Source of the DNA: Oscillospiraceae bacterium
GTDB taxonomy: Bacteria > Bacillota > Clostridia > Oscillospirales > Ruminococcaceae
DNA length: 64,000 nucleotides
Assembly (NCBI GenBank): GCA_963596815.1
Contig: CAVBNV010000001.1
Span: forward strand, 129,307-193,306
Direction: 5' to 3'
Positions 1 through 64,000 of the stretch are shown here, one piece after another (position 1 is the stretch's first letter; each line of letters starts with the position of its first letter). Below the pieces are notes generated by a model that made no database searches, had not been told where the DNA came from, and was given only the letters and a program-made list of their open reading frames with translations. Made by a program: the position numbers and the translations under genes.

Positions 1-11
1 AGGCTATCATT

Positions 12-995
12 ATGGAGAATATCAGCATCGGAAGCAGCGGTATCTCTGTACCGTTTCTCGGCATGGGCACATGGGCGATCGGCGGCGGCAGCTGGTGGGG
101 TGATAACAACGACCGCGAGTCCGTCAAGGCCATACAAATGGCCATTGAGTGCGGCATCCGCTGGGTCGACACGGCGCCGATTTACGGGTTGTACCACAGC
201 GAAAGCGTCGTGGGCGAGGCGCTGAAGCACATTGACCGTGACAAAGTCGTCCTATCCACCAAGTGCGGGCTGGAGTGGCGCCACAAGACACCCATCCTGC
301 ACAAAGTCGTCGACGGAACGGCAGTGTATCGTGATCTGTCGTCTGAAAGCATCATCAACGACGTGGAGGACAGCCTTCGTCGTCTTGGCACAGACCATCT
401 GGATGTGTTGTACACCCACTGGCAAAGCCCTGATTTTGATCTGTATCCGTTGGAAGAAACGGTGAACGCCCTGATGAAGCTGAAAGACCAGGGTAAGATC
501 CGAGCCATCGGCGCATCGAACGTCACCGCCGATATCGTGCGCAGCTATTGCAAATACGGCGAGCTTGATGTCATCCAGGAAAAGTACAGCCTGCTGACCC
601 GCCGTATTGAAACGCAGCTTCTGCCCACCTGCAAAGAGCTTGGCGTGTCTGTACAGGCATATTCTCCACTGGAGCAAGGACTGCTGACCGGAAAAGTTAC
701 CATGGAGACCGCCTATCCACAGGGCAGCACGCGGAATGCCAACCCAAGCTTTCAGCCTGCACGCCGTTTGCAGGCACTGCAGATGCTGGAAAAATGGAAA
801 GATTTGACAGAAAAATACAGCTGTACAATGGCGCAGCTTGTAATCGCCTTGACTGCACGCATGGTGCCCTCGCTGCATGTACTGTGCGGTGCCCGTACGC
901 AGGCGCAGGTGTCAGACAACGCCGCAGCACTTTCGCTGACGCTTGATGATGCCGATGTTTTGCGCATGAAGCAGGATGTCGACCTCATCTCCTAA
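12..995 (+). CDS. Aldo/keto reductase
   Basis: LGMGTWAIGG, DTAPIYG, LSTKCG, SLRRLGTDHLDVLYTHW, GKIRAIGASN and AYSPLEQGLLTGK are AKR family motifs. Confidence 0.93.
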   Translation: MENISIGSSGISVPFLGMGTWAIGGGSWWGDNNDRESVKAIQMAIECGIRWVDTAPIYGLYHSESVVGEALKHIDRDKVVLSTKCGLEWRHKTPILHKVVDGTAVYRDLSSESIINDVEDSLRRLGTDHLDVLYTHWQSPDFDLYPLEETVNALMKLKDQGKIRAIGASNVTADIVRSYCKYGELDVIQEKYSLLTRRIETQLLPTCKELGVSVQAYSPLEQGLLTGKVTMETAYPQGSTRNANPSFQPARRLQALQMLEKWKDLTEKYSCTMAQLVIALTARMVPSLHVLCGARTQAQVSDNAAALSLTLDDADVLRMKQDVDLIS

Positions 996-1011
996 TAAAC
1001 AGCACAAACGC

Positions 1012-1055
1012 AGACCCGCCCGGAGCAAATTGAACTGCACCGGGCGGGTCTTTTT
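1012..1055 (+). terminator. Intrinsic terminator after the AKR gene
   Basis: Stem agacccgcccgg/ccgggcgggtct followed by a T run. Confidence 0.85.
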
Positions 1056-1241
1056 GTTACCGCACACAACCACACAAATCATACCTAAAAGCGCCGTTTC
1101 ACATCCATTTAATCAAAGGCACAGTCAAAACCAACCACAGTACTCGCCTTCGTCCGCACACCTCCTGGATGTTCCGTGACTCTTTATTAAAGAATACCAT
1201 TGTTCAAGGGTAATAAACCGGACTTTTAAGCATCTTGACAG

Positions 1242-1278
1242 AAAAACGCAGCGGCTCATGACGAACCGCTGCGTTTTT
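1242..1278 (-). terminator. Intrinsic terminator after the esterase gene (bidirectional shape)
   Basis: aaaaacgcagcgg...ccgctgcgttttt inverted repeat. Confidence 0.8.
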
Positions 1279-1313
1279 TGCATTATTGCCCGTGCAATGT
1301 GCAGATTTTCATC

Positions 1314-2786
1314 TTACTTCCACAGGAAGTTTTCGACTGCATTTGCAAAGGTCAGCTGCCAGCACTCCCAATCGTGTGCCGCAGGTACCTGCAGGTAGGT
1401 GTAGTCCAGACCAAGCTCTGTCAGGTTTTCGCCAAAGGTCTTTACCGGCTGCTGACCGAAGTCCCAGTTGCCGGCTGCCAGCATGATGTGCGGTTTCTCA
1501 CTCAGAGAGGTCAGGCGATCACGAACCGTCTGGCTTGTAATGCCCTCGGCACCGCCGTAAGAGCCATCTACATTTGCGTAGCTCCAGATGCCATAGTAGC
1601 TGAACAGGTCAGGATGATGCATCAGCATGTTGCTGGTGGTAGAACCACCCATGGACAGACCTGCGTAGGCACGGCCATCGGCAGTGGTGCTCACATTATA
1701 GTTTCTCTCAACATACGGCATGATGTAGTTGATTTGATCCTCTTCGATATCCGAGTACTTCCAGTTTGCGCCGGAGTGTCCCTCGCCCTGGCCGTACTGC
1801 TGGTTGTTCATCGTTACGACAATGAACGACTCCGCCTTGCCCTCAGCAATCAGGTTGTCCATGATGTTTGCCACCGCGCCCTCGTTCATCCAGCGCAGCT
1901 CGTCGCCGTAAATATCGCCCGATGTGCCGTGAGACAGATACAGCACCTTATACGGCTCGGCACGGTTTGCATCGTAATCTGCAGGCAGATAAACAGCCAG
2001 ACCATGCTCTGTGCCGTCTGCACCCGTATAGGACACGGTCTCAACCGTACCGCGCTTATTCTCATCCTCCTGCGGCAGCTCTACAGAGCGGTCTGCCCAT
2101 GCGCCGGTACCCTGCTTTTCTGCATTATACGGCACGTAAACCATGCTGGACAGGCTGCGGATGCCGGTTGCTTCGTTGACAAGCGTCGGGTTGCTCGGGT
2201 CATCCAGACGGGAAATCTGATCGCCGTTTTCAGCGGTCACGCGGAAATTATAGACAAATGCGCCGCTGGACAGCGGGATCTTTACGCCCCAGCGACCCTC
2301 CGCAAACTCTTCCATCTCTGCGTAGTAGGTCGTATCGCCGCTGCCGCCTGCCGGTGCCATGCCTGCCTTATACTCGTCCGGTGTCGAAGCAAGCGATGCG
2401 TCCACACTGCCTGCCTTACCCTCGTCCTGGTTAAACAGCAGGAAGCAATCGCTGTACAGCTCTACCTTAGTCAGCGGGTTTTCCTCCGTGTTGATCGTCA
2501 AGCCAGACTTGGATGTATAGCTCTTCTGCTCTTTGTAAACAAAAACAGCGTAATAACCTGTGGGGGATGCATCGTCCGCCACCACGGTGACGCCGGGCGC
2601 ATACTTTGCAAATTCGCTCTTGTTGAACAGCTTGATCTTGGTGTTCTCGATCCAGTCGCTCACGCTGGATGCTGTGATGCAGTTTTCCTCTGCTGTCGGT
2701 GCTGCTGCCATGGCGGCTGATGCTCCGCTCAAAGCCATGGATGCAACCAACACCGAGGCAATACAAGTTTTGACAATACGCTTCAT
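1314..2786 (-). CDS. Secreted esterase, alpha/beta hydrolase (CE1-like) with an N-terminal Ig/CBM48-like domain
   Basis: Signal peptide; VYLPADY...YKVLYLSHG; nucleophile motif GLSMGG; C-terminal AHDWECW. Confidence 0.85.
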   Translation of the reverse strand: MKRIVKTCIASVLVASMALSGASAAMAAAPTAEENCITASSVSDWIENTKIKLFNKSEFAKYAPGVTVVADDASPTGYYAVFVYKEQKSYTSKSGLTINTEENPLTKVELYSDCFLLFNQDEGKAGSVDASLASTPDEYKAGMAPAGGSGDTTYYAEMEEFAEGRWGVKIPLSSGAFVYNFRVTAENGDQISRLDDPSNPTLVNEATGIRSLSSMVYVPYNAEKQGTGAWADRSVELPQEDENKRGTVETVSYTGADGTEHGLAVYLPADYDANRAEPYKVLYLSHGTSGDIYGDELRWMNEGAVANIMDNLIAEGKAESFIVVTMNNQQYGQGEGHSGANWKYSDIEEDQINYIMPYVERNYNVSTTADGRAYAGLSMGGSTTSNMLMHHPDLFSYYGIWSYANVDGSYGGAEGITSQTVRDRLTSLSEKPHIMLAAGNWDFGQQPVKTFGENLTELGLDYTYLQVPAAHDWECWQLTFANAVENFLWK

Positions 2787-3181
2787 GTGGCTTCTCCTCT
2801 CACAATCTTCTTTTTTAACGATCCTTTTACGTTCCTTCTCTTCTCAGGTCGCTTTGTATCGTCTCCTCCGGCACGCTCCTTTCTCTTTCATTTTAAGATT
2901 TGGGTAACTTGTATCGATTCAAGATCTTGAAAAGTCTGTATGAAAATTTATCGCTTACCATATGTGCATCAAGCACTATTTTATTTTTTCTTATGAATTC
3001 TTTTTGTGCAGTTTTTGATGAAGTTGTGATATTAATATATCATCGTGTCCGGTCAAAATGCGTCGTATTTTGTGACACGAATCTCGCAATTTGTGATATC
3101 TATGCCCACTTTTATCCCCGTTTGCTTCAAAAAAAGACAGACTTTACACGCAAGGGGCTTGCCTGCGATATCTGTTCGCTC

Positions 3182-3210
3182 TTGCTTTTTTCGGCCAAGA
3201 GGAGTAGAAT
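3182..3210 (+). promoter_or_regulatory. SigA promoter of the thi operon
   Basis: TTGCTT-17 nt-TAGAAT immediately upstream of the riboswitch. Confidence 0.65.
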
Positions 3211-3225
3211 ACAAGACAACAATAA

Positions 3226-3315
3226 AATACAGGGGAGCTTGTGACTGCGGGCTGAGAGGAAGTAATCAAACTTCGACCCTTTACCTGATGCGGATAATGC
3301 CGCCGTAGGAAGTCA
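3226..3315 (+). ncRNA. TPP riboswitch aptamer
   Basis: GGGGAGC...GCTGAGA...GACCC...ACCTGAT.CGGATAATGCC.GCGTAGGAA-type conserved core upstream of thiamine genes. Confidence 0.95.
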
Positions 3316-3332
3316 TATCGTTACGATTTTTT

Positions 3333-3366
3333 ACAGGAGACACCGCATGGCGTCTCCTGTTTTTTG
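3333..3366 (+). terminator. Expression-platform terminator of the TPP riboswitch
   Basis: acaggagacacc/ggcgtctcctgt stem plus T run. Confidence 0.85.
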
Positions 3367-3614
3367 TTGTTCAGTAAAGGAGGAACCGTTTCGCCGATCA
3401 CGGCGGCTCTGTGGGCAAAGCCCGCAGCGGATCGAGGGGGAGCGCCCTGGATCTTGTATCAGCAGCGATGGGAAGCCGTGTTCCGGCGTGAGAGGAGACC
3501 AGAAAGTCTCGACCGCTTCTTCGGCTCCGGATGCACACGCTGTGTGGCCGGACACTTTTACGAGGGGCAGCTGTCGATACGGCAGTGCCGTGATCTGGAA
3601 AGGAAAGGTCTTTT

Positions 3615-4130
3615 ATGAAAAAACAACATGCAAAAAAGCTGGCGCTGGCAGGTATGTTCTGTGCGCTATGTGTCGTGGGCAGCCTATTCAGCTTCCCGAT
3701 GTTTGGCAGCAAATGTGCACCCATCCAGCATATGGTAAATGTACTTTGCGCCGTGCTGCTGGGTCCTGTTTGGGGCACAGGCGTTGCATTTGCGGCATCA
3801 CTGCTGCGCAATCTGTTTGGTCTTGGCAGTTTGATGGCCTTTCCGGGCAGCATGATCGGTGCGCTTTTATGCGGCGTGCTTTACAGCAAAACCAAAAGCC
3901 TTCTCGCAACAATGGCAGGTGAGGTTTTTGGTACCGGCGTTTTGGGCGGTCTATGTGCCTACCCCGTAGCAATTCTGTTTATGGGTAAAAGCGCCGTTGA
4001 CATCGCGTTTTATGCATATATCGTGCCATTTCTTATTTCGACCGCCGTCGGCTCTATTGTGGGCGGTGCCGTTATTTTCAGCTTGCAACGCTCCGGTGCT
4101 CTGCGCAGCGTACAAAACAGCTTATCTTAA
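3615..4130 (+). CDS. thiW: ECF S-component, thiazole transporter ThiW
   Basis: Hydrophobic protein with CAPIQHMVNVLCAVLLGP and AFPGSMIGA; lies in the TPP-controlled operon. Confidence 0.9.
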   Translation: MKKQHAKKLALAGMFCALCVVGSLFSFPMFGSKCAPIQHMVNVLCAVLLGPVWGTGVAFAASLLRNLFGLGSLMAFPGSMIGALLCGVLYSKTKSLLATMAGEVFGTGVLGGLCAYPVAILFMGKSAVDIAFYAYIVPFLISTAVGSIVGGAVIFSLQRSGALRSVQNSLS

Positions 4131-4157
4131 TTTGGCTCATCAAGGAGGAGGTTCCCG

Positions 4158-5000
4158 TTGTCTGCTCTCATTTCTGCCAGTGATACACTTGCTCTGCTGA
4201 AAAATGCAGCACCGCTGGTACATTGCATTTCCAACCAGGTCGCAGCGAATGACTGTGCAAACGCTTTGCTTGCGATTGGGGCATCCCCCATCATGGCAGA
4301 CGCACCCGAGGAGGTTGCCGAGGTGACCGCTGCATGCAGGGCTCTTGCGCTCAGTCTCGGCACACCGAGCCGCTCAAAAGCTGACGCAATGCTTTTGGCC
4401 GGAAAGCAAGCTTTTGCACTTGATTTGCCGGTTGTATTCGACCCTGTTGGCGTCGGCATGTCCGACTTTCGGCGCAATATCGCTGCACAGATTCTTTCAC
4501 AGGTTCATCCCTCGATTCTGCGCTGCAATGCGTCCGAGCTTTGGTCTTTGGCAATGCATACCCCCAGCCATTCCGGTGTAGACGCCTCCATCGATCAATA
4601 TACGCTGCCGCAAACCGCACAGCTCGCCATGCAATTTGCGCAGACACATTGCTGCATTGTAGCTGTATCCGGTGCAACCGACCTTGTTACCGACGGAAAT
4701 GCACTTTATCGACTTTGTGTCGGCACACCCTTGATGCGCAAAATCACCGGCTGCGGCTGTATGCTGACCGCTCTGACCGCCGCCTTTGCTGCCACCGTAC
4801 CGCAGCATTTGCTTGAAGCGTCGATTTATGCCGCCGGTGCCATGGGGCTGTGCGGCAGCGCCGCTGCTGCACGGATGCGTGACCGGGACGGTACCGGGTC
4901 ACTCCGTGTCTACCTGATCGATGCACTGTCATGCCTGACACCCGATGCTTTGCAAAACAGCTTAAAAATAGAGGAGATCACCCACCATGAATTGCACTGA
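4158..5000 (+). CDS. thiM: Hydroxyethylthiazole kinase
   Basis: PLVHCISNQVAANDCANALLAIGASPIMA, FDPVGVG, ITGCGC; TTG start after AGGAGG. Confidence 0.93.
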   Translation: MSALISASDTLALLKNAAPLVHCISNQVAANDCANALLAIGASPIMADAPEEVAEVTAACRALALSLGTPSRSKADAMLLAGKQAFALDLPVVFDPVGVGMSDFRRNIAAQILSQVHPSILRCNASELWSLAMHTPSHSGVDASIDQYTLPQTAQLAMQFAQTHCCIVAVSGATDLVTDGNALYRLCVGTPLMRKITGCGCMLTALTAAFAATVPQHLLEASIYAAGAMGLCGSAAAARMRDRDGTGSLRVYLIDALSCLTPDALQNSLKIEEITHHELH

Positions 5001-5634
5001 ACAGACAATGCTTCTTTATGCGGTCACAGACCGTGCATGGACTGGTCGGCAGACATTGCCCGAACAAGTCGAGTCCGCACTGCGCGGCGGCGTCACTTGT
5101 GTACAATTGCGCGAAAAGAATCTGTCCGAGGAACATCTTTTTCAACAGGCATGTGCCATCCGGGAGCTATGCCACCGTTACAATGTGCCTTTTTTGCTGA
5201 ACGACAACGTGGATATTGCGCTGCGCTGCGGCGCAGACGGCGTGCATGTCGGTCAAAACGATGCAAATCCCGCCGATGTGCGCAAAAGGGCCGGCAAAGA
5301 TTTTATCATCGGCGTATCAGCGCACAGCGTACAGGAGGCTTTGGCGGCACAGGCTGCCGGCGCAGACTATTTGGGCTGCGGGGCAATGTTTTCCACCGCC
5401 ACTAAAACAGACACCGTTGTGCTTGAACGTGAGACCTTGCGAGACATTTGCAAAGCTGTCCACATCCCTGTGGTGGCAATTGGCGGCATCAAAAAACAGA
5501 ACATTTTGCAGTTGAGCGGATGTGGTGCAAACGGTGTGGCGCTGGTCAGTGCTATTTTTGCAGCCGATGACATCGAGGCAGAATGCCGTACGCTAAAGCA
5601 GCTGGCTGAAAAAATCGCCGAAAAACGGACCTGA
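4987..5634 (+). CDS. thiE: Thiamine-phosphate synthase
   Basis: LYAVTD, VQLREK, LLNDNVD, ADGVHVGQND, PVVAIGGI. Confidence 0.95.
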   Translation: MNCTEQTMLLYAVTDRAWTGRQTLPEQVESALRGGVTCVQLREKNLSEEHLFQQACAIRELCHRYNVPFLLNDNVDIALRCGADGVHVGQNDANPADVRKRAGKDFIIGVSAHSVQEALAAQAAGADYLGCGAMFSTATKTDTVVLERETLRDICKAVHIPVVAIGGIKKQNILQLSGCGANGVALVSAIFAADDIEAECRTLKQLAEKIAEKRT

Positions 5635-5695
5635 CCGTCTGTTTTGTATTCCCTGCCGGGAGAAATAGAGAGCAAAAAGTATCGGAGGAGCACAC

Positions 5696-7006
5696 ATGCA
5701 GAGCTACACCACACAGATGGACGCAGCCCGCAAGGGCATTGTTACACCACAAATCGAGGCTGTCGCAAAAAAGGAATTCATGCCGGTCGAAAAAGTCATG
5801 CAGCTTGTTGCCGAGGGTAAAATCGCCATCCCTGCCAACAAGCACCATAGCTGCCTTGACCCGGAGGGCATTGGCAGTATGCTGCGCACCAAAATCAACG
5901 TAAACCTTGGTGTATCGCGCGATTGCAAAGATTACGCCGTTGAAATGGAAAAGGTGATGAGCGCCGTCAACATGGGCGCAGAGGCTATCATGGACCTGTC
6001 CAGCCATGGCAACACGCAGCCGTTCCGTCAGAAATTAACGCACGAATGTCCGGTAATGATCGGCACAGTGCCGGTATACGACGCGGTCATCCATTATCAG
6101 CGCGATTTGGCAACACTGACCGCACAGGATTTTATTGACGTGGTGCGTCTGCACGCTGAGGATGGTGTTGATTTTGTCACGCTGCACTGCGGCATCACCC
6201 GCAAAACGATCGACCAGATCCGCACCCATAAGCGTAAAATGAACATCGTCAGCCGCGGAGGCTCGCTGGTTTTTGCCTGGATGAGCATGACCGGAAACGA
6301 AAACCCCTTCTATGAGCACTTTGACGAGATCCTTGCCATATGTGAGGAGCACGACGTGACTGTCTCGCTTGGGGACGCCTGCCGTCCGGGCTGTCTTGCC
6401 GATGCAACGGATGTCTGCCAGATCGAAGAGCTTGTGCGCCTTGGCGAGCTTACAAAGCGCGCATGGGCACACAACGTGCAGGTCATGGTTGAAGGACCGG
6501 GTCATGTGCCCCTGAATCAGGTTGCAGCCAACATGGAGATCCAAAAGGGCATCTGCATGGGCGCACCGTTTTATACGCTTGGACCTCTGGTCACCGACAT
6601 CGCACCCGGCTATGACCATATTACAGCCGCTATCGGCGGTGCCGTCGCAGCTATGAGCGGCGCAGCCTTCCTGTGTTACGTAACGCCGGCAGAGCACCTG
6701 GCCTTGCCCAACGTTGATGATGTCAAGCAGGGCATCATCGCATCCAAAATCGCAGCACATGCCGCAGACATTGCCAAAGGTGTCCCCCACGCACGAGATA
6801 TCGATGACAAAATGGCAGATGCACGCCGTGTTTTGGACTGGGACGCACAGTTTGCCTGCGCCCTTGACCCTGTCACTGCCAAGTCCATCCGCGACGCACG
6901 CCTGCCGGAGGATGACCACAGCGACACGTGCAGCATGTGTGGCAAATTTTGCGCTGTCCGCAGCATGAATAAGGCGCTTGCGGGCGAATACATCGACATC
7001 CTGTAA
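5696..7006 (+). CDS. thiC: Phosphomethylpyrimidine synthase
   Basis: TKINVNLG, MDLS, VSRGGS, EGPGHVP, PGYDHIT and C-terminal CSMCGKFC. Confidence 0.97.
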   Translation: MQSYTTQMDAARKGIVTPQIEAVAKKEFMPVEKVMQLVAEGKIAIPANKHHSCLDPEGIGSMLRTKINVNLGVSRDCKDYAVEMEKVMSAVNMGAEAIMDLSSHGNTQPFRQKLTHECPVMIGTVPVYDAVIHYQRDLATLTAQDFIDVVRLHAEDGVDFVTLHCGITRKTIDQIRTHKRKMNIVSRGGSLVFAWMSMTGNENPFYEHFDEILAICEEHDVTVSLGDACRPGCLADATDVCQIEELVRLGELTKRAWAHNVQVMVEGPGHVPLNQVAANMEIQKGICMGAPFYTLGPLVTDIAPGYDHITAAIGGAVAAMSGAAFLCYVTPAEHLALPNVDDVKQGIIASKIAAHAADIAKGVPHARDIDDKMADARRVLDWDAQFACALDPVTAKSIRDARLPEDDHSDTCSMCGKFCAVRSMNKALAGEYIDIL

Positions 7007-7026
7007 AGGTATTCAGCACGCACAAA

Positions 7027-7056
7027 GCCCCGAGGCGTTTTACCGCTTCGGGGCTC
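7027..7056. terminator. Bidirectional terminator between thiC and cysK
   Basis: agccccgaggcg/cgcttcggggct hairpin between convergent genes. Confidence 0.75.
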
Positions 7057-7076
7057 ATTTTATGCGTAATTATGCT

Positions 7077-8009
7077 TTATTCAGCAAACAGCGGGGTGGA
7101 CAGGTAACGGTCGCCGGTGTCGGGCAGCAGGACGACAATGTTCTTGCCCTCATTCTCCGGACGCTTTGCAAGCTGAATGGCAGCCCACACGGCAGCACCG
7201 GAGGAGATGCCGACCAGAACACCCTCCTTGTGTCCGATCAAACGACCGGTTGCAAAAGCATCCTCATTTTCTACGGCGATGATTTCATCGTAAATCTTGG
7301 TGTCCAGCACATCCGGCACAAAACCTGCACCGATGCCCTGGATTTTATGTGCGCCGGCGGTACCCTTGCTCAGCACCGGAGAAGTTGCAGGCTCAACTGC
7401 AACGACCTTGACGTCCGGGTTCTTGCTCTTCAGGTATTTACCAACGCCGGTAACTGTACCGCCGGTACCAACACCTGCCACAAAGATATCAACCTTGCCC
7501 TCGGTGTCCTCCCAAATCTCCGGGCCGGTACTCTCAATGTGTGCCTGCGGATTTGCAGGGTTGACAAACTGTCCCGGGATAAAAGCATTCGGGATTTCTT
7601 TGGCCAGCTCATCCGCCTTGGCAATTGCACCCTTCATGCCCTTTGCGCCCTCGCTCAGCACCAGCTCTGCACCGTATGCCTTCATCAGCTGACGGCGCTC
7701 TACGCTCATGGTTTCAGGCATAACAATGATGATACGGTAGCCCTTGGCAGCCGCCACAGCTGCCAGACCGATGCCGGTATTGCCGGAGGTGGGCTCGATG
7801 ATCACCGAACCGGGCTTCAGTTTGCCGGTTGCCTCGGCGTCATCAATCATCTTTTTTGCAATGCGGTCTTTGACAGAGCCTGCCGGGTTAAAGTACTCCA
7901 GCTTTGCCACCAGCTTTGCGTTCAGACCCTGTTCCTTTTCAATGTGGGTCAGCTCCAGCAGCGGGGTGTGACCGATCAGTTGATCTGCGGAAGTATAAAT
8001 CTTGCTCAT
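7077..8009 (-). CDS. cysK: Cysteine synthase A
   Basis: [22 protein letters not shown] (PLP Lys), [15 protein letters not shown]. Start placed at MSKIY behind GGAGG. Confidence 0.96.
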
Positions 8010-8109
8010 AATAATTCCCTCCATAATATCATCGGGGCTCTCACGCCCCGCTTCCGGGTATCCCGACCTGTTATACCTTCAAACCAATCTGGTTTGTGGG
8101 TTTGACAGC

Positions 8110-8138
8110 ATTATACGCCTGCTCCACCCGCTTGTCAA
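8110..8138 (-). promoter_or_regulatory. SigA promoter of cysK
   Basis: Perfect TTGACA-17 nt-TATAAT on the minus strand. Confidence 0.85.
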
Positions 8139-8161
8139 TGCCTTTTTCAAAAAAAGTGGGA

Positions 8162-8190
8162 TTGAAATATTATTTACCCTGTTGTATAAT
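8162..8190 (+). promoter_or_regulatory. SigA promoter of the Rrf2 gene
   Basis: TTGAAA-17 nt-TATAAT. Confidence 0.75.
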
Positions 8191-8291
8191 AGGTTTATCG
8201 AAATTTCCGTTGTTTTTTGTCTTCTATGCACAACAGCGGACGGCTTTCCCGTCCATTTTAATCACTTAAATTTACAAGGAAGTATATCGCC

Positions 8292-8723
8292 ATGATCGTA
8301 TCTACCAAAGGCCGTTATGCTTTGCGTGTCATGATCGACCTTGCAGAGCACCAGTCCGAAAAATATGTTCCGCTCAAGGAGGTTGCTGAACGTCAGGAGA
8401 TCTCTGAGAAGTACCTTGAAAACATCCTTAAGGTGCTGGTACAAAACGGTTTTTTGGAGGGCTTGCGCGGCAAAGGCGGCGGCTACCGTCTCACACGCAG
8501 CCCGGATCAGTACACCATCAGCGAGATTTTGCTGCTGACTGAAGGCAGCCTTGCCCCCGTCAGTTGTCTGGTGCCCGGCGCCGCCCCCTGCGAGCGCATG
8601 GCAAACTGCCGCACGTATAATATGTGGAAGGGTCTGAATGACCTGATCAGTAATTATTTTGGCAATATCACACTGGCAGACTTAGCCCTGCCCAACCAGG
8701 CCGGCAACGATTATATCATATGA
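8292..8723 (+). CDS. Rrf2 family regulator (CymR/IscR-like)
   Basis: STKGRYALRVMIDLA, ISEKYLENI, RGKGGGYRL; three Cys in the C-terminal half; divergent from cysK. Confidence 0.92.
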   Translation: MIVSTKGRYALRVMIDLAEHQSEKYVPLKEVAERQEISEKYLENILKVLVQNGFLEGLRGKGGGYRLTRSPDQYTISEILLLTEGSLAPVSCLVPGAAPCERMANCRTYNMWKGLNDLISNYFGNITLADLALPNQAGNDYII

Positions 8724-8823
8724 TCCGGCCTGCAGCTGTCCCTTATTTTTACGCACCGTCTGGTGCGCTTTTTATTTGACAATTCTGCGGTAAATGTGCA
8801 AAATTTATTGGTCACAATTGCGC

Positions 8824-8852
8824 TTGAGGCTCTTTGCTGCATGCGTTATACT
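8824..8852 (+). promoter_or_regulatory. Putative SigA promoter of cidA-lrgB
   Basis: TTGAGG-17 nt-TATACT. Confidence 0.55.
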
Positions 8853-8915
8853 GTATGCATTACCGTGGCGCACAACCGTTGCCCGTGCATTTCGTTAAAA
8901 AAGGAGCGATCAACC

Positions 8916-9278
8916 ACGAAATACGTCTTTCAATTTGCACGCATCCTGGCGTTTTGCTTTTTGGGCGAGGTACTGCACGCTGTGCTGCCCCTGCCTGTAC
9001 CTGCAAGTGTTTACGGCCTGGTTTTACTGCTTATCGCCTTGCGCTGCCGTCTTGTGCGGTTAGAGGATGTCAAGGAGACAGGTATATTTTTGACCGGCAT
9101 CTTCCCGCTTTTGTTTGTCCCCGCCGCCGCAGGTGTTATGGAGCTTTGGGCACAAATCGGCGAAATGCTGCTGCCCATCCTCATTGCGATCATTCCCATT
9201 ACCGTGCTGGTGCTTGTTGCCGCAGGGCTTACCACGCAGCGTTTATCACGGCACGGTCAGGAGGCAGACCATGACTGA
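8916..9278 (+). CDS. CidA/LrgA family holin-like protein with ACG at the expected start (non-canonical start or inactivated)
   Basis: KYVFQFARILAFCFLGE...LPVPASVYGL...LLFVPAAAGVM. AAGGAG lies 9 nt before ACG-AAA-TAC. Confidence 0.8.
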   Translation, partial: TKYVFQFARILAFCFLGEVLHAVLPLPVPASVYGLVLLLIALRCRLVRLEDVKETGIFLTGIFPLLFVPAAAGVMELWAQIGEMLLPILIAIIPITVLVLVAAGLTTQRLSRHGQEADHD

Positions 9279-9978
9279 GTTGCTCAACGACTTTCTCCAC
9301 GGCTCCGCCGCATGGGGCGTATTGCTGACACTGCTCGCCTTTGCTCTTGGCACCGTCATCAACCGCCTGACGGGCAAAGCCATTTTTAACCCGCTGCTGC
9401 TGGGCAGCATCTTCGTCATCCTGTTTCTGTCGGTGTGCGGCATCCCTTATGCGGATTACAAATCCAGCGCATCTCCAGTCAATTACCTGCTGCTGCCCGC
9501 TACCGTCAGCCTTGCAATCCCCCTTTATGAAAAATGGGAGCTGCTTAAAAAGAATGCCCCCGCCATCCTGGCAGGCATCACAGTTGGCACCCTGACAAGC
9601 CTTGTCAGCGCTTTTTTGCTGGCGCTCGCACTGCACTTGACACAAGAGCAATATGCGACCCTGCTGCCGAAATCTGTCACCACTGCCATCAGCATGGACG
9701 TCTCTGCAGAGCTTGGCGGCATTGCCGCTCTGACCGGCGCTATCGTTATCCTGACAGGCATTGCAGGCAACCTGATGGCAGAGACCGTGTGCAAATTGTT
9801 CCACATCACAGACCCCATTGCAAAGGGTGTCGGCATCGGCACCTCGGCTCATGCCGTGGGTACAAGCCGTGCTTTGCAAATGGGCGAGGTGGAAGGCGCC
9901 ATGAGCGGTCTTTCGATCGCCGTTGCAGGTGTGCTGACCGCTGTCTTGTGCCCTGTTTTTGTCAATTTCATCCCGTAA
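9271..9978 (+). CDS. LrgB/CidB family membrane protein
   Basis: PATVSLAIPLY, LPKSVTTAI, GTSAHAVGTSRA, EVEGAMS; start overlaps the cidA end, with GGAGG upstream. Confidence 0.92.
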   Translation: MTELLNDFLHGSAAWGVLLTLLAFALGTVINRLTGKAIFNPLLLGSIFVILFLSVCGIPYADYKSSASPVNYLLLPATVSLAIPLYEKWELLKKNAPAILAGITVGTLTSLVSAFLLALALHLTQEQYATLLPKSVTTAISMDVSAELGGIAALTGAIVILTGIAGNLMAETVCKLFHITDPIAKGVGIGTSAHAVGTSRALQMGEVEGAMSGLSIAVAGVLTAVLCPVFVNFIP

Positions 9979-10059
9979 AAAAGCAAAAGCATCTGTAAAC
10001 GCCACAGACACCCAACTGTCAGCGGTGAGCATACAGATGCTTTTGTTGTGTCGGTCAAA

Positions 10060-19314: not shown

Positions 19315-20190
19315 TTAATCGGACATCTCCTGCTGGTACTGACCCAGCAGATTTGCAAATGTGCGCAGCTGCTCATCTGAGCTGAAGTGAACCGTCAGCT
19401 TCCCTTTGCCGTCGTGGTATGCAACCTTTACTTCATTTCCCAGAGCCTGCTTTAGACTTTCCTGTACTTCTATCGGGAATGCCTGCTGCATTGGCTGCTC
19501 TTTCTTTGCCTTTGGCTCTTTCGACAGCTTTTTGCAAAGCTCCTCCGCCTGGCGTACATTGAGCTGATTGTCTGCAATAATCTGCGCTGCCTGCTCCTGC
19601 AGGTCTGCTGTAGGCAGGCTTAAGATTGCTTTCGCATGTCCGGTATTCAAAAAACCGCTCTTCAGCAGGTCAAGCACATTTTCAGACAGGTTTAGCAACC
19701 GCAGACTGTTTGCAAGGGCGCTTCGGCTTTTGCCAAGCTTTTGCGCCGCCTGCTCCTGTGTCAGGCTGCACCGTGTCATCAGCTCACGGATACCTGTTGC
19801 CTCTTCAACGGGGTCAAGGTCTTCACGCTGCAAATTTTCGACCAGCGCCAGCTCCATCGCCTGTTCATCGGACACGTCCTTGATAATGACAGGTACTTCA
19901 TTCAATCCTGCCATTCGGCAGGCTCTCCATCGCCGCTCGCCTGCTATGATTTCATAGCTGCCAACCCCTTTGGGACGCACTGCAATCGGCTGAAGCAAGC
20001 CATGCTCTGCAATGCTTGCAGCCAACTCGCTCATCGCATCCGGATCGAAATTTTTTCTCGGTTGGTTTGTGTCCGGCTCGATCTCACGCAGAGGCAGGGA
20101 GTCTATCTTTGCATCCGATTCAAAACTCGGCGCTGCGTCCTCGAACAGACTTTCTAGACCACGTCCGAGGCCGCCCTTTCCTTTTGCCAT
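19315..20190 (-). CDS. parB: Chromosome partitioning protein ParB/Spo0J
   Basis: GLGRGL, NQPRKNF, GLLQPI, IAGERRWRA, ENLQREDL, HTH KSRSALANSLRLL. Confidence 0.97.
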   Translation of the reverse strand: MAKGKGGLGRGLESLFEDAAPSFESDAKIDSLPLREIEPDTNQPRKNFDPDAMSELAASIAEHGLLQPIAVRPKGVGSYEIIAGERRWRACRMAGLNEVPVIIKDVSDEQAMELALVENLQREDLDPVEEATGIRELMTRCSLTQEQAAQKLGKSRSALANSLRLLNLSENVLDLLKSGFLNTGHAKAILSLPTADLQEQAAQIIADNQLNVRQAEELCKKLSKEPKAKKEQPMQQAFPIEVQESLKQALGNEVKVAYHDGKGKLTVHFSSDEQLRTFANLLGQYQQEMSD

Positions 20191-20207
20191 TTTCTTCCTC
20201 CCTGTGC

Positions 20208-21047
20208 TCAGTCTTCAAGTGCGTTTTTGTTTGTTTCTTCTGCTTCCGTCTTGCTCTTCGCACGTCGTTTGCCGACAGCATCGTGCGGACGGTTACGCTT
20301 TACAAATTCGATCGCAAGGTCCATATACGCCTCGCTGCCTTTCCCCTTTGGTTCATAGAAGTTGATCGGCTGACCGTAGCTTGGCGCTTCCGAGATACGG
20401 ATCGAACGCGGAATCGTCGTGCTGTACACCTTTGCCCCAAAGTACTTTTTTACCTGTTCCACAACCTGCACCGTTAAATTGTAGCGCAGCGAAAACATGG
20501 TAAATACCACACCCTCGATATCAAGATAGGGATTGTATTTCTTCCGGATTGTCTTCAGCGTGCTGATCAGTTCTGAAAGTCCTTCCAGTGCGTAATACTC
20601 GCATTGTACCGGGATCAGTACGCTGTCACAAGCGCACAGACCATTCAATGTGAGCAGATCCAAACTCGGAGGGCAATCAATAAAGATAAAGTCATAATCC
20701 TTCTGCACCGATGCCAGAGCCCTCCGCAGACGGCTCTCACGTCCCTGCATACCGATCAGTTCCAGCGCAGCACCTGCCAAACGCGTATTTGATGCAATCA
20801 CATCTGTCCGAAACTCTGTGCTGCGAATTGCCTCTGCAGCACTCGCCTCACCAATCATGACCTCATATGTTCCCTTTTCTACGCTGCGTTTCGGGATGCC
20901 ATAACCCGTCGTGGTGTTTCCCTGTGGATCAAGGTCAACAATCAGCACTTTTTTGCCGAGCGCCGACACGCAGGACGACAGGTTTACAGCGGTCGTTGTC
21001 TTGCCCACACCGCCTTTTTGATTTGCAATTGCGATTATTTTTGCCAC
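20208..21047 (-). CDS. parA: Chromosome partitioning ATPase ParA/Soj
   Basis: NQKGGVGKTT, DLDPQGN, IDCPPSL, QCEYYALEG; GTG start. Confidence 0.97.
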   Translation of the reverse strand: MAKIIAIANQKGGVGKTTTAVNLSSCVSALGKKVLIVDLDPQGNTTTGYGIPKRSVEKGTYEVMIGEASAAEAIRSTEFRTDVIASNTRLAGAALELIGMQGRESRLRRALASVQKDYDFIFIDCPPSLDLLTLNGLCACDSVLIPVQCEYYALEGLSELISTLKTIRKKYNPYLDIEGVVFTMFSLRYNLTVQVVEQVKKYFGAKVYSTTIPRSIRISEAPSYGQPINFYEPKGKGSEAYMDLAIEFVKRNRPHDAVGKRRAKSKTEAEETNKNALED

Positions 21048-21076
21048 AGCTCTTCTTCCTTCCGGGAAACCTGTGT

Positions 21077-21092
21077 TGTTCCACGTGGAACA
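21077..21092. promoter_or_regulatory. parS site
   Basis: Perfect 16-bp palindrome TGTTCCACGTGGAACA in the parA upstream region. Confidence 0.9.
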
Positions 21093-21218
21093 CTCGCAGT
21101 CCGATGCCGACGTTTCCCTTTATTCACGGCACCTCAAAAGCTAGTATAACACAATCAAAAAATTTTTTGAACAGTTTCCCGGGTTTTTGCTTTGTAAACA
21201 AGCATCTTGTGTCAATTT

Positions 21219-21926
21219 TTATTTGAGCGGGCTTTTGGCAATCTTTCCACCGTTGCGCGGGTATGCCGCAGGCGTAGGTGCTATTTTTTTGCAGAGAATC
21301 AGCGTGCGCACATCACCCGCCGGTAAATGGAAGGTGCGTGTTTCCTTATATTCTCCCCCAAGTTTTTTTATCGCACCTTGCGCAGCGGCAAGTTCCTCCT
21401 TGCCGGAAGAGCCTTTCATTGCCAAAAAACATCCGCTTGTTTTTACAAGCGGCAGACAGTACTCGGCCAGCATCGGCAGCGCAGCAACCGCACGGGCAGA
21501 AGCTAAATCGAACTGCTCGCGCCACCTTTTGCGTGCAGCCTCCTCTGCACGCTCCTTGGCAAATTCCACCCCTGTAAGCCCGATTTTTTCGCAGGCATAT
21601 TTCAAAAAATCCACGCGTTTTCCTGTCGGCTCCATCAGGGTGATTTCCAGCTCAGGCTTGTAGATTTTTGTCACGATACCGGGAAATCCTGCACCTGCAC
21701 CGACATCCACCATTTTTCCGCATACTTCCTGCTGGCTGGCGAAAAGCAGACTGTCCAAAAAGTGTTTGTTTTCAATTCCTTCCGGGTCTGTGATGGCTGT
21801 CAAGTTGACCTTTTGATTGTATTCCACCAAAATTTCCGCAAAAACATCCAGCTGGTCCAACTGTGTTCCTGTAAGACTGATGTTCCACGTGGAACATTTT
21901 GCCTCCAGGCGCTGCTTATCGATCAT
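21219..21926 (-). CDS. rsmG: 16S rRNA m7G527 methyltransferase
   Basis: NLTAI, KHFLDSL, DVGAGAGFPG, RAEE, ARAVA, YPR. Confidence 0.95.
   Translation of the reverse strand: MIDKQRLEAKCSTWNISLTGTQLDQLDVFAEILVEYNQKVNLTAITDPEGIENKHFLDSLLFASQQEVCGKMVDVGAGAGFPGIVTKIYKPELEITLMEPTGKRVDFLKYACEKIGLTGVEFAKERAEEAARKRWREQFDLASARAVAALPMLAEYCLPLVKTSGCFLAMKGSSGKEELAAAQGAIKKLGGEYKETRTFHLPAGDVRTLILCKKIAPTPAAYPRNGGKIAKSPLK
21881..21896. promoter_or_regulatory. parS site inside rsmG
   Basis: Second identical TGTTCCACGTGGAACA. Confidence 0.88.
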
Positions 21927-21966
21927 ACGCTTTCCTTTCGTCAAAACATTATCGCTAATGCGTCAA

Positions 21967-22521
21967 TTATTCACCCGTCAGATGTACAAAAACCGGTTCA
22001 TGACACACTGCCGGCAAAAACTTTTTAAGTACATCCTTTGTGCGCAGCTTGAGCGAGGACGTATTGATGCACGGGTGGCAGCCCAAATATTCTCCTGCAG
22101 TAACATCCTCGTCCATCAGCAGCTGCACCCTGCCTTCCGCATCGTTTGCAAGCCCCATAATAGAGGATGAACCCGGCGTGCAATCCAGATATTTTTCCAT
22201 ATCCTCCGCAGACGCAAAGCTTAACCGAGCAATGCCAAGCTGATGGGAAAGCTCTTTTGTCTTAAAAGGCTTATCTCCCGGCATCATCAACAGGTAGTAA
22301 CTTGTTTTCTGGCGGTTGCATAAAAACAAATTTTTACAAACCGTTGCTCCAAGGCAATCATCAATCACCTTACAGTCCTCCATGGTATCCGCTTTCATCC
22401 ATGGGTGATCTGTGCGCCAAAAAGGGATTTCCAGCCGTTCCAGCAGCTCGTATGTCCGCACCTCTTTCAGCATTCGGTCCGAGCAGTCCTCCGGACGTCC
22501 CTCGTACAGTGTCAGGTTCAT
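21967..22521 (-). CDS. YbaK/ProX prolyl-tRNA editing domain protein
   Basis: CKNLFL, RLSFAS, TPGSSS, GCHPCINTSSL. Confidence 0.88.
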   Translation of the reverse strand: MNLTLYEGRPEDCSDRMLKEVRTYELLERLEIPFWRTDHPWMKADTMEDCKVIDDCLGATVCKNLFLCNRQKTSYYLLMMPGDKPFKTKELSHQLGIARLSFASAEDMEKYLDCTPGSSSIMGLANDAEGRVQLLMDEDVTAGEYLGCHPCINTSSLKLRTKDVLKKFLPAVCHEPVFVHLTGE

Positions 22522-22545
22522 TTTCTTTCTTCCCTCCCCTTCTCT

Positions 22546-24414
22546 TTATCTCCTCGCCGCAAGCGCAATGCTCAGTTGGGCTGCATCCGACGGAGAAACA
22601 CCCGGGATGCGGCTTGCCTGTCCCAAATTTCGCGGCCGAATTTTCGCAAGCTTCTCACGTGCTTCCAGCGTCAGCCCCGCCAGCTCGGAATAATCAAAGT
22701 CCATCGGGATCAGCGTCTTTTCATGGCGTGCCACTTCACGGATCATTCTGTCCTGTCGGGCAATATAACCGGCATATTTTATTTCTGTCTCCAGGCGTTC
22801 TGCCAGCATCGCAGTAATTTCCTCGCCCCAGCCGATAACGCCTGCAATCAATTCATAGTGGATTTCCGGTCTGCGAAGCAGCTCTTCTGCAATGCCGCCC
22901 TCAGCAGCGGGCTGCAGCCCTTTTTCCTCCATAGCCATGCGCAGCTCCGCCGTCTTCAAATGCGTCTCATGCAAGCGCCGGCGTTCCGCCTCCAGCACCG
23001 CTTGCGTATGACAGTATTTTTTCCAACGGTCATCCTGCACCAGCCCGTATTCCCTGCCAATGGGCGTCAATCGTGAATCAGCATTGTCCTGCCGCAATGT
23101 CAGCCGGTACTCGCTGCGGCTTGTCATCATTCGGTAGGGATCCATCACACCCTTTGTTACAAGGTCATCCACAAGCGTCCCAAGGTAGCTGCTTTGCCGC
23201 GGCAAAATCAACTGCGTAAAACCAAGTGCATTGCGTGCGGCATTCAGGCCGGCAAGCAGACCTTGTGCAGCTGCCTCCTCGTAACCGGAAGTGCCGTTGA
23301 ACTGTCCTGCCCCGTACAGCCCGCGCACAATCTTGCTTTCCAGTGTGGCCTCCATGCTTGTGGGGTCTACGCAGTCGTATTCAATGGCATAGGCCGGACG
23401 CATGATCTCAAGATTTTCAAAGCCTTGAATGCTGTGATAAAATGCGTTCTGCACATCCTCCGGCAAACTGCTTGATGCACCTTGCAAATACATTTCCTCG
23501 GTGTTTTCTCCGCAGGGTTCAACAAAAATCGGGTGGCGGTCTTTACCGGCAAATCTCACCACCTTGTCTTCAATGGACGGGCAATAGCGCGGCCCTACTC
23601 CCTCAATCATGCCGCCATACAGCGGGCTGCGCTGAATATTGTCCAGAATAATTTTGTGTGTATCAGGATTTGTATACGCAATCCAGCAATCCACCTTGTT
23701 ATGGATAGGCTTTTCTGTCAAAAAACTAAACGGCTGCAGCTCGTTGTCGGGGTCGCCGGGCTGACATTCCAATTTGCTAAAGTCAATGCTGCGGCGATGC
23801 ACGCGTGCCGGTGTGCCCGTCTTAAAACGTCGCAGCGGCAGTCCCGCCTCTTTCAGGCTCTCGGTAAGTGCGTTTGCGGCATGCATGCCATCCGGGCCGG
23901 AGGCGTACCACGCATCGCCCACAAATATCTTTCCGCCTAGGTTTGTCCCCGTAGCGATCACGACACACTTTGCGCTGTATTCGCCGTGCAGCTGGGTAAC
24001 AACACCCTTTACGCGTCCATCTTCCACCTCAATTTTTACAACCTCTGCCTGATGGATCGCCAGTCCCTGTGTTTTTTCAAGCGCATGTTTCATGTACTCA
24101 TGGTAGCGTTTGCGATCCGTCTGCACACGCAATGCATGTACCGCCGGTCCCTTGCCCTTGTTGAGCATACGGCTTTGCAGGTAGGTCTCATCCGCTGCAA
24201 TTCCCATCAGTCCTCCCAGGGCATCCAACTCACGCACAAGCGTCCCCTTTGCAGTACCGCCGATACTGGGGTTGCAAGGCATATTACCGATTGCATCAAG
24301 GCTCATGGTAAACACTGCAGTCCTGGCCCCCAGCACCGCTGCGGCGTGGGCAGCCTCGATCCCCGCATGCCCTGCGCCTATTACAATCACATCATAGTCT
24401 CCCAAATGGTTCAT
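22546..24414 (-). CDS. mnmG: tRNA modification enzyme MnmG (GidA)
   Basis: GAGHAG, MPCNPSIGG, KTGTPAR, GPRYCPSIEDK, GQFNGTSGYEEAAAQG. Confidence 0.97.
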   Translation of the reverse strand: MNHLGDYDVIVIGAGHAGIEAAHAAAVLGARTAVFTMSLDAIGNMPCNPSIGGTAKGTLVRELDALGGLMGIAADETYLQSRMLNKGKGPAVHALRVQTDRKRYHEYMKHALEKTQGLAIHQAEVVKIEVEDGRVKGVVTQLHGEYSAKCVVIATGTNLGGKIFVGDAWYASGPDGMHAANALTESLKEAGLPLRRFKTGTPARVHRRSIDFSKLECQPGDPDNELQPFSFLTEKPIHNKVDCWIAYTNPDTHKIILDNIQRSPLYGGMIEGVGPRYCPSIEDKVVRFAGKDRHPIFVEPCGENTEEMYLQGASSSLPEDVQNAFYHSIQGFENLEIMRPAYAIEYDCVDPTSMEATLESKIVRGLYGAGQFNGTSGYEEAAAQGLLAGLNAARNALGFTQLILPRQSSYLGTLVDDLVTKGVMDPYRMMTSRSEYRLTLRQDNADSRLTPIGREYGLVQDDRWKKYCHTQAVLEAERRRLHETHLKTAELRMAMEEKGLQPAAEGGIAEELLRRPEIHYELIAGVIGWGEEITAMLAERLETEIKYAGYIARQDRMIREVARHEKTLIPMDFDYSELAGLTLEAREKLAKIRPRNLGQASRIPGVSPSDAAQLSIALAARR

Positions 24415-24499
24415 CCTGAATTATTCCCTCTATTAAATGCAGATTTTGTGCCTTAAATTTTCCACTGTTTTTTCAAGACTTGTTGAAAATTCGGCACAA

Positions 24500-25870
24500 T
24501 TATTTGCCCACGCAAAAACGCTCAAAAACCTGATCGATCACTGCCTCTGATGCATTTTCTCCCGTCAGCTCACACAGTGCGTTCAAAGCATCATCCACGC
24601 AGACCGAAACCGCATCCAGCCCAAAACCAGCCTGTGCTGCATCCAACGCACCCGCTATCGCATCGCGGGCACGCATCGCTGCCGAAAGCTGCCGCTGGCC
24701 CGAAAGACTTGCCGCATGCGGGTCAATCTTGTTTGTCCCAAGCACCCGTGCAACTGCTGCGGCAATAACCTTGCGGCTCGCTTCTTCTTTGCAGCACACC
24801 GGCAGCACCATTGCAAAATACGGCGCAATTATCTCTGTGTCGAATTGTGCCGGTCGGTCCTCTTTATTGACCAGTGCAATTGCCGGACGTCCCTCACAGC
24901 GTTTTGCCAATTGCAGATCCTCCTGCATCAGCATTTCCGAGCCGTCGTAGACAGCCAGCACAAGCCCTGCTTCTTCCAGTTTTTTCCAGCTTCGACGGAT
25001 ACCCTCCGCTTCGACAATGTCATCCGTCTCGCGCAGCCCTGCCGTATCAAACAGATTCAACCGGATGTCCCCCAATTGCACCGTCTGCTCTACAACATCT
25101 CTTGTTGTGCCCGCTACCGGTGTTACAATTGCACGGTCAAACCCTGCCAGAAGGTTGAGCAATGTCGATTTTCCGGCGTTTGGTCTGCCTACGATCGCAC
25201 AGTCTACTCCTTCTCTTAGCACAGTGCTCGCATCATAGTGATCAATCAGCTCGTCCAGCGTTGCCTTTGTACTCCGGAGCACTGTTAACAGGTTTTCATT
25301 CTCCAGCTCCGGTACATCCTCCTCCGGGAAGTCGACCCATGCCGAAAGATGTGCCTGTAATGCCATCAGCTCCTGCTTTTGTGCATCGATTGCTTTTGCA
25401 AGTGCACCATTCAGTGCCGAATTTGCCAGTGCTGCACCCTGCCGTCCGTCCGCGGATACAATATCCATCACCGCTTCTGCCTGTGTCAAGCTCAGCTTTC
25501 CATTCAAAAAAGCACGGCGTGTGTACTCGCCAGGGGCAGCCGGCTGTGCTCCGGCCGCAATACAGGCTTCCATTAAACGCCGTGCGACCGCACTGCCTCC
25601 GTGACAGCTCAGCTCAATCACATCCTCGCCGGTGTAACTGTGCGGTGCCCGAAAGAAAAGGGCGATTCCCTCGTCGAACGCTTCGCCTTTTTCTATAAAT
25701 TTGCCGTATATAGCCGTGTACCCCTGGGCATCTTTTACTTTTTTGCCCGCACTGTACGGTCTGAAAACCTGTGCTGCAACTGCATAGCTCTGTGCCCCGG
25801 AAAGTCTTATCACGGCAATACCACCGCTGCCCGGCGCCGTTGCAATTGCCGCAATCGTTGTATCCTGCAT
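24500..25870 (-). CDS. mnmE: tRNA modification GTPase MnmE (TrmE)
   Basis: TIAAIAT, PHSYTGED, GRPNAGKS, GTTRD, DTAG, C-terminal FCVGK. Confidence 0.97.
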   Translation of the reverse strand: MQDTTIAAIATAPGSGGIAVIRLSGAQSYAVAAQVFRPYSAGKKVKDAQGYTAIYGKFIEKGEAFDEGIALFFRAPHSYTGEDVIELSCHGGSAVARRLMEACIAAGAQPAAPGEYTRRAFLNGKLSLTQAEAVMDIVSADGRQGAALANSALNGALAKAIDAQKQELMALQAHLSAWVDFPEEDVPELENENLLTVLRSTKATLDELIDHYDASTVLREGVDCAIVGRPNAGKSTLLNLLAGFDRAIVTPVAGTTRDVVEQTVQLGDIRLNLFDTAGLRETDDIVEAEGIRRSWKKLEEAGLVLAVYDGSEMLMQEDLQLAKRCEGRPAIALVNKEDRPAQFDTEIIAPYFAMVLPVCCKEEASRKVIAAAVARVLGTNKIDPHAASLSGQRQLSAAMRARDAIAGALDAAQAGFGLDAVSVCVDDALNALCELTGENASEAVIDQVFERFCVGK

Positions 25871-26081
25871 ATTTGTTTCCTCTGTTCGCTCTGTCACGGT
25901 GCATCATAATAATACACCAACCCATGATATTGTACCACGGCTCAGCCAAAAAAGAAATAGAAGTCCTCTTTTTATCTCGGTTTTCAACATATCGAAATAA
26001 AAAAGTTGAAAACAGCAGAAAAAAGCACCTGACGCTTTGTTCATTTACAGACCATGCGTACAGGTGCTCTCTCTTTATTTA

Positions 26082-27134
26082 TCAGCGCGTACGCCCGTGT
26101 ACGCGGTAGTACTGCTCCTTATCCAGATACATCTGGCGTTCTGCCTCTTTTCGCAGCAGATTGGAATCGATCGTTTCGATGCTCTGATGTGCCATACCGA
26201 TCGCAACCGAATATCCGCTTGCCTCGATCGCTGTACGGAATTCCTGCATCATTTGGCGTATCTCTTTGCCCGGCTTATCGGACAAAAAGGCCACAAACTC
26301 ATCACCGCCGATCCGGTAGCAGTTCGACTCGCCAAAATACGTGTGCATCTTTTTGCCAACTTCCCGCAGCATCTGGTCGCCTGCATCATGCCCTTTTGAG
26401 TTGTTCAACTCATGCAGTCCGTTTACGTCAATGTAGATGCAGGCGATGCACTTTTTGCTGTTTTTGGCATATTCCTCCTGCTCATATTCAAATGCATTAC
26501 GGCTCTTTAACCCTGTGGTCAGGTCGTAATCGATCATCCGCTGCATGTCGTCACGCAAAACAAAGCTTTCGTGTGTCCGCTTTGTCTGATAGGTCGATAT
26601 ATTGCATGAAACCAGGGTAAATATAACCGTGTTGAGCAGGTCTCTGTAGAACAGCGCATTTGACTTGAACAGAAAAGATAACATCAAAAATATTGCATCA
26701 TAAAACAAGAGCATCAGCCAACTGAAAATCGGACGGATTGCAAACAGTGGCGGCACCACCATTAAAAAAGCCATAAAGGTAATTGCAGGTGAATCCGGAA
26801 AGACAACCGTGCCGATTAAAATCGACAAGCCAAACAGCAATGCATCAAACAGATTGACCAGCAGCCACATTGAGCGCTCGCTGCTCTGGTTCATCACATG
26901 TCTCATGACCTGCAGCAGCAGACACCCTGCAAAGGCGCCAAAATAAATCACCCAGCCCCTGCGCACTGTTTCGGATAAAAAAACCGAAAAGATAACCGGA
27001 ATTAAAAACAGCGTACAGCAGTTTATGTACTTCTCAAGCATTTTTATATTCGATTTCAATATCAACGGCCGTATCCGTTGATATTGCTGTTCTTCTATCC
27101 CTGCGTAGAAGAGGTATTTTTTCAGCTTATCCAT
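26082..27134 (-). CDS. Membrane-bound GGDEF domain protein (putative diguanylate cyclase)
   Basis: Several N-terminal TM helices; DLTTGLKSR, IDVNGL, GHDAGD, YRIGGDEF. Confidence 0.9.
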   Translation of the reverse strand: MDKLKKYLFYAGIEEQQYQRIRPLILKSNIKMLEKYINCCTLFLIPVIFSVFLSETVRRGWVIYFGAFAGCLLLQVMRHVMNQSSERSMWLLVNLFDALLFGLSILIGTVVFPDSPAITFMAFLMVVPPLFAIRPIFSWLMLLFYDAIFLMLSFLFKSNALFYRDLLNTVIFTLVSCNISTYQTKRTHESFVLRDDMQRMIDYDLTTGLKSRNAFEYEQEEYAKNSKKCIACIYIDVNGLHELNNSKGHDAGDQMLREVGKKMHTYFGESNCYRIGGDEFVAFLSDKPGKEIRQMMQEFRTAIEASGYSVAIGMAHQSIETIDSNLLRKEAERQMYLDKEQYYRVHGRTR

Positions 27135-27371
27135 TTAGACCCCTCCATTAAAAGGAACTCATCCATGCCATACATCACACACTCACAATTACCGCACACC
27201 GTGCAGTCCTCGTCCACTGTACTATTCAGTTTACCACGTAAAACAAAAAAAAGATATCTTTTTACGAAAGTACGCGCTTTGATTTTGTCGATTTTCACTT
27301 TTGACCAAAAATGATCCCTCAAAATTATATCATATTTCGGGATACAAAATGTGATATAAACCAAAATACAC

Positions 27372-27404
27372 AAAAACCGGAAAGGTTTTTTGCCCTTCCG
27401 GTTT
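27372..27404 (-). terminator. Terminator after jag
   Basis: Minus strand aaaccggaagg...ctttccggttttt. Confidence 0.8.
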
Positions 27405-27434
27405 ATTGCTGTTACAGATTTATTCTTTTCACGC

Positions 27435-28634
27435 TTACAGCTCGATTTTACCAAAGCTGAAATCCGCAAAATCATCTACACGCTCTGTACGCTTTGGTGC
27501 TACCGGTGCTGCCGCATCGACATCACGCGGTGCATAGGTGCGTTCCGGCACGCCGGACGTGCGGCTGCCACGGTAGCCGCCATTACCAGTGCGGCTGCCG
27601 CCGCGATAGCCGCTGTTGCTGCGGCCGCCACGCTCTCCGCCACGGTCAGAACGGTTGCCGCCGCGATAGCCGCCATTGCTGCGGCCGCCTGCAGGACGCC
27701 GACCATTGCCGCGTCCGCGGGGACGACGCTCGCCGTAGGTGTTTTCGGTCTGTGCACCCGGTGCAGTAGAGTAAATCACGACACGGCGGTCACGTCCTTC
27801 ACCCTTGCTCTCACTGCGCACACCTTCCATCTTACCAATGGCAGAATGGATAATGCGTCTCTCGTAGGGGTTCATGGGTTCCATCGCAAAACTGCGGCCG
27901 GTCTTGCGCACCTTAGCGCCGATGCGCTGTGCAAGTGCGGTCAAATCGCTCTCACGCTTATCGCGATAACCTGCCACATCCAGGCCCAGTTTGATATAAT
28001 CGCCCTCCAGGCGGTTTGCAACCAGACTTGCAAGGTAAGACAGGCTTTCCATCGTTTCTCCGCGACGACCAATCAAAGCCCCCAGCTTTTCACCATTCAA
28101 GCGGATGATCGTAGCCTCGCCCTTCTGCACAGCACTAAACTCGACGTTTTCCACACCCATCAGTGCGATAACGCCGCTCAGGTACTCCACAGCAGCCTTT
28201 ACCTTAGCATTTTCTTCGATCACAATGGGGACTTCCACTTCGATTTCCTCATCCGGAACAGACTGCGGAGAAGTCTGCTCCGGCTCAGCAGCCGGCGCTT
28301 CCTCTGCCGCCGTTTTCTCGGCATCGGCAACCGCATTCTCCTCGACAGGTGCAGTAACCTCCGGCTGTGCCTGCTCGGTCGGCTCAGCGGCGATCTGCTC
28401 GACTGCCGGCTCTGCAGGCTTTTCCTCAGCCGGGGCATCGGGCTCCTCCACGCTTACACGGACCTTTGCCGGGGTCGTTTTCAGCCCCAGAAAGCCGGTT
28501 TTTTGGGGCATTTCCAGCAATTCAAAGGTAACATTCAAATCTTCCGGCTGCACACCCAGCAATGCGCACGCATTTGCGCGCGCTTCTTCAACCGTTTTGC
28601 CGGTTGCTTCCTGCGTACGGATCATCAAAATCAA
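27435..28634 (-). CDS. jag: RNA-binding protein Jag/EloR/KhpB
   Basis: Jag_N (GKTVEEA, GFLGL), KH (LIGRRGE), R3H (ERRIIH); TTG start overlapping the yidC end. Confidence 0.93.
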   Translation of the reverse strand: MILMIRTQEATGKTVEEARANACALLGVQPEDLNVTFELLEMPQKTGFLGLKTTPAKVRVSVEEPDAPAEEKPAEPAVEQIAAEPTEQAQPEVTAPVEENAVADAEKTAAEEAPAAEPEQTSPQSVPDEEIEVEVPIVIEENAKVKAAVEYLSGVIALMGVENVEFSAVQKGEATIIRLNGEKLGALIGRRGETMESLSYLASLVANRLEGDYIKLGLDVAGYRDKRESDLTALAQRIGAKVRKTGRSFAMEPMNPYERRIIHSAIGKMEGVRSESKGEGRDRRVVIYSTAPGAQTENTYGERRPRGRGNGRRPAGGRSNGGYRGGNRSDRGGERGGRSNSGYRGGSRTGNGGYRGSRTSGVPERTYAPRDVDAAAPVAPKRTERVDDFADFSFGKIEL

Positions 28635-29707
28635 TCCTCCTTATCATTATTCAGTTCACTCAGCGGGACAGTGCGCTCATCCTTGTAGCGCTCTGCATCC
28701 AGCTGGCGTGCATATTCCAGACGGCGCTTGTTCATCTCACTGGCAGACAGGTTCTTTTCAACAACCTTGCCTGTCTTTTCATCAATGACCTTGACCGTCG
28801 TGCTCTTCACACCGCGCTTTTCCTGCTTGCGGCGCTCGGCAATCTGTGCCTCAACCTCTTTGCGCATCTTTTCGGGGTCATATACCTTACGCATCACCTG
28901 CGTCTGCACAGTCATCACGATGTTAGAGATGACATAGTACAGTGAGAATGCCAGCGGGTAGGTAAAGCAGAAGAACAGGTACATCAGGGGCATCATGTAC
29001 ATCGTTACTTTCATGCTGCCCTGCATTTTCTGACCGGATGCCTTCATGCTGATGTGGGTGGAGATAAACATCGTTACCACCGAGAGCAGCGGCAGGATAA
29101 TTTCCAGAGACAGACTGATCGTCGGGATGTGCGTCAGATCAATGCCCAAGAAGTTCATGTGCCGGCTGAACTCTGTGATCGTCTCGATCTGGTCTGCGGT
29201 AAAGCAGCTCAGCACGCTGCTCTCACCTGCCACCACCTGCGCAATAATGTTGGTGTCACGGGTAATAGCCGTAAACGAAACACCGGCAGCCGTCATTGCC
29301 TCGCCGGCTGCGGTCAGCACATCCGCACTGATATGGAAAATGCGCTGCAGCGGGTTGTACACAACGCCGATAACGCCAAACATCACAAAAAAGTTGAGCA
29401 GCATCGGCATGCAGCCGGCCGTGGGGCTGTAGCCGTATTCCTGCTGCAGCTTCATCATCTCTTCCTGCTGCTTTTCGGGCTTATCCTTGTATTTTGTCTG
29501 GATTTCCTGCAGCATTGGCTGGAATGCCGACATTTTGGCCATGCTCTTCTGCTGGCTGAGCTGAAGCGGAATCTTTACAATGTTGATCAACAGTGTAAAG
29601 AGGATGATGTCCCAGCCATAATTGGGGATCAGCTTATAGATCCACTCCATTACATAACCAAGCGGGACTCCTAAGATGTACAGAAAATTACCCATATCTT
29701 CGTCCAT
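28631..29707 (-). CDS. yidC: Membrane protein insertase YidC
   Basis: NYGWDIILFT, QQKSM, GCMPML, LYYVISN; start may be 29695. Confidence 0.92.
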   Translation of the reverse strand: MDEDMGNFLYILGVPLGYVMEWIYKLIPNYGWDIILFTLLINIVKIPLQLSQQKSMAKMSAFQPMLQEIQTKYKDKPEKQQEEMMKLQQEYGYSPTAGCMPMLLNFFVMFGVIGVVYNPLQRIFHISADVLTAAGEAMTAAGVSFTAITRDTNIIAQVVAGESSVLSCFTADQIETITEFSRHMNFLGIDLTHIPTISLSLEIILPLLSVVTMFISTHISMKASGQKMQGSMKVTMYMMPLMYLFFCFTYPLAFSLYYVISNIVMTVQTQVMRKVYDPEKMRKEVEAQIAERRKQEKRGVKSTTVKVIDEKTGKVVEKNLSASEMNKRRLEYARQLDAERYKDERTVPLSELNNDKED

Positions 29708-29790
29708 TCTGCCCTGTCTGTGGTACAGGACGCATTATTTTTTATCGTAGGACACCTTACCCACAGTGTAAAGCGTCACAAGAAGCTTAT

Positions 29791-30114
29791 TTAACGGTCT
29801 TGTTTTCCACAATCGCCTCTGTGTACGGTGGAAAACGTTTTGGGCGGGTACAGCACCCTCGTCGGGTTTTTCCAATACCCATGCTCCGGGATGGGGTCAA
29901 AACCCCATTTGCCGAGCGGGTTGCAGCGCAGTATGCGCCATACTCCCAGCAGACAGCCCTTGATGCAGCCGTGCGTCATAATCGCCTGCATGGTGTAATT
30001 GCTGCAGCTCGGTCGAAACCGGCAGCTGCGCCCGATCCACGGGCTCAGTGTGCGTTGATACACCAAAATCAAAAAGCACAGACACTTGCGGCACCATCGC
30101 TGCACTGCGGTCAT
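29791..30114 (-). CDS. yidD: Membrane protein insertion efficiency factor
   Basis: YQRTLSP, CRFRPSCS, RILRCNP, GFDP. Confidence 0.93.
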   Translation of the reverse strand: MTAVQRWCRKCLCFLILVYQRTLSPWIGRSCRFRPSCSNYTMQAIMTHGCIKGCLLGVWRILRCNPLGKWGFDPIPEHGYWKNPTRVLYPPKTFSTVHRGDCGKQDR

Positions 30115-30485
30115 TGATCCACTTCCCTGCGGCTTACATCCGGCTTTTTTGCTTTATCCGGCAGACCCGCGCGTGCAAACAGCTTTGCCACCACAGCAGA
30201 TACCTGCCAGCTCTTCAGTCTCGGTGTCACCCCGCGTGCCACAAAAATCAGGTCATATCCCCCGATGTTGTAGTCCAAATGCTCATCAATTGCCGCCTTC
30301 ATTACGCGGCGTGCACGGTTGCGCACCACAGCATGACCTATTTTTTTAGTGGCAGTAAGCCCCACACGTGTGCGCTTGCTGCGGGTTTTCATCACATACA
30401 GTACCAGCGCCGGATCTACATAGGACTTACCGCGGGCATATACCCTGCCGAACTCGCTGTTGCGACGAATAGGACGGTAACGCAC
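30111..30485 (-). CDS. rnpA: RNase P protein component
   Basis: EFGRVYARG, RVGLTATKKIGHAVVRNRARR; GTG start with AGGAGG. Confidence 0.95.
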   Translation of the reverse strand: MRYRPIRRNSEFGRVYARGKSYVDPALVLYVMKTRSKRTRVGLTATKKIGHAVVRNRARRVMKAAIDEHLDYNIGGYDLIFVARGVTPRLKSWQVSAVVAKLFARAGLPDKAKKPDVSRREVDQ

Positions 30486-30619
30486 GTTTCGGCGCCTCCT
30501 TTCCGGGATCAGAGCGTAAAACAGGTTTACTCTCTAGTCAGTATAACAAAAATTTTTTTACAATAAAAGACCATTCCTTCAATTTGAGAGAAAATTTCCT
30601 GCTCAAACAGAATCAAAAT

Positions 30620-30654
30620 AAAAATAAGACCGCCAACTCAATATCAGCGGTCTT
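30620..30654 (-). terminator. Terminator after rpmH
   Basis: aagaccgc/gcggtctt stem followed by atttt on the minus strand. Confidence 0.7.
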
Positions 30655-30702
30655 TTGTGCGCATATTCATTTCTGCGCCGATCCTGCTCAATCGAGAAAA
30701 GA

Positions 30703-30837
30703 TCAGACAGTCAGGCTCTTGCGGCCCTTTGCACGGCGAGCGTTCAAAACCTTGCGGCCATTTCTGGTGCTCATGCGGGCCAAAAAGCCATGAACTTCCT
30801 TGCGATGACGCTTCTTGGGCTGAAAAGTTCTTTTCAT
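30703..30837 (-). CDS. rpmH: 50S ribosomal protein L34 (not in the ORF track)
   Basis: Manual translation [52 protein letters not shown]. Confidence 0.97.
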
Positions 30838-31195
30838 GGTGGTATCCTCCGTAAAAACTTATCCCCGTTTTGTGGGGTCTATTCTGGTCCCAAAATGGGG
30901 ACAGGCTTGCAATTCAACAGTATATCGCACAGTATCCCCTTCTGTCAAGCATTTTTTTCACTTTCCATCAAACTTTTCTGTGAAAAGATTTTCAACTTTT
31001 TCACAGGTTCCGTGTTGAAAACCCGACGCATACAAGATATTGTAGTCTTTTTTTGTCTTGTACACAAGTGCCTTACAGCGGATTATATTTATGTATTATA
31101 AATTACATTATATAATATAGACGCACGCAGAATTTTGTGGTATACTCTCAAGGTATCGATAGCATTGTTGAAAACTTCAATGGAGTGGATATTTT
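30838..31195. other. oriC part 1 (rpmH-dnaA intergenic) with divergent promoters and variant DnaA boxes
   Basis: Boxes ttttcaact 30989 and tgttgaaaa 31013 and 31166. AT-rich tract about 31083-31120. rpmH promoter TTGACA-18-TATACT (30919-30948, minus). dnaA promoter TAGACG-17-TATACT (31118-31146). Confidence 0.8.
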
Positions 31196-32518
31196 ATGGA
31201 TTCTTTCAAGGACGTTTTAGAGGCTGCGCAAAGCTATTGCAAAACGCAAATGGCCGAGCCGACCTATAATCTTTATATCGATGGACTGGAGCCAATCAGC
31301 TTTGAGGATTCCAGCCATATCACACTGTCTGTGCGCAACGACTTTATCCGCAAAATCGTCTCCGACCGTTATCTCGGTTTGCTGAAGGAGGCGTTCAAAA
31401 CCGTGCTGGGCTTTGATGTGGACATCACACTTGTCGTGCCGAGCACCCCGCCGCATGAGGTCGTGCTGGCACAGCAGTACGAGGCAAACCCCGCCTCCCC
31501 GCAGGGCAATTACGAGTTCACCTTTGAAAATTTTATAAAAGGCCCTTCAAACCAGTTTGCCTTTGCCGCCGCACAGGCCGTTGCCGCAAATCCCTCAGGT
31601 GCATATAACCCCCTGTTCATTTACGGCGGTTCCGGCCTTGGCAAGACCCATCTGCTGACGGCAATCCAGACAGAGATCAAGCGCACCCACCCCGACTTTG
31701 TCATCATGTATGTCACCTGTGAGCAATTCACAAACGAATTGATCGCCGCGATTCGCTCCGGCAGCACAGAGGATTTCCGCATGAAGTACCGCGTAGCTGA
31801 CCTTCTGCTGGTCGATGATATTCAGTTCATCGCCGGCAAAGAGTCCACGCAGGAGGAGTTCTTCCACACCTTCAACTCTCTGCACGATGCGCACAAGCAG
31901 ATCGTCATTGCGTCCGACCGTCCTGCCAAAGAGATCAAAAGCCTTGAGGAACGACTGCGCACCCGCTTCGAGTGGGGTCTGACTGCCGACGTGCAGCCGC
32001 CAGACTTTGAAACGCGCGTTGCTATCGTTAAGCGAAAAGCAGAGCTGCTGCATCTGGATCTGCCCGAGGACGTTGCCGAGTTCATCGCCAATCACTTAAA
32101 GAACAACATCCGTCAGCTGGAAGGCGCTGTAAAAAAGCTGAACGCCTACTACATGCTAGAGGGCATCCAGCCCGTGATCAGCGTTGCACAAAACGCCATC
32201 AAGGATATCCTCAACGAGACACAGCCTGTGCCCGTGACGATTGAAAAAATCATCGGTGAGGTATCACGCACGTACAACGTATCACCTGCGGACATCCGCG
32301 GTACAAAGCGCAATGCCAATGTTGCATCCGCACGCCGGGTGGCGATTTACATCCTTCGTGACGTGACAGGTATGAGCATGGAGGAGATCGGACGCGAATT
32401 TTCGGGTCGAGATCATTCCACCATCGTCTACTCGCTGAAAACCATGGAGCGTGACATGCAGAACGACCAGCACCTGCGGGAAACCGTCAGTGACATCATC
32501 AAAAACGTAAAAGCATAA
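31196..32518 (+). CDS. dnaA: Chromosomal replication initiator DnaA
   Basis: FTFENF, YNPLFIYGGSGLGKTHL, DDIQF, QEEFFHTFN, RLRTRF, GRDHST. Confidence 0.99.
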   Translation: MDSFKDVLEAAQSYCKTQMAEPTYNLYIDGLEPISFEDSSHITLSVRNDFIRKIVSDRYLGLLKEAFKTVLGFDVDITLVVPSTPPHEVVLAQQYEANPASPQGNYEFTFENFIKGPSNQFAFAAAQAVAANPSGAYNPLFIYGGSGLGKTHLLTAIQTEIKRTHPDFVIMYVTCEQFTNELIAAIRSGSTEDFRMKYRVADLLLVDDIQFIAGKESTQEEFFHTFNSLHDAHKQIVIASDRPAKEIKSLEERLRTRFEWGLTADVQPPDFETRVAIVKRKAELLHLDLPEDVAEFIANHLKNNIRQLEGAVKKLNAYYMLEGIQPVISVAQNAIKDILNETQPVPVTIEKIIGEVSRTYNVSPADIRGTKRNANVASARRVAIYILRDVTGMSMEEIGREFSGRDHSTIVYSLKTMERDMQNDQHLRETVSDIIKNVKA

Positions 32519-32887
32519 ACAACGCCCGGTGTAAACCGGGCATGTTTGCCCTATAAAACCGCAAAATATAGCAGGTAACACATCGGAAACAGGCAAACAG
32601 AGACAACATCTTGTGAAGGCAGAGGCGAGCTTTCCACATTTTCCACCGAGTATTCAACATTTAACACAGCATTTCAACGCATGATGTTGAAAATAAAAAT
32701 CAACACAGCACTTCACACTTCCTCAACAAAATCTCCACAACGCTGTGGAAACCGAAATCACAGCATCAAATCAAGGTAAAACGGAGTTTTCAACAAAATC
32801 CCCACTCCCTACTACTAGTGCTACAACAAATTTATTATAAAGCAAACACCAACCAACCGGAACCAACCGAAAAGGAGCGAATTCAAC
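32519..32887. other. oriC part 2 (dnaA-dnaN intergenic): DnaA boxes, DnaA-trios, AT-rich unwinding region
   Basis: Boxes at 32630, 32639, 32651, 32671, 32685, 32720, 32731, 32744 and 32787; then cta-cta-cta-gtg-cta-caa-caa (32809-32829) and atttattataaa. Confidence 0.88.
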
Positions 32888-33994
32888 TTGAACATTATCT
32901 GCGATAAAACCCTGTTGAGTACAGCAATCGACGGCGTCTCCAAAGCAGTACCTAGCCGATCCACAACACCTGTCCTTGAAGGTATCCTGCTGAAAGCTGA
33001 AGGCTTCCAGCTGACCCTGACAGGCTACGATATGGAAATCGGCATCGTAACCACGATCGAGGCAAACGTAAAAGAAGACGGCGAAATCGTGCTGAATGCA
33101 AAGCTGCTCAGCAATATGGTTGCCCGCATGCCGGCCGGACAAATATCCATTCTCTCCAGCGACAACGGAAAAACAACGATCCAAGGCGGAGTTGCACAAT
33201 TTGAAATTCAATCCATGCCTGCATCCGACTTCCCTGAGTTACCCAATACCGAGACCGAAGAAACCCTTACGGTCAAAACAAATGTCCTGCGCGATGTAAT
33301 CGACCGAACCTTGTATGCCGTCAGCCAGGACGAAAGAAAACCTGCGCACACCGGCGAAATGTTCGAGATCACACCTGATAAATTGACCGTTGTTGCGCTG
33401 GATGGATATCGCCTTGCGATCGTCGAACGCCCGGTTACAGCGGTAAAAGAAATCAACATCATCGTGCCGAGCAAAACCATGAATGAAGTCAATCACCTGC
33501 TGGCAAACGATGATGAAGAGGATGTCCATATCAGCGCAAACCGAAACTTTGTAGTGTTCAAAACGGCAGGTTACACCATTTTGAGCCGCCTGATCAATGG
33601 CGAATTTCTCAAATATCGCAATGTCATCCCCTCCGGCAGCCGCACCAGTGTTGTGCTGAACACAAAGGACTTTATCGAGACCATCGAGCGAGCTTCGTTG
33701 ATTATTACAGAACGTTTAAAAAATCCCCTGCGCATTTCTTTTACAACTGGTAAAGTGGTCGTTCGGTGTCAGACAAATCTTGGCCGCGTTGTGGACGAAT
33801 TTGGCGCAACGTGTTCTGGCGATGAGGTTGAAATCGGTTTCAATAACCGCTATCTTCTGGATGCGCTGCGCAATGCACGCACGGAAAACGTGCGCATGGA
33901 AATCAGCGGACCGCTGAGCCCGGTCAAGGTCTTACCGGAGGAGGGCAATGACTTTTTGTACCTGGTTCTGCCGGTGCGTTTCAAAAACGATTAA
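32888..33994 (+). CDS. dnaN: DNA polymerase III beta clamp
   Basis: PVLEGILL, GYDMEIGI, DFPELP, VALDGYRLA, IGFNNRYLLDAL, LVLPVR; TTG start. Confidence 0.97.
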   Translation: MNIICDKTLLSTAIDGVSKAVPSRSTTPVLEGILLKAEGFQLTLTGYDMEIGIVTTIEANVKEDGEIVLNAKLLSNMVARMPAGQISILSSDNGKTTIQGGVAQFEIQSMPASDFPELPNTETEETLTVKTNVLRDVIDRTLYAVSQDERKPAHTGEMFEITPDKLTVVALDGYRLAIVERPVTAVKEINIIVPSKTMNEVNHLLANDDEEDVHISANRNFVVFKTAGYTILSRLINGEFLKYRNVIPSGSRTSVVLNTKDFIETIERASLIITERLKNPLRISFTTGKVVVRCQTNLGRVVDEFGATCSGDEVEIGFNNRYLLDALRNARTENVRMEISGPLSPVKVLPEEGNDFLYLVLPVRFKND

Positions 33995-34006
33995 GGGGGC
34001 TTTTCG

Positions 34007-34222
34007 ATGCAGAAAATTCTCATACATACAGACTTTATCAAGTTAGATGCACTGCTTAAGTTTGCCGGGCTCTGCGAGACAGGCGGCGAGGCAAAGGAAC
34101 TGGTACAAAATGGAGCTGTGCGCGTGAACGGCGAGGTATGCACAATGCGCGGGAAAAAATGCATCCCCGGCGATGTGATTGAGCTGGACGGACAAAGCGT
34201 GGAAGTCGGGCGGGGCAAATAA
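34007..34222 (+). CDS. yaaA: S4 domain protein YaaA
   Basis: [27 protein letters not shown]; position between dnaN and recF. Confidence 0.92.
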
Positions 34223-35344
34223 ATGCGTCTGCTCTCGTTGGATGTCCAAAATTACCGCAACATTGCGCAGGCGAGCCTGACACCCGGTCAGGAGCTGACG
34301 GTCATCTGCGGCAACAACGGACAGGGAAAAACAAACCTGCTGGAGGCAATCTGGCTTCTAACAGGCGGCAAAAGCTTTCGCGGGGGGAAGGATGCAGAGC
34401 TTGTGCGCCGTGGGGAGACGTTTGCGGTGCTGGAAGCCGCTACACAGCGTACCGAGCAGGCGGGGGTGGAGTCGGATGACCCTGTAAAGGTCCGCATGAC
34501 GATCGGTACGCCGGAAACACCTCGCCCGGGACGGTATGCGTCTGTCAATGGCGCATCACCGAAGCGGGCCTCGGTGATGGCGGGCAGTTTTCCTGCAGTT
34601 GTGTTTGACCCGGGACACCTGAGCCTGGTAAAGGGAGCGCCGGAGGGACGACGGAGATTTTTGGATGCCGCGCTGTGTCAGCTCTACCCTGGATACCTTG
34701 CGATCTATCGCCGCTATGTGCGCGTTTTGCAGCAAAAAAATGCATTGCTGCGGCATACTTCCGCAGTGGCAGAACGACCTTACGCAGAAAAGCGCGCACT
34801 GCTGGAGGTGTTGAACACAGAGCTTGCCATGCAGGGAGAACAAATCCAAAAGAGACGCCTGGAATACCTGACCCTTTTGTCGCCTCTGGCCTGTGCGAAT
34901 TACGCCGAGCTTTCGCATGGGGCGGAACGCTTGTCAGTCCGCTATGCTGCACAATTTGAGGCAGGAGCCCTGGCGGATCTGCTGAAAAAGAGGCAGGAGG
35001 AGGAGCTGCGCGCAGGGCAGAGCCTGTGCGGCATCCACCGTGAAGACCTGGAGCTGCTGCTGGATGACCAGCCGGCAAGGGTGTTTGCGAGCCAGGGACA
35101 GCAGCGCAGTGTGGTACTGTCCCTGAAAATGGCAGAGGCTGCGGCTTGTGCCCATATCACAGGGGAACACCCGGTGCTGCTGCTGGATGATGTGCTCAGC
35201 GAGCTGGACGATGGCAGAAAGCAATACCTGCTGACACGCATGAAGGAAAAGCAGACATTTGTGACAAGTTGCGATGACACCGCATTCCTCAAAACAGACG
35301 GTGAGGTTTACCGCATGAACAACGGGACACTGAGGCGTGCGTAA
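34223..35344 (+). CDS. recF: DNA repair protein RecF
   Basis: NYRN, GNNGQGKTNLLEAI, GIHREDL, SQGQQR, LLLDDVLSELD. Confidence 0.97.
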   Translation: MRLLSLDVQNYRNIAQASLTPGQELTVICGNNGQGKTNLLEAIWLLTGGKSFRGGKDAELVRRGETFAVLEAATQRTEQAGVESDDPVKVRMTIGTPETPRPGRYASVNGASPKRASVMAGSFPAVVFDPGHLSLVKGAPEGRRRFLDAALCQLYPGYLAIYRRYVRVLQQKNALLRHTSAVAERPYAEKRALLEVLNTELAMQGEQIQKRRLEYLTLLSPLACANYAELSHGAERLSVRYAAQFEAGALADLLKKRQEEELRAGQSLCGIHREDLELLLDDQPARVFASQGQQRSVVLSLKMAEAAACAHITGEHPVLLLDDVLSELDDGRKQYLLTRMKEKQTFVTSCDDTAFLKTDGEVYRMNNGTLRRA

Positions 35345-35426
35345 ACAAGACACGTATGCATAAATATACATATAAACGCAAAAAGACAACACGGCGACAC
35401 ATACACATGCATGGGGAAATTACAGA

Positions 35427-37758
<2,332 letters not shown>

Positions 37759-37842
37759 TGTGATTTCTCCCCTGAAAGAAGCTTTTGCGATGATAAAATC
37801 ACCCTTCCGGCAAAGGGAGGGTGCTACCCTACGGAGGAACAA

Positions 37843-40431
37843 ATGGAAGAAGATTATGTTATGATACCGGGCAGCGGTACGAAAAAAATTATCCGCGATG
37901 TCACAAAAGAAATCGAGACCGCTTTTCTGGATTACTCGATGTCTGTCATCGTGTCCCGTGCGCTGCCGGATGTGCGTGACGGCTTAAAGCCGGTACACCG
38001 CCGAATTCTGTATACGATGCATGAGCGCGGCAATGACCCGAGCCATCCCTACCGCAAGTCGGCAGATACGGTCGGTGCTGTGCTGGGCTCTTATCACCCA
38101 CACGGCGATGCATCTGTTTACGATGCAATGGTTCGTCTTGCACAGGATTTTTCGCTGCGATATCCGCTGGTAGACGGCCAGGGTAACTTCGGCTCGGTCG
38201 ATGGTGACCCCCCTGCTGCTTACCGTTACACCGAGGCCCGCATGAGCCGTATGGCTGTGGAAATGCTGACCGATATCGAAAAGGACACCATCGACTGGGA
38301 CCCCAACTTTGATGAGACTAAAAAGGAACCCAGCGTTCTGCCCAGCCGCTTCCCGAATCTGCTGGTCAACGGCAGCCAGGGCATCGCTGTCGGTATGGCT
38401 ACCAACATTCCGCCCCACAACCTGGGCGAGGTAATTGACGGGTGCGTGGCGTATATCGATAACCCGGATATTGACCTTGCGGGCTTGATGGAATACATCA
38501 AGGGTCCGGATTTTCCGACGGCTGGCATTATTATGGGACGCAGCGGCATCCGAGCAGCTTATGCAACCGGACGCGGCAAAATCACGCTGCGCGGACGTGC
38601 TACGATCGAAGAGACCAAAAACGGGCGCACGCAAATCATCATTACAGAGATCCCGTACATGGTAAACAAGGCACGCCTGATTGAAAACATGGCAGACCTT
38701 GTAAAAGAAAAGCGCATTGAGGGTATCACCGGCCTGAACGATGAGACAAACCGCAAGGGCATGCGCATTGTGGTGGATATCCGCAAGGACGCAAACGCAC
38801 AGGTCATTCTGAACCAGCTGTACCAGTACACACAGCTGCAGGACACCGTAGGCGTAATCATGCTGGCAATCGACCACAAGGTGCCAAAGGTTTTGACGCT
38901 GAAGGACATGCTGCGCAAGTACGTCGAATTTCAGGATGAGGTGGTCCGTCGGCGTACACAGTACGACCTGAAAAAGGCAAAAGAGCGTGCCCATATCCTG
39001 GAGGGATTGAAAAAAGCTACGGATATCGTGGATGAACTGATCGCAACGATCCGTGCATGCAAGGGCGGCATGGCCGAAGCGAAAGCAGCCATCATGGAGC
39101 GATTCGGTTTTGATGATCTGCAGGCAGATGCAATCGTCAAGCTGCAATTGGGTCGTTTGGCAGGTCTTGAAATCCTGAAGATCGAGGAAGAGCTGCGCGG
39201 TCTGCATGCGAAGATCCGTGACTGGGAAGAGATCCTTGCGGATGATGCGCGTGTGCTTGCAATTGTAAAAGAAGAGCTGCTGGAAATGAAAAAGCGCTTT
39301 GGTGATGAGCGCCGCACGGAAATTCAATCCGTGACAGGAGAAGTGGACATCGAGGATCTGATCGCTGAGGAGCAGTGCGTTTACACCTTGACAGAGGCCG
39401 GCTATATCAAGCGTCAGCTCAAGGCAACGTATCAGGCACAGCATCGCGGCGGACGTGGCATCTCCGGTATGACCCGCAAAGAGGAAGACATCGTGCAGGA
39501 AATGTTTGTCGGATCTACGCACGATTACGTGCTGTTTGTCACAAACAAAGGGCGCCTGTTCCGCATTAAGGGCTACAACATTGCAGAGGGCAGCCGCACC
39601 AGTAAGGGCGCAAACATTGTAAATCTGCTGCAGCTGACAGAGGGTGAAAAGGTCACGAATATGATCCGCCAGAGCAGAGATGCAGACGCAAAGGGCGGCT
39701 ATGTGACGATGGTCACCAAGAAGGGTTTGATCAAGCGTACGGAGCTGTCGGCATATGCAAACATCCGCAAGAGCGGCTTGATCGGAATTGCACTGAACGA
39801 GGGCGATTCTCTGGCATGGACCCGCCTGACGACCGGTGACGACATGCTGATTATTGCTACCCGCAACGGCCAGGCAATCTGCTTCAACGAAAAAGAGGCA
39901 CGCCCGATGGGACGCAACGGTCACGGCGTAAAGGCAATTAAGCTTGCCGATGGCGATGAGGTGATTGGCGTATGCATCTGCCGTGAGAGCGGCAAGGTGC
40001 TGACCGTTACAGAAAACGGCAAGGGACGTCGCAGTGAGATCGATACCTACCGCATTACAAGACGTGGCGGAAAGGGTGTGCGAAACTACGATGCAACGAA
40101 AGACAAGGTCGCCGCAATCAAGATCGTGGACGATGTGGACGATGTACTGCTGAGCAGCCAGAATGGTGTCATTATTCGCCTGCATGCGAATGAAATCCCG
40201 GTTCACAGCCGCTACGGCGCAGGTGTGCGTGTGATGAACCTGGGCGAAAACGACAAGGTAATGGTTTTGGCTCGTACAGACCATGATGATGAGGCACATA
40301 CCGAAAAAATCGATGTCTCCGAGGACGAGGCAGAGCCTACCGCAGAGCAGATCGCCGCAATGGAAGCAGAAGAAGCGTCTGCTGCGGCAGAGGTGCCTGA
40401 AACAGATGAGGCTGAAAACACAGAAGAGTAA
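37843..40431 (+). CDS. gyrA: DNA gyrase subunit A
   Basis: [28 protein letters not shown]; GyrA-box QHRGGRG; acidic tail. Confidence 0.98.
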
Positions 40432-40458
40432 TATAACACAAAAATAGCATTGCAAAGG

Positions 40459-40512
40459 GACACCCCGATTTCGGACAGGATAGGATACTGTTTCGAAAAA
40501 GGGGTGTTTTTT
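40459..40512 (+). terminator. Terminator after gyrA
   Basis: gacacccc...ggggtgtt extended hairpin plus T run. Confidence 0.75.
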
Positions 40513-40606
40513 ACGCAAATCGGGCTTTGATATTGACAAGATCGGCAGTACTGCCGTAAACTTGAGCTATGATTTGCAACCAATGCCACACAAGGGGGAA
40601 GGCTGA

Positions 40607-41158
40607 ATGGAAGCTGCACATTTCGAAAAAACGCTATCCAGAGAGGTACTGTTTGAAGGGCATGTTGTCACATTGACACTGGACCAGGCTTTACTGGAAA
40701 ACGGAAAGACGGCAAGTCGTGAGGTGGTGCATCATCACGGCGGCGCCTGCATTGTACCGTATTTTGAGGATGGAACGATTTGCATGGTGCGTCAGTTTCG
40801 GTATGCGATGCAACAGGAGCTGTGGGAGCTGCCGGCAGGCAAGCTGGAAAAGAATGAAGATCCGTTTGAAGCCGCAAAACGCGAACTGGAAGAGGAATGC
40901 GGCCTGACAGCGGACAATTATGTATCGCTGGGACAATTTTATCCGACGGTCGGCTACGATACTGAAATTATTTATACGTGGGTGGCTACGGGTCTGCATG
41001 AGACACACATGCACCTGGACGACGATGAGTTCCTTACACCGGATCGGGTCCCGCTGGAAAAAGCATACGAGATGGTTATGAGCGGTGAGATACGGGATGG
41101 AAAAACAATTGCAGGCGTGCTTAAGCTAAAGGCGCTGATCAACGAGGGCAAAATTTGA
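40607..41158 (+). CDS. nudF: NUDIX hydrolase, ADP-ribose pyrophosphatase type
   Basis: REVVHH, VRQFRY, ELPAGKLE...AAKRELEEECG, DGKT. Confidence 0.9.
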   Translation: MEAAHFEKTLSREVLFEGHVVTLTLDQALLENGKTASREVVHHHGGACIVPYFEDGTICMVRQFRYAMQQELWELPAGKLEKNEDPFEAAKRELEEECGLTADNYVSLGQFYPTVGYDTEIIYTWVATGLHETHMHLDDDEFLTPDRVPLEKAYEMVMSGEIRDGKTIAGVLKLKALINEGKI

Positions 41159-41847
41159 TATTGTATGAGGATGCAGCACTCGTGGTGCTGAATAAACCGG
41201 CGGGTCTTTCCAGCGAGGGAGATGTGCCGCAGAAATTGCGGGAGAGATGGAGTGATCCTGATGCCTTTGTGGGTGTGATCCATCGACTTGATACAGGGGT
41301 TTCCGGCTTGATGGTATATGCAAAAACGCAGCAAGCGGCGGCGGTGCTGAGTCGGCAGGTCTTGCAAAGCCGGAATGCATATGCCGAAATGGACAGACAA
41401 ACGGGTATATTGGCAGTGTCCGGCGAAAAGCCGTGTTTTGTCAAACGCTATCGAGCTGTTTTGTCCGGAAGAGCGGATGAAGCGCTTGCTGAAGGAGGCA
41501 TCCTGCGAGACTATCTGTTCAAGGATGGACGAAGCGGAAAGGTTTACCCTGTAAAGAGACAACGCAAGGGGGTGCGGGAAGCAGTGCTGGAATACCGCAT
41601 CACGGCACAGGCGGCTGACTGCTCTCTGGCGGAAATTACGCTGCACACAGGGCGAACGCACCAGATACGTGTTCAATTTGCAAGCCGGAAACACCCGCTG
41701 TGGGGGGATGGAAAGTACGGCAGTCGTGAAAAGGGCGAAATCGCTTTGCAGAGCATGGAGCTCTGCTTTGAACACCCGGAAACAAAACAGATAATGAGTT
41801 TTCAGCTCCCGCTGCCAGAGGGACAGCCGTGGGAAAAGTTCAGGTGA
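41155..41847 (+). CDS. RluA family pseudouridine synthase
   Basis: ILYED, NKPAGL, HRLD, TGRTHQIRVQ, GDGKYG; TTG start overlapping the nudF stop. Confidence 0.93.
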   Translation: MILYEDAALVVLNKPAGLSSEGDVPQKLRERWSDPDAFVGVIHRLDTGVSGLMVYAKTQQAAAVLSRQVLQSRNAYAEMDRQTGILAVSGEKPCFVKRYRAVLSGRADEALAEGGILRDYLFKDGRSGKVYPVKRQRKGVREAVLEYRITAQAADCSLAEITLHTGRTHQIRVQFASRKHPLWGDGKYGSREKGEIALQSMELCFEHPETKQIMSFQLPLPEGQPWEKFR

Positions 41848-41852
41848 GAAAG

Positions 41853-42563
41853 ATGGAACAACAATACAAAACCGACGCAGAAATATATGACGTCCTGGAG
41901 CGAGAAATCATTGATTTGACGCTGCGCCCGGGCAGTTCCCTGAGTGAGAACCCTCTTTGCACCCGCTTTGGAGCACCCAGAAGTCTGATTCGAGTCGTGC
42001 TGCAGCGCCTGAAAGAAAACGGACTTGTGCGTATTGTGCCGTATAAGGGCACGACAGTTACGCGGCTGAACCGGAAAATTGTGGAAGAATTGATTTACGA
42101 GCGCACGGCAGTTGAGGCAAAAATTCTGCGTGATTTTACGCCTCACTGCACACCGGCACAGATCGCTCTGATCCGCAAACGGGTGGAGGCATACGAAAAA
42201 CTGGCAAAGGAGCCCAGGGTAAATTATAGCCGCTTATACGAAGCGGACCGTCTGCTGCATGAAACATGGTTTGCTGCGATGGATAAAATGTACCTGTGGA
42301 ACACATTGCAGAATGCACATGCGGACTATACTCGCTTCCGGATGTTGGATACTGTGACAAGCGGTGGGCTTGCTGATGTGATAGAAGACCACCGAAGCCT
42401 GCTGGATGCGATTGAAAAAGGAGATTTGCAGGCGTTTGAACCGTTGGTGGAGCGCCACCTGTACGGCAGTATCCGCAGACTTGGGACAAAAGTTAAAACC
42501 GAATTCGCAGATTATTTTGAGCCGGAAACAGATGCACCGATTGTTCCCCGTGGAACAAAATGA
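41853..42563 (+). CDS. GntR family regulator with FCD domain
   Basis: wHTH LRPGSSLSE...LKENGLVRIVPYKGTTV; FCD with D..LH and DH. Confidence 0.9.
   Translation: MEQQYKTDAEIYDVLEREIIDLTLRPGSSLSENPLCTRFGAPRSLIRVVLQRLKENGLVRIVPYKGTTVTRLNRKIVEELIYERTAVEAKILRDFTPHCTPAQIALIRKRVEAYEKLAKEPRVNYSRLYEADRLLHETWFAAMDKMYLWNTLQNAHADYTRFRMLDTVTSGGLADVIEDHRSLLDAIEKGDLQAFEPLVERHLYGSIRRLGTKVKTEFADYFEPETDAPIVPRGTK
42542..42557. promoter_or_regulatory. parS site (one mismatch) at the gntR 3' end
   Basis: TGTTCCCCGTGGAACA versus TGTTCCACGTGGAACA. Confidence 0.75.
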
Positions 42564-42600
42564 GTACAAACCAGCGACCAGGCATTGATAAGAATGTATA

Positions 42601-42638
42601 AAAATGCACCCCTGCTAAAAAAGCAGGGGTGCATTTTT
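42601..42638. terminator. Bidirectional terminator between gntR and mntP
   Basis: aaaatgcacccctgct/agcaggggtgcatttt perfect stem. Confidence 0.88.
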
Positions 42639-42649
42639 GGCTCTTTTTT

Positions 42650-43237
42650 TTACAGACCGAAGACACCGGAAATGAATATTTCAAGCCCGATGCCGATCAA
42701 AATGATGCCGCCGAGAACAGAAGCTTTACCGGACAGCTTTGTGCCGAATTTTTTGCCTATGACAAGACCCGCGGCACAGATAAAAAAGGTGACGGTGGCA
42801 ATGATAAGCGAGCACACCAGAGCCATCAGCCAGCCATACTCCGAGATAGTAAAGCCGACCGAAAGTGCATCAATGCTGGTGGCAACGCCCTGTACAAACA
42901 GCGCACCGGAACTGAGCTCTGCGGCTTCCTCGGTCTCCTCACCACGGATGCCTTCAATCAGCATTTTGCCGCCGATGTAACCAAGCAGTGCGAGCGCGAT
43001 CCAAGGGATGAACTTTTCAAAAGACGAGAAAAGCTCTACGATTGTGTGAACACAGACCCAGCCTGTCATGGGCATGACGGCCTGAAATACCGCAAAGGTG
43101 CCGGCGATTTTGCACATTGTGCCGCGCTTCATTTTAGGGTCGTGCAGACCGTTTGCCATAGAGACAGAAAATGCATCCATTGCAAGACCTACGCCAAGCA
43201 ATGCGCTGTTGAGAAAAAATACGAAGCTCCATTCCAT
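42650..43237 (-). CDS. mntP: Manganese efflux pump MntP
   Basis: GLAMDAFSVS, FQAVMP, ATSIDALSVG, GIILIGIG; start at MEWSF after GGAGG. Confidence 0.93.
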   Translation of the reverse strand: MEWSFVFFLNSALLGVGLAMDAFSVSMANGLHDPKMKRGTMCKIAGTFAVFQAVMPMTGWVCVHTIVELFSSFEKFIPWIALALLGYIGGKMLIEGIRGEETEEAAELSSGALFVQGVATSIDALSVGFTISEYGWLMALVCSLIIATVTFFICAAGLVIGKKFGTKLSGKASVLGGIILIGIGLEIFISGVFGL

Positions 43238-43276
43238 AATTCGTTCCTCCGAGATCAGATTGCGGGTGCAATAAAA

Positions 43277-43319
43277 CAAAAACCCGGTTTCGGTGCGCGT
43301 TGCACGCCGAAACCGGGTA
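43277..43319 (-). terminator. Leader terminator controlled by the Mn riboswitch
   Basis: Minus strand acccggtttcggcgtgc/gcgcaccgaaaccgggt followed by tttt. Confidence 0.85.
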
Positions 43320-43380
43320 CTGATCGAAAACTCGATATCAGACACCATGTGTAAGGGCGCAGCAAACACGCACCGCAAAA

Positions 43381-43514
43381 CACATGAGTCTCGCATTTTA
43401 CGGCAGCTGTCATGGCGACAAACCGCCGCAAAAGTCAAGCCAGGCTGCTGACCGGCAGCCAGTATGTTGACTTGCTGTACCTCCTGCAAAAAGGCACTTG
43501 CTACTCCCCCACGG
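43381..43514 (-). ncRNA. yybP-ykoY (Mn2+) riboswitch
   Basis: Minus strand GGGGAGTAG...GTCAACATACT...CTGGC...GCGAGACT upstream of mntP. Promoter TGGACA-17-TACACT at 43535-43563. Confidence 0.9.
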
Positions 43515-43731
43515 GTATTTGTGATTGTCTTGTAAGTGTATCAGATTTTGACGTTAATGTCCAGTTGTATTTTTAAGAAAATTGACGACAATAGCAATGC
43601 AAGATGGTTAGTCACAACTATCTCTTCCGCAGGCAAAACGTACGATTTTACAAAACTTTAATGAGTTAAAGAAAATTAAAATTGCCCAAAAAAACTTTTC
43701 AATTTTGTTATGTTTTGTTGGGTCCTTTGCG

Positions 43732-43760
43732 TTTACAATGTGAGAATAATTTGCTATTAT
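43732..43760 (+). promoter_or_regulatory. SigA promoter of PFOR
   Basis: TTTACA-17 nt-TATTAT with an extended TG. Confidence 0.65.
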
Positions 43761-43860
43761 AGTATACAAGCAATAGTGCCTTTATGGGGTTCTCCGGTCC
43801 CATGCGGGGCATATTGCCTCGCGCAAAAGGTACCAAAAACTGAATAATGGAGGAAGAAAA

Positions 43861-46800
43861 ATGCCTAGAGCAAAGCAAACTATGGATGGCAATACCGCTG
43901 CCGCCCATGTAGCGTATGCCTACACGGACGTAGCTGCCATCTACCCCATTACCCCGTCTTCTCCGATGGCTGACTCTGTGGACCAGTGGTCTGCTGCAGG
44001 TCAGAAGAACATCTTCGGCAACCAGGTCAAGGTCGTTGAGATGGAGTCCGAGGCAGGCGCTGCAGGCGCTGTGCACGGCTCTCTGGGTGCAGGTGCTGTT
44101 ACTACCACCTTCACTGCTTCTCAGGGTCTGCTGCTGATGATCCCCAACATGTACAAGATTGCCGCTGAGCAGCTGCCCTGCGTGTTTGATGTTTCTGCAC
44201 GTACAGTCGCTACCCAGTCCCTGAACATCTTTGGTGATCACAGCGACGTCATGGCATGCCGTCAGACCGGTTTTGCGATGATGGTCGAGAGCAGCGTACA
44301 GGAGGTTATGGACCTGTCCCCTGTTGCTCACCTGAGCGCAATCGAGGGTCGCGTCCCGTTCCTGAACTTCTTCGACGGCTTCCGTACTTCTCATGAGTAC
44401 CAGAAGATCGAGAAGTGGGATTACGCTGACCTGAAAGAGATGTGCAACATGGAGGCTGTTGAGGAGTTCCGCAAGAACGCGCTGAACCCTGAGCACCCCA
44501 AGATGCGCGGCTCTCACGAGAACGGTGACGTGTTCTTCCAGCACCGTGAGGCTTGCAATACTGTCTACAACGAGCTGCCTGCTGTTGTCGAGAAGTATAT
44601 GGCAAAGGTCAACGCAAAGCTGGGCACCAATTACGACCTGTTCAATTACTACGGCGCACCCGATGCTGACCGCGTGATTGTCGCTATGGGCTCCATCTGC
44701 GATGTCGCAGACGAGGTCATCGACTATCTGAACGCCAAGGGCGAGAAGGTTGGTATCATCAAGGTTCGTCTGTATCGTCCGTGGGTCTCCGCTTCCCTGC
44801 TGAAGGTTCTGCCCAAGACCGCCAAGAAGGTCGCTGTGCTGGACCGCACCAAGGAGCCCGGCTCTCTGGGCGAGCCGCTGTACCTGGATGTTGCTGCCAC
44901 CCTGCGTGAGGCCGGCATGAATGATGTCGTCCTGACCGGCGGCCGCTATGGTCTGGGCAGCAAGGATACGCCCCCGTCCTCCATCTTCGCTCTGTTCAAA
45001 GAGCTGGAGAAGGATCAGCCGAAGGAGCGTTTCACCCTGGGTATCACGGATGACGTCACATTCCTGTCTCTGCCCGAGATCAAGCCCGCTCCCATCACCG
45101 CAGCTGCCGGCACCAAAGAGTGCAAGTTCTGGGGTCTGGGCGGCGACGGTACTGTCGGCGCAAACAAGAACTCCGTCAAGATCATCGGCGACCATACCGA
45201 CAAGTATGTTCAGGCATACTTCCAGTATGACTCCAAGAAGACCGGCGGCGTGACGATCAGCCACCTGCGCTTCGGCGACAAGCCCATCCGCAGCCCCTAC
45301 TACATCAACCAGGCAGACTTCGTGGCTTGCCACAACCCCGCATACATCAACATGGGCATGAAGATGGTCCAGGATGTTAAGCCCGGCGGCGTGTTCATGA
45401 TCAACTGCCAGTGGTCCGATGAGGAGCTGGCTCACCACCTGAATGCCGATGCAAAGAAGTATATTGCTGACAACAACATCCAGCTCTATACCATCAATGC
45501 AATCGATAAGGCAATCGAAATCGGCATGGGCAAGCGCACCAACACCATCCTGCAGTCTGCTTTCTTCAAGCTGGCTGAAGTCATGCCCATCGAGGATGCC
45601 ATCAACTTCATGAAGCAGGCAGCTCAGAAGAGCTACGGCAAGAAGGGCCAGGACGTCGTTGAGATGAACTGGAAGGCCATTGATGCCGGTGTTGATGCAA
45701 TCCACAAGGTCGATGTTCCCGCTTCCTGGTCCAACCCCGAAGCAGATCCCGCACCCAAGGCTCTTGTCGGCCGTCCGGAGCTGGTCAAGCAGATCCGTGA
45801 GGTCATGGAGCCCATTTCCCGTATGGACGGCGACAGCTTGCCTGTCTCTTCCTTCGTGGCAAATGCAAACGGCGAGTGGGAGCAGGGCGCTTCTGCATAC
45901 GAGAAGCGCGGTACTGCTGTCAGCGTGCCTGAGTGGGATGCTGCAAAGTGTGTTGGCTGTAACCAGTGCGCATTTGTCTGCTCTCATGCAACCATCCGTC
46001 CCTTCCAGCTGACTGCTGATGAGATGGCAGCTGCTCCTGCACAGATCAAGAGCCGCGACAACCGCCCGGCAAACGAGTACAAGTTTGTCATGGCAGTGTC
46101 TCCTCTGGACTGCATGGGCTGCGGCGAGTGTGTCACAGTCTGTCCCACCAAGGCTATCGTGATGAAGCCTCAGGAGAGCCAGGCAGACCAGCAGGCAGTC
46201 TTTGACTACTGTGTTGCCAACATCTCCAAGAAGCCCAGCAAGTTTGCTGATGATACCGTTATCGGTTCTCAGTTCAACCAGCCGCTGCTCGAGTTCTCCG
46301 GCTCTTGCGCAGGCTGTGCTGAGACCTCTTACGCTCGTCTGATCACTCAGCTGTTCGGCGAGAAGATGTACATCTCCAACGCTACCGGCTGCTCCTCTAT
46401 CTGGGGCGGTACTGCATCCATCTCTCCGTATACCGTCAACAAGGACAGCGGCCATGGTCCTGCATGGTGCAACTCCCTGTTCGAGGATAATGCTGAGCAT
46501 GGTTTGGGCATGCACATCGGTCAGAAGACCATCCGTGATAACCTGATCAAGGTCATCGCTGAGGTCGCTGAGTCCGATAAGGCCTCTGCAGAGATGAAGG
46601 CTGCATACGCAAAGTTCATCGAGACCAAGGACAACACCAAGGCAAACGATGAGCCCGCAAAGGCTTTGATCGCAGAGCTGGAAAAGGCTGCTGCTGCAGG
46701 CTGTGAGAAGTCCGCAGAAATCCTGAAGAGCAAGGATTACATCGCTAAGAAGTCCGTCTGGATCTTCGGCGGCGACGGCTGGGCATACGATATCGGCTTC

Positions 46801-47406
46801 GGTGGTCTGGATCACGTCCTGGCTTCCGGTGAGGATGTCAATGTCATGGTCTTCGATACCGAGATGTACTCCAACACCGGTGGACAGGCCTCCAAGGCTT
46901 CCAACATCGGTGAGGTTTGCCAGTTTGCTGCTGCCGGCAAGGAAATCAGCAAGAAGAGCCTGTCTGAGATCGCTATGACCTATGGTTATATCTACGTTGC
47001 TCAGATCGCCCTGGGTGCAAACCCGGCACAGGCTGTCAAGGCAATTGCTGAGGCTGAGGCTTACCCCGGCCCGTCTCTGATCATTGGTTACGCACCCTGC
47101 GAGCTGCACGGCATCAAGGGCGGCATGACCAACTGCCAGAACGAGATGAAGAAGGCTGTAGAGGCTGGTTACTGGAATCTGTTCACATTCAACCCCGCAA
47201 ACAAGTTGAATGGCAAGAATCCGTTCACCTTGACCTCCAAGCCTGTCAACAACGACACCTATCAGGCACTGCTGGCAAACGAGACCCGTTACAGCCGCCT
47301 GACCCGTGCCTTCCCCGAGCGTGCTAAGACGCTGTTCGAGCGTAACCAGAAGGTTGCAAACGACCGTTATGAGCACCTGAGCCGTCTGGTTGACCTGTAC
47401 AAGTAA
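43861..47406 (+). CDS. nifJ: Pyruvate:ferredoxin (flavodoxin) oxidoreductase
   Basis: YPITPSS, FTASQGLL, FFDGFRTSHE, two CxxCxxCxxxC motifs, GGDGWAYDIG, YSNTGGQ; strong codon bias. Confidence 0.98.
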   Translation: MPRAKQTMDGNTAAAHVAYAYTDVAAIYPITPSSPMADSVDQWSAAGQKNIFGNQVKVVEMESEAGAAGAVHGSLGAGAVTTTFTASQGLLLMIPNMYKIAAEQLPCVFDVSARTVATQSLNIFGDHSDVMACRQTGFAMMVESSVQEVMDLSPVAHLSAIEGRVPFLNFFDGFRTSHEYQKIEKWDYADLKEMCNMEAVEEFRKNALNPEHPKMRGSHENGDVFFQHREACNTVYNELPAVVEKYMAKVNAKLGTNYDLFNYYGAPDADRVIVAMGSICDVADEVIDYLNAKGEKVGIIKVRLYRPWVSASLLKVLPKTAKKVAVLDRTKEPGSLGEPLYLDVAATLREAGMNDVVLTGGRYGLGSKDTPPSSIFALFKELEKDQPKERFTLGITDDVTFLSLPEIKPAPITAAAGTKECKFWGLGGDGTVGANKNSVKIIGDHTDKYVQAYFQYDSKKTGGVTISHLRFGDKPIRSPYYINQADFVACHNPAYINMGMKMVQDVKPGGVFMINCQWSDEELAHHLNADAKKYIADNNIQLYTINAIDKAIEIGMGKRTNTILQSAFFKLAEVMPIEDAINFMKQAAQKSYGKKGQDVVEMNWKAIDAGVDAIHKVDVPASWSNPEADPAPKALVGRPELVKQIREVMEPISRMDGDSLPVSSFVANANGEWEQGASAYEKRGTAVSVPEWDAAKCVGCNQCAFVCSHATIRPFQLTADEMAAAPAQIKSRDNRPANEYKFVMAVSPLDCMGCGECVTVCPTKAIVMKPQESQADQQAVFDYCVANISKKPSKFADDTVIGSQFNQPLLEFSGSCAGCAETSYARLITQLFGEKMYISNATGCSSIWGGTASISPYTVNKDSGHGPAWCNSLFEDNAEHGLGMHIGQKTIRDNLIKVIAEVAESDKASAEMKAAYAKFIETKDNTKANDEPAKALIAELEKAAAAGCEKSAEILKSKDYIAKKSVWIFGGDGWAYDIGFGGLDHVLASGEDVNVMVFDTEMYSNTGGQASKASNIGEVCQFAAAGKEISKKSLSEIAMTYGYIYVAQIALGANPAQAVKAIAEAEAYPGPSLIIGYAPCELHGIKGGMTNCQNEMKKAVEAGYWNLFTFNPANKLNGKNPFTLTSKPVNNDTYQALLANETRYSRLTRAFPERAKTLFERNQKVANDRYEHLSRLVDLYK

Positions 47407-47423
47407 GCTTTGATTTGACGATA

Positions 47424-47754
47424 CGGATGTTGATGCGCGGGGGCACCTTAACCCATCAGAAGGGTGGCTGCCCTGCACCGGCGATTTACTGCGAAATGCA
47501 GCGATGCAAACTGTGTTCTGATAACATCCGGAGGGTCTACAAAGAAAATCTACAGGCACAATAGGCTGTTCTGTATGATTTCACGGCCTCGGCAGCAGGC
47601 AATGCTGTCGGGGTTTGAAATACCAAAGCGCCCGCGAGGGTCCTTGAAAGCACACCCCGCGTGTGTCAGGAGCATAAGGTCCGGCAACGGATACCTTGCT
47701 CTGCCTGTTGCATAAGACCCGGCTTGCCGGGGATCTTGTAACAGAAAAAACAGC
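47424..47754 (+). ncRNA. Unassigned large structured RNA in the PFOR 3' region
   Basis: Two closed multi-stem domains with GCAA, GCGA and CUUG tetraloops (see findings). Confidence 0.55.
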
Positions 47755-47764
47755 AGTGTTTTTG

Positions 47765-47806
47765 GCGCCTCCTTCATCTGCAAAGATGATCGAGGCGCAT
47801 TTTTTT
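47765..47806 (+). terminator. Terminator of the PFOR transcript
   Basis: gcgcctc..tcatct-GCAA-agatga..gaggcgc followed by T7. Confidence 0.85.
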
Positions 47807-47928
47807 GTCCAGACGTCAGGGCGGCATGAAAAGTGTGATAAAAACTTCCACTGTTTTCACATTGGCTTTTTACAGTTTTTTAATAGGTTTTTCATGAAAA
47901 GAAAGCGGAAAACTGTTATACTTTTGCC

Positions 47929-48042
47929 ATGGAAAGCGGAGCCGCAACCGCCTTCCACGTAACATGATTCCTCCTCACACCAAGGCAATATCCAAACAAA
48001 ATATTCCCCTCGGCATGCCGCAATGCTGGGGGGAATATTTTG
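47929..48042 (+). ncRNA. Putative sRNA, copy A of a two-member family
   Basis: ATGAAA-17-TATACT promoter, 5' hairpin, conserved core acatgattcctcctcacaccaaggcaata, terminator; paralog at 52.3 kb. Confidence 0.7.
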
Positions 48043-48119
48043 CGCTTACGAGAAAAAAGATCAAGCGACAACTTTTAGGAAAGGAAGATAAAAATTCCTG
48101 TAAAAAAGAGGGTTTAGGG

Positions 48120-48148
48120 TTGACCGCGTTTTTTTGCGGCGCTATAAT
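48120..48148 (+). promoter_or_regulatory. SigA promoter of the mgtE leader
   Basis: TTGACC-17 nt-TATAAT. Confidence 0.8.
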
Positions 48149-48188
48149 TAAACCGTCAACGATAAGCACAGGAGGTGAACGCAGAGCA

Positions 48189-48302
48189 ATGGACCCGGAT
48201 CATAGTCCAAGACGATACATCGGCGCGGTAGATCAGAAAACAAAAGGCTGCGTTCGTCTCCTTTATATTGCCTCACAGAAGAACCTTCAGAGGGGGCTGT
48301 GA
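48189..48302 (+). CDS. Putative leader peptide of mgtE (37 aa, MDPDHSPRR...)
   Basis: AGGAGGT at 48170 about 12 nt upstream of the ATG; lies in the long mgtE leader; N-terminus resembles MgtL. Confidence 0.5.
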   Translation: MDPDHSPRRYIGAVDQKTKGCVRLLYIASQKNLQRGL

Positions 48303-48486
48303 GGCTACGGTTTTGCGTGCTTTTCTGCAAGGAAAGAGTTTTGTCAGCAAAATTGATAAAGGCAGGCGCGCCTTGTTGTGCATAATTTTATGCACTGGGC
48401 GGCGCCTTTTGTTTTCTGGTATGCTTCGTCCTCTTAACGCAGCGTGCGAATGCACGTATGGGTGATAAACCAAGGAGGTACGGTAG

Positions 48487-50058
48487 ATGGAAGAAAAGAA
48501 AGAAGTTTTTGAGCAGCAGGCGCTGCCGGTTCAGGAGCTGCCAACTGATATCCCTGCAGAGGTTCGCCAGCAGCTGGTGCAGGACCTGAACGAGGAAGCA
48601 ACAGAAGACTTGAAACAGGACGTGCGGGAGGCAGAGGCGGAAGAGGCAAAGGACGAAGAGGTCAAAGCCAACCCGGAGATGCTTACAAAGAGCAGACTGC
48701 TGAAGCTGCTGATAAAAAAGCAATACGTAAAGCTGCGTGAAGTGACAGAGGAGGAACAGCCGGCTGACCTTGCAGAACTGTTGGAAGAGCTGGACGAAAA
48801 CAACCGTCTGCTCGTGTTTCGCTTGCTGAAAAAGGACGTTGCAACAGAGGCATTTGCCTATATGTCCGATGAGGCGCGAGAAGATCTGGTAAACGCCTTC
48901 TCGGATATCGAACTGGTAAGTGCTATTGAAGAAATGAGCCTTGACGATGCGGCAGACCTGTTGGAAGATATGCCTGCAGGCGTCGTCAAACGGGTGCTGG
49001 AAAAATCTTCAAAGCAGACACGCGAAAGTCTGAACAAACTTTTGAATTACCCTGAAAACTCTGCCGGCAGCTTAATGACGCCTGAATATGTGCGTTTGCG
49101 CAGAGACATGACGGTTCAGCAGGCATTTGAAGCGATCCGCAGACAGGGCGAAAATGCTGAGACGGTGTATACCTGCTATGTGGTGGATCGCAATCGCTTG
49201 CAGGGCGTTGTTTCGGCACGCAGTCTGCTGCTGGCACGACAGGATGAGCTGGTAGAGGACCTGATGGACGATAACATTATCGCAGTGAAGGTCACGGACG
49301 ACCAGGAGTATGTCGCACGAGAGATGCAGCGCTATGATTTTAGCGCAATGCCAGTGCTTGACAACGAGGGCATGTTTGTCGGTATTATCACAATCGACGA
49401 TGCGATTGATGTCTTGACGGATGAGAGTACCGAGGACATGCAGAAGATGGCGGCTATTTTGCCAGATGACGATGCCACGACTTATTTTGGTACGAGCGTC
49501 TGGACGCATGCAAAACAGCGTATCCCCTGGCTTTTGATCCTGATGCTTTCTGCAACGTTTACCGGTATGGTCACCACACATTACGAAAATGCATTTGTCA
49601 GCCTGCCACTGCTGGTATCGTTTATGCCGATGCTGATGGATACAGCCGGCAACTGCGGCAACCAGATCAGCACGCTGATGGTTCGCGGTCTTGCGCTGGG
49701 CGAGGTGGAGCCAAAAGACATTGTAAAGGTCCTCCTCAAAGAGATTCGCGTGGCTGCGATCGTGGGTGCAGTGCTGGGCATTGTCAACGGTCTGCGTATT
49801 TACCTGATGTACACGTTTATGTATCCGGGTAAGTACGACAATGTTGTCGGTTATGCTCTGGTAGTCAGTGTTTCGCTGTTCTTTAGTGTTGTACTGGCAA
49901 AAATGGTGGGTGGTATCCTGCCGCTTGCAGCCAAAAAGCTGGGTGCAGACCCGGCAATTATGGCAACACCGTTTATCACAACGATCGTCGATGCCTGCAG
50001 TCTGATCCTCTACTTCCAAATTGCAATGCTGGTATTCCGCAACGTGATGGTTGTATAA
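48487..50058 (+). CDS. mgtE: Magnesium transporter MgtE
   Basis: MgtE_N (PADLAELLEEL, DDAADLLED), SAGSLMT, CBS pair, RIPWLLILM, GNCGNQ, DPAIMATPFITTIVD. Confidence 0.96.
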   Translation: MEEKKEVFEQQALPVQELPTDIPAEVRQQLVQDLNEEATEDLKQDVREAEAEEAKDEEVKANPEMLTKSRLLKLLIKKQYVKLREVTEEEQPADLAELLEELDENNRLLVFRLLKKDVATEAFAYMSDEAREDLVNAFSDIELVSAIEEMSLDDAADLLEDMPAGVVKRVLEKSSKQTRESLNKLLNYPENSAGSLMTPEYVRLRRDMTVQQAFEAIRRQGENAETVYTCYVVDRNRLQGVVSARSLLLARQDELVEDLMDDNIIAVKVTDDQEYVAREMQRYDFSAMPVLDNEGMFVGIITIDDAIDVLTDESTEDMQKMAAILPDDDATTYFGTSVWTHAKQRIPWLLILMLSATFTGMVTTHYENAFVSLPLLVSFMPMLMDTAGNCGNQISTLMVRGLALGEVEPKDIVKVLLKEIRVAAIVGAVLGIVNGLRIYLMYTFMYPGKYDNVVGYALVVSVSLFFSVVLAKMVGGILPLAAKKLGADPAIMATPFITTIVDACSLILYFQIAMLVFRNVMVV

Positions 50059-50070
50059 TAGTCTTAACAA

Positions 50071-50105
50071 AAGCGCCTCTGCCTCTCGTAGGTGGGGGCG
50101 CTTTG
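50071..50105 (+). terminator. Terminator after mgtE
   Basis: aagcgcctctgcct/aggtgggggcgctt hairpin. Confidence 0.7.
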
Positions 50106-50111
50106 CGCTTG

Positions 50112-50450
50112 TGTTGAAAAGTGGAAATTGAAAAGTTTTCCACGTGAGGAGATACATGAGAAAAGGATGTGGAAAACTTGACACTCGAAAATTCCCCACG
50201 GGAGAAAGTTTGTCGATGATGTCGCAGACTGCTGCAAATAATAAAGAAAAAATGAGAAATGATTTATGATGTAAAGAAAAAACAATGATTTGACCGTGAA
50301 TGACAAGGCAAAATAAAAACGAAAATACGGCTTGTATAAAGAAATAAGGATTTTGAAGTTGAAAACCCGGTGGAAAAAGTTGAAAGCATTGTGGGAAAAG
50401 TCCTTGTTGTTCACAAAACTGGTTGAAAACCCGGTGGAAAAAGTTAAAAA
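50112..50450. repeat. Cluster of variant DnaA-box-like 9-mers with a 24-bp direct repeat
   Basis: tgttgaaaa, agtggaaat, ttttccacg, tgtggaaaa and others; gttgaaaacccggtggaaaaagtt at 50358-50381 and 50422-50445. Confidence 0.7.
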
Positions 50451-50589
50451 ATCCATCCGATGAGCGAAAACAGACAGCTTTGAGTGAGATTGAAAAATGA
50501 GTGCCATCCTTGAACGACCTGTCCAATCATGATACAATAGGAGCTATCAAGACAGCCCTAGAGGGGCGTTATTCACGGAGGTTGCTGCT

Positions 50590-51231
50590 ATGAATTGGCT
50601 TACCCGCCTTGAGAAAAAATTTGGACGATTTGCCATCCCGAACCTAACGAATATTTTAATTGCCGGGCAGATCCTTGTATTCGCTGTTGAACTTTTTGTA
50701 AACAGTACGGCGGCATATTATCTTACGCTGAATCGCAGCCTTTTGATGCAGGGACAAATTTGGAGGCTGGTTTCGTTTGTGCTTGTTCCGTTTTCTGGGG
50801 GCGGAATATTGAGCGTTATTCTGGGCATATATTTTACGTGGTTTGTGGGCACCGCACTTGAAAAAGAATGGGGCGACTTCCGTTATACGGTGTACTTTCT
50901 GTCGGGGATGCTGGGGGCAATTTTGTCCTGTCTGCTAACGGGGATCACGGCGAGTACATACTGCCTGTCACTTTCGCTTCTGCTGGCGTTTGCCATGCTG
51001 TACCCTGAGGTACAGCTGCTGCTGTTTTTTGTGATTCCGGTAAAAGTGAAATACTTCGGCTGGTTTTCTGCCGCATTATGGCTGTTCAGCTTTATTGTAT
51101 CGAGCCCGATGGGAAAATTGAGCTATATTCTGAGTATGCTGAATGTATGGCTGTTCTTTGCACCTAAGGCATGGCGCAGCGTGCGTGCTTGGGTTCGGCG
51201 TGAGCAGTGGAAACGGAAAAACAAGCGCTGA
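50590..51231 (+). CDS. Rhomboid/Derlin-like membrane protein
   Basis: LEKKFGRFAIPNL, GQIWRLVSF, LEKEWG, LLLFFVIPVKVKY; multiple TM segments; no clear GxSG. Confidence 0.75.
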   Translation: MNWLTRLEKKFGRFAIPNLTNILIAGQILVFAVELFVNSTAAYYLTLNRSLLMQGQIWRLVSFVLVPFSGGGILSVILGIYFTWFVGTALEKEWGDFRYTVYFLSGMLGAILSCLLTGITASTYCLSLSLLLAFAMLYPEVQLLLFFVIPVKVKYFGWFSAALWLFSFIVSSPMGKLSYILSMLNVWLFFAPKAWRSVRAWVRREQWKRKNKR

Positions 51232-51249
51232 CAGGTTTGTGCAAAGGAA

Positions 51250-52224
51250 GTGGTGCCCATGATGCTGGAAAGAATGGCAGGTAATGCGGAGCTGAAGGCC
51301 AGCATAAAGCTGATGCTTGACTCGCGCCGCCTGACACACAGCATACTTTTGGTGGGTGAAGAAGGACTTGGAGCAGGCTTTGCTGCACGATGCATTGCGG
51401 CAGATTACCTTTATCCGGCAGGAGGTGCGCCGGCAGAGTCGCTGCTGCGCGGAGAATGCTGCCATGCGGTGGCGAAAGCAGGCAAGCGCGACAGCGGTCA
51501 TGTGGAAACAGGCATTGTGCGTGAGGCGATTGCGGTGGAAGGAATGGGCAGCGGCGGCAGGTACCTTGTGGGACAGGTCACCGCAATGCGCGCGGAGATT
51601 TTTAATACAAGCCTTTCGGCACGTGGACGTGCGGTGCTGCTTTACCACGTGGAGAGAATGAATGAGGAGTCGGCAAATGCGCTGCTTAAGGTGATGGAAG
51701 AGCCGCCGGAAGACGTTTTGTTTTTGTTGACGGCAGACTCGCTGGCAGGTGTTCTGCCTACGATTCGCAGCCGATGTGTCAGTTTTGCAATGGCGCCGGT
51801 TTCGGCTGAGGAATGTGCAGAGTATTGCACAAAACAGGGTGTAGAGAAAAAAACAGCTTCCCTTTACGGAGAGCTGTTTGATGGTCATATCGGTACGGTT
51901 CTTGCCGCTGCACAGGACGAAACGCGAACCGTGCAGGTGCAGCAGGCCTTAAAGCTTGCGACAGCCGCACAGGAAAAGGACAGCTATCGTGCAGCAGTCC
52001 TGCTTGCCGGCTGCGAAAAAGAAAAAGCAGCCGCAGCAGCTCTGCTGACAGATCTGCGTGCGGTAGCGGCGGCCGGCATGAAGCAGAGCAAATATGCCCC
52101 TGTGCAGGGCGATACGGCCCGTAAATTGATCAAAATAACAGATTCTGCCTTGCAGCGTCTTGCAGCGCAGGTGAACCCCAGGATTGTACTGACGATGTAT
52201 GCGGCAATGTTTCGCACGTTATGA
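51250..52224 (+). CDS. holB: DNA polymerase III delta' subunit
   Basis: RLTHSILLVG, MNEESANALLKVMEEPP, LPTIRSRC (SRC motif). Confidence 0.85.
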   Translation: MVPMMLERMAGNAELKASIKLMLDSRRLTHSILLVGEEGLGAGFAARCIAADYLYPAGGAPAESLLRGECCHAVAKAGKRDSGHVETGIVREAIAVEGMGSGGRYLVGQVTAMRAEIFNTSLSARGRAVLLYHVERMNEESANALLKVMEEPPEDVLFLLTADSLAGVLPTIRSRCVSFAMAPVSAEECAEYCTKQGVEKKTASLYGELFDGHIGTVLAAAQDETRTVQVQQALKLATAAQEKDSYRAAVLLAGCEKEKAAAAALLTDLRAVAAAGMKQSKYAPVQGDTARKLIKITDSALQRLAAQVNPRIVLTMYAAMFRTL

Positions 52225-52232
52225 TATGAGAT

Positions 52233-52353
52233 AAAAAACAGAAACTCCCTCCGGCGCTTGCGGTACACCGGAGGGAGTTTCTGTTTGGGGTATTGCTTTG
52301 GTGTGAGGAGGAATCATGTGCAGGAAGATGGTTGCGGCCCCATCTTTCCTACA
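52233..52353 (-). ncRNA. Putative sRNA, copy B
   Basis: Minus strand: ATGACT-17-TATACT (-10 at 52360-52365), 5' hairpin, core acatgattcctcctcacaccaaagcaata, terminator shared with holB. Confidence 0.7.
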
Positions 52354-52520
52354 GCATATAGTATACACGACTTTCGGGAGAAAGTCATTATGTTTTTGTG
52401 AAAAACTGTGAAAAAAAAGAGAAAATAATGATTGTAAAGAAAAGCCTTTTTTAAAATAAATTAAACAAATGCTAAAAATTGATGAAATAGGCAAAATAAA
52501 ATAAAGCCGACGAAAAAGTG

Positions 52521-53048
52521 TTATTCTTTAAGGATGCCGCACAGCTCGGCGGAATGCATTTTGCCGTATTCCACGTAGTGAAGAGCGTTTGCTAAGTTAT
52601 CTGCGATTTGGTCGGGGCGCAGCTGCTTGACCACTTTTGCGGGGACACCGACCGCAACCGAGCCGTCCGGAATCGTCATGCCTTCCGGTACAAGAGCACC
52701 GGCACCGATGATGCAATTTTTGCCGACGGCGCAGTTGTTGAGCAATGTGGCATTCATACCGACAAGGGTGCCGTCGCCGACGGTGCAGTCGTGTACAATG
52801 GCGCCGTGACCGACGGTAACAGCGCTGCCAAGCACGACTTTGCCGCCAACATCGCAGTGCAGCACGGCGTTGTCCTGTACATTGCTGTTTTCGCCTATGA
52901 TCAGCGGTCCGTCATCGCCGCGCAAAACGGCACCGTACCAAATGCTTGAACCGCGCTTCAAAACAACATTTCCGAGCACGGTTGCGCTTGGTGCCACAAA
53001 AACGGCACCTTCGTCGACGGGGACTTTTCCACCAAATGATAAAATCAT
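52521..53048 (-). CDS. Gamma carbonic anhydrase family protein
   Basis: Hexapeptide repeats; IWYGAVLRGD, SNVQDNAVLH, VTVGHGAIVH, GVPAK. Confidence 0.93.
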   Translation of the reverse strand: MILSFGGKVPVDEGAVFVAPSATVLGNVVLKRGSSIWYGAVLRGDDGPLIIGENSNVQDNAVLHCDVGGKVVLGSAVTVGHGAIVHDCTVGDGTLVGMNATLLNNCAVGKNCIIGAGALVPEGMTIPDGSVAVGVPAKVVKQLRPDQIADNLANALHYVEYGKMHSAELCGILKE

Positions 53049-53132
53049 GTTAAAAACTACCTTTCTCTTTTGTCTCGTTTATGATATGCTTTATGATATA
53101 GAGAAGCGGATGCTGAAAAGGGGGAGAAGCTG

Positions 53133-54425
53133 ATGTCCAACAAAAACATGATCCGACGTGTACAAGCGCTGGCTCTTACCGCAATGCTGATGGCTGCAAT
53201 GCTTTTGCCGTGCATGGCTGCCTATGAGATGCCAATCGAAACGGCAGCCGCTGAGGAAGCGGTTTACATGTTTGATGCGGATACCGGCAAACCGATTTTA
53301 CAGCAAAATGCGGACGAGCAAAGGTACATTGCGAGCCTGACCAAGCTAATGGCAGCGCTGCTTGTGGTAGAGAGCGACAAAGAAGGCAATGCTGTGGTGA
53401 CAGTGCCGGCAGAGCTGACGCAGGAGCTTAAGGATATCCGTAATGCCAACGGCACAACGATTGGCCTGAGAATCGGGGAAACGCTGACAGAAAAGGATCT
53501 GCTTTATGCAATGGTGCTGGGCAGTGCAAACGATGCGACGAGCACGCTTGCTTACAGTACGGCGGGCAGCCTTGCAGCTTTTGTGAAAGAAATGAACGCA
53601 CGTGCGGAGGAGCTCGGGTGCACTGCTACCAGCTTTAGCTGCGCGCACGGTCTATACGATTACGGTAATGCTGCGACTGCACGGGATCTGGGAAAAATAG
53701 CTGCGGCATGCAACGAAAACGAGGAGTTTGTACGGGTTGTAAAAACGGACACCTACACGCTGCAGACAACGAACTACCACGCAGAGCAGCGGACGATTGG
53801 CGTATTAAACCCGCTGATGGACACAGAGAGCGGATATTACCGTGACTACATCCAGTGGGCGAAAGGCGGGTTTACCACACTGGCAGGGCGATGCATTGTT
53901 GCCTTTGCACAAAAGGACGGCCACACATACGGTCTTGTGATCCTTGGATGTGACAGTCAGGAGCATCTGTATGCAGAGTGCGATGCGTTGTTTGACTGGG
54001 CATTTGAAAGCTTTTGTGACCGTGAGCTGGTTGACACGGAAACGGAATTGACGGCGGTAGCGCTGAACAAATGCCGCACAAGCGATGTGGCAGAGCTGTA
54101 TGCGGCGGATGCGGTCAGCGGCTATGGACACGAGGACGACAAGGTGACATATTCGTTTGATGTGCCGGACAGCATCTCTGCAACGGTAGATAACGGGCAG
54201 GTCGTTGGTACAGCAACGGTATATCTGGATGGCTACGAGGTGGGCGTTGTAAACCTTGTGACGCACAGGGAGTATGTGTCCGAGTTCCGCACGGACTGCA
54301 AGGCGACGCTGCTGTTGCTGGTTGGTCTGGTCTTTTGCTTGAGCGTGCTGACTGCGGCGACGATCGCGCTGGGTGGCGGAAGCCTTAAAACGAGCAGATA
54401 TCGCAACAGGCGCAAAAGAAGATAG
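53133..54425 (+). CDS. D-alanyl-D-alanine carboxypeptidase (peptidase S11)
   Basis: IASLTK (SxxK), SAN, KGG variant of KTG; signal peptide and C-terminal TM. Confidence 0.9.
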   Translation: MSNKNMIRRVQALALTAMLMAAMLLPCMAAYEMPIETAAAEEAVYMFDADTGKPILQQNADEQRYIASLTKLMAALLVVESDKEGNAVVTVPAELTQELKDIRNANGTTIGLRIGETLTEKDLLYAMVLGSANDATSTLAYSTAGSLAAFVKEMNARAEELGCTATSFSCAHGLYDYGNAATARDLGKIAAACNENEEFVRVVKTDTYTLQTTNYHAEQRTIGVLNPLMDTESGYYRDYIQWAKGGFTTLAGRCIVAFAQKDGHTYGLVILGCDSQEHLYAECDALFDWAFESFCDRELVDTETELTAVALNKCRTSDVAELYAADAVSGYGHEDDKVTYSFDVPDSISATVDNGQVVGTATVYLDGYEVGVVNLVTHREYVSEFRTDCKATLLLLVGLVFCLSVLTAATIALGGGSLKTSRYRNRRKRR

Positions 54426-54427
54426 TA

Positions 54428-54467
54428 ATAAAGCCCTCGACGCTTTATGCTGCGTCGAGGGCTTTAT
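54428..54467. terminator. Bidirectional terminator
   Basis: ataaagccctcgacgc/gcgtcgagggctttat. Confidence 0.85.
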
Positions 54468-55234
54468 TACAGTGCGCCGTAAATGCCGCGGACGGACACC
54501 TCACCGGTAAAAACATGCTGCTCACCGTCGGCGGTGCGGACGATCAGACGACCCTCATCATCCACATCGACAGCCTCCCCGCTGCCAAGTGCGCCGTTGG
54601 GCAGATCGAAGGTGACGTGGCGGCCAAGGTTGATACAGGCTGCTTTGTACTCGTTGCGGATCGAAGTAAAGCCATCACGTGCATAGGAATACAGGGCACG
54701 GTCAAACCCGAAATCCGTCAATGCTTCGGCGAGCCAGTGGGGGTCTGTTTCAAGGTCAACACACGCACCCTGCAGGGCAAGCGAAGTGCCGTTGGGCAAA
54801 CCGGCGGCGTCGAAATAGCTTTGCGGCTGTGCAAGGTTGATGCCGATGCCGCAGAGGATGCCGCGTCCCTGCTGCTGAAAGCCGTAGCTGACGCTCTCGC
54901 ACAGGATACCAACGATTTTTTTGCCGTTCAGCAGCAAATCGTTAGGCCATTTGATCTGACATTTTACACCGTATCGCGCCTCAAGCTGCTGACTTACGGC
55001 AAGGCTTGCCAGCAGTGGCAACGTGGAGGGCTGTGCCAGGGGCTCTTTGATGGCAACGGTATAATACAATGCGCGACCCTCTGCATTGATCCAGGTACGT
55101 CCAAGACGTCCGCGTCCGGCGGTTTGATTTTGCGTATAGACAGCGGCGACCGGACCGAATTCTTCAAAATGCTCCTTCACATAGGCATTTGTACTGCCGC
55201 ATTCCGGCAGATAGCGCACTTCATTAATACTCAT
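54467..55234 (-). CDS. birA: Biotin protein ligase without an HTH (class I)
   Basis: GSTN, QTAGRGRLGRTW, IKWPND, KIVGILCE, GIGIN. Confidence 0.93.
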   Translation of the reverse strand: MSINEVRYLPECGSTNAYVKEHFEEFGPVAAVYTQNQTAGRGRLGRTWINAEGRALYYTVAIKEPLAQPSTLPLLASLAVSQQLEARYGVKCQIKWPNDLLLNGKKIVGILCESVSYGFQQQGRGILCGIGINLAQPQSYFDAAGLPNGTSLALQGACVDLETDPHWLAEALTDFGFDRALYSYARDGFTSIRNEYKAACINLGRHVTFDLPNGALGSGEAVDVDDEGRLIVRTADGEQHVFTGEVSVRGIYGAL

Positions 55235-55722
55235 TGCTTCGGTACCTCTTTATGCTCATAGGCTGCAACGCTGCCGTTGTCAAGTGTTAACAGGCCGTAA
55301 GTGTTTGGACCGGTGTAGCAGCGGCCGCAGGACCCCGGGTTAAACAAAAATACCTTACCGCATTTTTTTGCAACCGGGATATGGGTGTGCCCAAACAAGG
55401 CAACCTCTGCACCGCGGGCAGAAGCGGCATCTGCGAGTGTGTCCAGATCGTATTTTACACCATACATATGACCGTGCGTGTAAAAAAGGATGACATGCTC
55501 AAAGGCGGCGAGGCCGTCCAAGGGCTCAAGCGCGCCGTAATCGCAGTTGCCGGCGACCGAATACGCCCGCAGATGAGGATATTTTGTCAGTGCCTGCTCC
55601 AGATCACGCAGACCGTCGCCGAGAAAAATGAGTGCGTCGATATTTTGAACTTCTGCCGCCAAAATACGCTCGATTGCGCTGCGACTGCCGTGACTGTCGC
55701 TCAAAATCAGAAGTTTTGTCAA
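55231..55722 (-). CDS. YfcE family metallophosphoesterase
   Basis: ILSDSHG, FLGD, GNCD, THGH, FGHTH, NPGS; TTG start inferred from a GGGGG RBS. Confidence 0.9.
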   Translation of the reverse strand: MTKLLILSDSHGSRSAIERILAAEVQNIDALIFLGDGLRDLEQALTKYPHLRAYSVAGNCDYGALEPLDGLAAFEHVILFYTHGHMYGVKYDLDTLADAASARGAEVALFGHTHIPVAKKCGKVFLFNPGSCGRCYTGPNTYGLLTLDNGSVAAYEHKEVPKQ

Positions 55723-55764
55723 AGGTAGTATCCCCCAATCCTGATTATATGCCAATAAATAGTG

Positions 55765-56604
55765 TTATTGAAGCAAAAGTAAGAGCTGCTTATAGACATC
55801 GCTCTTGGAAAAAGGTGTGTCCTGTGCAGCTGCCTTTGCGGCTGCAGATGTGCCAAAGCCCTGCTCGGTCAGTGCAAGCGCACGCTGTGCTGCCTGCTCA
55901 AGCGTCAATGTCTGCTCGCAGTTTGCATCTGCCGGTGCTCCTGCCATGACCAGAACATATTCGCCGCGTGGGTCGTTGTCGGTGTAATGCGCCACTGCTT
56001 CGCCGAGGGTCGTTTTCCAGATGTCCTCGTGCAGCTTTGTGAGCTCTCGGCAAAGGGTGATGCTGCGCTCTGCGCCGAAGGCGGCGGCAAGATCGCTGAG
56101 TGTGACACGCAATTTGTGCGGCGCTTCGTAAAAAATGATAGTGCGCTTCTCATTTAGCAGCTCGGCGATGCGCTCTTTTTTCTGCTTGCGGTTCACGGGC
56201 AGAAACCCCTCGAACACCCAGCGAGACGTGTCCTGACCGGAAACAGCCAGGGCGGTAACGCAGGCACTGGCGGCAGGTACCGGCACGACCTTGATACCGC
56301 GCTCGATCGCATCCCGCACAATCACCTCGCCGGGGTCAGAGACACACGGCATGCCGGCATCCGAGCAAAGCGCACAGCTCTCCCCTGCCTCAATGCGGCG
56401 CAGGATGCCCTCGCCTTTTTGCAGGGCATGCTCGTAATAGCTTACCATGGGCTTTTTCAGCCCGAGATAATTCAGCAGTTTCATGGTCACACGGGTGTCC
56501 TCAGCAGCAATAAAATCTGCACTGCCAAAGGTTGCGGCTACACGAGGCGGCATGTCCTCAAGGTTGCCGATGGGGGTGGCCACAATGTAAAGTGTTCCTG
56601 CCAT
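55765..56604 (-). CDS. rsmI: 16S rRNA C1402 2'-O-methyltransferase
   Basis: LYIVATPIGNLED, AEDTR, SDAGMP..SDPG, YEAPH, RELTKLHE. Confidence 0.96.
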   Translation of the reverse strand: MAGTLYIVATPIGNLEDMPPRVAATFGSADFIAAEDTRVTMKLLNYLGLKKPMVSYYEHALQKGEGILRRIEAGESCALCSDAGMPCVSDPGEVIVRDAIERGIKVVPVPAASACVTALAVSGQDTSRWVFEGFLPVNRKQKKERIAELLNEKRTIIFYEAPHKLRVTLSDLAAAFGAERSITLCRELTKLHEDIWKTTLGEAVAHYTDNDPRGEYVLVMAGAPADANCEQTLTLEQAAQRALALTEQGFGTSAAAKAAAQDTPFSKSDVYKQLLLLLQ

Positions 56605-56620
56605 AAATAGCCTCCTGAAT

Positions 56621-57295
56621 TTATCTTCCGTACAGAGCGGCACCGGCGCTTATCAGCACGTCCGGCTCTACACGCAGACCGGTTTTGCGGTTCTTTTGTG
56701 CTTCCACCAAAAAAAGCCACGGGGCAGCATCGGGACTGTTTTTCACAAAAGCAAGGCGCTTCGGCTCAAGGCGGTTGGTACGCAAAACAGACAAAACCTC
56801 TGCAAGACGCTCCGGTTTGTGGCAAAGGGCGAGCCTGCCGCCATCTTTCAGCAGCCGAAATGCGCAGCGGCACACATCCTCCAAGGTGCAATCGGTCTCG
56901 TGCCGTGCCGTTGCACGGGCAGCAGCGGCACTTTGCGGTCCGGCTGTAAAATAGGGCGGGTTGCATGCGCAAATATCAAAGCTGCCGGCATCCTGTGCAA
57001 AGGTGCGCAGGTCGGCGCAATAAGGTACAATGTGATCGATCTGCTGCTCTTGCAGAGCATTTTGCAAAAGCAGGCTGCCCTCCGATTGCAGTTCGACAGC
57101 GGCGCATGGACCGCAATGGCCGCGGTCGTGCCATTCAAGTGAAACTATGCCGCACCCGGAGCACAAATCAACGGCACGCTGAAACCGCTTTGGCTCACAA
57201 AAACGTGCCAGAAGCAGCGCATCCGAACCGAAGCGGTGATTTTCGGTGCAATAAACCATGGTTCTATTATACAAGACTTCCGTTGAATGTTCCAT
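56621..57295 (-). CDS. tRNA1(Val) A37 N6-methyltransferase-like (YabB/TrmN6)
   Basis: FGSDALLLA, DLCSGCG, CNPPYF, ARHE, LEPKRL. Confidence 0.87.
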   Translation of the reverse strand: MEHSTEVLYNRTMVYCTENHRFGSDALLLARFCEPKRFQRAVDLCSGCGIVSLEWHDRGHCGPCAAVELQSEGSLLLQNALQEQQIDHIVPYCADLRTFAQDAGSFDICACNPPYFTAGPQSAAAARATARHETDCTLEDVCRCAFRLLKDGGRLALCHKPERLAEVLSVLRTNRLEPKRLAFVKNSPDAAPWLFLVEAQKNRKTGLRVEPDVLISAGAALYGR

Positions 57296-57359
57296 AGATA
57301 GCGTGTTGTTTCCTCTCCAAAAAAAGGTACACAAAATTATCGGAAATTTGTGCACAAAC

Positions 57360-57395
57360 AAAAAGCGGCAGACCTGTACGCCAGGTCTGCCGCAA
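57360..57395 (-). terminator. Terminator after the ferredoxin gene
   Basis: gcggcagacctg/caggtctgccgc followed by tttt on the minus strand. Confidence 0.85.
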
Positions 57396-57423
57396 AGAAC
57401 TTGCTTACAGCAACGACAGCTGA

Positions 57424-57594
57424 TTATTCAGCGGTGATTGCACCAGTGGGGCATGCACCCTCACATGCGCCGCAATCGATGCAGGAATCTGCATTGACAA
57501 CAGCAACGCCGCCATCGATAGCGACAGCGCCAACCGGGCAAGCGCCCTCACAAGCGCCGCAGCCAACACATGCGTCAGAAACCTTGTGTGCCAT
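57424..57594 (-). CDS. 2[4Fe-4S] clostridial-type ferredoxin (not in the ORF track)
   Basis: Manual translation MAHKVSDACVGCGACEGACPVGAVAIDGGVAVVNADSCIDCGACEGACPTGAITAE; AGGAG RBS; TTGCCT-17-TAGAAT promoter. Confidence 0.96.
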   Translation of the reverse strand: MAHKVSDACVGCGACEGACPVGAVAIDGGVAVVNADSCIDCGACEGACPTGAITAE

Positions 57595-57870
57595 AATAAA
57601 CTCTCCTTTTATCCCCGTGCCATCATCAAATATGAAGAACTGTGCACCGGCACGGCTGTCACGCAGCTCCTCGGAAATCTATCCTTGACTGCATTCTAAC
57701 AAAGCAAAAAAGAAAAGGCAAGACTAACCGTATCACGTTGGAATTGATTTTTCTTTTTTTGGTGGGTTGCACAAAAGCATCGGCTAACTTATGGATAAAA
57801 TTGAAGGAGATTTTCAGTAAAAATAACGAATAACAGTTAGTTTTCGCTTACTAACTGAATCCGTACCGCA

Positions 57871-58794
57871 TTATTTTTTACAGCCGGGACAACGAGGACC
57901 TTCATCGGACGAGGCAACGACCGGGGCAGGGTCACGCACACCGGAATAATCATCCTCTGGGTCGGGACGACGGGGTGCACGTTTGCCGCCGCTGATGTAC
58001 TCACACACGCCGACCTTATAATAGCGTGGGGAAAGGCTCTCGGAGCCGCAGCGTACCCGCAGATAGCCGGAGATAGGGTTTACCTCCAATACGGTGCCCA
58101 GCCCGTCCGGGGTGCGCACTGTGCTGCCGACCATGGGCATGATACTGTTCAGGTATTCGTAAGCACTTTCCTCGTAGGCAAGGCAGCACATAAGGCGACC
58201 GCATGCACCGCTGATTTTTGTGGGGTTGAGCGAAAGCCCCTGCTCCTTTGCCATTTTGATGGAAACCGGCTGGAAATCCTTCAAAAAACGGCTGCAGCAA
58301 AACGGCTGACCGCAAATGCCCAGACCGCCAATCATTTTGCTTTCGTCACGCACACCGATCTGCCGCAGCTCGATGCGTGTGTGAAAAATGCTGGCAAGGT
58401 CCTTGACGAGATCGCGAAAATCGACACGCCCGTCAGCGGTGAAATAAAACATAATTTTGGAGCGGTCCAATGTGTACTCTGCCTCTACGAGCTTCATTTC
58501 CAGACCGTGACGTGCGATGCAGTCCTGACAGGTGTGAAATGCCTTTTTTTCATCCTCACGGTTTTGCCGCATGCGGCGCACATCGACGCTGTCCGCCATG
58601 CGTGTGATGGTCTTGAGCGCCTTTGGCACGGCAGCGTCGGTGACCTCCTTTACACCCTGCACCACTTCGCCGCATTCGATGCCGCGCGCAGTCTCCACAA
58701 TAACATAGTCACCGGTGTGGATATCGGCATCGGCCGGATCAAAATAATAGCTTTTGCCGCCCTCTTTGAAGCGGACAGAAATGACTTTTTTCAT
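57871..58794 (-). CDS. ricT: PSP1 domain protein RicT/YaaT
   Basis: YYFDP, VETARG, GRVDFR, RIELRQIGVRDE, CGQPFCC, KISGACGRLMCCLAYE. Confidence 0.93.
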   Translation of the reverse strand: MKKVISVRFKEGGKSYYFDPADADIHTGDYVIVETARGIECGEVVQGVKEVTDAAVPKALKTITRMADSVDVRRMRQNREDEKKAFHTCQDCIARHGLEMKLVEAEYTLDRSKIMFYFTADGRVDFRDLVKDLASIFHTRIELRQIGVRDESKMIGGLGICGQPFCCSRFLKDFQPVSIKMAKEQGLSLNPTKISGACGRLMCCLAYEESAYEYLNSIMPMVGSTVRTPDGLGTVLEVNPISGYLRVRCGSESLSPRYYKVGVCEYISGGKRAPRRPDPEDDYSGVRDPAPVVASSDEGPRCPGCKK

Positions 58795-59068
58795 ATTGTT
58801 CCTCGTTCTGGTTGTCAATCTATCGGATAAGCCTGCAAAAGAGGCTGCTACTCCATTCTAAATCAGTATAACATATTCAGATACATATTTCCATGAAAAA
58901 TTGAAATACAGCCATCCGACAGAGGCACAAAAGCATGTGTATGAGGGTAAAAAAACGTAAAAGTTTTAAAAATTAACAGCCTTGTGCTATTGCAACGCTC
59001 CCCGGTGCGTGTATAATAGGACTGTTAAAACAATGTTAGCCGCATTTGCGGGGGAACGGTAGGAAAAA

Positions 59069-62000
59069 ATGGAAAAATACAGTGTCAAAAAGCCTTTTAC
59101 AGTGCTTGTGGCAGTGGTGATGGTGCTGATCCTTGGGTTTGTGGCAATCACAAAAATGCAGACAAATCTTTTGCCGGATGTCAACACGGCGTACCTGATG
59201 GTCGTTACAGTGTACCCGGGTGCAAGCCCGGAGCGTGTAGAGAGCGAAGTTACCAGCGTGCTTGAAAATGCGCTTACGGTGCCGGGTGTGGAAAAAATAA
59301 CGTCAACCTCGGCAGAAAACTACAGCTTACTGCAGATACAATTTGCTGACGACACGGATATGAACAGCGCACTTGTAAAAGTGTCCAACAAGCTCGACCA
59401 GGTAAAATCGGACTTGCCGAGCACCGTTCTGACACCGTCGATTATTGAGTACAGCTTGAACATGAATGCATTCATGACGGTCGCGGTCAGCCGTGAAGGC
59501 AGTGATATGTACGAGCTTTCAAGCTTTGTGGAAGACACGATGGTGCCCTATGTGCAGAGAGAAAGCGGCGTTTCCAGTGTGTCGGCAAATGGCCTGATCG
59601 AAAAGATGGTTCAGGTACAGCTCAACCAGGAAAAAATTGATGCGATCAATGCAAAGCTGCTGGAGCAGGTCAACTCGCAGCTGGCGATTTACAGCGAACA
59701 GCTGAAGAGCGCTGAGGCGCAGATTGAGCAGGGACGCAAGGAATATAACAAGCAGTACGATAATTTTGGCAATACTGTGTCTAATACGGTGATGGCACAG
59801 CTGACCGATGAGGTTGGAGAAGCGGTCGATGTGGTGCGCAAGCAGGCAGAGGCTTTGCTGGAAAGCGTAAACCAGCTGATCGCAATTGTAAAGGAGCCGG
59901 AGATTCAGCAGGCGCTGATCGAGGTGCAGCAGGGCCTGGAAAAGGTACTGGATGAGTTTAACCAGACAGGTCTGCGTGACATTGACTCGTTGATCGAAAT
60001 CGTTTCGGAGCTGCGTGGCATCACAGATAAGCTTACGGCGGCACTGCAGCAGCTGCAGGAACGCGTCGGTACGGGAAGCGAAGATGAAGACGGCACTGTT
60101 GCAGACCTGGTAGACGAGCTGGAATTGCAGAAGAGCCTGAATACAATCTATTCCACGCTGGAAGATACGATCAAGGCGATGGACAACGTGCCGCAGCTGA
60201 CAAGACAGTTCTCGGATGCGCTGGGCAGCTTTACCCAGCAGCAGCTGCAGGCTTACATGCAGTTTACAGAGGCTCGTGAGAAGCTGAATGAATACGAGCA
60301 GCAGCTCGAGGACGCAAAGCAGGCATACGAGGAGGCAAAAGAAAAGGCACTTGCAAGCGCAGATGTTGCAAAACAGCTGGATATTGATACGCTTGCGACG
60401 TTGATTTATGCGCAGAATTTTTCGATGCCGGCAGGCTATGTGCAGGACAGCGACGGACAGTCGTGGCTGCTGAAGGTCGGTGAAGAGTACGACAGCGTCG
60501 ACGATATCAAGGGCGCTTTGTTGCTGCACGTGGAGGGCTTTGGAGATGTCCGTTTGTCGGATGTGGCAGATGTTGAGGTTATTGACAATGCGGCAGACAG
60601 CTATACCCGCCTGAACGGTGAGCGGGCAGCCGTGTTGAAAATCTATAAAAATGATGCATCCAGTGCCAGCGATGTTTCCAGCAATTGTCTGAATGCGTTC
60701 AGCGAGCTGGAAAGCCAGTATGACGGATTGCATGTTGTCGTCCTGTCCAACCAGGGCAATTACATCACAATTATTGTAAAGAGCATTCTCAGCAGTATGG
60801 CTGTCGGTGCGGCACTGGCAATCATCGTGCTGGCAATCTTCCTGAAGGATATCAAGCCAACGCTTGTTGTCGGCATCAGTATTCCCCTGTCAGTTTTGTT
60901 TGCCGTTGTACTGATGTACTTTACCGGGTTGGACATGAACGTCATGACGCTTGCCGGACTGTCGCTGGGCATTGGTATGCTGGTGGACAACTCGATCGTC
61001 GTTATCGAAAATATCTATCGTCTGCGCAGCCGCGGGGTGCCCGCAGCGCGTGCGGCGGTGCAGGGTGCAAAGCAGGTGGGTATGTCCGTTGTGGCTTCCA
61101 CGCTTACCTCTGTGTGCGTTTTTTTGCCGGTCGTGTTCTCCTCAAGCCTGATCAAGAGCTTGATGCAGCCGATGTCGATGTGCATTGGATACTGTCTGAT
61201 GGCGTCGCTGATCGTGGCAATTACCGTGGTACCTGCCGCATCGGCTACAGTGCTGAAAAAGGCGGAGCCGAAAAAGCTTGTCTGGTTTGAAAAAATCCAG
61301 AATGCATACGGCAAGAGCCTTGCATGGTGCTTGAAACACCGTGCGCTGCCGCTGCTTGCTTCAATTGTTCTGCTGGCTTTCTGCGGCTGGAAAGTATTTT
61401 CCATGGGCGTGGAGCTGCTGCCGTCGATTTCCAGCAACGAGGCAATTATTACGCTTTCCACCGACGAAAGCCTGACAAAGGAAGAATCTTATGCGGTTGC
61501 CGGTGAGGTATCGCAGGCGCTGCTCGACATCGAAAACGTACAGGAGGTCGGCATCACAACGGACACCAGCGTTGCGGGCATTGACATCAGCCAGCTCGGC
61601 TTGCCGAGTGCCATTACAGACCTGCTCAATGCTGCAAGCAGCTACGGGAGCTACCAGATCAACGTGATGCTGGACGAAAGCCTGTCCTCGACGCAGATCG
61701 AAACGGCACGTCTGGCGATGGTGGATGCGATCGACGGTATAGATGACTGCACGGGAACGGTTGAGATCTCCGGTATGCAGGAGCTGACCAGTCAGCTTGC
61801 CAGCGGACTTACTGTGAAGATTTACGGCTCGGACAGCGCTGCCCTGACCCAGCTGTCTGAAAAGGTTGTTGAGATGGTCAACGAAACCGAGGGCTTTACC
61901 AATGCCAGCAACGGCCTTGGTGCAGGTGATCAGACCATCAATCTGCACATCGACCGTGACAAGGTGCGTTCCTACGGGTTGACAGTTGCGCAGGTTTACC

Positions 62001-63007
62001 AGCAGATTGCGGCAAAACTGACGACAACGACGACCGCGCAGACGCCGGTAAACATCGACGATACCAGCATGGATGTTAAGATTACAAACAACCTTGACCC
62101 TGTGACAAAAGAAAACCTGCTGGATATCACCTTTGAGACGACAACAATCGGGGCGGACGGAACAACGACGAACGGCACCTGCACGCTTGGCGACATGGCA
62201 GAGATTGTTATCGGAACAGCACCGGATTCGATTACAACGCAAAACCAGACGCAGTTTGTGAAGGTTACCGCAGACACGGAGGAAGGCTATAACACAACGG
62301 TACAGTCGCGCATCCTGAAGAAGAAGCTGAATGAATTTGCACAGAGCTCTGAAATGCCGGAGGGCTGCTCGTTCTCGCTTGGAGGTGAATCGAGCAACGT
62401 AAACTACATGGTGGACGAGATGCTGCAGTGGATGGGATTGGCATTGCCGTTTGTGTACCTTGTCATGGTGGCACAGTTCCAGAGCCTGCTGTCGCCGTTT
62501 ATCGTGCTGTTTACAGTGCCGCTTGCCTTTACCGGAGGTCTGCTGGGTCTGCTTGCAACCGGACAGCAGCTGACGATGATCTCGCTGATGGGCTTTATCG
62601 TGCTGATGGGCACGGTCGTCAACAACGGCATTGTGTTTGTGGACTACGCAAATCAGCTGCGGCTTGGCGGCATGGAACGGCGTGCGGCGCTGGTTGCGAC
62701 CGGCAAAACCCGTATGCGTCCGATCTTGATGACAACGCTGACGACGGTGCTTGCAATGGTCCAGCTGATAACAAGCAACGATATGGCCAGCCAGTTGATG
62801 AGCGGCATGGCCATCGTTATCATCTGCGGCTTGAGCTATGCGACATTGATGACGCTGTACATCGTCCCGATCATGTACGACATCCTGTTCAAGAAGCCGC
62901 CGCTGAATGTGGATATCGGCGACGAAAACGACTTGAGCGATATCCCGGACGATGCGGCCGAGTTCCTTGCACAGGATAACGGGGATACTGCGCCGGCACA
63001 GGCATAA
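59069..63007 (+). CDS. RND efflux permease (AcrB/SwrC-like) with a long coiled-coil insertion
   Basis: YPGASPERVE, GMLVDNSIVVIENI, ASTLT, GTVVNNGIV, RMRPILMTTLTT. Confidence 0.93.
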   Translation: MEKYSVKKPFTVLVAVVMVLILGFVAITKMQTNLLPDVNTAYLMVVTVYPGASPERVESEVTSVLENALTVPGVEKITSTSAENYSLLQIQFADDTDMNSALVKVSNKLDQVKSDLPSTVLTPSIIEYSLNMNAFMTVAVSREGSDMYELSSFVEDTMVPYVQRESGVSSVSANGLIEKMVQVQLNQEKIDAINAKLLEQVNSQLAIYSEQLKSAEAQIEQGRKEYNKQYDNFGNTVSNTVMAQLTDEVGEAVDVVRKQAEALLESVNQLIAIVKEPEIQQALIEVQQGLEKVLDEFNQTGLRDIDSLIEIVSELRGITDKLTAALQQLQERVGTGSEDEDGTVADLVDELELQKSLNTIYSTLEDTIKAMDNVPQLTRQFSDALGSFTQQQLQAYMQFTEAREKLNEYEQQLEDAKQAYEEAKEKALASADVAKQLDIDTLATLIYAQNFSMPAGYVQDSDGQSWLLKVGEEYDSVDDIKGALLLHVEGFGDVRLSDVADVEVIDNAADSYTRLNGERAAVLKIYKNDASSASDVSSNCLNAFSELESQYDGLHVVVLSNQGNYITIIVKSILSSMAVGAALAIIVLAIFLKDIKPTLVVGISIPLSVLFAVVLMYFTGLDMNVMTLAGLSLGIGMLVDNSIVVIENIYRLRSRGVPAARAAVQGAKQVGMSVVASTLTSVCVFLPVVFSSSLIKSLMQPMSMCIGYCLMASLIVAITVVPAASATVLKKAEPKKLVWFEKIQNAYGKSLAWCLKHRALPLLASIVLLAFCGWKVFSMGVELLPSISSNEAIITLSTDESLTKEESYAVAGEVSQALLDIENVQEVGITTDTSVAGIDISQLGLPSAITDLLNAASSYGSYQINVMLDESLSSTQIETARLAMVDAIDGIDDCTGTVEISGMQELTSQLASGLTVKIYGSDSAALTQLSEKVVEMVNETEGFTNASNGLGAGDQTINLHIDRDKVRSYGLTVAQVYQQIAAKLTTTTTAQTPVNIDDTSMDVKITNNLDPVTKENLLDITFETTTIGADGTTTNGTCTLGDMAEIVIGTAPDSITTQNQTQFVKVTADTEEGYNTTVQSRILKKKLNEFAQSSEMPEGCSFSLGGESSNVNYMVDEMLQWMGLALPFVYLVMVAQFQSLLSPFIVLFTVPLAFTGGLLGLLATGQQLTMISLMGFIVLMGTVVNNGIVFVDYANQLRLGGMERRAALVATGKTRMRPILMTTLTTVLAMVQLITSNDMASQLMSGMAIVIICGLSYATLMTLYIVPIMYDILFKKPPLNVDIGDENDLSDIPDDAAEFLAQDNGDTAPAQA

Positions 63008-63027
63008 GCTGAACTGAACCGATTTGA

Positions 63028-63058
63028 CACCGCTTGCGTATGCAGGCGGTGTTTTTTT
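63028..63058 (+). terminator. Terminator after the RND gene
   Basis: acaccgcttgc/gcaggcggtgt followed by T run. Confidence 0.85.
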
Positions 63059-63221
63059 CTCTGGCAAAAAAACCTACAAAAATATTCCTGAAATATTGTA
63101 CGGAAAACATAAACTATTTCAACACAAAAATACGAAATTGTGATATAATCATAAATAACAGTAAAATGCGTAGAATGGTTTTCTGCGCATTCTCCGCAAA
63201 AGTCAAAGGAGGCGAGGCCCA

Positions 63222-64000
63222 ATGGCACAGATTCGCTCAAAGCCCTTCGGTGTGACCAAAGAGGGCGCAAATGTTACGGAGTATACCATCTCGAACCCGG
63301 GCGGGCTGACGGTAAATGTTCTGGATTACGGGTGCGTAATCAAAAATATCATCGTTCCTGCCAAAAACGGTCCGGTGGATGTAGTGGTCGGCCACGATAC
63401 GATGGCGGACTACGAAAATGATTTTCGATCATCCACCACCACGTGCTGCGGTGCGCTGGTGGGGCGTTATGCAAACAGAATTGAAAATGCTGTTTTCAGC
63501 GTTGACGGCCGCACCTATCAGTTGGAAGCAAACAGCGGTAAAAATCATCTGCATGGGTGCTTTCCGTGGAAGATGTACAGTGTGAAATCGTTTGGTGATA
63601 CCTTGCTGATGGAGGCGGAAAGCCCGGCAGGAGAGGAAGGATTTCCGGGTAAATTAAAAATCGCAGTGCGGTATACCCTGACGGAAGATAACATGTTTCG
63701 TATGGATTACCGCGTTTCGACAGATGCAGATACCCTGGTAAACCTGACTACACACAACTATTACAACCTTGACGGCGAGGGGGATGTGCTCGGGCAGAAG
63801 CTGCGGATTTATGCCTCCAATTTTTTGGAGGGCCGCAGTGACGGTTGCCCCACCGGCGCAATTTTGCCGGTGGCCAATACACCGATGGACTTCACGGTAG
63901 GAAAGCTGATTGGCAGCGAAATCGATTCCGGCTATGCACAGACAACGATGGCAGGCGGTGGGTATGATCATTGCTATGTCATCGACCGTGGACGCGGGGC
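63222..64000 (+). CDS. galM: Aldose 1-epimerase, truncated by the window end
   Basis: Manual translation MAQIRSKPFGVTKEG...GALVGRYANRI...NHLHG...EEGFPG...GYDHCY; AGGAGG RBS. Confidence 0.92.
   Translation, partial: MAQIRSKPFGVTKEGANVTEYTISNPGGLTVNVLDYGCVIKNIIVPAKNGPVDVVVGHDTMADYENDFRSSTTTCCGALVGRYANRIENAVFSVDGRTYQLEANSGKNHLHGCFPWKMYSVKSFGDTLLMEAESPAGEEGFPGKLKIAVRYTLTEDNMFRMDYRVSTDADTLVNLTTHNYYNLDGEGDVLGQKLRIYASNFLEGRSDGCPTGAILPVANTPMDFTVGKLIGSEIDSGYAQTTMAGGGYDHCYVIDRGRG

Follow-up and report, generated by a model that had tools for sequence, protein, structure and literature searches.

Two predicted small RNA loci in the window

The window, meaning the whole stretch of 64,000 nucleotides that was analysed, holds two paralogous loci, copies A and B, which were found where a first-pass annotation had placed them. 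Each combines a direct-repeat operator and a promoter with a predicted small RNA (sRNA) of a family whose members are about 115–125 nt long: they open with a 5' hairpin that carries CCGCA in its loop, continue with an unpaired linker complementary to a Shine-Dalgarno (SD) sequence and a start codon, and end in a terminator. The features of the two copies are:

47869..47896, + strand: copy A operator, three hexamer direct repeats with an 11-bp period (TTTACA, TTAATA, TTCATG), the third overlapping the -35 position, the same layout as before htrA
47917..47922, + strand: copy A -10 hexamer TATACT with TG upstream; probable start site near 47929
47929..48045, + strand: copy A predicted sRNA, about 117 nt with predicted ends; family model score 108 bits
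47931..47956, + strand: copy A 5' hairpin with the invariant CCGCA loop, from fold and covariation
47962..47990, + strand: copy A unpaired linker, with CAU (anti-AUG), UUCCUCCUCA (anti-SD) and then a conserved AUAYC before the terminator
47997..48042, + strand: copy A 3' hairpin, terminator-like, with CCGCAA in the loop and a T-run within the stem
52386..52413, - strand: copy B operator, TTCACA repeats (the first two 10 bp apart) and a degenerate third repeat
52360..52365, - strand: copy B -10 hexamer TATACT; probable start site near 52353
52230..52353, - strand: copy B predicted sRNA, about 124 nt with predicted ends; family model score 137 bits
52319..52353, - strand: copy B 5' hairpin with CCGCA loop, from fold and covariation
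52291..52319, - strand: copy B unpaired anti-AUG/anti-SD linker, from linker comparison
52230..52286, - strand: copy B intrinsic terminator (hairpin 52286-52236), 20-bp stem, CCGCAA loop and T-tail

The terminator hairpins that had been ascribed to both copies are present, but a simple terminator scan calls copy B only, because the T-run of copy A sits inside its stem. A third, diverged family copy lies on contig C25 of the host genome (G000), and no third linker match was found in these 2.2 Mb with up to six substitutions allowed.

Structure and conservation of the RNA

The 29-nt linkers of copies A and B differ by a single mismatch, the chance expectation of such linker pairs in 64 kb being about 2.5e-6. 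Both copies fold more stably than shuffled sequences (z of -5.0 and -8.8, with 0 of 200 shuffles equally stable), and all four of their CCGCAA motifs lie in loops, at mean unpaired probabilities of 0.83-1.0. Across the family alignment, 22 of 25 stem pairs have changed on both sides, and pairing is kept in 87.6% of alignment cells compared with 46-58% when partners are slid, a value matched by none of 500 shuffles. Column identity is lowest in the stems, at 0.71, whereas the linker reaches 0.95 and both loop motifs 1.0. Alignment and shuffle tests thus uphold the shared architecture, compensated stems and near-invariant linker proposed in the first-pass annotation. Its reading of the linker as an element directed against a ribosome-binding site and start codon likewise finds support in the sequence, 158 of the 188 anchored segments having CAU just 5' of the linker core, even where the next base varies, and UCCUCCU with the adjoining CAU being conserved across genera.

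Read on the other strand, the linker is a strong SD followed by ATG and opens a 31-codon frame in both window copies, as it would if it were the plain ribosome-binding site of a small protein gene, or of one against which a type I antitoxin is directed. Such a reading is highly improbable, given that the frame varies from 12 to 101 codons and shifts among 29 homologues, that it would cross the conserved promoter of the other strand, and that no shared small gene flanks the loci when frames of at least 80 codons are compared. An antitoxin role is further opposed by the finding of no other near-complementary site in the host genome and of no conserved small toxin frame, whether overlapping or near-perfectly complementary. 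The antisense protein was rejected on frame length and frame shifts, 29 of 32 copies having been compared.

The CCGCA loops show a more uneven pattern. The earlier description of four CCGCAA loops holds for the window copies, and the 5'-loop CCGCA is the sole motif invariant in 27 of 27 diverse aligned members, but distant members frequently lack the copy in the terminator loop and many carry one CCGCA in total. Diverged genus copies without it in the terminator loop mostly have CCGCA at the linker end instead (19 of 188 segments), and two promoterless look-alikes behind LPXTG surface-protein genes have kept both loops while the anti-SD sequence is gone. These observations, together with the finding of no target conserved across genera, are what would be expected of a decoy or scaffold that titrates an RNA-binding protein through its CCGCA loops, the CU-rich linker being secondary. 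CsrB, RsmY and RsmZ are two-component-driven RNAs of this protein-titrating kind, CsrB titrating CsrA, and they resemble the present family in repeating a short motif in hairpin loops; their motif, however, is GGA, whereas here it is CCGCA, at one to three per RNA. A pure decoy would not need the UCCUCCU and CAU that are kept across genera, nor does a single CCGCA in many distant members suit it, and CsrA was not found in the host genome. Around start codons, CCGCAA or its complement showed no clear positional peak, as judged with no formal statistic. A decoy is accordingly considered unlikely, and pairing of the linker with ribosome-binding sites is, from its sequence, the probable main action of the RNAs. 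As for CCGCA being a generic terminator loop, 18 of 489 intergenic hairpins contain it and 8 contain its complement, a mild bias that leaves the invariance unexplained.

Distribution and novelty of the family

The family model has matches in 39 of 40 genomes of the genus, in 17-28 of 150 of the family and in 1 of 150 of the class; here and in the genome comparisons below, related genomes are not independent samples. The RNA is found mainly in Ruminococcaceae. Among gut anaerobes, Faecalibacterium and relatives are abundant. Genomes carry one to five copies with stable but varied neighbours, and since neighbours and orientation differ from locus to locus the unit is not the leader of one gene. 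In the window, copy A lies upstream of mgtE and the copy B terminator adjoins a convergent holB-like gene, its hairpin 12 nt past the stop, a placement that would also suit a cis-acting mgtE leader, a bidirectional terminator or a non-transcribed DNA repeat. All three are very unlikely: a consensus promoter separate from that of copy A precedes mgtE at 48120-48148, the low copy number and stable, varied neighbours speak against a repeat, the promoter stands at a fixed distance and is conserved on one strand, and a terminator role leaves the 5' hairpin and the linker unexplained. Model search, covariation and promoters instead support the multi-copy, independently promoted family of structured RNAs that had been postulated, and on sequence grounds the loci are very probably real sRNA genes.

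No Rfam 15 covariance model scored at or above its gathering threshold for either copy (best about 20 bits, E 0.5 or worse), and a scan of 16 loci that hold diverged members picked up nothing but tRNA and T-box matches in the flanks, so that the earlier failure to assign a known family holds. The Rfam scan of the whole window yielded one TPP riboswitch only, away from both copies. In the accessible parts of the literature, neither a description of the family nor a regulatory sRNA for Faecalibacterium and relatives was found. The table of Fremin and Bhatt 2021 (PMC8040213), which carries no sequences, shows no Faecalibacterium row that fits when two neighbour-domain terms are used; the family may overlap one of its candidates, the comparison being by table only. 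This is apparently a small RNA family of common gut bacteria that has been undescribed so far. A phage origin was also considered and rejected, five viral pattern matches being confirmed by none of the models.

A direct-repeat operator shared with htrA

Upstream of the RNAs, the first-pass annotation had proposed an ATGAnn-17-TATACT promoter, of which the spacing is borne out in both copies, but homologues do not keep ATGAnn. What they share instead is a set of TTYACA/TTCAYA direct repeats at 11-bp spacing, the second of which stands at a constant distance from the -10 hexamer in 129 of 140 distinct anchored upstream regions; the promoter matrix of these 140 regions reads TTYACA-N5-TTCAYA, 31 nt from the -10. 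A pattern built from the sRNA promoters has matches in 41 of 41 genus genomes, with 1 match for a reversed control, and the recurrent match outside the sRNAs is htrA, the gene of the protein-repair protease HtrA, before which the same layout occurs in 33 of the 41 genomes (5 assigned as htrA by translation and 28 by promoter likeness). When htrA promoters were picked by protein homology, high scores were obtained in 14 of 15 sRNA-bearing genomes versus 4 of 14 others. A first matrix scan of the host genome gave few matches and missed htrA. The remaining pattern matches include ftsH (two genomes), Hsp20 (two), a PrsA/SurA-like lipoprotein (one), tatB (two, translated) and, in one genome, the gene of a candidate regulator itself, as well as unrelated genes such as smpB, NAD synthetase, an AraC regulator and a YerC/TrpR-like gene, among others. 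The operator common to the sRNAs and htrA, which is absent from the earlier annotation, is the best functional clue to the family.

Direct repeats of this kind might also suggest a phosphate regulator of the PhoB/PhoP type or another member of the OmpR family in place of an htrA regulator. Box 1 is TTTACA in 74 of 129 sRNA promoters, equally near the pstS and htrA boxes, and taken by itself it is nearer pstS in 92 of the 129; TTTACA repeats are similarly arranged in the Na/Pi-phoBR promoter of G000, and the host genome encodes ten Trans_reg_C matches above cut-off. Against phosphate control, none of 40 located pstS genes is among the operator-pattern matches by coordinate comparison. Box 2, which reads TTCAYA in the sRNA promoters, TTCAC before htrA and TTTGC or TTTTC before pstS, favours htrA in 128 of 129 promoters, and boxes 1 and 2 together are nearer htrA in 127 of 129, comparisons that are partly circular, since a similar pattern had served to extract the htrA matrix. 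Regulation by a phosphate or other OmpR-family regulator is thus rather improbable, and the operator sequences make it fairly likely that a regulator of the htrA type drives the sRNAs.

The best candidate for this regulator, weakly supported, is the OmpR-type gene G000:C20:20892-21578. Its orthologues have an upstream repeat with at most one mismatch in 9 of 29 cases, none of them in G000, against 3.5% of 970 background regions, whereas a second candidate, near htrA in two of five genomes, has one in 0 of 6. The first candidate shows general OmpR-family likeness and passes no curated NCBIfam cut-off among its 25 best families.

Predicted targets

Duplex and cofold scans of the gene starts in the host genome (1955 called genes) gave no outlier target, and genes for lipoproteins, membrane proteins or proteins with a signal peptide did not stand out by stronger predicted pairing (1938 genes scored; all p > 0.07). 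A perfect partner of the linker needs a 4-nt spacer between SD and AUG, found at 17 of 664 GGAGG-bearing starts. A search of 41 genomes for the seed pattern returned one recurrent gene among the 30 loci read, 23 further matches lying outside those listed; it occupies the ftsL position (mraZ-rsmH-x-PBP) and has no Pfam match. Its start region falls within the top 1% of the G000 pairing-energy distribution in 25 of 30 genus loci, although the gene ranks 123 of 1955 in G000 and pairs unremarkably in ten other genera, so that as a target it is a tentative, post hoc lead. Neither the seed pattern nor the energy comparison revealed a target conserved across genera.

Proposed mechanism and related systems

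The explanation offered for these data as a whole, with moderate confidence, is that of sibling sRNAs which an OmpR-type regulator of secretion or envelope stress would induce to block translation initiation. Copies A and B and the C25 copy would be stand-alone genes. Under secretion or envelope protein-folding stress, the response regulator would bind the repeats and activate promoters with weak -35 elements, along with htrA and, depending on the genome, ftsH, Hsp20, the PrsA-like foldase and tatB. Pairing of UUCCUCCUCA and CAU with SD sequences and start codons would then keep the 30S subunit from loading, with no need of Hfq; neither Hfq nor CsrA was found in the 99%-complete host genome. 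In the weakest step, the CCGCA loops may hold a helper protein or stabilise the RNA. It is also conceivable, if doubtful, that there is no single main target and that the RNAs act as a broad anti-SD throttle in secretion stress, carried by a putative protein that reads the CCGCA loops. In a lineage that yielded neither Hfq nor CsrA, such a carrier would represent a new RNA chaperone or regulator, perhaps one that also binds the double-loop element downstream of some LPXTG surface-protein genes. The invariant loop is a ready bait for RNA-binding proteins in bacteria without Hfq.

The sibling sRNAs envisaged here resemble two described systems. The csRNAs (CcnA-E) of the Streptococcus CiaRH system are sibling copies in which two stem-loops flank a single-stranded stretch complementary to both SD and AUG, and their promoters carry an N5-spaced direct repeat for the OmpR-type regulator CiaR (PMC3091779), which activates htrA (PMC12826053). 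The present family shares the sibling copies, the anatomy and the OmpR-type direct repeats with an htrA tie. However, the CiaR box is TTTAAG-N5-TTTAAG, 10 nt upstream of the -10 (PMC3091779), unlike the operator described above, and the csRNA nonamer [A/C]UCCUAAA[A/C], which adjoins the first stem-loop (PMC3091779), was not seen by eye in the family alignments. CCGCA loops are not described for csRNAs in the text available, the host class is another, and no csRNA was matched through Rfam. The CiaR recognition helix, as tabulated in PMC3091779, is absent from nine full-length OmpR-type regulators of the host genome, a count that leaves out two weaker Trans_reg_C matches. LhrC1-5 of Listeria monocytogenes are multi-copy, two-hairpin sRNAs under the envelope-stress two-component system LisRK, with a motif repeated in both loops and Hfq-independent blocking of the SD (PMC4132741), and LisRK is linked to htrA (PMC12826053). 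Copy number, the two-hairpin form and a motif in both loops recur here. In LhrC, though, loops and linker carry one and the same anti-SD seed, UCCC (PMC4132741), whereas the CCGCA of the present loops differs from the linker and is unable to pair with an SD. On the best reading, the family would act like csRNAs and LhrC and be a member of neither.

If this is confirmed, it would add a third Bacillota lineage to Streptococcus and Listeria as one whose htrA-controlling system also drives sibling anti-SD RNAs; those of the three lineages are unrelated in sequence, which would point to convergence. The operator is readable and nearly all of the genus genomes searched carry the family, which provides a stress regulon open to test (htrA, ftsH, Hsp20, PrsA-like, tat) along with a candidate two-component system. 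A third system, CssRS of Bacillus subtilis, controls htrA and htrB (PMC8767453), and no sRNA members are described for its regulon in the portions of the sources at hand. Its canonical CssR box, TTTTCACA (PMC6749698), fits the repeats found here and shared with the htrA promoter.

The two sRNA genes and their source genome

Copies A and B, the paired sRNA loci of the window, are very probably genuine sRNA genes, and they belong to a conserved, apparently undescribed family of Faecalibacterium and related genera. In the source genome (2.2 Mb, 99%-complete; window on contig C1), both elements were re-located where the first-pass annotation had placed them, and each folds into the shared architecture that it had described, in which an open linker separates a 5' hairpin from a long 3' hairpin. 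Compared with 200 shuffles, the fold z-scores are -5.0 and -8.8. Neither copy matched an Rfam family, in keeping with the annotation, which could not assign one. The 29-nt linkers differ by one base, a likeness far beyond chance, and a whole-genome scan allowing up to six substitutions contained no third linker-like site; a third, diverged copy was located by covariance model.

Window 47929..48045 (+): copy A, between pyruvate:ferredoxin oxidoreductase and mgtE
Window 52230..52353 (-): copy B, flanked by holB-like and gamma-carbonic-anhydrase-like genes
G000 (source genome):C25:15936-16058 (-): third, diverged copy, locus L051

The promoter of L051 carries CAT-type repeats, its RNA is without CAU and has CCGCAA at the linker end, and it is flanked by ABC-permease-like and PAP2-phosphatase-like genes (names read from translations). 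The window also holds an ordinary TPP riboswitch at 3221-3328 (+) (Rfam, 64.1 bits).

Distribution and conservation of the family

Searching with an 18-nt pattern of the linker gave matches in 34/36 genomes of the genus and in 0/24 from the order's other families, its backwards control giving zero matches. Among 40 genus genomes at least 90% complete, 39 gave one to five matches each with a first covariance model, which bears out the proposal of a multi-copy family, and this model matched 17/150 family genomes and none of 150 genomes drawn across the order. With an E-value limit of 0.01, a second model matched 28/150 family genomes; two of the weak matches among these are probably false, because the sRNA architecture is absent there. 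With this model, one of 150 class genomes, from another family of the same order, also held a convincing copy. Among the matches listed, named public records are mostly labelled Faecalibacterium, Gemmiger, Subdoligranulum, Ruthenibacterium, Allofournierella, Anaerofilum or Oscillospiraceae, the best-scoring being mostly Faecalibacterium, and a few carry Bacteroidales labels. Four loci labelled Barnesiella or Bacteroides (L061, L062, L064, L090) score 81-123 bits with the second model; such matches are likely mislabelled records or contaminating contigs.

In an alignment of 32 copies (the two window copies and 30 loci), 22 of the 25 predicted pairs change on both sides, and 87.6% of pairing cells can pair, vs 46-58% with slid partners. 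Since the sequences are related and the structure was derived from the same alignment, the covariation anticipated by the first-pass annotation is strong, but not formal. Column identity rises from 0.71 in the stems to 0.95 in the linker, and both loop motifs reach 1.0; across 27 diverse members, nothing is invariant except the 5'-loop CCGCA and two C's within the anti-SD core. Among 188 anchored segments, overlapping loci included, UCCUCCUCA is present in 163, CAU directly precedes the core in 158 and a second CCGCA lies downstream in 143. Flanking genes and orientation differ among loci, as expected for stand-alone genes. Three tandem sRNA genes, each with its own promoter, lie within 700 bp at G098:C39:12488-13167 (L046, L050, L052), and six of 11 distant matches (L439, L440, L442, L445, L446, L447) are divergent from an HTH-regulator-like gene, XRE/LexA-like by reading.

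Promoter, operator and candidate regulator

Across 140 distinct upstream regions, the ATGAnn element of the originally proposed promoter is not conserved; what stays fixed is the -10 together with a series of hexamers at an 11-bp period. These read TTTACA and TTCAYA, followed by a weaker third that covers the -35 position and a fourth that is degenerate. OmpR-family activators typically use tandem direct repeats with this spacing. An operator pattern of the first two hexamers (boxes 1 and 2) and the -10, one mismatch allowed, matched in 41/41 genus genomes, and its control matched once. One non-sRNA promoter recurs among these matches, in 33 of the 41 genomes; an HtrA-type protease (trypsin and PDZ) lies downstream in all five translated cases, the other 28 being assigned to htrA by promoter likeness.

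C1:126544-126597: recurrent htrA-type promoter in G000, just outside the window

In an independent check on htrA loci gathered by protein homology, one of them too short, the sRNA operator layout was high-scoring in 14/15 sRNA-bearing genomes, vs 4/14 others.

The main alternative is control by the phosphate regulon, whose pstS promoters likewise contain TTTAC repeats; box 1 alone is non-discriminating (htrA the better fit in 37/129 sRNA promoters). However, at pstS the second box reads TTTGC or TTTTC and is placed 32 nt away from the -10, the operator pattern matched at 0/40 pstS promoters, and with boxes 1 and 2 together htrA is the better fit in 127/129 sRNA promoters, albeit with a partly circular htrA matrix. 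Ten Trans_reg_C matches exceed the cut-off in G000. For the candidate regulator at C20:20892-21578, 9/29 orthologues carry a near-perfect upstream repeat, vs 3.5% of 970 background regions, the repeat being absent upstream of the G000 gene itself. A close orthologue occurs in 17/17 sRNA-bearing family genomes, a co-occurrence that is not independent, as these genomes are nearest relatives. A second candidate, C7:19843, lies near htrA in 2/5 genomes and has no upstream repeat in 6/6. Judging from sequence, we lean cautiously towards a complete chain as the likeliest reading, in which the sRNA family would form the RNA arm of a two-component stress response that controls htrA and would act at ribosome-binding sites.

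Thirty operator matches were read, 20 from the genus-wide pattern search and 10 more; among the genes behind them are ftsH (2), Hsp20 (2), a PrsA/SurA-like lipoprotein (1), tatB (2), one gene for a response regulator and two more sRNA-like units rich in CU, and also unrelated genes such as smpB, NAD synthetase and an AraC regulator. Further sRNA-like units with a hairpin, long CU-rich linker and terminator (L292:314-452 (-), L293, L314:1566-1707 (+)) lie in G208, G350 and G104 behind operators that match perfectly, with weak model scores of 14-21 bits. At G000:C14:21966-22350 (+) (L291), an operator-like match and -10 precede a non-coding stretch that lacks any long frame and contains several hairpins, possibly another RNA. 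At G000:C12:10486-10540 (+), the promoter of a tatB-tatA-tatC-like operon shows three TTCA-type repeats spaced as in the sRNA promoters, but a poor -10.

Mode of action and targets

The linker is single-stranded in the predicted fold, and its sequence complements an SD plus start codon. Among the 27 diverse members CAU persists even when the base 3' of it changes, in line with a role against start codons. Neither Hfq nor CsrA was found in the 99%-complete G000, where target searches singled out no mRNA and predicted pairing did not favour envelope genes. A candidate found post hoc, the gene at the ftsL position, pairs well in 25/30 genus loci, only moderately in G000, and not well in 10 other genera; this pairing may just reflect a conserved strong SD. 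An antisense protein frame opposite the linker was rejected, its reading frame not being conserved among 29 homologues.

The CCGCA loops cannot pair with the SD. Their invariance, the relocation of CCGCA in diverged copies to where the linker ends, and two promoterless double-loop elements behind LPXTG genes suggest that they may bind a protein.

G345, L202:270-380 (+): promoterless double hairpin, two CCGCAA loops
G345, L203:305-407 (-): promoterless double hairpin, two CCGCAA loops

Both elements stand directly 3' of LPXTG surface-protein stop codons and have lost the anti-SD core.

Relation to known systems

In streptococci, the csRNAs form a set of sibling RNAs, each with two hairpins and with segments complementary to SD and AUG, driven by a CiaR direct repeat (PMC3091779); CiaR also activates htrA (PMC12826053), comC is reported as a csRNA target (PMC4507080) and csRNAs affect zinc resistance (PMC11478796). 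Listeria LhrC1-5 are LisRK-dependent and act without Hfq, through UCCC seeds that lie in the linker as well as in both loops (PMC4132741). The Bacillus CssR binding site is TTTTCACA (PMC6749698), CssR controlling htrA and htrB (PMC8767453). The present family appears similar to csRNAs and LhrC in anatomy and regulatory setting, but its operator differs, the csRNA nonamer is absent, its loops have no UCCC and Rfam gave no match, so membership in either group failed. No published description was found in a literature search covering few subscription papers, and the motif may have been predicted before, for instance in the largest microbiome RNA catalogue.

The mgtE leader

Beside copy A, the mgtE leader (window 48120-48486 (+)) has a consensus promoter, downstream of which come a strong SD and a reading frame for a leader peptide. 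The peptide spans 28-38 codons and begins with the same five residues in 9/9 loci. No Rfam match was obtained in the whole-window search. The leader folds with a z-score of -3.85, and conserved complementary segments could form an attenuator with a terminal T-run. It is possibly a magnesium-sensing translational attenuator, presumably resembling the MgtL leader peptide of enterobacterial mgtA.
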